Origin: Fimicolochytrium jonesii
Lineage: Eukaryota
DNA length: 64,000 bases
Direction: 5' to 3'
Assembly (NCBI RefSeq): GCF_025526975.1
Contig: NW_026515674.1
Location: 186,001 to 250,000, forward strand
The position numbers and the translations under genes were made by a program. How positions within the stretch are numbered: position 1 is the first letter of the stretch; each line of letters opens with the position of its first letter. The notes beneath the pieces are model-generated. The model saw nothing but the letters and a program-made list of their open reading frames with translations, did no database searches and was not told the DNA's origin. Below, in pieces: positions 1 through 64,000 of the stretch.

Positions 1-199
1 AAACGCTCAAAGCTAACATCAAGACCGGTAAAGAAAAGCTCTATGGGGCGCTGTGAGGTGGATCAACGAGGGGTGAAAAGCAGCAAGATATGTGTATGTA
101 GTGGAAGAAGGAGGGTGCTATGTGAAACTGCAGAAACGGGTGGATGATGGAAGAGGCTTCTAGACCGAAACCTTGAAGGGAAATGTGGGAGTCGTGAAT

Positions 200-3100
200 C
201 TAAGCCTGACGACCGCCACGGGTAGACCTCCACTTGCCCTCTCCAATCCGCGGCGGGCCGGCAGGAGCTCCAACAGGCGGCGGTGTGGCAGCAGCAGGGG
301 GTGCAGCATTCGCATTGTCACCTCCGGACTGTGTCTTGAGGGCCTCACGTTCACGCCAGCCCCCAGCGGCAGCGGGGACGACTTTAGGTCGCTCGGCGCG
401 GTCCTTGTTCTCCTCATCGAATCGGCTGCCTTCAGACGCGCGGAAGGACGAGGGGCGGGATGCGAAAGATTCACGGGGAGAGTCACGGGGAGAGTCGCGG
501 GGGGTGCCACGGTCGGAGTTGAGGGAGCCGCGGGATCCGAAGGCGGAGCCGGGCTGCGTGTCGTCTCGTTCGCGGCGGGTCCATTTGTTGTCGGAGGGGG
601 GTGTATCGCTGCCGCCACGACGGACGGGAGGCACGTACTTGGAGGGACCTCCGGGGGCGGCCGCGGTGGTGGCGGTAGGTGCAGCGGGGGCAGCCTCGTC
701 CCTGGGGGTTCCCGCTCGGCGCCAGGTGTCGGGACCAGCGGCAGCTGCAGGCGCGGGTCGGCGCCACTTGTCTTCAGGAGCAGCGGCGGGGGTGGCGGCG
801 GCGGCGGGTGCTTGCTTGGCTGCCAGTTTGGCCTCAATTTCGGCTTCCCTCTCACGCTGCTTGCGCGCAATCTCGTCGAGTCGGCTAAGGAAACGACAAC
901 TACCGTTAAATTTTGCGAACGTTGGGCTTTCGCGGGTTTCGTCGCACATACCTTCTGTTCTCCTCGGCTTCGGCGCGACGGGCAGCTGCTCGTGCAGCAG
1001 CTTCTTCAGCAGCGCGGGCTTCCTCTGTTTAGAGGAACGCATTGATGAGCAAAATGCTCGATCATCCAACAAGCAATTACCTCAGCCTACCTTCGGCACG
1101 GACACGCTCCTGCTCAGCAAGGATCTCCTCCTCCTCAGCCTCACGCTGACGACGAATACGCTCCTCTGCCCTCTCCCTCTTAACCTGCTCAATCCTCTTG
1201 ATCTTCTCAGCCGCAATTCTCCGCTCAGACTCAGCGCGGATCTCATCAAACTCAGCCTTCCTCTGAGCCTGGAGCTGCTCCTTAAGCTCATTGTAGTCAC
1301 CAACCATACGGCCCATACGAGACTTGAGCTTGATGGCTTCCTCGTGCTGGATCTTGGACGCGGCAAGCTTGGCCCTCCAAAGGGCCTGGTGGGCAGCCTT
1401 GTCGTTCTTCTTCTGCTCCTCGTAGTCCTGGGCGAGGAGAGGGATCTCTTCCTTGCGGAAGGCACGGACAGTGTGGTCAATCTTTTTGCTGACGGCCCTG
1501 AGCTTGTTCTGCATCTCGCGCTTCTCCTTGTCGAGCTGCTCGACTTGGAGCTGCATGAGCTTGGTGGTGTCGAGGCCCTCGAGATCCTCGGCATTGACCT
1601 TGACCTTCTTCTCCTTCAGGTCTTCGGCGAGCTTGGCAGCGAGCTTAGCGGCTTCCTGCTTCTGCATGTCGAGACGTTGCTGGAGCATACGGTCGGCTTC
1701 ACGCTTCCTGGATTCCTCCTCGACGCGAATCTTTTCGAGTTCCTGCTCAGTCTCAAGACGCTTCTTCTTGGCCTCAGCCTGGGCCTTCTCCTTCTGAGCA
1801 TTCTCGTTCAGGCGGATCTCGTTCTTCTTCTCGATCAAGAGCCTCCTGGTAGCCGTGTGCTTGCGCTCCTCCTCCAAGCGCTCGATGACGTCCGCAAAGG
1901 CTTTGGCCTTAGCCTCCTTCTTGATCTGGATGAGACGCTCCTCAACGGGGAGGATCTCGCTGGTCTGGCCAATCAAGGCAACAGCAGTGTGGAGACGCTT
2001 AGCGAGGCGGGTCAACTGAGTCCGCATTTGCTCTGAAGGCAAGGCCTGGAGCTGAGGTCCCTCGGACATGCTGACCTTGGCGGTGGCAAACACATCGGTC
2101 TCGAAGGTGAGGGTCTGCGTCTGGTGGTTGAGGCGAATGTTGAGCTCGCCCTTTTTGCAGCCGTTCATGATGAACTTTTCGATCTGGTGGGCGCTGTAGT
2201 TAAAGGGTTCGGGGAAAGCGGCAAGCTTTACCACAGAGTCCATCTTCACGGTGGTGTAGACCTGCGACAATTGCTGCAAGAGACGGGTCAAGATGACCTG
2301 GTGAAGGGGCTCGACGTAAGCGGAGAGATCCTTGTCCTCCTGGAGCTTGGGGAGAAGATGGGCGATCTTCTTGGTGATGGAGAGCGGGTGGAATTGCACT
2401 TCCAAAATCTGGTGAAGCTCCTTCAGCTCGGGGCTGACGCGGGAAAGGATGACCTTGCTGAGGGCGTCCTTCAAGAGAGACTCCCTGGTGGGAGCGCGAA
2501 CGACGCGGAGAAGGTTGGCCAAACGAGCGGTTTTGGGCTTGCTGTCATCTGCGTCGGACTGGCCAGCACGGGTCTTTGCACTGGTGATGATAGGGATCGC
2601 AAGCGCGGACATCAGGACCATAGAAGCCAAGCGAGTGTGCTCCTCCTCTCCCAGGTTCTTGTTGAGACGGACGGTGGCGTAGTACTTGTTCAACGCAGCA
2701 GCGTGGAACAGGTAGTTCTGACCGACCGAGAAGATTTTGGAGAGCTTCTCGTAGTACGTAGCCATCATGATGGCCTTTGGCGGCTTCTTGGCCATGCCAA
2801 GCAAGTTGTGGATGTCCTCAACGGAGCGGAAAGCCTCCTGCCACAATTGCAACTCGGTAGCGGCATTCAGCTGCTGGAAGCGGGTGTCGAGGTAACGCTG
2901 GAGAGTATCGGGCTCGTTCAAGTTGATAGAGTGCGCCTGGTGAGAGTATTTGGCGGCAGTAGACAAGTGCAAACGGAGAAGCTCGCAGAGACGACGGAAC
3001 TCGGTCTTTCGGGTATACTTCAAACAGAACTGGAAAGCCTGCGAAGCGACAGACTGGTAAGGCAGCTCCAACCTGGCGTTGTTACGCAGAATGTCCAAAG

Positions 3101-3743
3101 CAGTCCTATAAGCCTCCCACAGAAACTTCAACCAGGGCGTGACCACTTCACGGTCCGTTCGGTCCTTGTCGACATCGGCGCTGACGGTGCTGAGAATGAT
3201 CGACTCTGGGGTTTCCGAAGCCTCCAAATCCTCCACATTGTCGACAGTCAGCTTTTCAGCTTTCGCCTGGGCCTCGGCAACTTTCGCCTCCGAAAGCTCG
3301 ATGAATTTTTTGATCACAGACTGACAAACATAAGCGTTAGCTCATAGCTCAGGCCTCACTGTCCCTTTCTTTGCTCCTCCAGGTTACTTCGATAGCGTAC
3401 CTCAATACTTGAAACCGTCGTATTCTGCGATATGTTCTTGTACTGATGCAGACCCTCCTTAGCTGTCTTTCCTTTACGCAAGTTGACGGACAGCTCGACA
3501 AACTTGTGCATAATGGGTTCGAGGATCGTAAGCGGGGTGGACCTAGAACGCTTTGACATGACAATGTCATGGAGCAAGGTCAAAGCCGCACCGGGCTGGG
3601 ACACGGCGATAAGATCTACACAACATGAGAGAATCCCAGTCAGGATCAGCCGTTGGAGGCGAGAGTGGCGATCGAAAGTGAAATAGACACATACCGTCGG
3701 CCCTCTTGAGAGCATTCTCAGGCCTGTTGTAGAACCTGGACAT
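200..3743 (-). CDS. TIF32: Translation initiation factor eIF3 subunit a (5 exons: 3743-3695, 3615-3401, 3320-1091, 1024-952, 884-200)
   Basis: Spliced N-terminus MSRFYNRPENALKRADDLIAV, the motif PWLKFLWEAYR..LDILRNNARLE, a PCI domain, a charged coiled coil and an R/D/G-rich tail. All four GT-AG introns restore the frame. Confidence 0.97.
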
Positions 3744-4019
3744 GATGGCAGATGGGTTGTTGGTGGATTGGGTTTGGGTGGTGGTAAGGAACTTCTATTC
3801 TCCCCCGGTCACTACAAGAGGAATAGAAGGTTGCGGAAGGAAGCGATCTGCTGCGAGAGGCCGTTGAGGGAAAGGTGAACCGGTTGGCCTCTGTGGTATG
3901 TCGTTGCGGAAGACCCGAAGTTTACGGTATTCTCCGATGCTTGACGAGCAGCTGGCCAGACGTTGTGGGCAGCGACCGCACAGGCAGAGCGAGGGTCGAG
4001 AAAAAAGTGTCAATCCGCA

Positions 4020-4029
4020 GTCACGTGAC
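4020..4029. promoter_or_regulatory. Palindromic E-box GTCACGTGAC in the divergent promoter between eIF3a and the gene at 4208
   Basis: Perfect 10-bp palindrome matching the Cbf1/USF-type RTCACGTG bHLH site. Function is not shown. Confidence 0.4.
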
Positions 4030-4207
4030 ACGTCGCGCTTCAGGCCATCCCTAAACGAAAAGGAAGGAAGGATAACTGACACCAGAACTGACACCAAGCA
4101 TTCTTTCTTTCTGCCAGCGCCTTGCCCCCAGAGTCCTTGCCAAAGCCTTACCCCATCCGTAGCGCCCCGGCCAGACCTGCACACGTACTACTACAGCTGA
4201 TCCCATA

Positions 4208-5568
4208 ATGTCTCTCACCAAACTGTCACACACTTTTGACGTCGTCCAGAAGTATCAACACGATGCGGCGTTCATGAACGTTGTCGCTGAACGTCCTGGG
4301 ATCACCTTGAAGAATATTCAAGGAACGGGGGGCTTCAGCTCAGCGTCCGAGTGGGGGTTCCAGTATTGCTCCGCTCTCAAAGCGCATGCCATCGTTGCAG
4401 ACGACGTATGGGATGTAGTACCCCTGGAGTTCCGTCCCACCGAGGAGGGTAAGCCAGAGCTAAGTTCGCTAAGCTCTCAAATGCAGGATATGCGTTTGAC
4501 ATACCGTCTGGCTTTTTTTTCCCGGGTTTAGAACTCGAATTCGCACGACCCTTCTTTGAATTGAACAGGTCAGAGATTCGGGAGCATGACAGGCAAAAGC
4601 AGTATTCTTTCGCCATACGGTCGCTATACCGAGCACTTTCGCTCGTATTAGCCTTCTCGTCCGCTGAGAGCGTGGCCTCCCAGGAATCACAGGAGAGCAC
4701 GAAGCAAGACAAGGATGAAACCGTAGTCGTGAATTTTCTCGATCGCTACTTGGACTTTGTGATCGAGCCCTTCGAAGACGCCGGAGCGTTGGATGGAACG
4801 CCCATGAGGGTGGAGCTTAGGTGAGACGGAATACGACAATGACGTTTGGGGTTACGGGCCATGTCTCCATTGGGGTTATTAGGCAATAGTTGCGTTATTG
4901 ATATATATGGGAAACGCAACTATTGCCTAATAACCCCAATGGAGACATGGCCCCCGGTTGGATTCATATGGCATAGGTGCTGACATCCCCTCCAGACCCC
5001 AACCTTTTGTTGAGGGTGTCTGGTTACGTGGTGTCAAGGTGCCGTGTAGGACGGATGGAACTGTGTCCGTCGCCATCGCAAGCGGGAAAAAATCCACAAA
5101 GACTCGCACGCAGCCTGCCCTCCTTCTTGAGTGTAAGCGTTTTGTACACAAAAAGACGGATGCGAACATTGTTGGCCAATTGGCCGCCGAATTGATTTCC
5201 ATGGCACAATCTGGGCGAGAGCAGAAAGTCCATGCAGATCCTGAGGTAACCTTCGCCCAGTCTATCGTTTACCGGAAACCACCCTACTCATTCTCGTACA
5301 CATTTAGCGTTTGGAATCCTCCTTCATCACCGCCATGCACAGATCATCTCCGCGGCGTTTTCTCCCGGTTACCTCGACAAACTTGACCGTCGAGAAGAAA
5401 TGGTTGAGAGCGATTTTTTGGCAATCAAAGCTACCAAAGCTTTTCATATGGGACTGGGCGAGGATAGGCTGAATTTCACATCTGCCTTGATTGCGCTGGT
5501 AAAGTATCTGGTGTCGGGCAGAGCTCGTATTGGGAGGCTGGACGAGCTGCAACCCCTTTCAGGGTAGG
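4208..5568 (+). CDS. Hypothetical protein with a C-terminal PD-(D/E)xK (restriction-endonuclease-fold)-like domain; exons 4208-4448, 4532-4820, 4996-5245 and about 5308-5568 (last junction off by 1 nt)
   Basis: Introns 4449-4531 and 4821-4995 join the ORF pieces in frame. Motifs TDG...LLLECKR...VGQLAAEL are followed by a candidate last exon AFGILLH...YLDKL...RLNFTSAL. Confidence 0.55.
4856..4953. repeat. 98-bp fold-back element (41-bp perfect inverted repeats, 16-nt spacer), MITE-like, inside an intron
   Basis: 4856-4896 gggccatgtctccattggggttattaggcaatagttgcgtt is the exact reverse complement of 4913-4953. No clear target-site duplication. Confidence 0.9.
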
Positions 5569-5976
5569 TATCCTTATTTAGGGGGCCTCAAAAGAAACCC
5601 GTCACAGGCCCGTGAGAGAAAGTCCGACAACGAGCTTGAACTTGAGTGAGGCGTCTGAACGAGACACCTGAAGAAGGATGCTCAAGATATCCATGTTGGA
5701 AGCCACGTACGAGCCTCGAGGTCTTAACGCTTCATTTTTGTACGTAGTTAAAGGTATAAATTTCATCATCAAGTTACCATAACCCGGTGCTTTCAATGAG
5801 CCTCGAGTCGGTTCTTCTACTCGCATGTCTCTTGCTTCGAGATCTCCCGACTTGCCCTTCCCTCCATAAACCAGAAAAAAACTCAGCTTTCTATGTCCAT
5901 CTACACATCCGCTCCACGCATATGTCGCCTCCCCTATAATACTTTCCCTCCAAATGCCAGTGGGCCGTAACAATGT

Positions 5977-7556
5977 TCAAACCGTCTTGGCCAAAATTTT
6001 AGCAAACTCCTTCCCCTGCCAATTCGCCACCTGCAGCTCCTTAGCCGACGGCTGGCGCGATCCGTCCCCGCCCGCGATCGTGCCCGCGCCGTACGCGCTC
6101 CCGCCGAGCACTTCGGTGTTGTCGTTCAAGATCGGGCAGGAGTAGCCTGTTAGAAATGATAGTAGCGGGCTGATGAGATTTGGGAATGTGGGGATTCGAC
6201 GGCATTGTAAGCGAGTGACTTACCGAGAGGCACATAGAGGATACCGTGGTGCACGTAATGAGCTGCAAATAGAAGGAGAACTACCGGTCAGCGGTAATGT
6301 ACATGATATCCATCGCGATGTCTCGAATCTGCCGATTCTCACCAAGGAACGTCAAACTCGTCGTCTCCTGGCCCCCATGCTGTGTAGCGGTCGTATGGAA
6401 CAGACCCCCGTATTTGCCAACCAACGCTCCGACCTGCCACAACCCTCCCGTAGAGTCCCAGAAAGCCTTGATTTGCGTGGGCGCGGTGCCGTATCGCGTA
6501 CTGCATTGAGAATCCCCATAAAACCAAGGAAAGAGTGAGCAATGACATCCCACATTCCCGATCTCACGAAAGCAATCCCAAAACTTACGGCAACCCAAAC
6601 AAAAACCCATCAGCCTCCGTCAAATTCTCAGCCGTAATAACAGGCACATCCGCAATCGCATCCAGATTCGCATGCATCTTCCCCAACACGTCCGCGCCAA
6701 GCGTCTCCGGCACCCGCCACAACGTCGCCTCGCCGCCCGCGGCTTCAATCCCTTTGATGATCTCGTCCGCGAGTGTTTTGGTGTGGCCCCAGGTTGTGTA
6801 CATCACCACGTAGATCTTGGGTTTGCGGTGAGGGGTGGGGGTCAACTCGGTGGTGGTTGTGGCCGGCACATCTGTGGCTGTGGTAGCAGAAACCTCCTCC
6901 GCCGGCGGGTTGGCAGTCAATGCATCCCTCGCTTGCTCCCCATCTTGCGCCGTCGTAGTCCCGCCCTCTACATGCTCGTCCTGCGCTTTGACCTCCTCAC
7001 CCACCGGAAGGGTAGCGGGGTGCACAGCGTCATGACCGCTCAGATGCTCCACACCACCAGCAGCGGCGGTAGTAGCAGCAGCGACGGCCGCCACGGACGC
7101 CTGCGCGTGGTCCTGCGTGCCTGCGGCGGCGGTGTATGCATCTGCGGCGGCTTTATTGGCGGCGTCGGTTAGGGGGTTGTTCTGCGCGTCGTCTTTGATG
7201 GAAACTGCAGAAACGTTGGCCGCGGAGCCTGCGGAAGCTGCGGCGGTGTCTGCGGCGTGTTTTGCATCGGCTGAGACGGATGTCGGGATGCTCGTCGTTG
7301 TGGCCGGTGCAGTCAGCTCCGTCACAGGATCAACCTTTGCGGCAGGTGCAGCCGGCTGCTCAACACTCGCGGCAGTAGCAGCCGCCTCCGTCTTCGGTGC
7401 AACAACAGCCTGCTCCGTCGGGGCAGCAGCTGCGTTATCTACCGCACCACTACTCGCCTCACCACCACCGGCAGCAGGCACAGCAGCCGCAGACTCATTC
7501 TTCAGATTCTTCTTCGATTTGACTTTCTTGAGCGCTTTGGATGCTTTTCCTCCCAT
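5977..7556 (-). CDS. Flavodoxin-like NAD(P)H:quinone oxidoreductase (WrbA/Pst2/Ycp4 family) with a long Ala/Thr-rich N-terminal extension; exons 7556-6589, 6500-6343, 6262-6224, 6146-5977
   Basis: After splicing: [75 protein letters not shown]. Confidence 0.95.
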
Positions 7557-8011
7557 CTTGGCGCTGCGGATTCGTTCGTTCGATCGGGTCGGGTGTGAAT
7601 GAAAGGCTAGCTAATGAACTCCCCGATGCTCTCTTATATTTACTCGAGGGATCGCGGCGTAAATGGGACTCGGATAGGACCAGGGAACGAGGAGAACAGA
7701 GGCTGGCGGTTTTGACGCGCGTCGGAGCTTATGCGTTACGTGAGCACCGGTCGCCAAATCGCGTGCTCTTCCGATATCCTCTTTGTCCTGCTGAGGGAAC
7801 ACCAAGGAGACCCGTTGCGGGGTGGCAGTTGCAAAGCACATGCACAGTATTGATCGAAGCAAAAGGAAGACGATAAAGGGTATATATAGTCACTCAACGG
7901 GTAGATTCAGTTATCACAACGCCATGTTATAATAGCGCATTCGTTTCAGGTGTAAATTATCGGCAAAAGAAACACAACCAGACAGAACCCCTCCAAAATT
8001 ACTAAAAGACT

Positions 8012-10881
8012 TCAATACCCAGGGGTATAATGCACCGGCCCACTAGCAGCCCTCAACAACGGCCGATCACTCCTCGCCTCTTCGTCTCCGAACCCGGACA
8101 TCGTAAACTCGCTCTGGGTGCGGCGGGGGTCCGCGTACAGGGCTCCTGGATGCGGATACGATTCTTGCGGTTGTTGGTGTTGGTGTTGAGTCGCCTCCTG
8201 ATTATTGTAACCGCTCTGAACGACAGAAGGCGGGATAGTTCCATACGCAGCAGCAGGCGACCGGTGATGTGTCGGCGGCGTGATCCCGCCCTCGATGCCT
8301 GCGAAGGGGAGTCCGCCTTGCTTCGGAAACCGGGGCGGCTGGGCGGAAGAGGATGTGGACGTCAACCCCAACAGAGCTTTGAGGTCGTTAGCTGCTTGTT
8401 CCGTATCTATTCTCGACGGCGACTCGACGGATGTGGGGGTGCGGGTCTGTTTGGACGGGGAAGTGTGGTTGGCGCCTACCGCTTTGTTGCGGTTTCTACC
8501 TGACCCGGAGCCGGCTGTTAAGGGCGATGCGGACGAGGGGCCCGAACGGTGGGAGGACGCGGTTTGGGCTGTGCTGATGGGGTCCGGGATGGTTTTCCCT
8601 GGTCCACCACGTACACTGTCCTCATTCGCTGCTTTCCGGGTCTTCCGCGGCTTGGCGGTTGCGACCGATGGCCCCGATGAAACGACCGACGCAGCCGGCG
8701 ATCCCAGCGAGAGTCCACCAATGCCCAGAATCGACTTCAGCTGGTCGGCCGCGGATGACTCCTCCGGCCGCGTGAAACTGGGTACGCGTGCGGGCATGGG
8801 TGGTGGTGCGTATGCGTTTGCCTGTTGTTGTTGCACCTCGGGTCCGCCGTAAGCAGGAGGTCTCGATGCGGTGGGTGTTGGTCCTGTCCCGCCGCGCAGA
8901 ATGTCCATCAGCAGCTGCTGCTTGTCTGACTTGGTGGGCGGAGCGGAAGGCGCAGGGTTGTTGGGACGGAACTCGAACGATGGTTGAGGGTGCAGCGTTG
9001 CGGGTGGTGTTTGGGCGTAGTACGGTTTCGGGGCGTCCGTGCTCTCCCCGCGGCTTTGAACGGGCGGGTGTTCGAAATGCACTCCCGTTGGGGGTGGTGG
9101 GGCAGATGTGGGAAAGCCATTGGACTGCATAGCTTCGGGCAGCGGTCGGAAACTCGGATGTTGGGGAGGCGTGGGCAAAACAGGCATCTGGTTTCCTGCC
9201 CCGTATTGAGACGTGCTTTGACCGCTAGAACCTCCAAACAGATCCGAGCTGCTGCCTTTCGTCAAGATGTCGAGCAGGGACTTTTTGTGGGCTTGCTTAT
9301 CCAGCTGACCCGGGTGTGGGGGAAGATTGTCATACGGATGAGTCGCGCCAGAATTTTGTCCGTAGGAGGGAGCTAAGTTCTGTACGCCTCCAATGAACGG
9401 CGAGGACTGAGCACCGGGGTACGTCGATACAGGCCCAGATGTAAATTGCACCGTTGCCTGAGACGCGTATGCTCCCGGCTGTTGCGAATAGGTAGTCCTC
9501 GTTTGACTGAAGGATGCTTCCGAGGGCATGGGGAAGCTCTGAGGGGCGAAAGATGCCGCCGACGTGCCCATCGCCGGATTGCCCGTCGCATGCACTGTAC
9601 GCACGTCGGCTCCACCGCCAGATCCAAACCCACCGATCCCAATAAGGTTTTTGATCGACTGAGCTGCTGCCAACGGGTCCATGGCCGGAAGCGGTGCATG
9701 ATGCACGGGTATCTGTTGCGTCTCCACGAACTCCGTCACAGTATGAACGACGCTCTTGATGACCGGAATACCCGCCCCTTCAGCACCTGACTTTCCGCCA
9801 GTATCCGTGCCTTCCCCTTCGCTGTCGGTGCCGGTATTGTAGCCCATAACGACAGCCAAGTGGCGGTCGTTCCGCCCCTTTCCTCTCTTCTTTGCCGACC
9901 GGTATTTTGCCATCCATTGTCGAAGGCCACTCACGAATGCGGTGACCATATAGAACTTGTTCCTCGGCCCATTCTCATCAGTGATTGGAACTTTGTTCCA
10001 ACCAGGCAGATCGTTCAGTCTATGCCATCGGATATCCTATCGCATTAGGAGTTAGTTTTCTATGCCTCCCTTTTGAGAGAATCTTTCCCGATCGCTTACC
10101 CCTATCTCCTTCCGAGTCTGGGGCACGAACACAGTAGCCTCGGAAATGCCGGTCAAAATGTATAGCCTGATCCGCTGCCCCTTGATCGTGCGTTCCACAT
10201 ACTCGTTGACTCGCTGATACGGAGTAATATCGAATCCCGTCTCTTCAAACACTTCGCGGGCTGCGCAGGGAGCTTCCGGCTCATCCTTGTTGATTTTGCC
10301 TTTCGGGAAGCCCCATCCTGAACTCGCTTTCCATCCTTTTACCAGCAGGACCTATGGTAGTGGATGATGGTAAGCACTTCGCACAACCCAAACAGTGACC
10401 GACAAGTACAGTTGATCCATACCTTATCCATCTTCTCGTTCAATATAATAGCGCCACACACAGGCACCCTAACTTTATACTGCATGAAATTCTGAAAAGC
10501 GGTCTCATGGTCATGCGCCCATCGATGAAGCAAAGGACAGTGGCGGAAGAACTGCGCGCAAAAGTTCTTGAGCGAGAACGAAGGCAGGCGCGGGTTCTCC
10601 TCGCGGACGAAATCCTCGTAGAACCAGTGGGCTTGCTCGATTTGGAAACATATTCGTTCGACGGAGGAGAGCTCTTCTTCGGGGACGTTGATGATGAAGC
10701 GACTGAGGGGAGGGGAGTGTCGGGGGGTGGTTGAAGTGCTTTAGTAGGGGCTCTCTTAGGTAGTTTATTCTTCCGAAACGGACTTCCATCTGGGGGGGGA
10801 TGACGAGCACGCGGGCTGCCGAACGGTTTACCTTTGCAAGTCGTCCAGGACGTCCTGGAACGACAGGTTCTGGAAGTACAT
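8012..10881 (-). CDS. DCP2: mRNA decapping enzyme catalytic subunit; exons 10881-10832, 10702-10423, 10351-10100, 10036-8012
   Basis: Box [17 protein letters not shown]...[10 protein letters not shown], then [11 protein letters not shown] and the Nudix box [12 protein letters not shown]...AREVFEETG, followed by a long disordered C-terminus. Confidence 0.97.
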
Positions 10882-11161
10882 AGGAGTCCTTGAGGCGGTT
10901 ATGCGTTCGGAGCGTATGATATGTTTGGGTATTCAGTCGTGGGAACGAGGGAAGAGGTTTCGGGTGCCTGTCCTGTGTGCCGATGGTGGGAGCAATGCAG
11001 AGCACTGGGAGAAAGGGGAGAAGCTGGGAAGAGCGCACGTCTCCGGCTGGACATTTCCAACCGACCCATTACCTGCGTTGCACCATCGAACGGACATATC
11101 CCAGGGCCTCTTCCAGAGTAACAGTGAGGCCTATTCGCAGTGCTCTACGAATTAGTCTCTT

Positions 11162-12691
11162 ATGCCGCTCAAGGCATCCCGCCCCGTCTCCGCCCCAAAA
11201 CCCTCCCGGAAAAAACCACCACCAGACGTCCAACCCTTCGGCGCCGTCAAACCCAAACGAAGATCCCCTACCACCCCCCCACAGCCGGCCATCCCACTCG
11301 CCCAACGTCTCAATCCCTCCAATACCATCCCGCGAAAGTCATCAATCACGTTAACATCCCTCCCATTCGAACTCCTCCTCTGCATCCTCGAATTCGTGCC
11401 AAACATCTACACCCTCGCCCCAGTATGCAAACGATTCCACGCGGCAACGAAACACTTTCCCGTGCATGCAAAGCTGCTGCTGACGCTAGGGCCGACGGAG
11501 AGTAGATTGCCCGATACGGTGTTGAGCGATGTGGGGTTGACGAACGCGCGGGATCTGCCGGGGAGGCCGGGGTTGGGTGGGAGGCCTGTTGCGTTGGATG
11601 GGGATGAGGGGGCGCCGTGGACGTCGTGGCTGGTGAATGCGCAACCGGATTTGCGACCCATGACGGTGGCGGCGATTATGAGGGATGTGGAATCGCGGCT
11701 TGGGGAGAAAGTGGGAAGGAGGGTGAGGGTATCGCTTGGGAGGGTGGAGATCGCAACACGAAGCGTGCATCACAGTCTGGATGCCGCCGAGGAGCTGCTG
11801 CTCAACCCCATCGCATTGGATCTTCTTTCTCCTGTCCAGTTGCAGTCACTGACGATCCACAACCCCCCATCAACCGTCCTTTCATCGCTCCCCAATATCC
11901 ACGCCCTAACCCTCCTCGACCTCACCGACATCCACACCGAACTCGACCTTTCCCTCCTTTCCACCGACCTCTTCCCCACCCTCCACCACCTCCACCTGCG
12001 CTCCGACGGCCGCCTTCACGACCGCACCACCATCGCCGCCGCCTCCCTCCTCCCCCTAACACACTCCCCAAACATCCAAACCCTCCACTTCGAAGGTCCC
12101 TGGCTCCAAGGCCTCCTCAACGACCCCCCAGCAGCCCTCTCCATCCTCTCCACCCTCCAAACCCTCACCTCCCTCCAAATCGACTTCGACCCCCGTCTCC
12201 ACTCCCCGCACATCGCAACCATCATCAAACACCTCCCAAACCTCACCTCCCTCGGCCGGCTCGGCTTCACCGACCGCCCCTTCTGGCGCATGTTCAAGTC
12301 CGGCGACGGCGCGCATATATCCGGTACACTCACCCTCGGATCCCGCAAACAGGCCTACGAATCCCCCTTCGTCAAACTGCCCAACACCTTCTGGGACGAC
12401 CTCGCCCTCGGCCTCCTCCTCGTCTTTCCCAACACCCACCGACTGGTTGTCTGGCTCGGGCTGCGGTCCTCCGCGGCGGGGCTGTTGGCGGTGCTGAAGC
12501 GCGTGAGGATGGGCGGGGTGAGCAGTGATCCCGCCAGGAGGTGCAGGCTGAGGGAGGTGGTGGTGTGTGAGGCGATCGATGTGGGGGATCTGGATGCGGC
12601 GCGATGGAGGGTCGAGGTGGGGAAGGGGGTGAGGGTGGAGGTTAGGAGTGGGGGCGAGGAGGGCGGGAGGGTTGTTAAGTTTGGCGGGTGA
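11162..12691 (+). CDS. F-box / LRR-like protein (509 aa)
   Basis: F-box signature LTSLPFELLLCILEFV...LAPVCKRF followed by LxxLxL repeats (LQSLTI, LHHLHL, IQTLHF, LTSLQI). Confidence 0.75.
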   Translation: MPLKASRPVSAPKPSRKKPPPDVQPFGAVKPKRRSPTTPPQPAIPLAQRLNPSNTIPRKSSITLTSLPFELLLCILEFVPNIYTLAPVCKRFHAATKHFPVHAKLLLTLGPTESRLPDTVLSDVGLTNARDLPGRPGLGGRPVALDGDEGAPWTSWLVNAQPDLRPMTVAAIMRDVESRLGEKVGRRVRVSLGRVEIATRSVHHSLDAAEELLLNPIALDLLSPVQLQSLTIHNPPSTVLSSLPNIHALTLLDLTDIHTELDLSLLSTDLFPTLHHLHLRSDGRLHDRTTIAAASLLPLTHSPNIQTLHFEGPWLQGLLNDPPAALSILSTLQTLTSLQIDFDPRLHSPHIATIIKHLPNLTSLGRLGFTDRPFWRMFKSGDGAHISGTLTLGSRKQAYESPFVKLPNTFWDDLALGLLLVFPNTHRLVVWLGLRSSAAGLLAVLKRVRMGGVSSDPARRCRLREVVVCEAIDVGDLDAARWRVEVGKGVRVEVRSGGEEGGRVVKFGG

Positions 12692-13124
12692 GATGTGGGA
12701 TGAGTAGGCGGTTCCTTTTTTTTTTTTTGGAGTGGTGTTTTTTGTGTATATATGTAGTTCATTTTTCGGGAAAAAATGAAAACATATCAAGACATCCAAC
12801 ATATTGAAACGAAGGCCTGTCGACCTTTCCAGTCTTTTGGGGGGTATACGGTATGTTTTCCTTTTTCGTTCGTATGTACAAATCAAGGCAAAATGGGGGA
12901 AGATGAGAGAGGTCGGGTCATGTCCTTCCCTACATGGAGCGGGCGGGCAAGTCCCGCGTAGGATTTTGCTATCAGGGGACTACAGGTATAAGAATGTTCG
13001 ACAGCCCCCCTCCCATGGTGGATGCGACGGGATATGTGACGGGGCATGCGGGATGAATGTTTGTCACTCCGCACGCGTACAAGGCCTTTCCCAATTGCCC
13101 CTCGCCATCCTGTATCGACGCCGG

Positions 13125-14687
13125 TCACATCAACGCAAACAACTCCACCATCAGATCCCGCCTCTCGGTCGTCCTCACCCACTCCCTGAAGCTCTCCCTG
13201 TGCTTCAGCTTCGCAATGTTCTCCCTCACATAGCCCAAACACGCGGCCTTCAGGTCCTCGCTCGCGCTCGAATACACATCCGCCAGCTCCAGGATGTCCA
13301 GCGCGACGTCCAGCGTCAGGTCCTTCTCGAGGATCATCGCCGCGACGTATTTATGGAGGGCGGACAACTGGTATCGGTCCGCCAGGCGGATGAGTTCCGA
13401 GCGGGATGGGAGGGTCTGCGGTTGTGTTTCGGGGGAGAGGCGGCCGGTGTAGAGGAACTCGAGCATGCCGCGGACGGCGGCGGGGGAGAAGTCGCGGATC
13501 TCGACGATGGAGGGTTGGTGCGGGGAGTCGAGGGAGAAGGATTCGCGGAGGCCCGAGGAGAACATGGTGGAGAAGTAGTCGGAGCGGGAGGCGAGGATGG
13601 CGCGGTGGGCGGGGATGGTTGTTGGGATGTGGTGCGAGTGGTGGGGGGAGGCGTGTGGGGACATGGTTGTTGAGCGCGCCGCGGGGGTGGTGGAGGCGGG
13701 GGCGCTGGGGCCGCTGGGGGCGCTGGGTAAGTGGGGCGTGACTGTGGTGGGCGTTGGGGTTGTTCCTGCCATTTGGAGGGATGCGGTGCTGGAGGATGTG
13801 GAAGACGGGCGAGGTGTGGGGTTGGTTGGGTCGCCGGTTGATGAGGGCTGGTTCGCTGTCGCTGGCCTGGCGGCATCGCCGGCGTTGAAGTCGATCGGGT
13901 CGTGGTCCATCTCCATGTCGTTGTAGTGTCTCTCTTCCTCTGCTGCTTCCCGCGCATGCGCCTCCGACTCGTACATGGTACTGTTCGCATTGGTCGTAGT
14001 GGTGGAAGATCCGTCGCCGAACTGCGTCTCTTCAAGCTGGGCCACCCCATCTTCATCCAAGCTTTCCTCGTCGCTTTCGGTTGCAACAGAGTGCCCGTGT
14101 CCCAACAACCCAGCTTTCCCATGCATCCCCCCGTGTTCCGAATCCAGAACAACGAATTTCACGTCCGCCAACCTCCAACTGAACAGCAGATTGCCCGAGC
14201 TAGGCAGATCCTTCGTTCTACTCTCAAGCAACCCGACCAACTCTGCCTTTTGCTGCCACACCACCTCGGCCTGCACCACGACGGTCCCATCAGACGTAGC
14301 CGCTTCCGCGATCCTACTCAACGGCAGAAGCGCAGCCCAACCCCAACTCCTCGGATGGCTGAAACCCTTCCCGAACCCCTCAAGACCATCGGGCTCGCGT
14401 TCCTTCATGACGACAGGCGTCCGCGAGTCCTTCCTCATGACGGACAGTCGGAACGATTTGATGGCGCGCGACCAGTGGGCGTCGCCGAGCTGTTTTTCTT
14501 GATCGGTTTTGACGACATCGAGGAAGAGACCCATGTGCGTGTCCCGTGTTGCGCCATGGCCTTCGGGGTACAGGGAGAGCTCCCAGGTGCAGACGGCGGG
14601 GCCGAAGACGGGGGAGGTGAGTTTGTTGGTTTGGCGGCGGAAGTTGGGGATGGACCACGTGAGCGTTGCTTGGACTTCTTGAAGCAT
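13125..14687 (-). CDS. MATH + BTB/POZ protein (SPOP-like Cul3 adaptor)
   Basis: MATH: LTWSIPNF..LTSPVF..WELSLYPEG..SWGW. BTB: IPAHRAILASRSDYFSTMF..MLEFLYTG..LADRYQL. Likely start is the ATG at 14687. Confidence 0.9.
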   Translation of the reverse strand: MLQEVQATLTWSIPNFRRQTNKLTSPVFGPAVCTWELSLYPEGHGATRDTHMGLFLDVVKTDQEKQLGDAHWSRAIKSFRLSVMRKDSRTPVVMKEREPDGLEGFGKGFSHPRSWGWAALLPLSRIAEAATSDGTVVVQAEVVWQQKAELVGLLESRTKDLPSSGNLLFSWRLADVKFVVLDSEHGGMHGKAGLLGHGHSVATESDEESLDEDGVAQLEETQFGDGSSTTTTNANSTMYESEAHAREAAEEERHYNDMEMDHDPIDFNAGDAARPATANQPSSTGDPTNPTPRPSSTSSSTASLQMAGTTPTPTTVTPHLPSAPSGPSAPASTTPAARSTTMSPHASPHHSHHIPTTIPAHRAILASRSDYFSTMFSSGLRESFSLDSPHQPSIVEIRDFSPAAVRGMLEFLYTGRLSPETQPQTLPSRSELIRLADRYQLSALHKYVAAMILEKDLTLDVALDILELADVYSSASEDLKAACLGYVRENIAKLKHRESFREWVRTTERRDLMVELFALM

Positions 14688-14904
14688 GATTCGAGTGGGT
14701 GATGTGACGATGAAAGTGGGTTGAACGTTTGGAAGAAAGTGGCCAGCGGCCGTATTTATCCTCGTATGGGGATGAAGAGGCGATCGCCTTTGTGCTAAAT
14801 GGAGCAGTGTTCCTCTCACTCCACGGGGTCAGACTGCGGCTTGCAGGACTGGTTTCGTTCACCGAGTACTGTACTCGTCTCGGCTAGACAGTGAGTGAGG
14901 GAGT

Positions 14905-14921
14905 GGGGGGGGGGGGGGGGG
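14905..14921 (+). repeat. G17 homopolymer in the divergent MATH-BTB/MYST intergenic region
   Basis: Direct read of the run. Confidence 0.85.
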
Positions 14922-15408
14922 CAGGCTCCAGAGTACGGTTTATCTAGTAGGGAGCGGGCCAGTGGAGAACCTTCTATAGAGTTGGCAGGTGTACAGACTA
15001 CGTCGTGGGGAGCGGTGCAGGGGTTATAGTTTCTGGAGTGCTGTGCAGAGTGCTGTGGAGCGAACGAGCGAACGAGCCACGCGGTGGGCGAAGGGTTCGA
15101 GAATCGACAGGCGGGAGAGGAGGGGAGCACTCCTACTGTCACTCTGGAGTGCACTCGGGAGAACGCACCACCCGCCACAGCGGCATAGGTGCTCCTAGTA
15201 TGCTGCCCCCACCGCCTTCCTCTACAGCACTCGGTCCTCTTGCCTTCTCGGAGCAGCTGCGGCCATGGTCGCCGCCATCACAACGGGTCTCAAGTCTTTC
15301 ATATCAGCCCTCCTGCAGCCAGAACACAACCACAACAACGAACGGACGCACTCTCTAGACAACACAATACCCCAAAACACACTACAACAAGAGCAAGCAG
15401 AAGAAGCC

Positions 15409-17402
15409 ATGCCTCCAGAAGGCTCCCAAGAACCGCCAGGAAGCGACAACGCTGAGGGACCTCGGGAACCGGTGGTGCACGCTAATGGGTCATTTCACAT
15501 GGTCACTTGGAGAGGTGCTCAACGTATGTTTTCTGGTCGCTTCAAATGCCAATGGTCAAGCGCCAGTAGTCTGACTCTCTGCCTTGTTCTTACCTCCCCC
15601 GTTCTCCACTTTCTGCCCACGCCACGAAAACACGTCTGGCCATCTTAGACAGAGCGGAGATCTTAGACCGACGGAAAGCCGCGACTCACGGCGACGACTA
15701 CGAGTACTATGTCCACTTTAGCAACTGTGAGTTTAGCATTCATCCAGGGCTGGATGTTGCATTGATCTGAGAGGGAAACATAAGATTGACGGGGATCAGC
15801 CGCATCCTAGATGATCGACGACTGGATCAATGGGTTCTGGGCAGTGCGATCGAACCGGAGGAGTTAGAGGGAGCGATACCTGACACAAAGCCTGGGAAGA
15901 AGGAGGATGCGGCGGCGGATAAGGCACCAATGGATGTAGAGGCACCGCCCAAACCAGAGGGGGAAGACACGGTAGCATCAAGACGACCGAAGCGGAAAGC
16001 CGCATCAATGGGGCAGGTACGGCATACATATAGATGAGGGAACCCTATAGTCAATATATCTCACCCCCCAATCCCCACCAGACAGACCCCACCACCGCCC
16101 CCTCCCTCCACACCGACCCCCACGCCCACGCCGACGACGACACCCCCGACACCCCCAAAATCCGCAACATCGACCTGGTCGTGTTCGGCCGGCACCTGAT
16201 CAAACCATGGTACTACTCACCGTACCCGGACACGCCGCCACTACCGCCACCTGCCGCGACGAATGTGAATTTACATCACCCGCCAAGCAATGCGAGGACG
16301 TTGTTTGTATGCGAGTATTGTTTGAAGTATATGCGGACGGGGAGGATGATTGCTTGGCACAGGGTATGTTCTCAATCACGCGTGTGTTTTTTTACGAGGT
16401 TGGGGGGAATCGATTCGACCTGACCAACGTAGCGACTGACTTTTGTCGTCCCGCCCCTCTTAGTCACATTGCAAACGAAGAAAACCACCCGGTCGCGTGC
16501 TGTACGCCAAAGGCAAGCTGAAGATCTACGAGGTGGACGGCAAGGAAGACAAGGTACATAACCCCCGCCCTCTGCCTTACCCACCTTCCACTTCCACAAA
16601 CCACCTCATTCTTCCTCCAAAAAAGCTCTACTGCCAAAACCTCTCCCTCCTCGCCAAACTCTTCCTCGACCAAAAAACCGTCTTCTACGACATCGAACCC
16701 TTCCTCTTCTACATCCTCACCGAATCCTCGTCGCCATCCGCCTCACGCTCGTCAGCGGACGCATCAGAAGGCGACGCGGTCGTCGGCTACTTTTCGAAGG
16801 AGAAGGTGTCCTTTGACGGTTACAATCTGGCGTGCATACTGGTCCTCCCGCCGTTTCAGAGACGCGGGTTTGGGAGGATGTTGATTGAGTTTAGTACGTC
16901 TTACGTTTGAACTACCCCCCTCACGTCCTTCGTAACCCACACCCCCGCCAGTCCCCCCATTGAATTCTCACCCCCGCGCCTTGTGATATCAGGCTACGAA
17001 CTCTCCAAACACCAGCACCGCATCGGCTCCCCCGAAAAGCCGCTCTCGGACCTCGGCCTCGTCGGGTACCGATCCTACTGGGCGACCGTCCTCGTCGACC
17101 TGTTCCGCAACAACGTCGGCGTGTCCGTCAGCGTGCGGGACGTGAGCGTCATGACGAGCATCTGCGAGGAGGACGTGGTCGATGCGTTGGGGAGTATGGG
17201 CTTGTTGAGGTGGTTCACGGACGGCGGGGTTTGGTGAGTCCTCGGTATTGGCGACTAGGCGGTTGTTGAGCGGGGGGCTGATGAAATTATTTTTTGTGTT
17301 AGTATACCGGAATCGGCGATCAAGGCCTACGTGCATGCGCATAGACTGAAGGCGAATATGCGCACGTTGGATCCGAGGTGTATCGATCTGACGCCGGCGT
17401 GA
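15409..17402 (+). CDS. MYST-family histone acetyltransferase (Sas2/MOF-like) with an N-terminal chromobarrel (Tudor-knot) domain, about 8 exons
   Basis: After splicing: [36 protein letters not shown]2HC finger [64 protein letters not shown]. Stop TGA at 17400-17402. Confidence 0.93.
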
Positions 17403-17722
17403 AGTGGGAGTCGCGTACCCCCCCGAACCGAAAACGAAAGAACGGCTGCTGCTGATACCATCCCCCCCGTCCCCCGTCCCCCCGCCGCACGCGTTCTTCT
17501 GTATATACGGTATTGGTGGATAGAAAGAAATCAATAAGTCGTTTTGGCCGACGTGAATGTACTGTGTGATGGAGTTTGCGTCGTGTCTATTGTGTATATG
17601 TATATGCTCCAGCGCCTCTCGGCATGGTCCAGCCACGCCCACCGTCCCTGTTCCCGATCCAAAAACCGCCGCCCCAAAAAAAAAAACCCAGCCGTGCAGC
17701 ATCCACACGGAATCGCCCCAAC

Positions 17723-18800
17723 TCAAATCAACTCCACCCCACAACTCCACAACGCCAACGCCAGGGGCGCCACACCCGTCACCGCCTCAAACCCAATCAC
17801 CCCAAAATCCGCCTCCTCGCCCACCGCCGGCACGCGTGTCCCGTCCGCCCGTGGCGGGGTGAGGTACAGCCTGTACGCAACGAACAGCCAATACGTGGTT
17901 GCGACGAGGAGGGCTACGCCGGCGCAGAGCGTGGCCCGGCCTTTCGGTGTCGCCAGCCCCTTCCGGAGTGTCAGCCGCGTGGGTGGGGATAGCAGGGGGA
18001 TCGCACCGGGCAGCGCGTTCCGTAACGTGGGGGAATACACCACCACGAGGGTGCCGAGTAGACTCGACAAGGCCGCGACGAACGCGATCGACACGGAGGT
18101 GTAGATGACGTCGTTGGCGCCCGGGCCCCAGTAGCCCGTCGAGATGATCCAGCGGTAGAGCGGGGTCTCGCCGGCGTCCTCGTAGAGGGTGTCGAGGCGG
18201 AAGTGGAGGAGGGAGCCCGCGACGGTTAGGGCGAGGGATTGCGGGAGGGTGAGCGGTGCGCGGGGGTGCGGAGGTGGTAGGGAGGTGGGGGATTCGATGT
18301 CTGTGGCGAGGGAGTGTGATGCTTCGTCGGTTTGATCGTCCTCCTCACCAGCCACCGCCTCATGCCGCTCATCCCCGACCCCATCACACCGTACAACGCG
18401 TAGGTTCCGCAACCCGCGCCACTCTCCTACATCCGCACCACCATCCCCCCGCACCCATCGAATCTCCCTCGCGTCCAGCCACACCCCCACATGCGCCGAC
18501 AACCATCCCATCGTGAGCGGGTACCCGATCGGATGGTGCACGATCTGCATGATGAATGTGCCGAGGGAGGGGAGGAGGGGGGATAGGAGGAATTCCACCA
18601 GGGAGCCGATCTAAAAGAGATATGTCAGTGGGGGGTCGTTGGGAGAGGGGAGGGGAGGGAGTGAAACGTACGTCGGGCCCGTTTGTGGAGTGGAGGACGA
18701 GGAGGAAGATGCGGAGCGGGGAGAATGCGGCGCGGGTTGCGATGTGGAGGGAGAGGCCGAGGGCGAAGGAGGTTAGGGCGTGGGCTACTGTTGAGGGCAT
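17723..18800 (-). CDS. Multi-pass membrane protein of unknown function (exons 18800-18672, 18610-17723)
   Basis: A 61-nt GT-AG intron joins two ORFs in frame; about 6 hydrophobic segments. Confidence 0.7.
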
Positions 18801-19136
18801 TGTTGTTGTTGAGGTAGGAACGGCTTCCCAGGACACCTGAAAGTGGTTGACTTTCGAAGGGAGGAAAGGGAGTGCGTAACTCGTGGTAACTCGGGTTAGG
18901 GTTAGACTCAAATGGTTCACTTTGGCTGTGTAAAAGTCTTATTCTGCTGATGTCTCAAACGGATATAGAAAATGTTAAAATATTATTTTAACGATCGATT
19001 TGTGCAATATCGGTGTAGCCGAGGGACGGAATCTTATTCAATCGCAACCTGGAGCTGACTAAAGAGGTGTATGCAAGACCGCCACGAACGTACGGAGTAG
19101 AGTCTGCATACGCTCCGTGCCCAACACCATCGATCC

Positions 19137-19518
19137 TCATTTGCCGCCGGTAGGCTTCGAAGGATGCACAGGATATAGTTTGGTCATCTCCTGTGCGGAC
19201 GGCCAGGGTCCAAATGATGGGGCTGGAGCTTCATAGATAGAGATGCCAGCTGATAACATCAATGCAGGATCGTAGACCATAGGTTGCCTCTGTACAACAG
19301 GCAAGTCTGACTCCTTGCTATGCTGAAAAGGATTTGATTTACCGGGTCCAAAGTACCTTGCCGGGTCGGAGTTGAGTTCGATGAGTTCGTCGTCCTTGAT
19401 CTTCCAGCGTCCAAACGCCTCTGTCTCGAGTTGAGGTGTAGCATATGTCTTTTGCAATTCTACCTTCCATGCCTCCCATCTCTTAGTAGCATCTGTCTGA
19501 CGTTCACCATCTGCCATG
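19137..19518 (-). CDS. Small hypothetical protein (MADGERQTDATKRWEAWK...)
   Basis: Open frame with plausible composition only; no recognised domain. Confidence 0.3.
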
Positions 19519-20467
19519 GTGTTGGTCGTCAAGTGAACACGGATGTTGCTGAACGATATAGAGCTAGATTGAATATGTACCGATGCAATCCGCAGGTAGA
19601 CGCAGGAACCCAGCAATCCTTCGATTCTTTGGCGCTCCGTCTCCGTGACGTAGCGACAGATAGGGATCGGCTTATCACCGGCCTTCAGTTCGAAGCGCAG
19701 CGGTGGCGAATTCACTCAATTGCTCCTTTGTGTATACCGATTGCTGCAACAGCTGTCGGAGGGAGCTGCGGGATCAAGTGTTTGCACCCCCTGCTTCGCT
19801 TTGGGTATGTAGGCGAAGCCTTTCTTTCCCCAAGAGCCCTCTGCTCCTGCAATCGGACGTTCTGCGCTGTTTTTGACTTAAGACGTGGTGACAACGGTCT
19901 GAAAGGAATCGTTTGTGAAATCGGTGGGTTCCTTGCGTACGGAAAGATGTAACCCGTTATGTGCGTCGTTTTGATATGCACTCGTCAGGTTCATCCGGCG
20001 ATGCCTTTCTTAAAAAAAAGGCCTAAGGACCTAGGAACCGTACAGTTTATATCTCTGAGTATGATGGAAAGGATGTTTCTTGCTAGGTGGGGAAAGCGGT
20101 CACATCCCTGATGAGCTACCCACATTTGGCCCATTCCTAGAGGCACGCCCGCGAGGGAGTGACTCACGCGTAGGGGAAGTTCGACAGCAATCCCCCTCTC
20201 TCCGTCTGTCGCTGTCAATAATCCGCCAGGAAGGGGTGTCGCTCAGCTTCCCCCCATTGAAGAAGGCCAGTAGTCCCTTGTGCGAGACAAGATAGGCCCC
20301 CGCCCGCTTCTGGTTTCGGCCGTTGGCTTCCCCAGATATTCCCACGCTCCTTATAGTAACCACAACCACTTCCTTCCGGCATTGCCCCCTTCCACTCCTC
20401 ACCTCCACCAAGGTCACCGTCCCCATTCCCGGCACTCACTCACACAAAGCATCTCTACAGTTGCCAA

Positions 20468-23400
20468 ATGTCAGGTACGTCCGCTTCTTTCCCACACCCT
20501 CAAACAAGACCTCGGACTTCTCATAGCGTGGGAAAAAAAAGAGTCCGAAAGCTTCCTCTGCCCCTTCAAGGCACCTTGGAACCTCATCTCGAGCCAAGCT
20601 GTCGAAAAGTTATTGACAGCTTCCTAACCCGCCTTTCATGGGTTTCCGCACAGCAGCTTATGAACTCAAGGCTCGGGAAGCAAGTGCAAAGTTTCGAGCA
20701 TTCACTGAAAACGTAAAATTGGGGGTTTCCGGTTGTTTTAGAACTGGATTCAGCTGCACCAGACCAAACAGATACTGACAGTCCTTGGTTTTCTTCCCTA
20801 TAGGCAGCGGCATCCTACGAAGCCCACCCTGCCGTAGCCCAGGATCATATTGGAGACGGAAACCTGCATAGGACTGGCGAGAATTAGTAAGTTTGAGAAA
20901 CAAGGGCCGTGGGAACCTGTTCCCGAGCGACAGCGAGCCATGGTTACTGTCTGCGGCGAGCGTGCGAGGTGCAGGGTTGGTTCGGTCTGGGAGGCCGAAC
21001 TCCTTCGCGAGCGGAGCGAGCCACATTGCGTCAAAGGCGCAAGACCCCTCTCACCGCACTTCTTAGCGAGCCTAGCGAATACCAAAGGCGCAATGCTGCC
21101 CTTGCTCAAGTGTTTGCTGATAGGTGGGCGATGGTTGAAGGATGAAGGTCGGATGCGTTGGTGGTTGTTGATGGATGGATTGATGGTTTTCGATCGGGTG
21201 AGGGATTGGTGGACATAGATGGGAACCTCACACATATCTTTTTCTCGCACATTACCCTTCCCAGTCGTCCATTGCATTACACCGACTACAACGTCAGGAC
21301 AACAGCAAAGTTCGACTTTGGTGGCAATCAACGACCGACTCTACGTGGGGGCACAGCCATGCCAGCACCTTACATGGACAAGCGCGCTCTCAACGCCAGG
21401 AAGGCAACCTTCGTCTTTCAGCCTCCAGGACCAGCGCAGGTTTTCGTCCAAGGAAAGCCTACGGACGCGCCTCCTGCCGCCATCGTCGGAGTTACGGACA
21501 CCGCAACCCGCAGCGCCGTCTCCCGGCCTGCAAGCAATGTGACACCGACTAAGGCTGGAGTCGCCCCGACCAGGGCACCTCTCGCAGGCGTGCAGAGTAC
21601 TGGTTCGGCCGGAATAGCATCTGCCATCGCCAACCATGGGGAGGCCCACACGTTCATCCGGGGTCAAGAAGTGACTGCTGGCATAGCGGTGGCGCCTGCA
21701 GCGCTGACTGCCAACAAGACTGCTACAAGCCAAGGTAGCACGCGAACAGGCGAGATTTCTATTGTGGGTGCGCATCAACGAATGATAGACGCACAGAGGC
21801 AAGGAAGCGTTCAAGCCAATTCACTCCCCAAGCCCCACCCAAGCGTAGTCAACAAGCCCTCGAATCTGCCACCAGCGAGTCAAGATCAAGCCGCTGCTCC
21901 TCCGAAGCCGGCCGTGACAACGCCGCACAAGCCCATCGCAGGAGCTGTATCGAAGCCAACCCCACCAAAGCCTGCAGCCACTGCTCCCGCAAAGCCAGGC
22001 CTCTTCGTGATTGCGGACGCGAGGCCAACCCGGGTCAAGGCAAATGAACCACCTGCAGCAAACCACCAGGAGGCAAAGAAGCAGGAAAGCGCCACCATGG
22101 CTAAGGCGGAACAACCAAAGGAAGCGCAACTTGTCAGTCAAGTACCTCGTACCACAGGCCCACCATCTCAACCTGAAAAGACGACTGGTGTTGCAAACGG
22201 CGCCCTTCCTATTTCGTCGGCAGCCGCCAAAGCACCTCCTGAGCCCGTCAAATCTGCTCCCGTTGAGCAATCCAAGTTCGTACCGGCAACCAAGTCCACT
22301 ACGTTCAAGCCGCAGCCCACCCCCAACAATGTCGCCCCACAGCAAAATGAACAGCCGATCCCGTCGACTCATGCCCCACGAACGGCAAATGACGCGGCTG
22401 ACCATTTGGCAGACAAGCTCGCTGCAACGTCTTTGGAGAGTCCAGCTCCGGCTACCAACGCGACGGAAAATTGGGATGTGTCCCCAACAAACGCTGCCCC
22501 TGAAAGCCAACCGACCGACTCTGGTGAGAGCGGGGTTTCGTTCGAGCTCAACGGGACGGGATCATCCTCCATCGCACAGCCGTCCATTGAGGAGCTTGCC
22601 CAGACGTCAAAGACCAAGGACAAGCCAAAGCAGGAAGTACCACCCTCCATTCCCACACAGCCCATCGTCGAGGTTGCCTCGGCATCAGAAGCACCCGAAA
22701 AGCCCAATCATGAAGCCGAACGCGTGCCAGTCCCTTCGAATGTCAAGCCCGATCAAGCTTCTGCCGAACCCGCTGGCCCGGCCATGGCTGCCGCTGTCGA
22801 ACCCCAAGGCGATACGTCGACCACCAGTCTTTGGGGCAATACAAACCAGTCTTCGATTCTCCTTCATACGTATCATTGGACAACAACCTATGGGCTCAGT
22901 ACCAAGCAGCGATGCCGGTTCATCAATTTTCTCAAGCAGCCAGCGCTGCGACGTCACTGTGGGACCCGAACGCCCAGCAGCAACAATGGGCCAACCCTTA
23001 TGCCGCCTTCTCCGCTCTCAACTACATGCAGCAGCCGGCTCCGCCAGGAACACAGCAAGCCTTTATGGGCATGAGTGGTCCTCCAGGGGCTCAACAATAC
23101 GCCGGCCTCTGGGGGGCCCCACAGAACATGTACCAGCAGACCAGCGCTTTCCCATTGTGGATGGACCCTTCGGCCGCGCAATACCAGCAAGCAGCCATGG
23201 CCAACCCCGCGGCAAACGTAGCACCGCCCGCGCCCGTCCAACCGGCCAGTGTGGTTGCTGCTGCTCCACCCGCGGCTACGCCGGCTTACCCCCCTCAGGA
23301 GAAGATCCTCGACGCCGACTTGAGGTCCATTGAGCGCGACGTGGAGGGCCATTTCGAGGTCCCGCTGTGCGTCAAGACGAACGCGGGGCTCATTTCGTTT

Positions 23401-23646
23401 ACTGTCCATTCTGATGATCCGTCTGCTTGGACTACCATCAAGCATCTTTGTGCTGGTGAGTTTTGGGGGTTCTCTATCGCATGAAAGTGAAGAATCCCTT
23501 TCCATTTAAAGACATATCACTCAACATCTTCCGATCTCTCTCTCTTCCCTCCATCAGAGAAAAACATCACACAATTCGCCGGCATCCTCCACGCAAAATA
23601 CAAAGAGCGCAAAGCGGCAGTATTCGCATCCCAAAAAGCGGCGTAA
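20468..23646 (+). pseudogene. Large Pro/Ala/Gln-rich gene with apparent frameshifts (one near 22800-22830, others in the 5' exons)
   Basis: Coding-like ORF 21264-22810 switches frame into the ORF at 22831. The intron at about 23456-23557 leads to the final exon EKNITQFAGILHAKYKERKAAVFASQKAA*. Upstream splice signals at about 20475, 20712 and 21123 do not all join in frame. Confidence 0.5.
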
Positions 23647-24267
23647 ACAAAAGAAAAAGAGACAGAAAGAACCTCCTCGACCAAGAAGAAACGGCAGATC
23701 TTTCCCCTCGCACCCCGTTCAAAGGCGTACTATTCCCATTCAATCTCATACCCCTGTTTATGTAACGTTTTTCTTTTCGTTCCCTCGGCCTGCTCCGCCC
23801 CCACTTTGAAGCGATGCGTACATACATTCTCTTATTTGTGGGTGGATGCGGTGCGTGAGTGGTTGCGGCTTTTTCTTTTCTTTTATTTATATAAGCAAAG
23901 ATCCCCTTTTTATGTCCAAACATTCTGACGTGAAAACGCGGGATTCTCGAGTTGATGGCGATGTAGGTATGAGAACGACAAATGTTTCCAATTCTCTGAG
24001 ATACACGTTCGCGCAAAAGCTCAGGAACACCCAGACAAAAAGGGGAACAAAAGGGGGATCGCACCGGGACGGATTCAGACCCCCTGCGCCGTAGACTACA
24101 CCTAGCCTTTCCTTCCTATCTCCCATCCCCCCCTCGCCTTCTCTCCCAGGCACATGCATCAACACATGTTCTGCTTTCTGTGCGGCTTCGATAACCCGAC
24201 TCTCTGTTACGTGTACTACATGAAACGAACAGAGGGGGAATGTGGGGAATGTTGGAGCAGCAGGAAT

Positions 24268-25294
24268 CTATTTGGATCCGAGGGCTTTGGCGAGGTCCTG
24301 TTTTCAAGCCGAATGGCAAGACCGGGGGGGGGGGGGGGGGGGGGGTAACGAAATCAGAGACAGGGTTTTGGTTGTATGCGACTCGAAAGGGTTCGGAGAG
24401 CCAAAAACGGAACGTACAGCCAAAGCCTCCTTCTTCTTCAACCTCGAGTCCTCGACGACGCTCGCGGTGTCGTTGCCGCTGGCTGAGAAGTCGGATTCCC
24501 ATTCGACGAGGGTTGAGTTGTCCTGAACGTCATGTCTTGTTAACAATCGCAGGGACATGTGGTGGGTGGGGGGGGGAGCACTTACGTGTGTGACTTTACG
24601 CAGACGGATGGTGTGGATCGCGGCGGCCGAGAGCACGGCCGGGGTGCTTTCGATCAGCTCGTAGGTGATGAAGAAGGAGAGGTCTGTTTGGTGGGGGCGT
24701 GGTGGGGATCATGGGTTAGAAGTGGGGGTTTGTGATATCTGTTTTGGATCCGTCTTGATGCGCATAGGTTTCGTGCGGGCGCGCCCCATGCCTGCCCCAT
24801 CCATCACATTAGCAACTTACCGGACAACTCAACGATCTGCGGAAAGGAATACACGTCAGTCAGTCGGCTCCAGAGATAGCTACGGACGACGAGACGCGCG
24901 AGTCCCTTACCTGGTACCTCTGCACGGTGCCGTCCTTGAAGCTGACTTTGCGCTGGGACCCGACTGTGAGGCGGAATTTGAGATACCGTCAGTCAAGACA
25001 AGACGAGACGAGCAGCATCCGTATGTACAGTACGCGTCGTGGCGAAGCCATTAACCATCACAATGTTGAAGACGATGTACACCAATCGCCGGGCGATCCG
25101 CTTCCCTACCAGGAACCACCCCCAACCCAGACCAAAGCCTACCCACCTTCACCAGCCGCCCCGCCCTCGACAGCAGCAGCATCCTTCACGGCGCTCGTCC
25201 AGAACTTAAAGTCGGCCGAGCGCACATGGCGCCACACGGTGGCGATGGGAGCGGAGAAGACGCGGGATTCGATGACTCTGGTTGCGGAGCTCAT
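24268..25294 (-). CDS. Bet v1-like / SRPBCC (polyketide cyclase-START superfamily) protein, 149 aa; exons 25294-25147, 24963-24911, 24836-24821, 24683-24586, 24522-24418, 24297-24268
   Basis: Five canonical introns give 450 nt in frame: MSSATRVIESRVFSAPIATVWRHVRSADFKFW...VGSQRKVSFKDGTVQ...ELSDLSFFITYELI...HTIRLRKVT..TLVEWESDFS...DLAKALGSK*. Confidence 0.88.
24324..24345 (+). repeat. G22 homopolymer within the last intron of the Bet v1-like gene
   Basis: Direct read of the run. Confidence 0.85.
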
Positions 25295-25419
25295 TGTTGC
25301 GGGGACGATATTCGGTTCTGGAATGATTTGGTTGACGTCGGTTTGGGTTTGGGATGCGGTCGGATGTGATCACGATGGGTTCTGAAGATGGGCAAGTGGT
25401 TTATTGCGCAAGTTGGAAA

Positions 25420-28400
25420 ATGTCACGTTTGGATTGCGCAAAAGTCATTCACCGCGATGTTCTCATGTTGCACTCGTCCAGGTCATTGACGGCATCGCGT
25501 AAGCGGGCGGAGTATCGGATGAATGCCTCAAAACTCGTGGGTGCCCCACACTTGTTTACTGTCTCTGCCTTTCTCAAATGCCCGCGGTTGCCCACGCTGG
25601 AACCTCTTCGTCAATTATTACCCTCGCTTCATCCGCCATTTGCTGCTGGAAGGCCGAAGCAGTGATTTGGGCGAGGTACAAGGCCAAGTGGCGCCTGGTA
25701 GTTTACAACAGCACCGGTCATTGTCAAACATCGTCCTACAACGATGTGGAACATCTTCGACAATTGCGCCGAGGCTTGCGGGCAACTACGGGTGTTTCTG
25801 CTGCACCGGATATCCCGGCCAGGAATATCTCGACGATCGCCCGGTACACTGGTCCACCCATCCTGAGCCAGTCTTCTCAACAAGGTGGCGCCGTCCAGCA
25901 GTCCACACCAGCGAGACTCCGTTCCAGGATGTCAGTCACGATCTACGGCGTGCACAGCTCCCGTCGTGCATGATGCCGCAGAAAGCACGCCTAACCTCGT
26001 CCGCGCATACTCTCAGCGTGATACGGCTACCCACGTGCCTTAGTACAAGTTCCCGTTATTCAACGAGCAAGGCGAATTGTATTCGATTGGGTGTATTTCG
26101 ACCGACATTAGGAGTACTTCTCCCGGTCCATCTTTTGCTTCTAACAACGGCAAATCAACGGCGCCGTCGTCCCCAAAGAAACCTTGTACTCCTTCTGAAG
26201 GAAGTGGAAGCGAAGTACTTGACGCTCTGCCGGAAATGGTCAACCCAAGATCGACCATCAAACCCTCTCCTTCCACCACTTCTCTCCCGCTAACTGCCTC
26301 TGGGATCCTTCGAGCGACACCGTCCCCGCCCCACGACGCGTCGCTGTCACCGCCAAATGCAACACCGTCTCCACAGGGTAGGTCTCGATCTTTTCGAATT
26401 CTGTCCGGTTCTTTCGATAATTCTGATCGTGTTTCCTTCATCCAGAGAATGCCAGTATGCAGTCTCAACGGCACAGCCCCTCGGAAATTGCAGCAGACGG
26501 CCACCGCGGGGGCCTCAAAACAAAAGCCGAGCTTTGGCTCATTCGACGCGACCGCAGCTCAAGTCAAATCTCCCGCCGGAAGGGAAAGCACCACAATGTC
26601 GTCCAGCCGACTGGATTGGGGGCCTGGAAGGTGCAAGAGACAACGACCTTACCTCTGCCGGCACTGTCATTCCCATCCAAGCGCAGCAAGAATCGAAAAA
26701 AAGCTCCGAGGTGCGATTTCCAGACCCTCGCTCAGCGGTGGTCACATACCCCCACGGCAAGCGCTCCCGCATAGACTCCCTTGAGGATACCGGTGTTCAA
26801 TCCAAGGGCGCAGCCCTTCGGAAACTGCAGCAATCGGCCTCCGCGGGGCCTCAGAACAAGAAGGCTCGTTCGACGAGGCAACCGCTGCCCCGCTGCCTTC
26901 AGATGCTGCAACGGCTGCCGACGCGACTGCAATTGCAGAGACGCTGGTAGCGCCGGAAGTGTCGGTCTCCCCTGCGGCACTGCCAAAACCCTCGGTTACC
27001 GGACCCATGACAGCCCAATCGACCCCCATACCGGTCACAACGTGGATGGGGATAGCCTTGCATGATGTAGCAGAGGTGTTGCACTTGGCGGTGGATTTCG
27101 GCTCCAACACCGCCAAGTGCAGGATCTACTGTTGCGGGCGCGGGCGCTGAGCCTTGAGCTTGGCGAGTGTGACGCCCACGACCCCGGCTCCAGTATCGAG
27201 GGCAAAAAAGCCGTCAATGTGGGAGAAGATCTCCACTCTCTGGCCAGTGCACTCCACTCCACGAACAGTGGCCCAGCGCCCTTCGCAACCATCATCCCTT
27301 GCCGACCTCTCGACCGCCCAGCACATCTACGATGGGGTCGATGCCAGCGATGACGGCCGCAGACTGGTCGGCCGGTCGCCAGGCACATGCGTTGGCGAGA
27401 CCGCCTACACCGTCGGAGACACCGATTCCCAAGAGCATCATGCCCTGGGATAGCTGCCCAGCAGCAGAAGGTGTCTCTCCGTTCACAGTGGCCGGCGGAC
27501 CAAACGCAGTTACACAAATCGACCTGCCAACGTTTCTCGACGATTCGTCCAACCTACCAGCGGTCAAGCATGACGAGTGGGGCTGGAGCCCAAGCGTCCG
27601 CAATGGCTCGGCCGCCCACACCTTCCGACACACCCATTGCAGAAATAATCACGCCGGGCATTGCTGCCCAACAACAGCAGCAACAGGTCTCATTGCCGTC
27701 GTTCCTGGCGGACCTGGCATCGGTCACGCAATTCCAACTACCGACGTCACGCAGGCACCCCTCCCGCCTTTGTTGCCGTCACACAGTTGTAACTACCCAC
27801 GTCGTTGGACGACCTCTCCCAACTGGTCGCAGTAGTTGGTATGTCAATATACACCACCACCAACTCCTCCGGAGCGACCTACCGAATCACCCTCTGCCGT
27901 GATAGATTTCGGGCTCGAGGGGGATCTGTTCATCACCTCTGGATCTGACTGCGATGAATATTTCTCAAGCGGAGTGGTTGCAAGAGATCAGATTTCGGCC
28001 TCGAGGGCGATCTATTCATCACCGACCTGGACCTGGCGGCCATGAACGCTTGTGGAGGGGAGTATTGGCGGATATGTTGAGCGGTTGAAGCGGGGAGGCT
28101 TGGCAGCATGGGCGGCTTGTGCAGCTGGACCGATGGTTCAGGGCCCCCACCCGATGCAGAAGCCACCACGCGCATATGCCCCTGATGTCGTCCGATTACA
28201 CTCAAGCCGATCGGGGGTACCCCTACCGCACCTTGGCACGCTCACATGCCTGGAAAGCCTCCCAAAAAACATGCCTATGGAGAGATGCGACGAACACTGG
28301 GCGTCAAAGATCAGTGACCATCTGCGGACTTTGAGGGACATTGATGGCCCCGCACATAACGACGTGGTCTCGGACCAGCTTCTGAATGCCACATTCGACA

Positions 28401-29212
28401 AGAAGAAGCCCGACCTGATCGAGAAGACGCGGAAATCGGTTTCGAACATGTACAAGGATGGAATCCTTACGGCTGAACAGGCTAAGGCAACCCTCCCGGG
28501 GCACGCTGAGCTGGCAGAGGGTATACAGATCGATATCCCATCGCACTTCACGAAGTTGTTAGCGCAATCAACGAGGCCCTTCATATACCGAAATCAGAAC
28601 CCAATCATTTCTCCTGTCCCGATTTCTGTGCCGCAGACTTCGTTACACCTGCCGAGACAGAGAGCGAAGTCTCTGCAACTAGATCGAGGCGGAAACGGCT
28701 CCCACGGTCCAGCAATGACGCCGTCGCCACTACCATCACGTCACCAGTGAACTCCGCGCGTTCGTTCCGGCCAGAGGGTCGGAGGAGGGTTTGCAGCGAA
28801 TGCGAGATGGGTCAATGTCAAAAGGTTCGCCCGTTCGAGTGCGGCCTGCAGGAGGACCCGCGCTCAGTTGACATAGTGTCGGAAAGAGGCTCCCTGGTTA
28901 GGGGCTGCTATGACCAGCACCATGAACGACTTGAAACTGGTGCGCGCTGAAAGAGCCATCTGGGTCTCTACCGAAAGGAAAGCCCGAAAATTATCTTTGT
29001 ACCGGGGAGAAGAGAGCCATGACGCCCACTATCCAATCGGTCCCTTGCACGGTCAAGATGCAGTATATGCGGGAATATTGACTTCACGCGGTAGTCCGCC
29101 CTCCTGGCGCATTACGGCACCGTCAGCGGAGTTTTACCGGGAGGGTACGGGACTGTCTATGGACGGGACGACAAGGACCAGGACGACAAGCCGGACTCTC
29201 GCCGTTAAATGA
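25420..29212 (+). pseudogene. Decayed coding-like region (fragmented Ser/Pro-rich frames with diverged internal duplications)
   Basis: Many short overlapping + frames with coding-like composition. Diverged direct repeats at 26474-26530 and 26811-26868, and at 27904-27937 and 27989-28023 (DFGLEGDLFIT twice, in different frames). Confidence 0.4.
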
Positions 29213-29619
29213 ACACAGCCGTTTAATGAAGAAGTCAGCGTTCCGCGAAGACGTCGCCGTCGCAGCCAACGAACGCTCGATCGGAAATATGGAAGAAAGC
29301 GACGACAAGAGATAACTTATAGAGTAGCTTATAACTGTACACCATAACAATATCTCGGAATACTGTGCAGGAGTGTTCATTTAGTTGTGCGAAAACAAAT
29401 GATGCTTTGAGCGGAGTGAATGCAAATGAGCGAACAGAGGAATCCGACAGCGCGAGGGGCGTGGCGTGTTGTGTGGCGTTGGTGTGGCTTGCGCGCCAAC
29501 TCCTCACGTAAATCCCCTCTGAGAGTTTTGGAAGCTCGAATCGTCTCTCTGCTAAAACGACCACACGGCATTACCGGTCAACGCCCCCTTCATATACCTA
29601 CAAAGAGAACGCACACAGC

Positions 29620-32600
29620 ATGGGGAAGCTGCGACCGAGGTACAATGAGAAGGCCAGGGCTGGCTCCCGCCTCGCAAAAACCGCAAAACCACATCCAAGT
29701 GCTAGAGACGGCGGGCTCAAAAGTCTGGCAAAGAAAACCTCAACGACGAATGCAAAGCCCTCCAATGGCAGCGGAACGTCGAATAAGGCTGCTCACTCGG
29801 CAGCAGCAACCGCAGGGGACGAGGACGACATAACGTACACGGCCTCCAGCTCCGCCAACCCAACAATGCTGATACCCGGCGAGTCCGCCCCAACCGACTA
29901 CAGCGCATTACCAGAAGCCCCCACGGGGAAAATCACCTCCAAGAAAAAGAAGCGGCTCGAAAAGTTCATCGAAAAGCAGCTGAAGAAGGAGGAGCGAGTC
30001 AGTTTACTGAAAAAGTTGAGCGAGCAGACGTTTGACGCTTCGGAGTTTCTGAGGTCCAGTAAGGCGTTTGGACAGACGAAGCTGACTGCGAAGGAGAAGC
30101 TGAGGCAGGCGCTGTTGGAGGAGAGGAAGGGGATCGCGAGGTCGGACAATGCGGTTAGGTTGTTGGTTGAACGGGAGGTTGATGAGGAGAATGCCGATGG
30201 CATGGAGATGAGTGAAGGCGAGGGTGAGGATCATGACGGGGATGAGGATGCTGACATCGAAAACGAAATCGAGGAAGATCCCTCAATAGGGATAGTAGGA
30301 AGGGCCTTCGGCAGCAGTCTCACAACCTCATCAGCGAAGCCAAAGGCACCCGTAGTGCAGGTTTTCGAGGAGAGCGCATCAGCATCAAAAGCGGATGCTG
30401 CTGCAGCACCACAGGCCTTTGGATCCGCACTGAAACCATCAGCATTCGGAGGTGCGTTGAAGAGGAAAGCCGCCGATGGGGCGGAAGGCGAGTTTACCGA
30501 AATCGCAATACCGAAACGGAAAAAGAAGAAGCAGCAGAAGAAAAAGGCGGAGGTTCCGGCCAATATGTACGGATCTGATTCTGATGATTCGCATTCGGAT
30601 GGACAAAGGGATGGAGTCGCTGAGGCAGTCGCCGATACTGAAGCGGTGCCCCCACAAGCTGATCAGAAGAAAGCCATCTGGGCTGCCAACATCGTGGACG
30701 GCGAAACGCTACCCCAGCCCATCGTCAGTTCATCCGCTCCAACCCACTTAAAAGGCGACACCAAACAACCACCAAAACCAAAACCTACCGCCCCTTCAAA
30801 ACCCGCCTTCCACGTCCCCGTCGCCCGCCCCGAATCCATCCAACTCGCCCGCATCTCCCTCCCCGTCGTTATGGAAGAACAACCCATCATGGACGCCATC
30901 ACCAACAACGACGTCACCATCCTCTGCGGTGAAACTGGGTCCGGCAAAACCACCCAGGTCCCGCAATTCCTCTACGAAGCCGGCTTCGGTGACCCCGCAC
31001 ACCCGATGTTCCCGGGCATGGTCGGCATAACACAGCCCCGGCGTGTCGCGGCGGTGTCGATGGCGCGCCGTGTCGCGGATGAGATGGCGTTGAAGGGTGG
31101 GGAGGTGGCGTACCAGATTAGGTATGATAAAGGGAATACGGGGAAGAATACGCGGATCAAGTTCATGACGGATGGTATTCTTCTCCGGGAGCTGAGTTTG
31201 GCTGCCGGTGGCGAACAATCGAAATCTGCGACCAGTGGAACACAGCGACCTGCGGATCTGTTGCTATCGCATTACTCGTGTATTATCATTGATGAGGCGC
31301 ACGAACGGACTGTTGGGACGGATGTGCTTATTGGGTGGCTGACCCGTATTGTCGCGTTGAGGAACTCGGGGAAGATCGAGGGTGCCAAGCCGTTGAAGCT
31401 GGTGATCATGTCCGCGACGCTGAGAGTGGAGGACTTTACGCTCAATAAGACCTTGTTTCCGACAAATGAGAAGAAACCTCCCGTTGTGAAGGTGGATGGA
31501 CGGCAACATAAGGTATAGCATTGGACTGTTCCCATAGGCGCATCCCCATGATTATGTGCTGATCCACAATTCTTCCAGGTCGTAATCCACTACAACAAAG
31601 TAACCCCCGAACTCGACTATAGCTCCGAAGCCTTCAAGAAGATCACCAAAATCCACACCAAACTCCCCCCCGGCGGCATCCTCGTCTTTATGACCGGCCA
31701 ACAAGAGATCCAAGTCCTCGTGCGCAAACTCCGTAAAGAGTTTCCGATGAAGCAGGCGAACGAACTCGAACCGAATGAAATTGAGGATGCGGCTCTGAAA
31801 CCGGTTGCGACCGCAGAGGGGGAGAGCGGGGCGGGGTCGTTGTTTGAGGAGGGGGATGAGAGCGCCGATGTGGAGATGGGGAGGGGACAGGATGATTACC
31901 AATCCGATAGTGACGCTGAGGGAGCGAACGATGAGGACGATGAGGAAGAGCATGTGGATGTACTGGGCGGTCTCAGCGGGGACGAAGACGACGAAGCAAC
32001 AGAACTGAACAACCGCCAAGACCCTAAAACCGCAACAGAACCCCTCCCCCTGCATGTCCTCCCCCTCTACTCCCTCCTCCCCACCGCCGCCCAAATGCGC
32101 GTCTTTTCCTCCCCCCCACCAAACACCCGCCTCGTCGTCATCGCCACCAACGTCGCCGAAACCTCACTCACGATCCCGGGCATCAAATACGTCGTCGACT
32201 GCGGAAAAGTCAAAGAACGAAGATACGACACCCACTCCGGCGCACAGACTTACCAGGTCTGCTGGACTTCCCGCGCATCAGCCGACCAACGTGCGGGACG
32301 AGCCGGACGAACGGGGCCCGGGCATTGTTATAGGTTGTTCAGTTCGGCGGTGTTCAACGATTACTTTGACCAGTTTTCGCAGCCGGAGATTCTGAGGGTG
32401 CCGATTGAAGGTGTGGTGTTGCAGATGAAGAGTATGGGCATCAACAACGTCGTTGGGTTCCCGTTCCCGACCCCGCCGGGGAGGGATAACCTCCGTGCGG
32501 CGGAGAAGCTGTTGACGTATCTCGGCGCGTTGGACTCTGAAACCCAGGTGTTGAAGATTACCGAGTTGGGGAAGGTGATGGCTAAATTCCCGGTGGCGCC

Positions 32601-34158
32601 GCGGTATGCTAAGATGCTGGTGATCGCCGCGAGCCAGCCGGGGAATATATTGGCCTATGTCGTGGCGTTGGTCGCGGGGTTATCCGTCGGGGATCCGTTT
32701 TTGAAGGATGAGGATATACTCGGCAACACCGCTGATGCTGACGATGGTGGTGATGGTGATGGTGATGGTGACGAGGAAGACGGGGAGAAATCCCGCAGAA
32801 GCAAGAAACGCGCGTCGTTCTATAAGACAATGGCCCTCTTCTCCGGCGACCCACCCACCTCCGACGCACTCCGACTCCTCCGCGCCATCGGCGCCCACGC
32901 GGCCCAATCCACGCGGGCAGACGCCTCGTTACAAGCGTTCTGCGATTCACATTTCCTCCGCCATAAAGCCATGGACGAGATGCGGAAACTGCGGCAACAG
33001 CTCACCATCCTCGTCAAACTCTCCCTGGGGAACGATGGTAAATTGTATCCCGCAGTGAGTGAATTATGCGTCGACCCTCGCCTCCCACCCCCAACCCCCC
33101 GCGACTGCGCCGCAATCCTGCAAGTTGTCCTCTCCGCCTTCTCCGACCGTATCGCCCGGCTAGACGAAGCCACCTCCCGCGGGTTCAACGGAGCGAAATT
33201 CACACCGCTCTACCGAACCATGTGGGGCGCGAAAGACGAGGTGTGCCAGATCCACCCGGGGAGCTGTCTGTACCGTGAACGGCCCGCACCCGTGTATGTG
33301 GTGTTTGAGGAGTTGATGGGGCGCGAGGAGAAGATTAGCGCGGATAACTCCGGGGTGGTTGCTAATCGCGGCGGTCTGACTGTTCCCGTCGATAAAGAGG
33401 GCACACCCTATGTCCGCCGATGGATGAAGGGGGTGACTGCAGTCAAGGACACGTGGATCGCGAACGTGGCGCCCAAGACTCTATGTAGGTTGGGCAAGAT
33501 CATGGAGCAGCCCGAACCGCGGTATGATATACCTCAGGACGCGGTGGTCGGGTTCTGTGTACCTACGCTGGGACCGAAGATGTGGGAGTTGCCAGCGAGG
33601 GAATGTGTGTTGCCGAGGGTGGAGGATCGGAGTCGGTGGTTTGCGAGGGCTTTTGTCGAGGGCAAGGTGCCGTTGATGCCGTTAGCGACACCAGCAACAG
33701 CGACAAACGCGAAACAACGCAAACGGGCTAAAGCGAAGAAGGGGAAAGAGGTGGAGGAGGAGATTCTACCGATGTTGACACCGTACCTGTTGACGAAGCC
33801 CCTGACGTTGACGAAAGCATGGGGCGCAACCCACGCCAAATCCCAGGCGCTCCTCACACCCCTCCTTACCAACGCCATCTCCACACGGGCCGCGCTCCTG
33901 CACCACTGGCGGACCGTCGACAGCAAGTTTCTACTCGAGGGGTACCTGCACTGGGTCCCTGATGAAGTGCACGCTGGGTTGAGCGCGTATTGGCCGCCGG
34001 CGAGGTTGTGGGGGGAGGATGAGGAGGGTGGGGAGAGGGATGACGTTAGGGTGGGGGAGATGAGGAGGTGTTTGGGGGAGGTGCTTGGGAAGGGGATGGC
34101 GGGGAAGAGGGAGAGGTGGGATCAGAGGGGGGAGAGTGGGAGTGATAGTGATTTTTGA
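29620..34158 (+). CDS. DHR1: DEAH-box RNA helicase Dhr1/Ecm16 (DHX37); intron 31513-31578
   Basis: [14 protein letters not shown]-terminus, [70 protein letters not shown]. Confidence 0.96.
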
Positions 34159-34289
34159 GTAGGGGGCAAGTAGTTTATGCAGTCTGTAGAATCACTCGTT
34201 GCTTTCCTGCATGTGTAAAGCATTTCGCCGGCTTATCTTTATTTCTAGTTTTGTTGTAAATTAAGCGACTACTTGTGGACATGAAAGAG

Positions 34290-35201
34290 TCAATCCCTCG
34301 TGTACTCCACCGGCGTCAATTTCCCCCTAATCCCCTCCAAAATACTCCTCGCCTGCGCTCCCTCCGGCGTCTTTCTCACACACACTACATTCCGCGCACA
34401 CAAATCATACTTCACAGCCCCACCAGCATTCACATCCTTCCAATTCGCAACCAACCCACCCGCCTCGGTCAAAATCACCGCCGCAGCTGCCACATCCCAC
34501 GCATGCACCCCCGCCTCCCAATACGCATCCAACGCTCCGCGCGCGACATAACACATCGTCAGCGCTGCGGAACCGAGGGAGCGCACGCCGCGTGCCGGTG
34601 AAGAGACAATATCATGTAACGCATGCACTTTCGGGCCCAAGATCTCCTCCCCTCTATCCGACCCATATTCCGTCGCAATCAACGCGGACGCGAGGGAGGC
34701 CAACGGGCGAAGCGGCGGGGTCGGGATGGGCACATCGTTCAAGAAAGCGCCTTGACCGATCACAGCGTGGAATGTCTCGTTCATGACCGGGTTATGCACG
34801 ACGCCAACAACGGGAATCCCGCGGACCACCAGTGCGATACTAACCGCCACGAACGGGAATCCATGCACGAAATTCGTCGTCCCGTCCACCGGATCCACCA
34901 CCCATGTCGGGGTATCATCCTCAGCGTGATCACCCAACCCGGTATGCGCGTCCCCCGCAGCCGCGGTGCCCTCCTCGCCGACAAATCTGTGGGAGGGGAA
35001 CTGAGCACGGAGGTGGGAGAAGATGGCTGCCTCGACGTTGCGGTCGACTTGGGTGACGAGGTCGGCGTCGTTGGCGTTTTTGAGGTCGATGTGGAGGGAG
35101 GTGCGGTTGTGGAAGGCGGTGTGGATTGTGGCGCCGGCGGTGCGGGCGATGGAGAGGGCGGACGCCAGATGGGGGGCGTAGTCGGGGGTTTGGGTGGTCA
35201 T
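34290..35201 (-). CDS. Inositol monophosphatase
   Basis: DLVTQVD, GEE, WVVDPVDGTTNFVHG, RSLGSAAL, WDVAAA..ILTEAGG. Confidence 0.96.
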   Translation of the reverse strand: MTTQTPDYAPHLASALSIARTAGATIHTAFHNRTSLHIDLKNANDADLVTQVDRNVEAAIFSHLRAQFPSHRFVGEEGTAAAGDAHTGLGDHAEDDTPTWVVDPVDGTTNFVHGFPFVAVSIALVVRGIPVVGVVHNPVMNETFHAVIGQGAFLNDVPIPTPPLRPLASLASALIATEYGSDRGEEILGPKVHALHDIVSSPARGVRSLGSAALTMCYVARGALDAYWEAGVHAWDVAAAAVILTEAGGLVANWKDVNAGGAVKYDLCARNVVCVRKTPEGAQARSILEGIRGKLTPVEYTRD

Positions 35202-36125
35202 GTTCGGTTGGTTTGACGGAAGATGTCCTGATTGGGGTTGCCTTAGTCAAGCTGCAGTGGGTTCCGCCCTCCTCTCACAGCGAGAAGCACTGGAGAACAC
35301 GCGGGGAGCCACTTCCGCAAAATCAATCGCCTTGGGCCTACCCGCACTCCCACCGCTTGACGAACCCAGCAGCGACCAACATCAGGAGGACGAGCAATGG
35401 CAGCCTTCATTATGCACTCGTGCGAATTCTCTTTTGGATTAAATATAGACATCAAAGTATGCTCCGTCCGTTCAGCTCAGAGCTTGCGCTCGCCGAGTGA
35501 AGATCCCTTGCGTCGATTCCACGCCTAGTCTCGCTTCAGACGAACACGATCGTGAACTAAAACCACGCATCGCTTCCCCACTCCGTTCCCGCCGATAACT
35601 TCCAATGCCCTCATCTATCCAGGAGTAATCCTACGATATGCCCTCTTGACGTCCGCGTCAGCGTAAAGCTTTCCCGGAGCTATTATGTCAAAATGGCTTC
35701 CAGACAGATTTCGACAGCGCGGGCGTCCTTCATGTCAGCCATCCTGTCATTCTGCTGGCGAAAGTCCGCTCAGCAGGTGTACGCCCCTTCCCACCCACAT
35801 GCTTCACTGGCCACGATTGGATTAGCACCTTACTCGCTTATTCAAGGAAGACACAAAAAAAGCGCGCAGTCCACACCTTGCACGTCATACCGCATGAAGA
35901 AAAGAAGGGACTGTTCCGATACTCTGAAGACAACGAGCCTTTACTCGCGTTGCATTCGTCGGCACCCACACTTCTCTATGCGCTAGACAGAAAAGCGAGG
36001 AGGAAAACCCAGCTGTCATTCCGCCAATTCTTATCTGCCCCCATAGAACGTCACTATTTCCTATTCGCTATCGGGCGCTGTGGATATCAGTAACTTTCAA
36101 AATTTCGCGCCACACCCCAACGGCG

Positions 36126-39100
36126 ATGCCCACACGTCGCCTACAACGATGCATCCTTTTGCTGGTAATACTTGCTTTTCTGTGCAGCGAGATTGTATTT
36201 GCAGCTGCTGTCGGACATCGTCGGAACGACGCGGACTTTGAAGTGAAGCTGGATGTTGATCGACGGCAGGTTAATGGTGTTCCGCCAACGGATCTGGCAT
36301 CGACTAGTGATGCATCATTATCGACGAGCACAAGCACCAGCAGCAGCAGCAACAGCAGCACAGATTCTGCAACCGATATAACAGCAGCAGCTACCCCAAC
36401 ATCCACCACAGACACACCCACACCGACACCCTCCAACGACATAATACCTGCAGAGTACACACCCCCAGGCGAAGCCTACATTACCATCACCTCCGTCGAC
36501 CCGCCCTCCGTCTACACTAGCCGCGGCCCGCAATACATCTCCCTCGTCGGGACGAACTATACCTCCCTCGACGCATCCACGTACGACATCAAGCTCACCA
36601 ACGCTTCCCTGCCCACAGGCGCCGCCCAGCTCACCGTCCTCTCCGACACCCTGGCCGTCGTGCTGGTCGACACGGACGCCGTCGAGCTAGCTGGCGCCGC
36701 GTACAAGAATGGCGGGTTCGGACTTACTGTCAATGGGGTTGATGTCGTGCATGATATACGTTGGGTCGACCCCGTGAAATCGATTGCCACGAGGGTATTT
36801 CCGAGTAGGGTAATAGTCGACAACGCCAACCCCGTCACTATCGTCGGGATCGGGTTATTGCCCCCCGTCGGCACGCCTCTCTGCGTGTTTAACACCACCG
36901 CCGTCTCCTCCTCCCCAGCAACCTGGTCGGCGTCCGACGCAACTTACCAATGCGTCACCCCGGAACTTGACCAAAGCGGCGTGCTGGAACTCAACCTGCT
37001 GTACTACACCCCGCAGGTCGATTTATCACCCTATGGCGGGCTAAGCAACAGTTATCTCTGGCGTCCCACCGAGTTCGTCAGTATCGTTGTCAACCAACCT
37101 CTGTTGCTCTACTACCGCGCGGGGGCACCGCAGCTCATATCGGCGCATTTCACGGGCACGGGGGCTATCGAAGCCGAATTCGATCGTCCAGTAGCGGTAT
37201 ACGATACGAACATCTTCATGACCGACCCGCTCGCCAACGCCCTGCGGACCATCTCGGCTGCCACAGGTCGCGAATCTTTTGGGTGCGATAAGATCTGGTC
37301 TAATCCCTCCACACGTAACGGGCGATTGTGGTTCCGCAACGCCACGGCAGAGTGTCGCGTGCAACGCATGGGCCCACGGACATTCCGTATCAACGTTGGC
37401 GCGCAGGGCGTGCTGGGAATCGAAAACGCCGGCTTGGAACCGATTTACATTGGCGATATCCTTTCCGTGCGTCCCGGGGCAGTGTGGACTGCCGGTCAGC
37501 AACTTAGTCAGACTGCGACGGGCGGGACAATCGTCACAGGCGTCCTCGACAAATCCCAGATCGTGACCCCCGACGTGCGTATCACCGTCCCGCAGATCGT
37601 GAGCGAGTGCGCGGACGTCACGTATGATTTATCTCGGACGATGGGGGCTCTCGGGCGGAACTTTAACAGCACTAGATTCACTGTTGATCCGCCAACGGCT
37701 AGTATTCAGGTTGAGCTGGATAAATTCGAAACGGCGTTTCGGACGCAGAATGTGCTGGTTTACACCGTTCCTGCCTCGGCGTTCCCCGTCGGGCCGGTCA
37801 CGGTGTCGTTTTATATGCAGAATTTCCTTGGTGGGAGTGGGTCCGCTTCGTTCGTGACCGAGAAATTGCCGAGGAGTGATGTACCCTACGTCACGATTGT
37901 CGGACCGGGTAACGATGCACCGCTAGATCAGCTCCACACCGTGAAAGCGGAAGCACACGCAACATGCGGCCAACAGCGTCCCGTCTCCTTCGCGTGGTCC
38001 TCCCCCGACGTCCCGGTCGACGGCGTCGTCACAACCGTCGTGCTGCCACAATACACCATGTCCGTACAACGCCTCTACTCATTTGTGGTACAAGCGCAAT
38101 ATTCCGACGTGCCAGATTCCACCCCCTGGTTCCTCAACTACACCTTCACCTCCGAGCTCGACCGCATCACCCCCGCCACCATCACCGAGCTGACCGCAGG
38201 AACGACCAGCAACATCGAACACATCCCTCCACCTCCGTTGTTACTCTCCACATCCATCTTCGACAGCGGGTACCCCCTCGCATCCACAAACCTCACGGAC
38301 TTCACCTGCATCTGGGAATGCAAGCGGTTGGATAACTCTCAGGGAAAAGGCGACACCGGCTGCTTCAAGCAGGAAACGGGGCAGGACCTCGCTGTACCCG
38401 CTGTCTGCCACGGGGCTAACATCACCGGGTTTTTGGCACCTGGGCGGTATGAGTTTGATTTCTTAGCGGTCAGGATTTCGACGGGGGCCGAGAATGAGTA
38501 TGCGGGGAAATTGGCGTTGAATGCCGTGGATGCGGGGGGAAGCACCGTTGCCCCAATGTTGAGTATAAGTCCGTCGTCGCCGCATCCGTCGGCTTGGGAC
38601 ACGTACACGCTCACCGCCGCCGTGGATCCGCTGTCCATTTCCGCCCTCTCAGCGGTAACCTACACCTGGTTCTCCAACGAAACCTGCTACAACGAAACCT
38701 TCTCAACCGTCACATTCACATCCAACCCGCTTGTTCAAACAGCGCAGGACGGGAACGCGGTGACTTTCTCGCCACAGAGCTTCATTCCTGCTGGCCGCTA
38801 CTGCTTCACCGTCCTCGCCACCGACGCCGCCAACCCATCCCTCCCCGGAGTTGCAACCCTCCTCACCACCGTCCTTGAGCCCCCCGCCGCCGGCTACTGC
38901 GCCTTGAACGCCACCTCGGGAATCGCATACACCGACGTGTTCCGGTACGCCTGCGCCGGGTGGGTGACAGATCAGCTCGCTAAACCAGTGTACTACGATT
39001 TCTGGATCCGCCGCAAGGGGATGGAGACCGTGTGGAGGAATCTGGGGCCGAGGAGCGAGTCGAGTGTGCTGGATACGGTATTGTCCGAGGGAACGTATGA

Positions 39101-41183
39101 GTTGACGGTGCATGTGAGCGACGTGGCGGGGTCGGTGGGGGATGTGCAGACAATATATAGTGTGGTGGTGGCGCCCAATACGACTGCTGGGGGAGCAACC
39201 GCGCCTGCGCTTGGCAAGCGTCGCGCCCGAGCGGATGTCGGTGTGGGTATCAATGTACACATCAACCGCCGCTATGATGCAAACGCAGAGCCCACCCCGT
39301 CCGACTACACCTTCCTCGATACCTCTATCACCTCCTTCCGGCACACCTCCGACTACCGCACCGCGCAAACCAACCTCATTGTCGCCATCCAGCAGCTCAC
39401 CCCCGTGGCGCTCAACACGCCCTACCACACCAAACTCCTGCAACTCTACACCCTCCTGCTCTCCTCGCGCGACATCTACATGGACGCGACCTCGGGTGGA
39501 CCGTATATGGCGCAGGCGTTGCAGGCTATCACGTTTGGGAGCTGGAATCTGACGAGTGGGATTGTGGAGGGGGTGTTTGGGGCGTTGGAGGGTGTTGTGG
39601 CGCAGATTGATGCGACCACGAGGGTCGCGGGCGGGTGTGTGGATGCGAATGCGGCGGGGTTGTTGGTGAAGGTTGTGGATTCGGTGGTGGGGTCGGTTAA
39701 GACTGGGGCTGCGAGCGGGGCGGCGGTGACAGATGACCGTGTCCGGGCCGTACTGGATGTTCTTGAAGGGTGTGTCATCCGAAACCTCCGCGGCGTGTGT
39801 GGGCAGACGGTCAAGTTTGCGGAACCGTATGTCGCGAAAACGGTCGGGAGTGTAAGCACTTCAGGTGGAGGGGATCTCTCCTTCTGTTCCGCGGCGTTTA
39901 CGGTGCCCGCATCGGCGGTGACGGGGTCGTGTGTACGGTATGCGTGCGGGACGGCGGGGTCGGTTGCTGCTCCGATTTCCATCACAGCCGGCGCGCTTGT
40001 ACCAGGCAATCAATCGCTCAGCCTAACTCTCTACGACACCTCCAGCTCAGCATCAGTGCTCAGCGTTCAACTCCCCAACCCCGACATCTCCCTCATGCTC
40101 CCCGTCCCCACCGACCTCTTCGCCCAACAACGCGCACAGCCGACCGCCGGGTTCGTCTGTGCATGGTGGCGCGCCGCCAGCAGCGACGGGAGTGCTGCCG
40201 CGGGGTGGGCGACGGACGGATGTGCGGTGGCCTCCGTAGACGAAGTGAGCGGGACGGCGGTGTGTAAGTGTGCGCATTTAACGGATTTTACGGTCGCGTT
40301 GAGTCCTCAAGGGGGATTTGGGGCAGTTGCGGGTGCGCCGCCTGCCCCGCCTGCTCCTGCATCGACGGCGGCGGTTGTGCCTGATACGACATCGGTTTCT
40401 GTTGATGTGGAGCCGTCTACGTCGTCGACCGCGGAGGTAGTCACAACGTCTTCATCTACCGCAACATCCTCCGCGGAACGCGATGCAACATCCACCACAG
40501 AACCCGACACAACTTCCACCGCGGAAGCTGATGCAACATCCACCGCGGAACCGGACACAACATCCACGTCAACCCCATCGCCGTCCCTCCCCCCCAGCGA
40601 AGAAGCTGTGCCCGGTTTCAGCACCACATCCCTCATAGACGACTCCACCACCACCAGCGCCTCTCCCACTCCCACGCCAACCTCCCCTGAATCCGCCGAT
40701 GCCGCCCCCATCGCCAACGGCGGCAGCAACCCCATCGACCCCTCCGCACCCGATTACGTCTCCGCGACCAGCACCCCGGGCCTCTCCCCCTCCCTCATCG
40801 ACACGTCCCCCGCCCCCACCACATCCACCTCCTCCGCCGCCAAGATTGCCGGTGGCGTCATCGGCGGCCTGCTTGGTCTCGCCCTTGTTCTCCTCCTACT
40901 ATTCTGTCTCCGCCGGTACCGCCATAACGAGTGGTATGAGAAATCCGTCCCGCCGCCCAATCGGGAGAGTCTGTGGCACGGGTTGGCGCCGCCGCCGAGA
41001 CATCGCGCGCCGAGTCCGGTGCATTATAGGGGCGCGGATATGCGGACTTATGGGTTTGGTGGTGGGGCTGGGGTTGGGCATCCGGTGCCGGGGATTAGCG
41101 TGCCCGAGTATCTAAGGCCGCCGAGGTGGGAGCAGCCGGTTGCGGGGAATGTGTTTTCGAGTAGGGATCGGTTGTATGCGTGA
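36126..41183 (+). CDS. 1685-aa type I membrane protein: signal peptide, Ser/Thr tract, IPT/TIG-like and REJ-like beta modules, GAIN/GPS motif, mucin-like stalk, single TM, Pro-rich tail
   Basis: Hydrophobic N-terminal signal. REJ-like PPAAGYC..TSGIAYTDVF.YACAGW.....P.YYDF. GPS motif CAWW...WATDGC...CKCAHLTDF at 40158-40289. TM IAGGVIGGLLGLALVLLLLFCL at about 40845-40910. Confidence 0.88.
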   Translation: MPTRRLQRCILLLVILAFLCSEIVFAAAVGHRRNDADFEVKLDVDRRQVNGVPPTDLASTSDASLSTSTSTSSSSNSSTDSATDITAAATPTSTTDTPTPTPSNDIIPAEYTPPGEAYITITSVDPPSVYTSRGPQYISLVGTNYTSLDASTYDIKLTNASLPTGAAQLTVLSDTLAVVLVDTDAVELAGAAYKNGGFGLTVNGVDVVHDIRWVDPVKSIATRVFPSRVIVDNANPVTIVGIGLLPPVGTPLCVFNTTAVSSSPATWSASDATYQCVTPELDQSGVLELNLLYYTPQVDLSPYGGLSNSYLWRPTEFVSIVVNQPLLLYYRAGAPQLISAHFTGTGAIEAEFDRPVAVYDTNIFMTDPLANALRTISAATGRESFGCDKIWSNPSTRNGRLWFRNATAECRVQRMGPRTFRINVGAQGVLGIENAGLEPIYIGDILSVRPGAVWTAGQQLSQTATGGTIVTGVLDKSQIVTPDVRITVPQIVSECADVTYDLSRTMGALGRNFNSTRFTVDPPTASIQVELDKFETAFRTQNVLVYTVPASAFPVGPVTVSFYMQNFLGGSGSASFVTEKLPRSDVPYVTIVGPGNDAPLDQLHTVKAEAHATCGQQRPVSFAWSSPDVPVDGVVTTVVLPQYTMSVQRLYSFVVQAQYSDVPDSTPWFLNYTFTSELDRITPATITELTAGTTSNIEHIPPPPLLLSTSIFDSGYPLASTNLTDFTCIWECKRLDNSQGKGDTGCFKQETGQDLAVPAVCHGANITGFLAPGRYEFDFLAVRISTGAENEYAGKLALNAVDAGGSTVAPMLSISPSSPHPSAWDTYTLTAAVDPLSISALSAVTYTWFSNETCYNETFSTVTFTSNPLVQTAQDGNAVTFSPQSFIPAGRYCFTVLATDAANPSLPGVATLLTTVLEPPAAGYCALNATSGIAYTDVFRYACAGWVTDQLAKPVYYDFWIRRKGMETVWRNLGPRSESSVLDTVLSEGTYELTVHVSDVAGSVGDVQTIYSVVVAPNTTAGGATAPALGKRRARADVGVGINVHINRRYDANAEPTPSDYTFLDTSITSFRHTSDYRTAQTNLIVAIQQLTPVALNTPYHTKLLQLYTLLLSSRDIYMDATSGGPYMAQALQAITFGSWNLTSGIVEGVFGALEGVVAQIDATTRVAGGCVDANAAGLLVKVVDSVVGSVKTGAASGAAVTDDRVRAVLDVLEGCVIRNLRGVCGQTVKFAEPYVAKTVGSVSTSGGGDLSFCSAAFTVPASAVTGSCVRYACGTAGSVAAPISITAGALVPGNQSLSLTLYDTSSSASVLSVQLPNPDISLMLPVPTDLFAQQRAQPTAGFVCAWWRAASSDGSAAAGWATDGCAVASVDEVSGTAVCKCAHLTDFTVALSPQGGFGAVAGAPPAPPAPASTAAVVPDTTSVSVDVEPSTSSTAEVVTTSSSTATSSAERDATSTTEPDTTSTAEADATSTAEPDTTSTSTPSPSLPPSEEAVPGFSTTSLIDDSTTTSASPTPTPTSPESADAAPIANGGSNPIDPSAPDYVSATSTPGLSPSLIDTSPAPTTSTSSAAKIAGGVIGGLLGLALVLLLLFCLRRYRHNEWYEKSVPPPNRESLWHGLAPPPRHRAPSPVHYRGADMRTYGFGGGAGVGHPVPGISVPEYLRPPRWEQPVAGNVFSSRDRLYA
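40460..40570 (+). repeat. 24-bp-period coding tandem repeat (DATSTTEP/DTTSTAEA/DATSTAEP/DTTSTSTP)
   Basis: Four 8-aa units in the post-GPS stalk. Confidence 0.8.
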
Positions 41184-42029
41184 GAGGTGTTGATTATGTG
41201 CGGGTTGAGAGGTTTTGGGTTTTGCGTCAAGCTCTTTTCTGTCTACAACGGATGGACTGTTTGGACGTTTGGACGGGGACGCACGGCCGGATATGCTTTG
41301 TATGAGATTAGCCTTTGTTTCCACCATATCTTCTTTTTATGCGCCTTGCATTTCTTTTTGGTCTTCTGTCTCCCTTATACTTCGAATACAATGCCAATGC
41401 GATTAGTAAAAGGGTTTTCTGGGCTGTGTCTATCGATACCTGGACTGTTGTCGGGCCCTCTCATGCGCACATAGACCAGGTTTCGATTGCAGCTCTCAGA
41501 CTCAAGCACTCAAATCCCCACGCTTCTGGACGGAAGCTTTTTGGGAATCCTGCGAGTGGAGGGCTGAGGTGGGTGTGATTAACATCATCGAGTAGAGATG
41601 TAGGGCCCTACACATCTCTCCTTTTTTTGGCCTGGAGGTGCAGTCTGCTACTAGAAGTTACATCATGGTCCAGATTCCGTAGAATCCTCAGGGCATCAAG
41701 TCAATGACCCACCAAAATTGATCCATGTGAGCTGCATCATTGTCATTCTTGTTCGTTGCGGAGGTCAGCCGTCCTGCACGAATGGAGTGCCGTCCATGTG
41801 CGACACAAACTTTAATACAGTACGATGCGCAATTAATGAACTCCGCAAAAAGACAAGCGCGTTTTGACAGCTCTCCCGTCAGTCACTGTGGAGAGATGAC
41901 TTCCCATCCCATCCCACTTCCGTCTTTCTTCTCTTTCGCTCGCTCGCTTAAGACTGTCCGTCGGGTAACTGCTCGCCTGCCTCTGCTCGTCTTCGCACGG
42001 AGAGCAACCCATCGGGCACGGGCGCAAAC

Positions 42030-43719
42030 ATGGCGGACTTCCCCTTCCCAACGGAGTTCTTCCCGCCGCCCGAGACCGCAACTGTCACACTCACCACCAC
42101 CCGTCTGTCCACCGTCCTCCCGCCCACACCCACACCTTCACCTTCCAACTCAACAGCGCCCGCTCTTACCACCACTACATTCTCAAGATCCTCCGTCTCG
42201 ATCCACACACCAGCCTCCACGGCAACGACCGCAACGACCGCGCGACCGACTTCGACAGCGTTGAATTTGCCATTTGCCCCGCTTGACCCCGCGGCGTCGA
42301 CCAAGGCTGAGGCGACCCCGACGGGCGTGATGGCTGACCCCAGGGCTGGAGGCGGGCGTGGGAAGTTGTCGAGGTTGGCTATTGGGTTGATTGCAGCTGG
42401 TGAGTAGCGGAAACGGATTTTGGGCACAGGTTTTCGACAGCTCCTTTTGCGTCCGATTACATGATTATCTCACATTACATTCTCGTCAACACCCAGGCGG
42501 CGCCCTCCTCCTCTTTCTCCTCCTCCTCCTCTGCCTTTACCGGCGCCGATTCCACCCCCGTCATAAATATCCCACAAAACACGACGAAATCCACCTTCCA
42601 ACCCTGCCCACGATCACCAACCGTAACACAACCCGCCACCGACCCTCGACATCCTCCCTCCACCCCTTCGCCCTCCCCTTGCGGACCCCATCCCCCAGCA
42701 ACCAGTCTACCCTCACGCGCCCACATACCCCAGATCGTCGCAGCGTGGACAGTGCAAATCGAGGCCGCCCGCAGTCACGGTCGGGATCGGGATGGTCGGT
42801 GAGGGATCTGGTGGATAAGACCCGTAGCGGGTCGAGGGATGCGGCGGAGGAGCTGCAGAGGCGGGTGTGGGCTATCAATGACTTGTTAGGGTTCAACAAT
42901 ATGGATGCTGGTGGTGCTGGGGGATATGGGGGGGATACGGCGGCTGCGATGAGCGAATGGGCGGCGCTTCCACCTGTTGCGAACGCGGTGAATGTCGGGA
43001 GGAGAGTTAGGGAAGGTGCGAGGCCCGCGAGCGAGCCGTATGCGGCATTTGAGAACGATGGACATCACAGCAACAACTATCAGCAACAGCAGGAGCACAC
43101 GGCACGCCACATCTATCCCCCAACCCAACGTCCCACCCATTCTTCAACTTCACCCCCGCGCGCAACATCCCCCACACAAGCCGCCATCCACGAATGGCAA
43201 ACACCCACCGGCCGCGTGAGCTGGGACGGTGTCGCGAACAACATCGAGTTCACCAAACCTCGCCCGACGACCATCGCGGTCCCGCAGGCGACATACCGTC
43301 CATCGGCGTCTACACGTCGCCCCACAAGCGGCACGGCGACATCATCGCCCCCGCGCCAGACCGCAATGCGCTCGTCGTCGTCTAGTATCCGGACGGTCGT
43401 ACCCGCCGATTTCGCCAAACCAACCACCAAAAGGGACGGGCGCGCATCTCCTCTCACCTCCCCACCGCCGGATCTCCCCCCCACACCCCCCCTGCACCCG
43501 CTCACCCCTCGCCCCGCTTCTCATGCGAGCACTGCGCCCTCGACAACCGAAGCACCGGCGTCGTCAGTCGGATCCACGATGACGTGGGTCACTGCGCCAA
43601 TGACCAACTCGACAATGGGATCCACACACTCGTTCTCGGAGGTTACGCCGGATGATGCGAGGATCGTTGCGCAGACGTTTTTGAGGGAGTGGGAAGGCGG
43701 GCTTAGGGGGAGGTCGTAA
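42030..43719 (+). CDS. Single-pass membrane protein with a Thr/Ser-rich N-terminus and disordered Ser/Pro/Arg-rich tail (Mid2/mucin-sensor-like architecture); intron 42400-42496
   Basis: Splicing creates the TM segment LAIGLIAAGGALLLFLLLLLCL followed by YRRR. No cleavable signal peptide is evident. Confidence 0.75.
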
Positions 43720-44154
43720 AGGGCTCGATGAGACGTTTCGTTTTCGACTGGTCCGCCCCTCGCTTCTTTCGCCGCAAATACGAACGGATGACAAAGGCGT
43801 AGCTGGTTCCATTCGGATGCCAATTTGGAAACGGCGTGTGTGGTATGCGATTGTGGGATAGGTGCGGGATCTTTTTTCTTTCTTTTCGTGCAGGCACTTT
43901 CTACATAGCAATGTTGTCCTAATGGTTTCTGATCTTTCTTCTGTCGTTTTTTCACTCTGCTCTTTTCCTTCCCCCTCTTTCCCCTAATGCCCGCTCGCGA
44001 ACCGATGTATGCGTGTCAACATCTTTTTTTCCTTCGAGTTTTGTGATCTTTTTCGATTTCCATAATGTAATGCATATGATAGTGTGAAAAGTAACATGTC
44101 ACCCCTCCAAAACGCCGGCTGAGGTTCCATGATCTACACATCTCAATACACACG

Positions 44155-44345
44155 CATCGACGGATGAGTGTCCCAGAAGTCCGTTACAGCCGGGACTGTG
44201 TCATCGGGAGCGATTCCTACTCCGTCATCTGAGCACATCCACTTGAGCCTGGACCCAGCATGAGTCTCCGTGGGAGAGGGTGGTATGGGAGACGTCTACT
44301 CTACCACCACCCTCTCCCACGGAGAAACTCGTGCTGGGTACGCTA
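44155..44345 (-). ncRNA. Candidate Fanzor omega-RNA scaffold
   Basis: 87-nt hairpin at 44253-44339 with a 20-bp perfect core, starting right after the Fanzor C-terminal motif, plus shorter stems at about 44159-44229. Position matches known Fanzor/TnpB loci. Expression unverified. Confidence 0.5.
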
Positions 44346-44575
44346 CAAGGATCCCTCCGAAACATATTCTGCCTCTGTCCTTGATGAGCGTTCATGTACA
44401 GAAAGAGGCTTCGGATGTTCCTTGCCGCGTTCACGTCCCGGTTCCACTGCAGCGGGAGGGGAAGTCAATGAGGGGGCGGGAGTGCAAAATCATCAACGCC
44501 TCGTCCATACTCACATGCGTCAAACAGCGGTCATTGCAGACCTTGACACTCCATAAGCGGGTGCGTATCGGCGGG

Positions 44576-44657
44576 GCGCCTCTTTCAACGATGCCCCGGA
44601 AGAGCGCGCATGGTGGACGAGTTCCGTACTCTTCCGGGGCATCGTTGAAAGAGGCGC
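44576..44657. repeat. 29-bp perfect inverted repeat with a 24-nt loop (fold-back inversion scar inside the Fanzor)
   Basis: 44576-44604 is the exact reverse complement of 44629-44657. Confidence 0.92.
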
Positions 44658-45820
44658 TTGCGAAGGGCTTTGAGCGGGGTCGAGGCGTGTCCCTTTGAGT
44701 CGTGCTGAAAGCTCCCGTTGCCCAGCGCAATTACGGCCGTCTCCGCCCCGCCGCAAGTCAATCGCTTGACGATCGCGTCCCACGTCCTTTCCTTTGCTAT
44801 GTGGCACTTCCACCGCACCTTGCGCCATCGCTTGATTTGGTAGGAGATCGTGGGCATGTTGCGGAGGAGATAGGTCAGGTAGACGCGAAACAGCGGGCCC
44901 GTCGACACCTTGGCACTCGGCATATCGCGGTTGATCGTGACAATGTCGATGTTTTACCACAGCGCTCGTAAAACCCCTTTTTTGCTGACACGAGTCTTGT
45001 CCTTCTTGCCGTCGCCGTAGACGGCCGTTAAGATGTCGGCAGGGAATGCGACGGTGAACAGTGCAGCTCGATCCCGAGGAGGTCGAACGTCTTGTGGACA
45101 GCTTTGAGCAGTTGATGTTGGTAGCGGGACGAACACACGCCGAAAAAGTTATCCGGGAGTGCGCAGCGTTGGGGATGCCGTTGTTCTCGAGGATCCAGCA
45201 GATGGCGTCGCCTACGGTGCAACAAAAGAAACCCGCCGAGCGGACGCCGAACATGTTGCAGTGGTCGGTATAAAGCACGTCACGCCATCGCATCGTCTGC
45301 AGAGGCTAGTCGATCCTGCCGGGCTCCACGACAACGACAAGTGTGTCGGGGGGAATCTTGATTGAAGGAAACGTGTCATCTTCGTCAAAGCCATAGAGGC
45401 CTCCACTGCAGCGCAGGGGAAAATCGCTGGACGAAGAACGGCGCACGGCAACGCTGCACGCGACTCCGTCGGTCGAGATCTCCTGGGCAAATTTGCGGCG
45501 CCCCGCTTTGACCACGCCATGGGGTTGCAAACCCATATCAAAGGAGTCCCAATACCGCGACTTGAGGGTATTACAGTAGGACCCACATCAAGGCTGACCA
45601 GTCAGCCTAAAGATGCACTCAAGGCTGACCAGTCATGTCCCAAAACCATCACCAAAGACAATCCCATGCCTTGTGAAGACGAAACAACATATGATATCCC
45701 ATTCTACTATGTGCAACGAAAAAGTACAAGACGACCTCTGAACATGGGGTCGATACAAAGATCCCTCCACCAGTTATTTCCGCCCAAAAAAGGATATACC
45801 GCTCCAGTACGCGGGTCTGA

Positions 45821-48800
45821 TCAAGCGTACTCAAACTCATCCGTCAACCCCGTCTTGCTCGCATACTGATCAATCCCCTGCTGCTGGTACCTCAGCCCAT
45901 CGGCGTCATCCTCATCCTCGTCCTCATCCTCATGATCAACAACAACCACCTCATCCTCCTCAAACAGTATCTGCGACCCATCATCGCGGTCAAGACTCAT
46001 TCCACTCTCGGATCGGGTGAAGCTGGATCCAGCCCCGGTATTTCCAGCGTCGGAGGTGGGTGCGGGTGCGTAGCGGCGGGATAAGCGACGGAAGAGACGT
46101 TCCATTTCCGCTGTGTCGGGGGCGGAGGGGGGCTCCTCGGATTCGGGTTGGCTGGGCGTGGTGATGGCGGTGGAAGGTACGCCCAACAGCCTTCCATCTC
46201 CGTCTCCGCCTTCCCTCCTCTGGGGAGCATCCTGTAGCACCGGCGGCACGGTGGGCGTCGAGACGGTAGCGGGGCTGGAGGCGCCGTAAGACGAGACACT
46301 CGTCACTGAATAGGCCGCTGGGGATTCGGTGGGTGGGCTGACCACATCGCCGGCCAACGACACCGGACTATCGCTAAAATCCGACACAGGACTCGCCCCC
46401 ACATCCCTGCTTGCTGTTTTCCCAACCGCGCCAACAGACCCATCCTCCGAAACCACACTGGCACTCGATCGCGGCCTCGCCTGATTAGCAGCAGCCGCAG
46501 CCGCCGCCTGCTGCTGCCAGCCCGGCCTCGCAGCCCTCGCCCGTGCACCCGCCTTGATCTTCCAGTCCATAACCGAGTCCCCAAACGCGCGTAAAAACGC
46601 ATCCAGCGTCGCAAACAGCTTAGTCGGCATTTTCTTCTTGCCCGCCACAAACGCGGCCGAGGACGCAGTCACGGTGTCATTGTCGTCGAGACGATACCCT
46701 TCACCCATAACCGCCGCGAGGAAGTCGACGTAATCGGTGAGGTCTTCGCCGAGGTAGCGGGCCACGCGGCCAAATTCTTGCCAGAAGATGTTGGTCTTGT
46801 CCGCAACGTCTTTTACCCGGCTGTCCGCCAACGCCAGAAGGGGCGTAAGGTGTTGCTCAACGTACGCCTCGATATCCATCTCCACCGCCGATTTCGTCGC
46901 CCCTCCGTTGCGCGAATGGGTCTGCAGAGCCCTCAGTGCCTCGACAGTCCTTAACAAATTCTTGAAACTCCTAACAACCGCTTCAAGATCCCACGCGCCG
47001 ACAACGCGCACCTGCGACGTCTCCTCCACAACACCCAGCACCTCCGGCCGATTACGCGCAATCATATCCACCAAAAACGTCATAAGCGACCACTTCCCGT
47101 CCCGCGACTTTACATCCTTCAACCGCGCCAGGCCTTCCAATTTCAATCCGATCGCGCGCGCCTCTTTCGCCATCCACGGCCTGAAACTGCTGTTGGAGTT
47201 CCCCGCCGCCGAACTCGCCGAGTAATCGTAGTTGGTCAGATTACCCAGCTGGAGCACGGATTTGAGCAACCGTTTAAGGTTCTCGTTCTTGCGGAGGGAG
47301 ATCGAGAGGTTAGACATGGTGTCGAGTTTACGTTCAATGTCGTTCACGTCTGCGTCGATCGTGCTCGCGAGGAGGAAGGCGGTGCACATTTCCTCGAGGC
47401 ATGGGACGTTCATGACTTCGCTCATGAATTTTTCGGCGGGGGCTAGTGGCGGGGCGTGCTTGGAGAGTTCGGTGGATAGAGGATTCGGGCTGGTGGGGCT
47501 TTTGAGCTCGTTTGCGGCTACGGTAGCAAAGTGCGCGCGGAGGACGGATTTTTCCTCGTCGGTGGGGAGCAGTCTTTGTAACATGAGGAGATCGTCGGCG
47601 GTGAGAGTGGTCCGATCCATTGTGCGGATCGCTGTGATGAGCTTATCGGTCGTTAATCCGCGACGTGTGAAACGGGAGAGGCCGATGGCGACGTTGTTGG
47701 CACGGCGGAGGTCGAGTAAGTTGGTGAATTGTGTCCTGAAGAAAAAAACATATAATCAGAGAAGGTGTCTGGCACACCAACAAACACACATATCCATACC
47801 TTTGCACCATCTTAGGTTTATCCTTCCCACCTGCCTTCTTCTCTCCGGGCACAATACAAAACAGCTCTAAAAAAAAAAAAAAAACAAGCCAAATCAGCAA
47901 TCACAATCTTCATCCCCCACCGCAACCAAACACAGCCATCGAAAAAGGAAACCGTACCTTCGAACCTCTGCACATCCAACTCCACATCATCCCCATCCCC
48001 ATCCTCCCCGCCCTGCGGCGCAATCTCGCTCCACACCGACCCTTCGATGTTGCGGATCTCGTCCCAGTGGATGCGGGCGCGTGCGCGGATCTTGCCGGGG
48101 CCTTCGTCCGCGTCCTGCTCGGATGATGCCCGGCCCATTGGTGGTGGTGGAGGAGGTGGTGGTGGTGGAGGAGGTGGTGGCGGTGGTGGTGGTGGAGGTG
48201 CGGGGCCCGGAGCAGCGACTGGCGATGGTTCCACATCCCTCCGCAGCAACGGCGAACGTGACAGCAAAGGCGACACAGCCTCAACAAGCACATCCTCCGA
48301 CGGCGGCCCCGCCTCCGGCAACAGCATCGGTCTCGGCACCTTCAGCTCCCTAACTGGCGAGCTCGGCGGTTCGGCCGACCCGGGCGGAAGGGGCCACGGC
48401 ATCGGCCCGTCACTGATCGATGTATCCACCGATGTATCCACCCTGTGTCGCCCCGTTGCTTCGGCCGTGATGGCGTGCAATTCACCGAGCAGGTCTTTCA
48501 TGTTTTTGGCGGTTGTCGAGGAGGTGGGTGTTGAGGTGTCGTCGATTCGTGTGGTTTTGCCTGATACGCCACGCATGCGTCGCATTTCTGCTAAGACATC
48601 GTTTAAGCTGTCTGCGCTGGATCCATGCGCTTTTCCGCCGCCGTTAGACACCGCTGGCACATCCCCTTGCGCCGAATCAGGAACCTCCGGCAGACTTTTC
48701 CCACGATGATATGCCGACGACGTCTCTGGTAACGGCGAATTCCTCCCTCTCCTTTCATCCACCTTCCGCGCCTCATTCAGTAATCTCTCCATCCGACCAA

Positions 48801-50778
48801 CGTTATGATTATCCAGCTGCGCTTGGTCCGATTTTGATCGCAGCTGCGATCGGAATGGCGCTACAGGGGACGGGGACGCCGCCCTCGCCTCGTAGACGAT
48901 CGGAACTGGCGCGGGGTGGATGTAGGCGTGGCGTGTTTCGTGTACTTGGATTTCGGGCGCGAGGGAGGCGGAGTGCGTGGAGGAGCGGTTGGAGCCCACG
49001 CTAAGCGGGCGGTCTGCGTCCTGGGAGGGTACGTGCTGGTATGGGTGGAGATGCGAAGCTGGGGCGGGGAGACGGGGTGATACTGGACGCGGGGAGATGT
49101 CGCGCTGGGATGCGGGGGCTGCCGGTGCCAACCTATATCCGCTCTTGTGAACGCTGTCCTGTGACGAGTTTAGGGACGTCGACGCCGTCACGAATGTCTC
49201 CACAGACCCTCTTCGATCCCCAGATTCGACGTGGCGTCGCCCGCGATCGCCACCGTCAGTCTCATCCGGCAAGCGCACCTCTGGAACCGTCGACACCGGC
49301 GAGCTGGTGTAATACGCTCCATCCTTCCCCGCAAAAACGCCACTATTGGGCGCATCCCTCTCCGCACCATGAGTCCGACTCAAAGCCGAGCTAGTCGACC
49401 GCTGTGAGGCGCTGGAGTTCATTCGACCGAAGGTGGGGTCCTCCTTCCCATCAAATCTCCCAACGGACCCAGATGATCTCACGCTCGACGTGGTACTACG
49501 ATGATCCCCACTCTGCGCGTCGTCCAGGCTTCGGAGTTGTTGGATCCACATCACGGCTGACCGTGGGTCATTGTTGGCGCGCTGTAGGGCACATTGGGAT
49601 AACGCGAGGCCGTAACCCATATCCCGTAACGCGCGCACCGCGTCGTCGGTGGTGATTATCTGGTGATGCGCGACCAAGTCCACCAGGCAGTGCTTTGAGC
49701 GTTTGTCGATCATGCGCTGGAATGCCATCGGTGTAAGAGCAGCTTGCGATCGCGCGGCGCCCCCGTCCGCAAAGAAGAGGTAGAAACAGAATGCGCTCAT
49801 CGCTGCATTGAGGTCCCCAGCTGCTTCCATGGCCTTGATGGAAGGCTCTGCAACCTCGATATCCTTCGCCCCGACCCGGATAACACCTGCCACCATAAAC
49901 CCGGCGTTAAAGGAAAGACTTGCAACCGTGTTTATCTGACGGGGATGGTGCACCGGGTCAGGGGTGTGATAGCACCGGAGCTGGATGTCTGCCTCCAACA
50001 ATAACGGCGAATCAGCCCCGACACGGAAGACGATGTTCCCACGAGAATCTGTCCGCACGAGCGGTTTCTGCTGAGGGTCCTGCGACGACGCCTTGTCATC
50101 GCGTTTGACAGTTGTGTATAGGAGCCTGCCGTTCTGATACAGTTCGATATGAGGCTTCGTCGCCGTTGTTAAGAGCTGATTCAAACCGCTGACGACAACG
50201 CGATTGAGTAAGAGCGGATTGGGATTTGGCAAAACGCCGTCCAGGACTAGCACGTTGTTGAAGTATGTCGCGTACCGCCGTTGAGAGACGGTGGCCCACG
50301 AAGGTGGTGTTAACGGTGCTCCTTCCTTCCCTTTCGCTTTTGCCCGACGCAAGATGTAGTAATCGAAGGCTTCCGCGGCATCGGTGAACGCCTCTATGTA
50401 GCGAAGATAACACGCAATCGCCACGCCACTCCGCCCTTCCGTCGGGCACGTCACGATCGCAACATGACCCGGGTCCAATGATAACCATCCATGAATCGAC
50501 CGACAAATATCAAACAAGGTCGGAAGTGTGAGCGAATACGCTTTCGAAAATGGGAAAGCCACGACCTGGTTTCCAAACTCCGCCGTCTCGAAACGCCCCA
50601 ACGATGTATCCGCGGCGAGATTGAAAATCATATATCTGCCGGGATACCGCGTGTTGACAAAGCGGGCCATTTCTCCTACATTATTCCGTCGGGCTCGTTT
50701 GTCAGTGGGGAAATCGCCAAACAATCCAGCTGCAAGGACTCTATCTGTGATACGATCGAGATCCAGATTTGCCATCAT
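45821..50778 (-). CDS. Formin with N-terminal PTEN-like pseudophosphatase + C2, UBA-like segment, FH1 and FH2; two introns at about 47957-47866 and 47799-47736; additional 5' exon(s) likely up to about 51.2 kb
   Basis: PTEN-like LDLDRITDRVLA..YMIFNL..SIHGWLSLDPGHVAIVTC..GRSG..SQRRY..YF, C2 PHIELYQ..LEADI..FNAGF, a poly-Pro tract, and FH2 RIHWD..S.W..FEELF..LLDLRRANNVAIGL..LPTDEE..AEKF..LQLGN..LKDVKS. Confidence 0.92.
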
Positions 50779-51932
50779 TCGACGGAAAGTCGGGTCTTTA
50801 GGAAACGGAGGGGCCGCTAAGTGCGCAGCCGGCTCAGGATGGTTCTCCGACGTTTCTGGGAAGAACGGATCCCTGGTGATGAGAGGACCTGAATCGAAGT
50901 TTGGTGGGAGAGGGGTAACGCTCCCCGTTCGTGAAGCCGGTCTGTTTCCATTGATAGGAGTATCCGCTCTGAGAGAGGAAGCTACGGACGGATATCATGT
51001 TGAATGAGATTTAAGTTGGTCGTATTAAAGGCTTCGGCGAACTACTAACCACTTCCAGTGGATCCAGTTGACGTTGCATTCCGCGCCCCACCGGATCGAA
51101 ATATTCCTGCATCAGAATTCTTCTTGCGGATTGCGCTCGATATGCCCTGCGATGGGTGAAAGAGCTTGGTTTAAAAACCCTCCGCAGCTTCATTGCCTAC
51201 TAAAACACATGCCGCTTTGACGGGTCTTCAGTGTAGTGTAATCCTCCGGCTTCTTCAACTGTCACCCTCGCAGCCCTCTTAGCGCTGTGAAGAGGTGAAG
51301 CTTGCACTCCCCCGCCTCAGCCTATAAATCTCCTTCTATGGACACAAACGGACATCATGAACCTACCGAAACAAACGACATAAATACTTCTGCACCTGCC
51401 GGGGGCTTCCTTCAATCTAAAGATACACTAAAGAGCCAGAGTCGTTTTTCCTCCGCAGTCGGTTAACAGTTTCGGGTTTTATCAGAAGGAGTTGGTTCGG
51501 TCGAATGTCGAAGGGACTGATAACCTGCGCGAGTTCAAGATCCCGCAAGTGTACATGCAGTGCCCCTGCCCGCAGGGGTATTCGAAGAGAGAAGGTCGTT
51601 CCTGTTGCGGTGGTGTGGAGGTGTCTATGTTGTTGTCGGGGGCAGCAGGTTGTGAGAAAGTGAACGTGGGATTGTTGTGATGGCCGTAAGGTCTCTGGTG
51701 GGAAACGTCGAAACAGAGGTGTTTTACAAGCTTCAAATTGGGAAATTACGAGCTTGAACGCGGCAAACACCCCGGACAAACGAACCCACATTCACACAAG
51801 AGGGGCGGTGCTTTCAGAATGATATGCTGTTCAATACATTTGTGACGAAACATCCATCCAGCGATGCAATGATATTAATGTACACAGTACATGACCATGC
51901 AAAGTATACAAAGTATATGACTTTTGCTACTC

Positions 51933-52790
51933 TCAGTTAGTAGCCTTCCTAGCACCCTCCAACGCATTGATCGCTTTCGCACAACTCTCAACGCCTTCGC
52001 ACAAGACTCTAATGCCTCCAACATCCACGTCCTCGCTGCTTTCTATCGACTGTCTGAAATCCTCCATACGTTTCCGTATTGTCCACAATGTCTTGGATAA
52101 CTGGATAGAGATGTGCTCGTCGTCGCATCGTGCAGATGGGGCCGTTTCCGTTTCCGTCTTTCGTCCCTTGCTTTCTGTGACATCCTGTGGAGTTGCATCG
52201 TCCAAACGAGAGATCTTGGGAGGCGGCAAAGTTGATACGCTCGCAGCGGGCTTGGTGATGGCGGGGATTTCCGAGCCAGCACCGCAAACTACGCAGACGT
52301 TCTTTTTCTGATGGTTCCTCATCAATGGGACCCCGCCGTCACAATCTTCGCACACCACGTCGAGCAGGGTCCAGCCTGCCAGCAGCTTCTGACCGAGCAA
52401 CTTGCTTGCACGGTCAGATCTCTCCCTGCGAGCGGTCGTCGGTGGTGCCCTTTCGGCGTCCTTCTCAGCTAGAAGAGGCTCCAATTCCCTCGTCTCCTCC
52501 GCGGTCAACCGATATTGAGCTGGGTGGGAGAGACCACCATCCGACTGCCCAACAACCACCGGTGCCGTTGGCGCGACACCCACGGAGCTGGCGGGCGGAT
52601 ATGGGTGTTTGGGATCATTGCACAGCACGCAGAGACTGCGAGTGCGATCTCGCGTTCGCATCAAGGGTAGGTTGCATCCGGAGGACGGGCATGGGCTGTC
52701 TGTCATGACCCAGCCTTGCAGCAGATAGGTGCCCATGAGTGAGACTCCTTTGTCTTGGCGGACTTCGTCTTCCGTCTTATTTGTTGTCAT
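51933..52790 (-). CDS. Sjogren's syndrome/scleroderma autoantigen 1 (Auto_anti-p27/ZNRD2)-like protein with two zinc ribbons
   Basis: Two units of MG..LL.GW.M....C..C..PLMR......C..C. Confidence 0.85.
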   Translation of the reverse strand: MTTNKTEDEVRQDKGVSLMGTYLLQGWVMTDSPCPSSGCNLPLMRTRDRTRSLCVLCNDPKHPYPPASSVGVAPTAPVVVGQSDGGLSHPAQYRLTAEETRELEPLLAEKDAERAPPTTARRERSDRASKLLGQKLLAGWTLLDVVCEDCDGGVPLMRNHQKKNVCVVCGAGSEIPAITKPAASVSTLPPPKISRLDDATPQDVTESKGRKTETETAPSARCDDEHISIQLSKTLWTIRKRMEDFRQSIESSEDVDVGGIRVLCEGVESCAKAINALEGARKATN

Positions 52791-53316
52791 TTCCGAAGGT
52801 GTTGCTGTCGTTCTAGGGAAGAAGGACAGTGAGTCATCGATACCTTCGATAATAGTCAAATACATATGCTCTCACCAGTAGAGACGTTGTAGCTCAGCAA
52901 GAGGTTCTGCTGCAGACGTGAGCAACTAATATTTAGCGCAGATGGTGTAGTATGAACGTCTGAACGTCGGGTAATTGAAGACTCGGTGTCAACGGGGTGT
53001 CAACAAGATGGCGAAAGAGCCGTCGCGTTGCGAACCCGCTGTCTGAGCCTTGCCTTGAAAACACACGCGTTTCTCTCAAAGCTGCTTTCCGCGTAGGAAT
53101 TTCCCTATAAGGCTCAGCGTCGCTCAGAGGCCCTCCTGGACCGAGAACGTTCATCCTTACGTACCAGAATGTGCATTGGGTTTGCAGATACACATGAATA
53201 CAATTAATACATACAATGCAACAGACGGATATATACAATCAAATGACATGGGCAGAATAGCCATATTGCTCTACGATGTGAGACTCGAGCAAATCCAAAA
53301 AAAAAAGACCGGGATC

Positions 53317-53557
53317 CTATAGTGTACGGTCTGCGTCGCGGATGCATATGCACCTGCCAGCTCTTGATGGTGCTGCGTGCACATCTCTGACTAATAGCCA
53401 TCCCCTTAATGTACACTCTGCGCCGCTGACGCAGATATGCCTGGCAGCACCTGCATGCACATCCTGACCAGTAGCCATCCCCTTAATGTACGCTCTGCGT
53501 GGCGGTTCCAGATGCACCCGACGGCACCCCATACAGCTGCGTATACATCCTAACCAG
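53317..53557 (-). repeat. Three diverged tandem copies (about 78-84 bp) of the PEX4 3' end
   Basis: tagccatccccttaatgtac.ctctgcg occurs at 53395-53422 and 53472-53499, with a more decayed copy near 53317-53345. Confidence 0.8.
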
Positions 53558-54132
53558 CGAATTGTACCCCCTCACATCCCCACATCTCAATAAATTCGCC
53601 GCATCACAGTTCAGCGGACTATCCGCTTCCGGACTCTACAAATCAAACCAATCAATATCATCATCCGCATATCAAAAATCGAAACACCTTCTCCCCACTC
53701 ACCATCAACAGCGCCCCAATAGCAATACAAGCCGAATGCAGCGTCCACGCGGGACTCCACGTCGTCTTCAACAGATCCAGACATATCTCGCCCGTTTTGA
53801 AATGTACGTTCGGGTGGCAGACTTTGCCGAGGAACCGGATGGTGGGGGGTTGCATTGGATACGTGCGGGGTACGGTAATCTCCAAATCGAATTTGCCGCC
53901 TGTTGGAAAACACACCTGTTTAGCTTTTGGAGAAACACCGAGCGTAGACCCGTTGTGCATGGGAATAGAAACGCATACCTTCGTAAGGCGTCCCCTCCTG
54001 CCCGAGAATGACGGCCTTCCACCGCTGCAGGTCGTCGTCAGATGTTGGCGCGAGGTCGGCGACTTGGGAGTCTGTTTGTCCGGTGCGGTACTCTTTTAGC
54101 TCTCTGAGGAGGCGTCGCGACATTGGGTCCAT
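53483..54132 (-). CDS. PEX4: Peroxisomal ubiquitin-conjugating enzyme E2 (Pex4/Ubc21 type), 3 exons
   Basis: HPNVHFKTGEICLDLLK..WSPAWTL.SAC.AI..L..PEADSPLNCDAANLLRCGD..GYNSLVRMYT. Confidence 0.88.
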
Positions 54133-54396
54133 GGCTCTGTAGTTGAACAGATGGGAGAGTGGAATCGGTTGCGAGTGCGTTGTTGGGTACGGGTGCAACC
54201 CAAACAAGGGGAATGAACGCCGTTGGTACGGTTTCTGAAGAGAGCGGCGGGGGGCAGGGCGGGGGGTTTAAGGTGGACGACAAGAGTCAGACAAGAGTTG
54301 AGCTTCCCCTCCAAACGGGGACTGACAATTCGGCCCTGAATTCGAACGACTCCCCGAGACGCACCACACTTCACAGCAACCATAACATACGTTACC

Positions 54397-55356
54397 ATGC
54401 CCACAGCCGTAGACAAGTGGACCTTCACTTTGGCAGATGCCAGGTATGTACGACGGCTTGGTCCGCCGTGTCCCCGTTTCCCAATTTCCCTTCAACTAAC
54501 GGCGACTCCCCAGGCCAAGCAGGAATGTCAAGCTGGATCCCCCAGGATTCGCAGAGGTCCAGGACGCATCTCGCCCTTCGGTATGCAATAGTGGTCCCGG
54601 GAGGAGTTGGACAGAGTTGCATTTGAGTTGAAAAAGCCCTGACGTTGGCCTCCATAACGTCGATTCACAGAAAAAGACTCAAAGCGCAGAAGATCAATCA
54701 GCGAGAGATACCGAGCTTGCAAACCTGAAGATGAAGGTCCGTTAGGAGCTGTCCACGACTCAAAGTGTCAGAGAAGTGCACAGGGACACTCATTCCTACC
54801 GTCTCCCGCACACAGAAAGCCTGGGAAACAGCCATCGCAGTCGGAAAGTCCATACCCATGAACGCGTTCATGCTGTACATGTCCGGCAACTCGATCCAGA
54901 TCTTCAGCGTCATGGTCACCGTTATGATGCTCATCAACGCCATCAAGGCTATACTGAACACCAACACTGGTACGATCTATTTGAACTTATTTTCCTAATG
55001 TCAAACCACCCACTGATGTGTTTCCGGCCTTCTTTAGTCTTCGAACGCTTCTCATCCCGACCCCCCGGCACAGCCCCCACAGGAATCAGCGCGCTGTTGA
55101 GTCTACCAAGCGACCCGTTAGTCTACCCAAAACTGGTGTATGTGCTCATGCAGTGCGGGTGTCTGGCGTTGGGGGTCTGGAAGTGTGGCGCGATGGGGTT
55201 GTTGCCCACGACGACGTCGGATTGGTTGGCGTTCATGGAGCCGAAGAAGGTAAGGCTGTGGGAGGTTGGAGTGATTGGGGTTCTGATGTTCTGATCATTG
55301 TATGTTTTCAGGCTTTGGAGCATGCGTTTGGAGGCGTCACTTGGTCGGCGATATGA
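54397..55356 (+). CDS. EMC4: ER membrane protein complex subunit 4, 6 exons, head-to-head with PEX4 (264-bp gap)
   Basis: LDPPGF, LKMKKAWETA..KSIPMNAFMLYMSGNSIQIFS, KCGAMGLLPTTTSDWLAF. Confidence 0.93.
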
Positions 55357-56004
55357 GAGATTGGTGCGGCTGGGTTCTCTAGATAGACCCTGGATGGCTT
55401 AGTGGGCAGCATGGTTCAGCTATGCATAGAGCGTAGCATTCTTTCGTCGAATACATCTCGTGCGAGTGAAGACAATGGAGGTTTCCCGCATTCCCTGGAG
55501 CATTCTGTTCGGTTATCCTGGCTTCTTCGATGGCCCGCGCGAGCTGACCGTGAGGCATGGAAAGTGCTGCCGATCGATTGCTTGGAAAGAGCGGCATCCG
55601 CCCAGTACGCAGAGTACGACCCATGAACGAGCCCGAAAGGGACCGAAGGGAACCAGCAGGAGATGAGGGGTAGAGGGGATAGACGGACTGGGAAGTGGCG
55701 TAGACGGCGTAGAACCCTTCCTGTCAGTCTACCCCATCATTGATCGAATATTCTACATAACTGATCCTGAATGTCGAGGAGAAAGGGCCTACTGGAATCA
55801 CTTAACAAAGCCGAACGCAGTATTTGTCCCCTGGAAGCGTGCCCTCCCAAGTCCAGAACCCATAACCTGGACAAGGGAGAAGAGAAACGAATAGATTATA
55901 TATGCCTGATTAATACAGTATTATGTACAAACCGCGGGTGCCACCAGAGGGCCGAGAACACCTTCTACTTTACACTCTACCAATACGCCGCGATACCCTC
56001 CCCA

Positions 56005-58620
56005 CTACCCAAACAACTTCTCACTCAACCTCTTCCCCTCGCTCCTCTCCTCCTCCCTCTCCTCCCCCTCCCCCAACAACTCCGGAAACATCTCCTCCAC
56101 AAACGCCGCAAACTCCGTCTGCGCGTGCCTCAATCTACTCGCCACGGATGCCGAATCGCGTTTCGGTAAATTCGCCTCTCTCTTCTTCTTATCGCTATCA
56201 TGCACCAGAAACGCGTCAGCGGCATGCATCGCCCGCGTGTAATTCTCATGTGTGGGCTCGTAACCCGCGGCTTTCATGTCGAGGAGGGTGGAGATTGCGT
56301 CCGACGCGGACCCGCCGCGCATATGCAGGGTGAGGAGGTATCCATACCCCTCCCTATTCAGCGGGCGTCGGTACGGGGCCGGTCGTTTCTCCGTCGCGTC
56401 AGCCGGGTCCGGCTCCCCACGACCCGCGATCATATCCGCCCACGCCTTGGCAGAGTTCCGTCCGCTCTGTTCGAGAACCGCGCGGAGCATCACTGTGACC
56501 GTTTGCGCTGTGAGGATGATGGGGTGGTCGGGGTTGCGGGAGGCGGCTTCGAGGGACATGTAGATGTGGATGCAGCGGAGAAAGTCGCGGCGGCGACGGG
56601 CGGATTCGAGGGCTGCGCGGTAGGTTTTCTCGCGGACGGGGCGGTTGAATAGGGTGAGCTCGGCGTAGAGGGTGAGGATGACGTGGGTGAGTTCCTGTTC
56701 GCGGTCGATGATGGCCTCTGCGTCGCGGATGGACACGTGGTCGGCCTCGGGGAAGTCTAGGGTGTCGAGCTCGCGGCCCATGGTGATGACCTGGAGTTCG
56801 AGCTCGTCGCGTATAGCCTCGAAGCGGCCGGTGAAGGGGCGGGATGCGTATGTTTTGTTCTGCCGCGCGTGGGTGATGATGGTCGCTGCGTCGGTGTAGC
56901 TGCGGAGACGGAGGGCGCAATCCAGGAGGGCTTCGTAGAGCTCGAAGGAGGCCGTGAGGGATTTGGTCGCGTCCTCGTCGTCTGTGCGGTGAATCATGTC
57001 GCGGAATACGTCCATGGCGTTGGCCAGATCCCGAGCGGCGCAGAAGCCTTCGATCACGATCGCGTAAGTGGCATGGTTGGCGACGGTGTGCGGCTCCTGG
57101 GCGCGGAGGAGGTCCCAGTACTCGCGGAGGATATCTGGGCGGAACTTCTTGGCCGCGCATTGGAGGATGAGGTTGTAGCATTGCACTGTGGGCCAGATCT
57201 CGGCCACCGTGCGCATTTCTGTGAAGACCCGGATCGCTTCGTCGATGTCGCCGGCTTCACTGTGGGCGTTGATGATGAATTGGTAGGAGGCGTAGACATG
57301 GGTTCGTTGGCGATCGACGTTGCTTTCGCGGAGGGTCTTGAGGACCCTTTCGGCTTCTGCTAACCGTCCCGCTTTGCAAAACGCTCCGATGAGTGTCGTG
57401 TAGGTGACGGCGTCGGGATCGACTCGCCGGCGTGTCATGTCCTTTGTCAGCGCCGCTGCATCATCCAGCTCCCCTTGCTTTGTCAATGCGTGAATGACGT
57501 TGTTGTAAAGAAACGCATCGAGTTTCACGCCCGAGTCCGCCACTTTCGTATACAGATCGCAGATTTTGCCCCATTGCTGCTTGCGTCGGTATCCGTTCAT
57601 AATGATAGCGTAATCGTACCGATCGGGCCGTAGATTCCGCGATTCCATCTCCATCAATAATTTCTCAGCGCGCTCCATGTCGTCGTGAGTGGCGTGAATC
57701 TTGATCAACAACGCTAACGTTCTGTGGTCAGGCTCGTATGCCAGATCCAGCATCTCGCTATAGTACCGATCAGCCGTTTCTGGCTTTGACTTGCAGCATG
57801 CGATGAGTTCATTGAACGTAGCGACGTTCGGCGCTATGCCTTCCTGCAGCATCCGATTGAAGAAGGCGACAGCGGCATCGAGATTGCCAGTGTTTGCATA
57901 CATCCGGAGAAACGTGTTGTAAGTGTCCATGTTTGGCTCCAGCTTGTTTTGTTGCAGCCTCATCAGGATCCCGCGAGCAGCGGCCATGTCTCCTATCGCA
58001 GCATAGGCACTGAGGTATAGGTTGTAGTCTTCGGTGGTGGGTTCTATTGCCTGTTGGGTCATTGTGGCGAGGATCTGATCTGCGTACTCAAATTTGGGAG
58101 CCGGGCCATCTTGCGAGGTCTTTAACAGGATCGCGAGTAGCGCCCGGAAATGCCAGGCTTTTAGATCGCCGCGAGCGTCGGCATCTAGTAGGATATCATG
58201 TAGTTTCAACCAGGCGGTAATACAGTTTTTTGTCTGCAGCGCTGTTTCGAGCCCAGGGAAATCGGGCGGGAGCACCTTTCGGGTTTGGTTGACAGCTTCT
58301 TCAAAGGGGTCTCTCTTTCCGGGATCTGTCGGGGCATCTCCGTCTTTCCTCCATCTCCGCTCGCGATCTCGCCTACGTCTTCCCCGTCCACTACTCGAGT
58401 CGCTCAGTCGCGACACGGGACGCCCGTCTTGTCCCTCGTTGTTTTCTTTCGGGTATACGTGGCGCGGAATGGCGGCTCGAGCTGACGGACAGCTCGTTGA
58501 CGACAGGACTCTGAAGTGGCTGGGAATGATAGGCACTACTCTACGGTGTGCTTCACCTCCTAATCGAAGCGCTAGAGAACTCCGGGAACATGAGCGACAC
58601 CGGGCTGCGATGGTGGACAT
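56005..58620 (-). CDS. Pentatricopeptide-repeat protein, probably mitochondrial
   Basis: Tandem 35-aa units (TYNTFLRMYANTGNLDAAVAFFNRMLQEGIAPNVA; TYTTLIGAFCKAGRLAEAERVL). Arg/Ser-rich N-terminus. Confidence 0.93.
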   Translation of the reverse strand: MSTIAARCRSCSRSSLALRLGGEAHRRVVPIIPSHFRVLSSTSCPSARAAIPRHVYPKENNEGQDGRPVSRLSDSSSGRGRRRRDRERRWRKDGDAPTDPGKRDPFEEAVNQTRKVLPPDFPGLETALQTKNCITAWLKLHDILLDADARGDLKAWHFRALLAILLKTSQDGPAPKFEYADQILATMTQQAIEPTTEDYNLYLSAYAAIGDMAAARGILMRLQQNKLEPNMDTYNTFLRMYANTGNLDAAVAFFNRMLQEGIAPNVATFNELIACCKSKPETADRYYSEMLDLAYEPDHRTLALLIKIHATHDDMERAEKLLMEMESRNLRPDRYDYAIIMNGYRRKQQWGKICDLYTKVADSGVKLDAFLYNNVIHALTKQGELDDAAALTKDMTRRRVDPDAVTYTTLIGAFCKAGRLAEAERVLKTLRESNVDRQRTHVYASYQFIINAHSEAGDIDEAIRVFTEMRTVAEIWPTVQCYNLILQCAAKKFRPDILREYWDLLRAQEPHTVANHATYAIVIEGFCAARDLANAMDVFRDMIHRTDDEDATKSLTASFELYEALLDCALRLRSYTDAATIITHARQNKTYASRPFTGRFEAIRDELELQVITMGRELDTLDFPEADHVSIRDAEAIIDREQELTHVILTLYAELTLFNRPVREKTYRAALESARRRRDFLRCIHIYMSLEAASRNPDHPIILTAQTVTVMLRAVLEQSGRNSAKAWADMIAGRGEPDPADATEKRPAPYRRPLNREGYGYLLTLHMRGGSASDAISTLLDMKAAGYEPTHENYTRAMHAADAFLVHDSDKKKREANLPKRDSASVASRLRHAQTEFAAFVEEMFPELLGEGEEREEERSEGKRLSEKLFG

Positions 58621-59349
58621 TTTCTTCGACGGTAATCGCAAACGGCTTCGGAATGGGAAGTGAAAGTTGTAAGAGCACCCAAGAAGCCTACAGCGTCACT
58701 CAGGCTCGGTCAATGGCAGAGTTATAGCTGTAAGGTCCCCAGGGGTATGCTAGTGAGGCTGGGACGATGACCAGGTTTGACATTACCTGTCCCAGTTTGG
58801 AAGTCTCGGAAATGTTCGCCAACACACGCGCTGACATAAGCCGGCCTGCACAAGCCACGCCGCAAGCCACATGGGAGACGAGGCCCTCCCCAGACACAGA
58901 AACAACCTTGAAGGTACTCTTCCCACGGACTCATGCAAGTTCAGAACTGGACAGGTAGGATTACAGGTTCGACCGTGAGACATTTCGAGGGTCGACTAAC
59001 CCCCTCCGATTGGCACTATCAGAAAGGACCCTGCGTGTTCTGGATGGGACGTCGGGCGTTGAGAGCCTTTACCGCAAGCCTTCTGTTGGTTCGAAGCAGG
59101 CGCCCGGGAAGTATCGCTTCTCATGGTCCATTTTCACTGCACCCGTGGTTGGTTGAGCACGCCGCGAGGAACCTGGCAAGGAACTCGCGAACTTGTCGTT
59201 TCGGACTACTACGCCGGCGGGTTGTGTCTGCTGGCGGTGAGACTGCGGCGAGGTCAATGGAAGCACAATAGCACATGGAGGAGGAGGAATCAGAGCCCAA
59301 CTGATGGCACGGGGGTTGGTCGACAAAGAATCCCGGGTCCTGTCCTTTC

Positions 59350-59718
59350 CTGGCTGATTGACGCGCAAGCCACCTTACGCGTCTGTGATTGGCTCCGACC
59401 GTAATTTGCTGATTGGTCAACGCCGATTTTAACAGCAGCATCAAATTTTCTGTCAATTGTTTTTCGTTAAACATGGAAAGAAAGGAAACCCGAACGGGAA
59501 ACATTGGACAAGGATCTTGCTCGCTGAAGGAGTCGATCGAGGCCAACCAACCATCGCTTTGCCCAAGTACTTGCATGTTCTACATTCTTGAAACGAGCAA
59601 AGTTGCCGCCATGTCTATCTTGTCTGTGCCGTGGGTGGGGGCTGGCATCGCATCGCAGCTGCTTGATGCCTCTTGCAGCCACACTGGTATGTCTGACGTC
59701 GGGGAAAATCCTATAAAG
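59350..59718 (+). promoter_or_regulatory. Clustered inverted CCAAT-like boxes (TGATTG[G/A] x3, about 59354-59416) and TATAAA (59712-59717) upstream of the AA16 gene
   Basis: Motif matches only. Confidence 0.35.
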
Positions 59719-59819
59719 CTGGGCATGGCCCGACCGGACCCTCTTCTCATCTCAGCTCATCCGCACATCATATCAAGTCCCTCCTCGTTCCCTCCAACCT
59801 CCACACAACTCCAAACAAG

Positions 59820-60617
59820 ATGTTCGCCCGCAACACAATCGCCGTCCTGGCCTTAGCCGCCACCGTCACCGCGCACGGCTTCGTCACCAGCCCGACCCCC
59901 CGCACCACGGGCCCTGCATACTCCGCGGCTTGCGGCCAAGCCATCTTCAACACCCAAAACTCCGACCACGGCGGCAACGTCCAAGACCTCCTCCAGAAAC
60001 GCGGCGAGGGCTTCGACGCGTCCAAATGCAACCTCTGGCTCTGCAAAGGCTATCAATTCGACGACAACCTCGCCTCCATCCAACAATTCACCCCCGGTCA
60101 GGTCCTCCCCATCAAGGTCAACATTGTCGCCCCGCACACAGGAACGGCCAACGTCTCGGTCGTCGACCTCGCCTCCAACTCCGTCATTGGATCCGAACTC
60201 ATCTTCTTCAACGACTACGCGTCCGTCCACCACCCCGCGGTCGCGCACGACTCGAACTTCGAGGTCACCATCCCGGACCTCGCGGGCAAATGCACGAAGC
60301 CGGGTCAGTGCGCGCTGCAATGGTACTGGGACTCCCGCGAGGTCAACCAGACCTACGAGAGCTGCATCGACTTTGTCATGGCCGGTGGTTCTACCCCCGC
60401 TCCAAAGCCGTCTTCCTCCCCTGCGGCCCCCGCACCCTCTTCCTCCCCTGCCGCCCCCTCCCCCGCCCCCGCAACCACCCAGCCTGCTGCTACCCCTACC
60501 GCCTCCCCCATCGACACCTACGAGCCCGAGTACCCCGCGACCTCCGCGGCCCCCATCTCCACACAGGAGCCCACCCCAACGGCCGCGCCCGCACCCAAGT
60601 GCCGCAAGAGGATGTAA
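59820..60617 (+). CDS. Secreted His-brace copper protein, CAZy AA16-type (LPMO superfamily), with a Pro/Ser/Thr tail
   Basis: 18-aa signal peptide, then mature His1 HGFVTSPTPR, ACG, CNLWLCKG, second His in IVAPHTGTANVSVV, CALQWYW, QTYESCIDF. Confidence 0.88.
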   Translation: MFARNTIAVLALAATVTAHGFVTSPTPRTTGPAYSAACGQAIFNTQNSDHGGNVQDLLQKRGEGFDASKCNLWLCKGYQFDDNLASIQQFTPGQVLPIKVNIVAPHTGTANVSVVDLASNSVIGSELIFFNDYASVHHPAVAHDSNFEVTIPDLAGKCTKPGQCALQWYWDSREVNQTYESCIDFVMAGGSTPAPKPSSSPAAPAPSSSPAAPSPAPATTQPAATPTASPIDTYEPEYPATSAAPISTQEPTPTAAPAPKCRKRM

Positions 60618-61165
60618 GGTCTCTTTATCCACCTCTTACACGGCCAATATACATAGACTATAGAATATACATAGAGCGACACCCCCCTTGGGGAGATGTA
60701 GATAGAGATGCGAATATAGAATGCACTGATGTTGAAATGAGAATTTTGTTCGAGTCATTTGCGAACTTCCTGCGTTCGGCTTGCTGATACCTGAGAACGT
60801 CTTGGTGCACAATTTGAATGTAGGTTGTGCAACGACTTCAGATCGAACGATGCACGGGTACGGCTGATGCCGATGCTATTTTGCTTTGGAAGATTGTTGT
60901 AGAAACAGTGGGAGATTCGCATAAGTGATTGTAGAAACAGTGGGAGAAACGCAGATACGAGGTGGTGGTCCACGAGCCGCGGGGCAGACAAGACGACGCC
61001 ATGAGTCAATGAGAGCAATCGTGGGGACTTCTGAACGTCTACTTGTCAAAGTCTATGCTAAGTGGGTATGCTCTCCGAGTACCTAATCCAAAAAAAAAAA
61101 TCCAGAATTGGTTTTTCCAATACATTGTTCACCGTACAGGCTCTAAACTGCTCCAAATGTGCTGC

Positions 61166-62020
61166 TTAATCCAACGCCCCCGGCGGCAACTTCGCCCTCG
61201 TATTCTCCACCATGACATCGGCCTTCATCACAACCTTCTCCCCAGCCACAACCTCCCTCCCACAGTGCATGACATTATAGTCAAACACCACAGCTCTCCC
61301 CGCCTTCGGCTTGACATCCAGAACAAGCGGCGGCGTATGCTCGGCATCGACAAACCGGGTCTCGCCGCCCTCAGCGACTTCGGTTAAGTACACCAATAAA
61401 GTGTACTGGCTCACATTGTGCGGGTCGTCCGGGTCGATGAATGGGGAGTCGTAGTGGCAGCGGAACTTGCCACCGGGGCCGTACTTGCTGAACCGGAGAC
61501 GAGGGTTTAGGCTTCCTCGTCTGCCGAACCGGCGTAATGAGTGGTCGGGGAGGAACGATTGTATGCGGGGCCAGAGGAGTTGGGCGACGCTTTCCCATCT
61601 GATTGTTACGGCGACGTCGTTGCGCAGGGATGCGTCGTCGATGAACTCGCCGTGTTTGTTGTGCGGTTGGCCGAATCTCTGCGCGCTGGCTTCTGCTAGG
61701 AGTTGCGCGATTTCGGCGGTTGTTAGGAGGTCGTCGAGGACGAGAAAGGTTCCTCGCTTTCCTTGGGTTGCGGTGTCAGTGTTTTCATGGGATATCGCGA
61801 CAAAGTCGGAGTCTTGCAGCCCGAGTAACCGGCCGCGGTACTCCATGTTCAGCCGGACGAGGTTGCCGGGGATCGTTCCATCGGGTAGAGGGCCCGGGAA
61901 GTTGCGGGATTCAGGCGTCCACTCAGGCTCTTGCCATGGTGTTGTTGGAATGAACTCGGGAGGCGTTCGCGAAGGCGGGGTGTTGCGAGACGGCAGGGTG
62001 GTGTGGGATATGGGCGACAT
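61166..62020 (-). CDS. 2-oxoglutarate/Fe(II) dioxygenase, prolyl-4-hydroxylase-like
   Basis: LNPRLRFSKY..G.KF..HYD, TLLVYL..GGETRF, PKAGRAVVF..MHCG..V..GEK. Start codon uncertain. Confidence 0.88.
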   Translation of the reverse strand: MSPISHTTLPSRNTPPSRTPPEFIPTTPWQEPEWTPESRNFPGPLPDGTIPGNLVRLNMEYRGRLLGLQDSDFVAISHENTDTATQGKRGTFLVLDDLLTTAEIAQLLAEASAQRFGQPHNKHGEFIDDASLRNDVAVTIRWESVAQLLWPRIQSFLPDHSLRRFGRRGSLNPRLRFSKYGPGGKFRCHYDSPFIDPDDPHNVSQYTLLVYLTEVAEGGETRFVDAEHTPPLVLDVKPKAGRAVVFDYNVMHCGREVVAGEKVVMKADVMVENTRAKLPPGALD

Positions 62021-63059
62021 GGGTTGCGGCGAGCGAGCGAGAGATGAATAGTTAATTACGGCAGGAATGAAGAGACTACTGATTGTCTTGAAGTAGGAAA
62101 GGAAAGTCTCGCGCACGAAATCTGAGGTGAACAAAAACGCACAGGCTGAGACTGCTAAACATACAAACAAACAATGGGTTGTGATGAGGTCGGGCATTTT
62201 GAAGTCCAGGTTGATTCTGATGACCCAAGACAAGAGTAGTCACCAGCAGAGCGTTGGAACACCGGTGTTTGCCCACCTACGCAGCTCCTGGAGGCTGTAC
62301 GCAACCAAAGTCGAGAGTGAGGGCAGGGACTTGTAGTCCAGCCACTGGGGGACCGTGCTGAGGCTACGGAGCTGCTGTGAACTTCTGGTTATGGAATGGC
62401 GAACGAGGCTCTCTGTTTGTTGCTGCTGGCCAAACGGTAACTTGCCCGATGCCGAAGCTGCAAACGTCCCAAACAAACAACGCGTCCCACCGATTCGGGA
62501 ACGCGATAGAAATGTCCGAAAACATCACCGTCCCCTCCAAGACTTGCGAAAACATTAAACCAAAGATTCCCGGCCAGTCTTCTGCTTCTACAACTTCTCG
62601 CTTGTGCCAAAGAAGTTGGTCAATCTTCGTGAATCCCGCCTACGATCACCGACCTGCAACTGCAAATGGTTCACGCTGACACTGTCACCTGCTATGGGAC
62701 TTTCAAATTCCGGGGATTCCATATAAGCGTCTCCAAGGTTCTGTCTGTTGTGGGGATGATCCATCAACTCCGACTTGCTCCCTCACGCGTCACTTCCTCA
62801 TCACCCGTCTAGCCCGTCTCGCCCTGTTCCTCACCCCTCAGCCCGACGTGATCCCGAGGACCCGCACCAACAGAGGAAGTATCCTGTGGTCGTTGACCAC
62901 GCCTCAGACTACTCGAACTCCGCAACGTCACTCACTACCTGCCCATCAGCAGCAGAGTTGATCGCATCGAGGTCTGGGGGGCAGTTCTCTCTGCTTGAAG
63001 CCGAGAAGGGGAAATCTCCCCGGCCACGGAGATGATGGATCGATACGACGAGCGGCGAC

Positions 63060-63964
63060 TTGCGTCAACTACGCCCGTACGACTGCCTTCCGCCATCGAT
63101 ATCCGCCTTCCTCTCCCTCACACCGATTGAGGTTTGCTGCGAAATCTTCCACGACTGTTTGCGGCACCTGTTTCTCTGTTTGCTTGAAATCAGCAACATC
63201 GTGCGTCAAACCGAACTCGAGGGGAAGACCAAACTTGTCGTATCTCCTTTCATAAACAAGAATGGCACCACAGGGAACGCCGTGGGATGCGTCTCTACGG
63301 GCATTGCGGAGCGAATATAAGCTAGACTACTCCGCGCACACACTACGTATACACTTGGGAAATTTCGTGAAGACTGCAGCCGGACGGCTGACACAAATAT
63401 CAACGTGGGCGCTGTCGGGACTATCGTGAGCAGCATCCGCCCTCCGTGACGGGCCCCCATCTACATCTCGTCAAAGGGGACGCTTTCCTCTCCTACATGA
63501 GTTACGGCGGTGTCTCGGTGCATCTCTGCATAGAACTGGCTCGAACGCCAAACGCTCAGATATCAGCCTCCGATATGTATGTCCTGCGTTCTGGCGTGAT
63601 TGATCCGGACGAAGCTGCTGCCGAGACACGATGTTGGTGAAACTTGGGCGTGCCGACCTCTCTGACATTTCCTGTGTGTATGTGTTTTTCTCCGGGGACC
63701 CGCGGTATCAATGACATCCGCCCAATAGGTAGGAAGGTGCTGATGCAATGGGTCGGCAAGCATGGTGAGATCGACTTAGCCACCGAAAGAGCAGAACGCG
63801 CAGACGCTATCGGCCTCTTCAAAACCCTGCGACGTGAACTAAGAAAGATTCACCTCGTCGGATATGGAAAGTGTCGGAGCTTCGCAACGGAAACGAACTT
63901 CTTTTATGCTAGGCTCATGCTAAGCTCTCGCGGTTCGCGGACGACGAGTTCGCCGTACACATGA
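63060..63964 (+). pseudogene. Possible decayed gene fragment (weak F-box-like FLSLTPIEVCCEIF)
   Basis: Short coding-like frames broken by stops; no coherent model. Confidence 0.2.
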
Positions 63965-64000
63965 GTCAGAGCGCGGCCGTTTTGAAATCTTTGTGCCTTA

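Follow-up and report, generated by a model that had tools for sequence, protein, structure and literature searches.

Analysis of the window, that is, the whole 64-kb stretch of Fimicolochytrium jonesii DNA considered here, led to a minus-strand relic that very probably represents the C-terminal ~40% of a Fanzor1 gene, truncated, broken and predicted to be dead; its ancestor was likely an RNA-guided DNA nuclease that was spliced and carried by a transposon. A phmmer search of 1.84 billion proteins with its 108-aa core (44630-44953, minus strand) returned 117 homologues at E ≤ 0.001, 19 of them at E ≤ 1e-10; the best match was P0001 (739 aa, 50% identity, E 2.6e-24), and P0002 (687 aa) showed 49% identity. 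Profile A1, built from 37 longer homologues out of these matches, recognized the Fanzor1 structures of SpuFz1 (E 9e-48), GtFz1 (E 5e-40) and PpFz1 (E 6e-39), and was much weaker on mimivirus L79 (E 1e-9), which we take to be the Fanzor2 ApmFz2, and on ISDra2 TnpB (E 2e-4); PF07282 is present in 31/37 of its members. The homology thus places the predicted protein with Fanzor1 rather than with Fanzor2 or TnpB. With its breaks bridged by X, the relic itself scored E 3e-74 on A1, a value that is not independent of the phmmer search because A1 was built from matches of the core, and its identity was 44% to P0002 and 41% to P0001. An earlier note, made from the sequence alone, had read this DNA as a Fanzor1 relic and had proposed a profile comparison of the reconstructed peptide with Fanzor1 and TnpB: its reading is borne out by the number of homologues and by the A1 matches to the relic and to the three Fanzor1 structures (all E ≤ 6e-39).

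The relic was joined to the named Fanzors via the homologue profile, since the core directly matches nothing relevant in Pfam, PDB or a word-indexed search: none of four relic pieces matched in Pfam, the word-indexed protein search gave 0/59 candidates, and the PDB search at E ≤ 10 returned no relevant match, its sole match, glycine N-methyltransferase (E 0.9), being rejected as chance. In the Atlas search the core led to unnamed clusters at 0.96 and to a PF07282 lead at only 0.88. In a quick tree built on 62 rows out of 132 (≥75% coverage of the region, near-duplicates removed, P0131 left out) and eight giant-virus rows, the relic grouped with P0001, P0002 and P0127-P0130 at a node that is not strongly supported (SH-aLRT 89). 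P0001 reaches SpuFz1 only at E 6.5e-7, which argues that the clade of the relic is a subfamily different from SpuFz1. P0131, a truncated relative of P0002, is from another chytrid, Phlyctochytrium arcticum. In viral contigs, the core was found in 0/13 candidate loci and A4 in 0/36, and A2 retrieved distant giant-virus Fanzors only (21-31%). Related loci numbered 0/27 and 0/5 in prokaryote genomes and 1/187 candidate stretches in metagenomes, namely L081.

NCBI taxonomy places F. jonesii in the Spizellomycetales, Powellomycetaceae, and the neighbouring genes in the window (formin, DHX37, eIF3a, PPR and REJ/GPS) are eukaryotic. An eIF3a exon of the window shows 100% identity, across 99% of its length, to a protein of F. 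jonesii; the next matches, from Powellomyces, Geranomyces and Spizellomyces, reach 77-81%. The comparison with the chytrid Spizellomyces punctatus that had been drawn before is therefore apt, the host being a chytrid of the same order. Among the neighbours, the formin (45821-50994, minus strand) carries a PTEN-C2-like region and an FH2 domain, and an open frame of 1751 codons (35928-41183, plus strand) has REJ and GPS domains, a polycystin/adhesion-GPCR-like combination in a chytrid. Elsewhere in the window, two 65-nt direct copies with a spacing of 77 nt are 77% identical (53387-53528).

Surviving pieces and the 68-nt intron

The relic covers only profile positions 319-611 of 622 (hmmsearch; Table 1). 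The first 400 residues of seven relatives had no tblastn match in the window at E ≤ 0.05, profile positions 1-318 were unmatched, and the stop codon of the formin gene lies ~300 nt upstream of the first match, which argues that the N-terminal half is absent here. The first surviving piece matched residues 401-462 of P0002 by tblastn (39%) and contains no stop codon; its open frame extends to ~45554 (YWDSF), and this extension may or may not be homologous. DNA identity to L081 was 70% over 138 columns in the 108-aa piece, 72% in the zinc-finger piece and 78% over 74 nt in the RuvC-III piece. Except for one member, the minus-strand motif series of the earlier note was recovered: ISTDGVACSV (45479-45450) and VVVEPGR (45335-45315) by six-frame translation, as well as IALGNGSF (44731-44708), KGHASTPLKALRKRL (44695-44651), CNDRC (44538-44524) and WNRDVNAARNI (44446-44414), whereas VDEFRT lies on the plus strand (44613-44630) and in no minus frame. 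The Glu codon GAG that had been noticed in place of the RuvC-I Asp and the Asp codon of RuvC-III (GAC, 44437-44435) were both found.

Table 1. Features of the Fanzor1 relic and its surroundings, in positions of the window.
Feature	Position	Strand	Evidence
First surviving coding piece: ISTDG motif, linker, RuvC-I strand	45309..45509	-	profile positions 319-387, hmmsearch i-E 3.6e-9
GAG (Glu) at the RuvC-I catalytic Asp; DPG reads EPG	45324..45326	-	
17-nt perfect direct repeat (45588-45604, 45619-45635) and short hairpin, near the 5' break	45588..45635	.	
274-nt insert five codons past RuvC-I, flanked by 4-bp direct repeat CGAC	45035..45308	.	flanks colinear with P0002
ILTAVYGD...SKK coding piece, then frameshift (GFYERC in other frame) and deletion of ~14 codons	44954..45034	-	
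Largest unbroken piece, 108 aa: bridge-helix/REC2-type region, IALGNGSF, KGHxSTP, LRKRL	44630..44953	-	phmmer homologues
Perfect 29-bp inverted repeat, arms 44576-44604 and 44629-44657, inverted 24-nt spacer	44576..44657	.	
ARMVDEFRT with the catalytic Glu of RuvC-II, displaced to the opposite strand	44604..44630	+	
Second half of TNB/zinc-finger region (GAPPIRTRLWSVKVCNDRCLTH)	44515..44580	-	hmmsearch i-E 3.6e-5, close-relative profile
Phase-0 GT-AG intron, 68 nt: GTGAGT donor, TTGAC branch-like site (CATTGAC), CAG acceptor (CTGCAG)	44447..44514	-	inferred splicing
RuvC-III (WNRDVNAARNI) and C-terminus	44345..44446	-	hmmsearch i-E 9.5e-13
Long near-perfect hairpin right after the end of coding homology; absent from L081	44253..44339	-	fold z -8.2
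Putative omega-RNA remnant	44135..44254	-	two motifs (44254-44239, 44150-44135) colinear with the L081 post-stop region

Between the last two pieces, the 68-nt stretch is likely a spliceosomal-type intron that would have been spliced while the gene was alive. Its excision (44514-44447) joins CLTH to WNRD in frame, as the earlier note had claimed, and makes the DNA colinear with the intact, intronless L081, which supports the assignment: identity to L081 is 72% before and 78% after the stretch, the alignment gap matches it, and the single codon of L081 at the gap matches CAT of the window. In the host genes for eIF3a and formin, four introns read by eye measure ~64-77 nt and have GT-AG ends; GTRAG and YAG would coincide at fixed ends with a background frequency of 3e-5. 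The further suggestion that an intron-bearing Fanzor family might be undescribed is not supported as a claim of novelty, as intron-bearing Fanzors are already published (PMC10530073).

Introns may also be present in other members of the family. RuvC-II without RuvC-III is found in 36/131 homologues, six of which turn to V-S/R/N directly after C-L; an out-of-frame WNRDxNA follows further on in 3/36, as compared to 1/1249 control stretches. From these protein tails we infer an intron two codons upstream of that of the relic. The database Fanzor1 proteins P0006, P0039 and P0065 (also P0010, P0034 and P0070) appear to be cut by a likely phase-0 intron after the zinc-finger C-L. Introns may thus cluster just before RuvC-III and, the two positions being 6 nt apart, may have been gained independently. 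Since intron-blind gene callers truncate many homologues just before RuvC-III, the clade may be under-counted.

Carrier transposon and 3' region

The metagenome locus L081 encodes P0129, an intact, intronless Fanzor1 of 689 aa, which follows a DDE_3 transposase (E 2.6e-19); both genes lie within 25-bp inverted repeats that are 80% complementary. The DNA of the window aligns colinearly with that of L081 before and after the intron, and likewise to either side of the inverted repeat at 44576-44657. In the window, the L081 transposase had no match (best E 0.32), the L081-type terminal repeat was not found, including at the right end, and no ends or target duplication of a carrier transposon were detected around the single copy. 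Two repeat pairs were considered as element ends, an inverted one of 72% at 44048-44072/45700-45724 and a direct one of 83% at 44335-44358/45745-45768 (blastn E 1.3); both were at chance level and were rejected. The carrier transposon is thus borrowed from a relative of ~70% DNA identity, because the window holds neither transposase nor N-terminal half nor L081-type repeat. We propose that the ancestor would have ridden in a Tc1/mariner-type element, as L081 does, and, by analogy with SpuFz1, would have bound an omega RNA from the post-stop region and cut DNA beside a TAM with a D-E-D RuvC triad. Most likely, such a once-active, Tc1/mariner-borne, spliced Fanzor1 would have lost all but a 3' portion and been disrupted by lesions of the microhomology type. 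Positions 3881-7218 of L081 hold an apparently intact two-gene element, consisting of a DDE_3/HTH (Tc1/mariner-IS630-like) transposase and P0129, which is a ready candidate for an activity test.

Downstream of the coding homology, two motifs colinear with the post-stop region of L081 mark a putative omega-RNA remnant, the second of which runs into the right terminal inverted repeat in L081. In comparison with this one relative, the best local score was reached by 9/2000 shuffles and the colinear pair by 1/2000, and aligning both 3' regions globally with MAFFT gave no information. The shared 3' motif gave 71 loci in viral contigs, which were set aside as chance matches since none had a Fanzor. 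The long hairpin between the end of the coding homology and the first motif, for which Rfam returned generic miRNA-hairpin matches only, all below the gathering score, may belong natively to the omega RNA as an extension at its 5' end or may stem from a second, older template switch. The C-termini of P0001 (LGPGTG) and P0128 (YGPRVRG) look like what the shared 3' DNA motif would encode, suggesting that in some members the ORF can continue into the omega-RNA region. It is very unlikely that the fragment was kept as a guide-RNA donor, i.e., as a ghost-like locus whose 3' region makes omega RNA for use in trans by intact Fanzors encoded elsewhere in the genome. The two motifs in common with L081, the strong hairpin and the ghost loci with working omega RNAs described for S. 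punctatus (PMC10432273) would fit such a role; the locus, however, has no L081-like right-end inverted repeat, the fold of the stretch with the motifs (44125-44265) does not surpass that of shuffled sequences (z 0.43), an intact partner is not known, and retention of the 3' end is also expected from simple 5' truncation.

Flipped RuvC-II motif and degree of decay

The motif missing from the minus-strand series lies in a perfect inverted repeat, partly inside its 24-nt spacer and partly at the border of that spacer. Left arm and spacer, read on the plus strand (RLFQRCPGRARMVDEFRT), aligned to L081 DNA for RLLGRCRLRMVDEYRT, and ARMVDEFRT aligned with L081 DNA coding for LRMVDEYRT; the RuvC-II Glu column is E in 108/111 homologues with a residue there. 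The relocated RuvC-II glutamate, described as a signature in PMC10530073 and 10.1101/2023.08.09.552727, is therefore present in the relic, on the opposite strand. The first zinc-finger CxxC, conserved as C in 103/110 and 101/106 homologues, is gone. We infer from these alignments that the inverted repeat with its flipped spacer arose by a template switch of type 3-1-2-4 (Loytynoja and Goldman, 2017; PMC5453318), which replaced ~8 codons including this CxxC: a single switch during replication or repair that copied 53 nt backwards would account for the repeat, the flipped Glu motif and the loss of the ~8 codons. In contrast to the published events, the ancestral state was taken from a homologue of ~70% DNA identity instead of a near-identical allele (PMC5453318).

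Sense-strand homology restarts at GGCGC, which is partly common to the L081 coding sequence. It is highly improbable that some of the lesions, chiefly this perfect inverted repeat, are artefacts of amplification or assembly: the 29-bp arms are indeed 100% identical and template switching occurs in vitro too, but the arms of the 3' hairpin are imperfect, the junction reuses the GGCGC microhomology also found in L081, and truncation, insert, deletion and the Asp-to-Glu change differ in kind, so that the gene would still be dead. Read as a template switch in the genome, the relic is a clean teaching case in which a catalytic motif was moved to the other strand, misleading frame-stitching by eye. 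Perfect inverted repeats with arms of at least 20 bp and spacers of at most 60 nt occur three times in the 64 kb (4856-4953, 44265-44325 and 44576-44657), each time in DNA that is broken or looks like a pseudogene, a hint that lesions by template switching are common in this genome. The longest perfect inverted repeat of the window (4856-4953; arms of 41 bp, spacer of 16 nt) interrupts an ORF-like but broken region (~4200-5600, plus strand) without Pfam match above the cut-off, and could represent a small element with inverted repeats or a further template switch. A stretch reading LLLECKR...GQLAAEL resembles a fungal PD-(D/E)xK restriction-endonuclease-type domain.

The 274-nt insert, on which the earlier note was silent, as it was on the ~400 codons lost from the N-terminal part and on the L081-like 3' region, showed no terminal inverted repeats by eye, no Pfam match of its longest plus-strand ORF, no Atlas lead and a negative codon score in six frames. 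Its explanation as a minus-strand GT-AG intron was rejected, and explanations as a displaced Fanzor piece (no Fanzor match) or as a known protein (no Pfam match, no Atlas lead) were unsupported. The 17-nt direct repeat near the 5' break is possibly another repair scar.

Decay of the relic is real but moderate and mostly structural. The homologous frames contain no stop in 265 codons; at columns invariant in seven relatives the relic differs at 21/83 and the intact P0001 at 11/92, which fits some decay; and among the family-conserved columns the relic is substituted at 2/32, with four more lost. The absence of stops and the two substitutions argue that neutral decay was limited and leave the timing of the Asp-to-Glu change unfixed. 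The published Fanzor1 motif D-X(125,275)-[TS]-[TS]-X-X-C4 zinc finger-X(5,50)-RD (PMC3627910) is incomplete here, the first D being E and the first CxxC missing, with RD present; as close intact relatives have it in full, this reflects decay. The prediction that the copy is dead, also made before, is thus supported by the lesions and the truncation, and the Asp-to-Glu change would be part of the decay after gene death.

The reverse order is barely credible: here the RuvC-I change would first have abolished nuclease activity, and the spliced gene would for a time have encoded an RNA-guided DNA binder that no longer cuts, equivalent in eukaryotes to TldR, before it decayed. Equally slight is the probability of its extended form, that Powellomycetaceae carry a spliced, non-SpuFz1 Fanzor1 subfamily in which Asp became Glu in a living gene, giving a domesticated, TldR-like binder with a long-hairpin guide RNA, of which the relic is a decayed copy. 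The RuvC-I column is D in 78/80 homologues with a residue there and E in none (51/131 are gapped), the change is conservative, nonsense codons are absent, the intron is present, and the copy adjoins a host gene, transposon ends not being seen around it; but one transversion suffices for Asp to Glu, changes at conserved columns are about twice those of intact P0001, at least five structural lesions are present, the other two catalytic residues are intact, and no second copy or orthologue with Glu occurs among 131 proteins. TldR-like proteins would be recognized by an intact ORF and by catalytic substitutions conserved across orthologues; here, the ORF is broken and Glu is found in none of the 80.

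Relation to known Fanzors

According to the respective papers, the catalytic residues of SpuFz1 are D383, E541 and D606 (PMC11423790), Spizellomyces carries full-length and partial Fanzor1 copies and ghost loci (PMC3627910; PMC10432273), Fanzors capture up to ~9.6 introns/kb, are associated with Mariner/Tc1 elements and include a tested intron-containing Fanzor1c (PMC10530073), and the DPG and shifted-Glu signatures have been described (10.1101/2023.08.09.552727). SpuFz1 (SPu-1; PDB 8gkh; PMC10432273; PMC3627910) and the relic belong to the same Fanzor1 fold family by profile, come from hosts of the same order, and have in common the DPG-type RuvC-I position, the relocated RuvC-II Glu (xDE[FY]xTS), the WNRD of RuvC-III and a putative post-stop omega-RNA region. 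SpuFz1, as described in these sources, is encoded by a single unbroken ORF, and its element of 2.1 kb has inverted repeats of 30-33 bp, whereas the relic is truncated, broken, intron-bearing and of another subfamily. CrFNuc, a Fanzor1c of Chlamydomonas reinhardtii, likewise has spliceosomal introns, which are reported to be common in Fanzor genes, but, unlike the relic, sits in Helitron2 elements of a green alga (PMC10530073).

Closest to the relic are P0001, P0002, P0127-P0130, L081 and P0131, with 41-44% amino-acid identity over the relic and membership of the same quick-tree clade (P0131 excepted). L081 resembles it in three DNA blocks of 70-78% identity and in the 3' motifs, and differs in having no intron, in the presence of transposase and terminal repeats and in lacking the long 3' hairpin. 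The environmental relatives keep the RuvC-I Asp (P0131 ends before it), whereas the relic has Glu. In the Fanzor census Data S1 (PMC10530073; cells cut at 400 letters, no organism names), the N-terminal motif NCQNHV of the clade occurred in 4/3,655 rows, three 'family4' and one unclassified, and five other motifs were not found. A published report on Fanzors in Fimicolochytrium was not found in the available sources: the genus name is absent from the searchable supplements of two 2023 papers, and the accessible text of PMC13533422, which deals with Fimicolochytrium, does not mention Fanzor.

The relic is a real but ordinary pseudogene of an already known kind, and the copy itself is neither usable nor testable. 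What it offers is a pointer to a second Fanzor1 subfamily, a spliced one, within the fungal order of SpuFz1; among its intact relatives, P0002 and L081 have a mapped 3' region and are ready as candidates.
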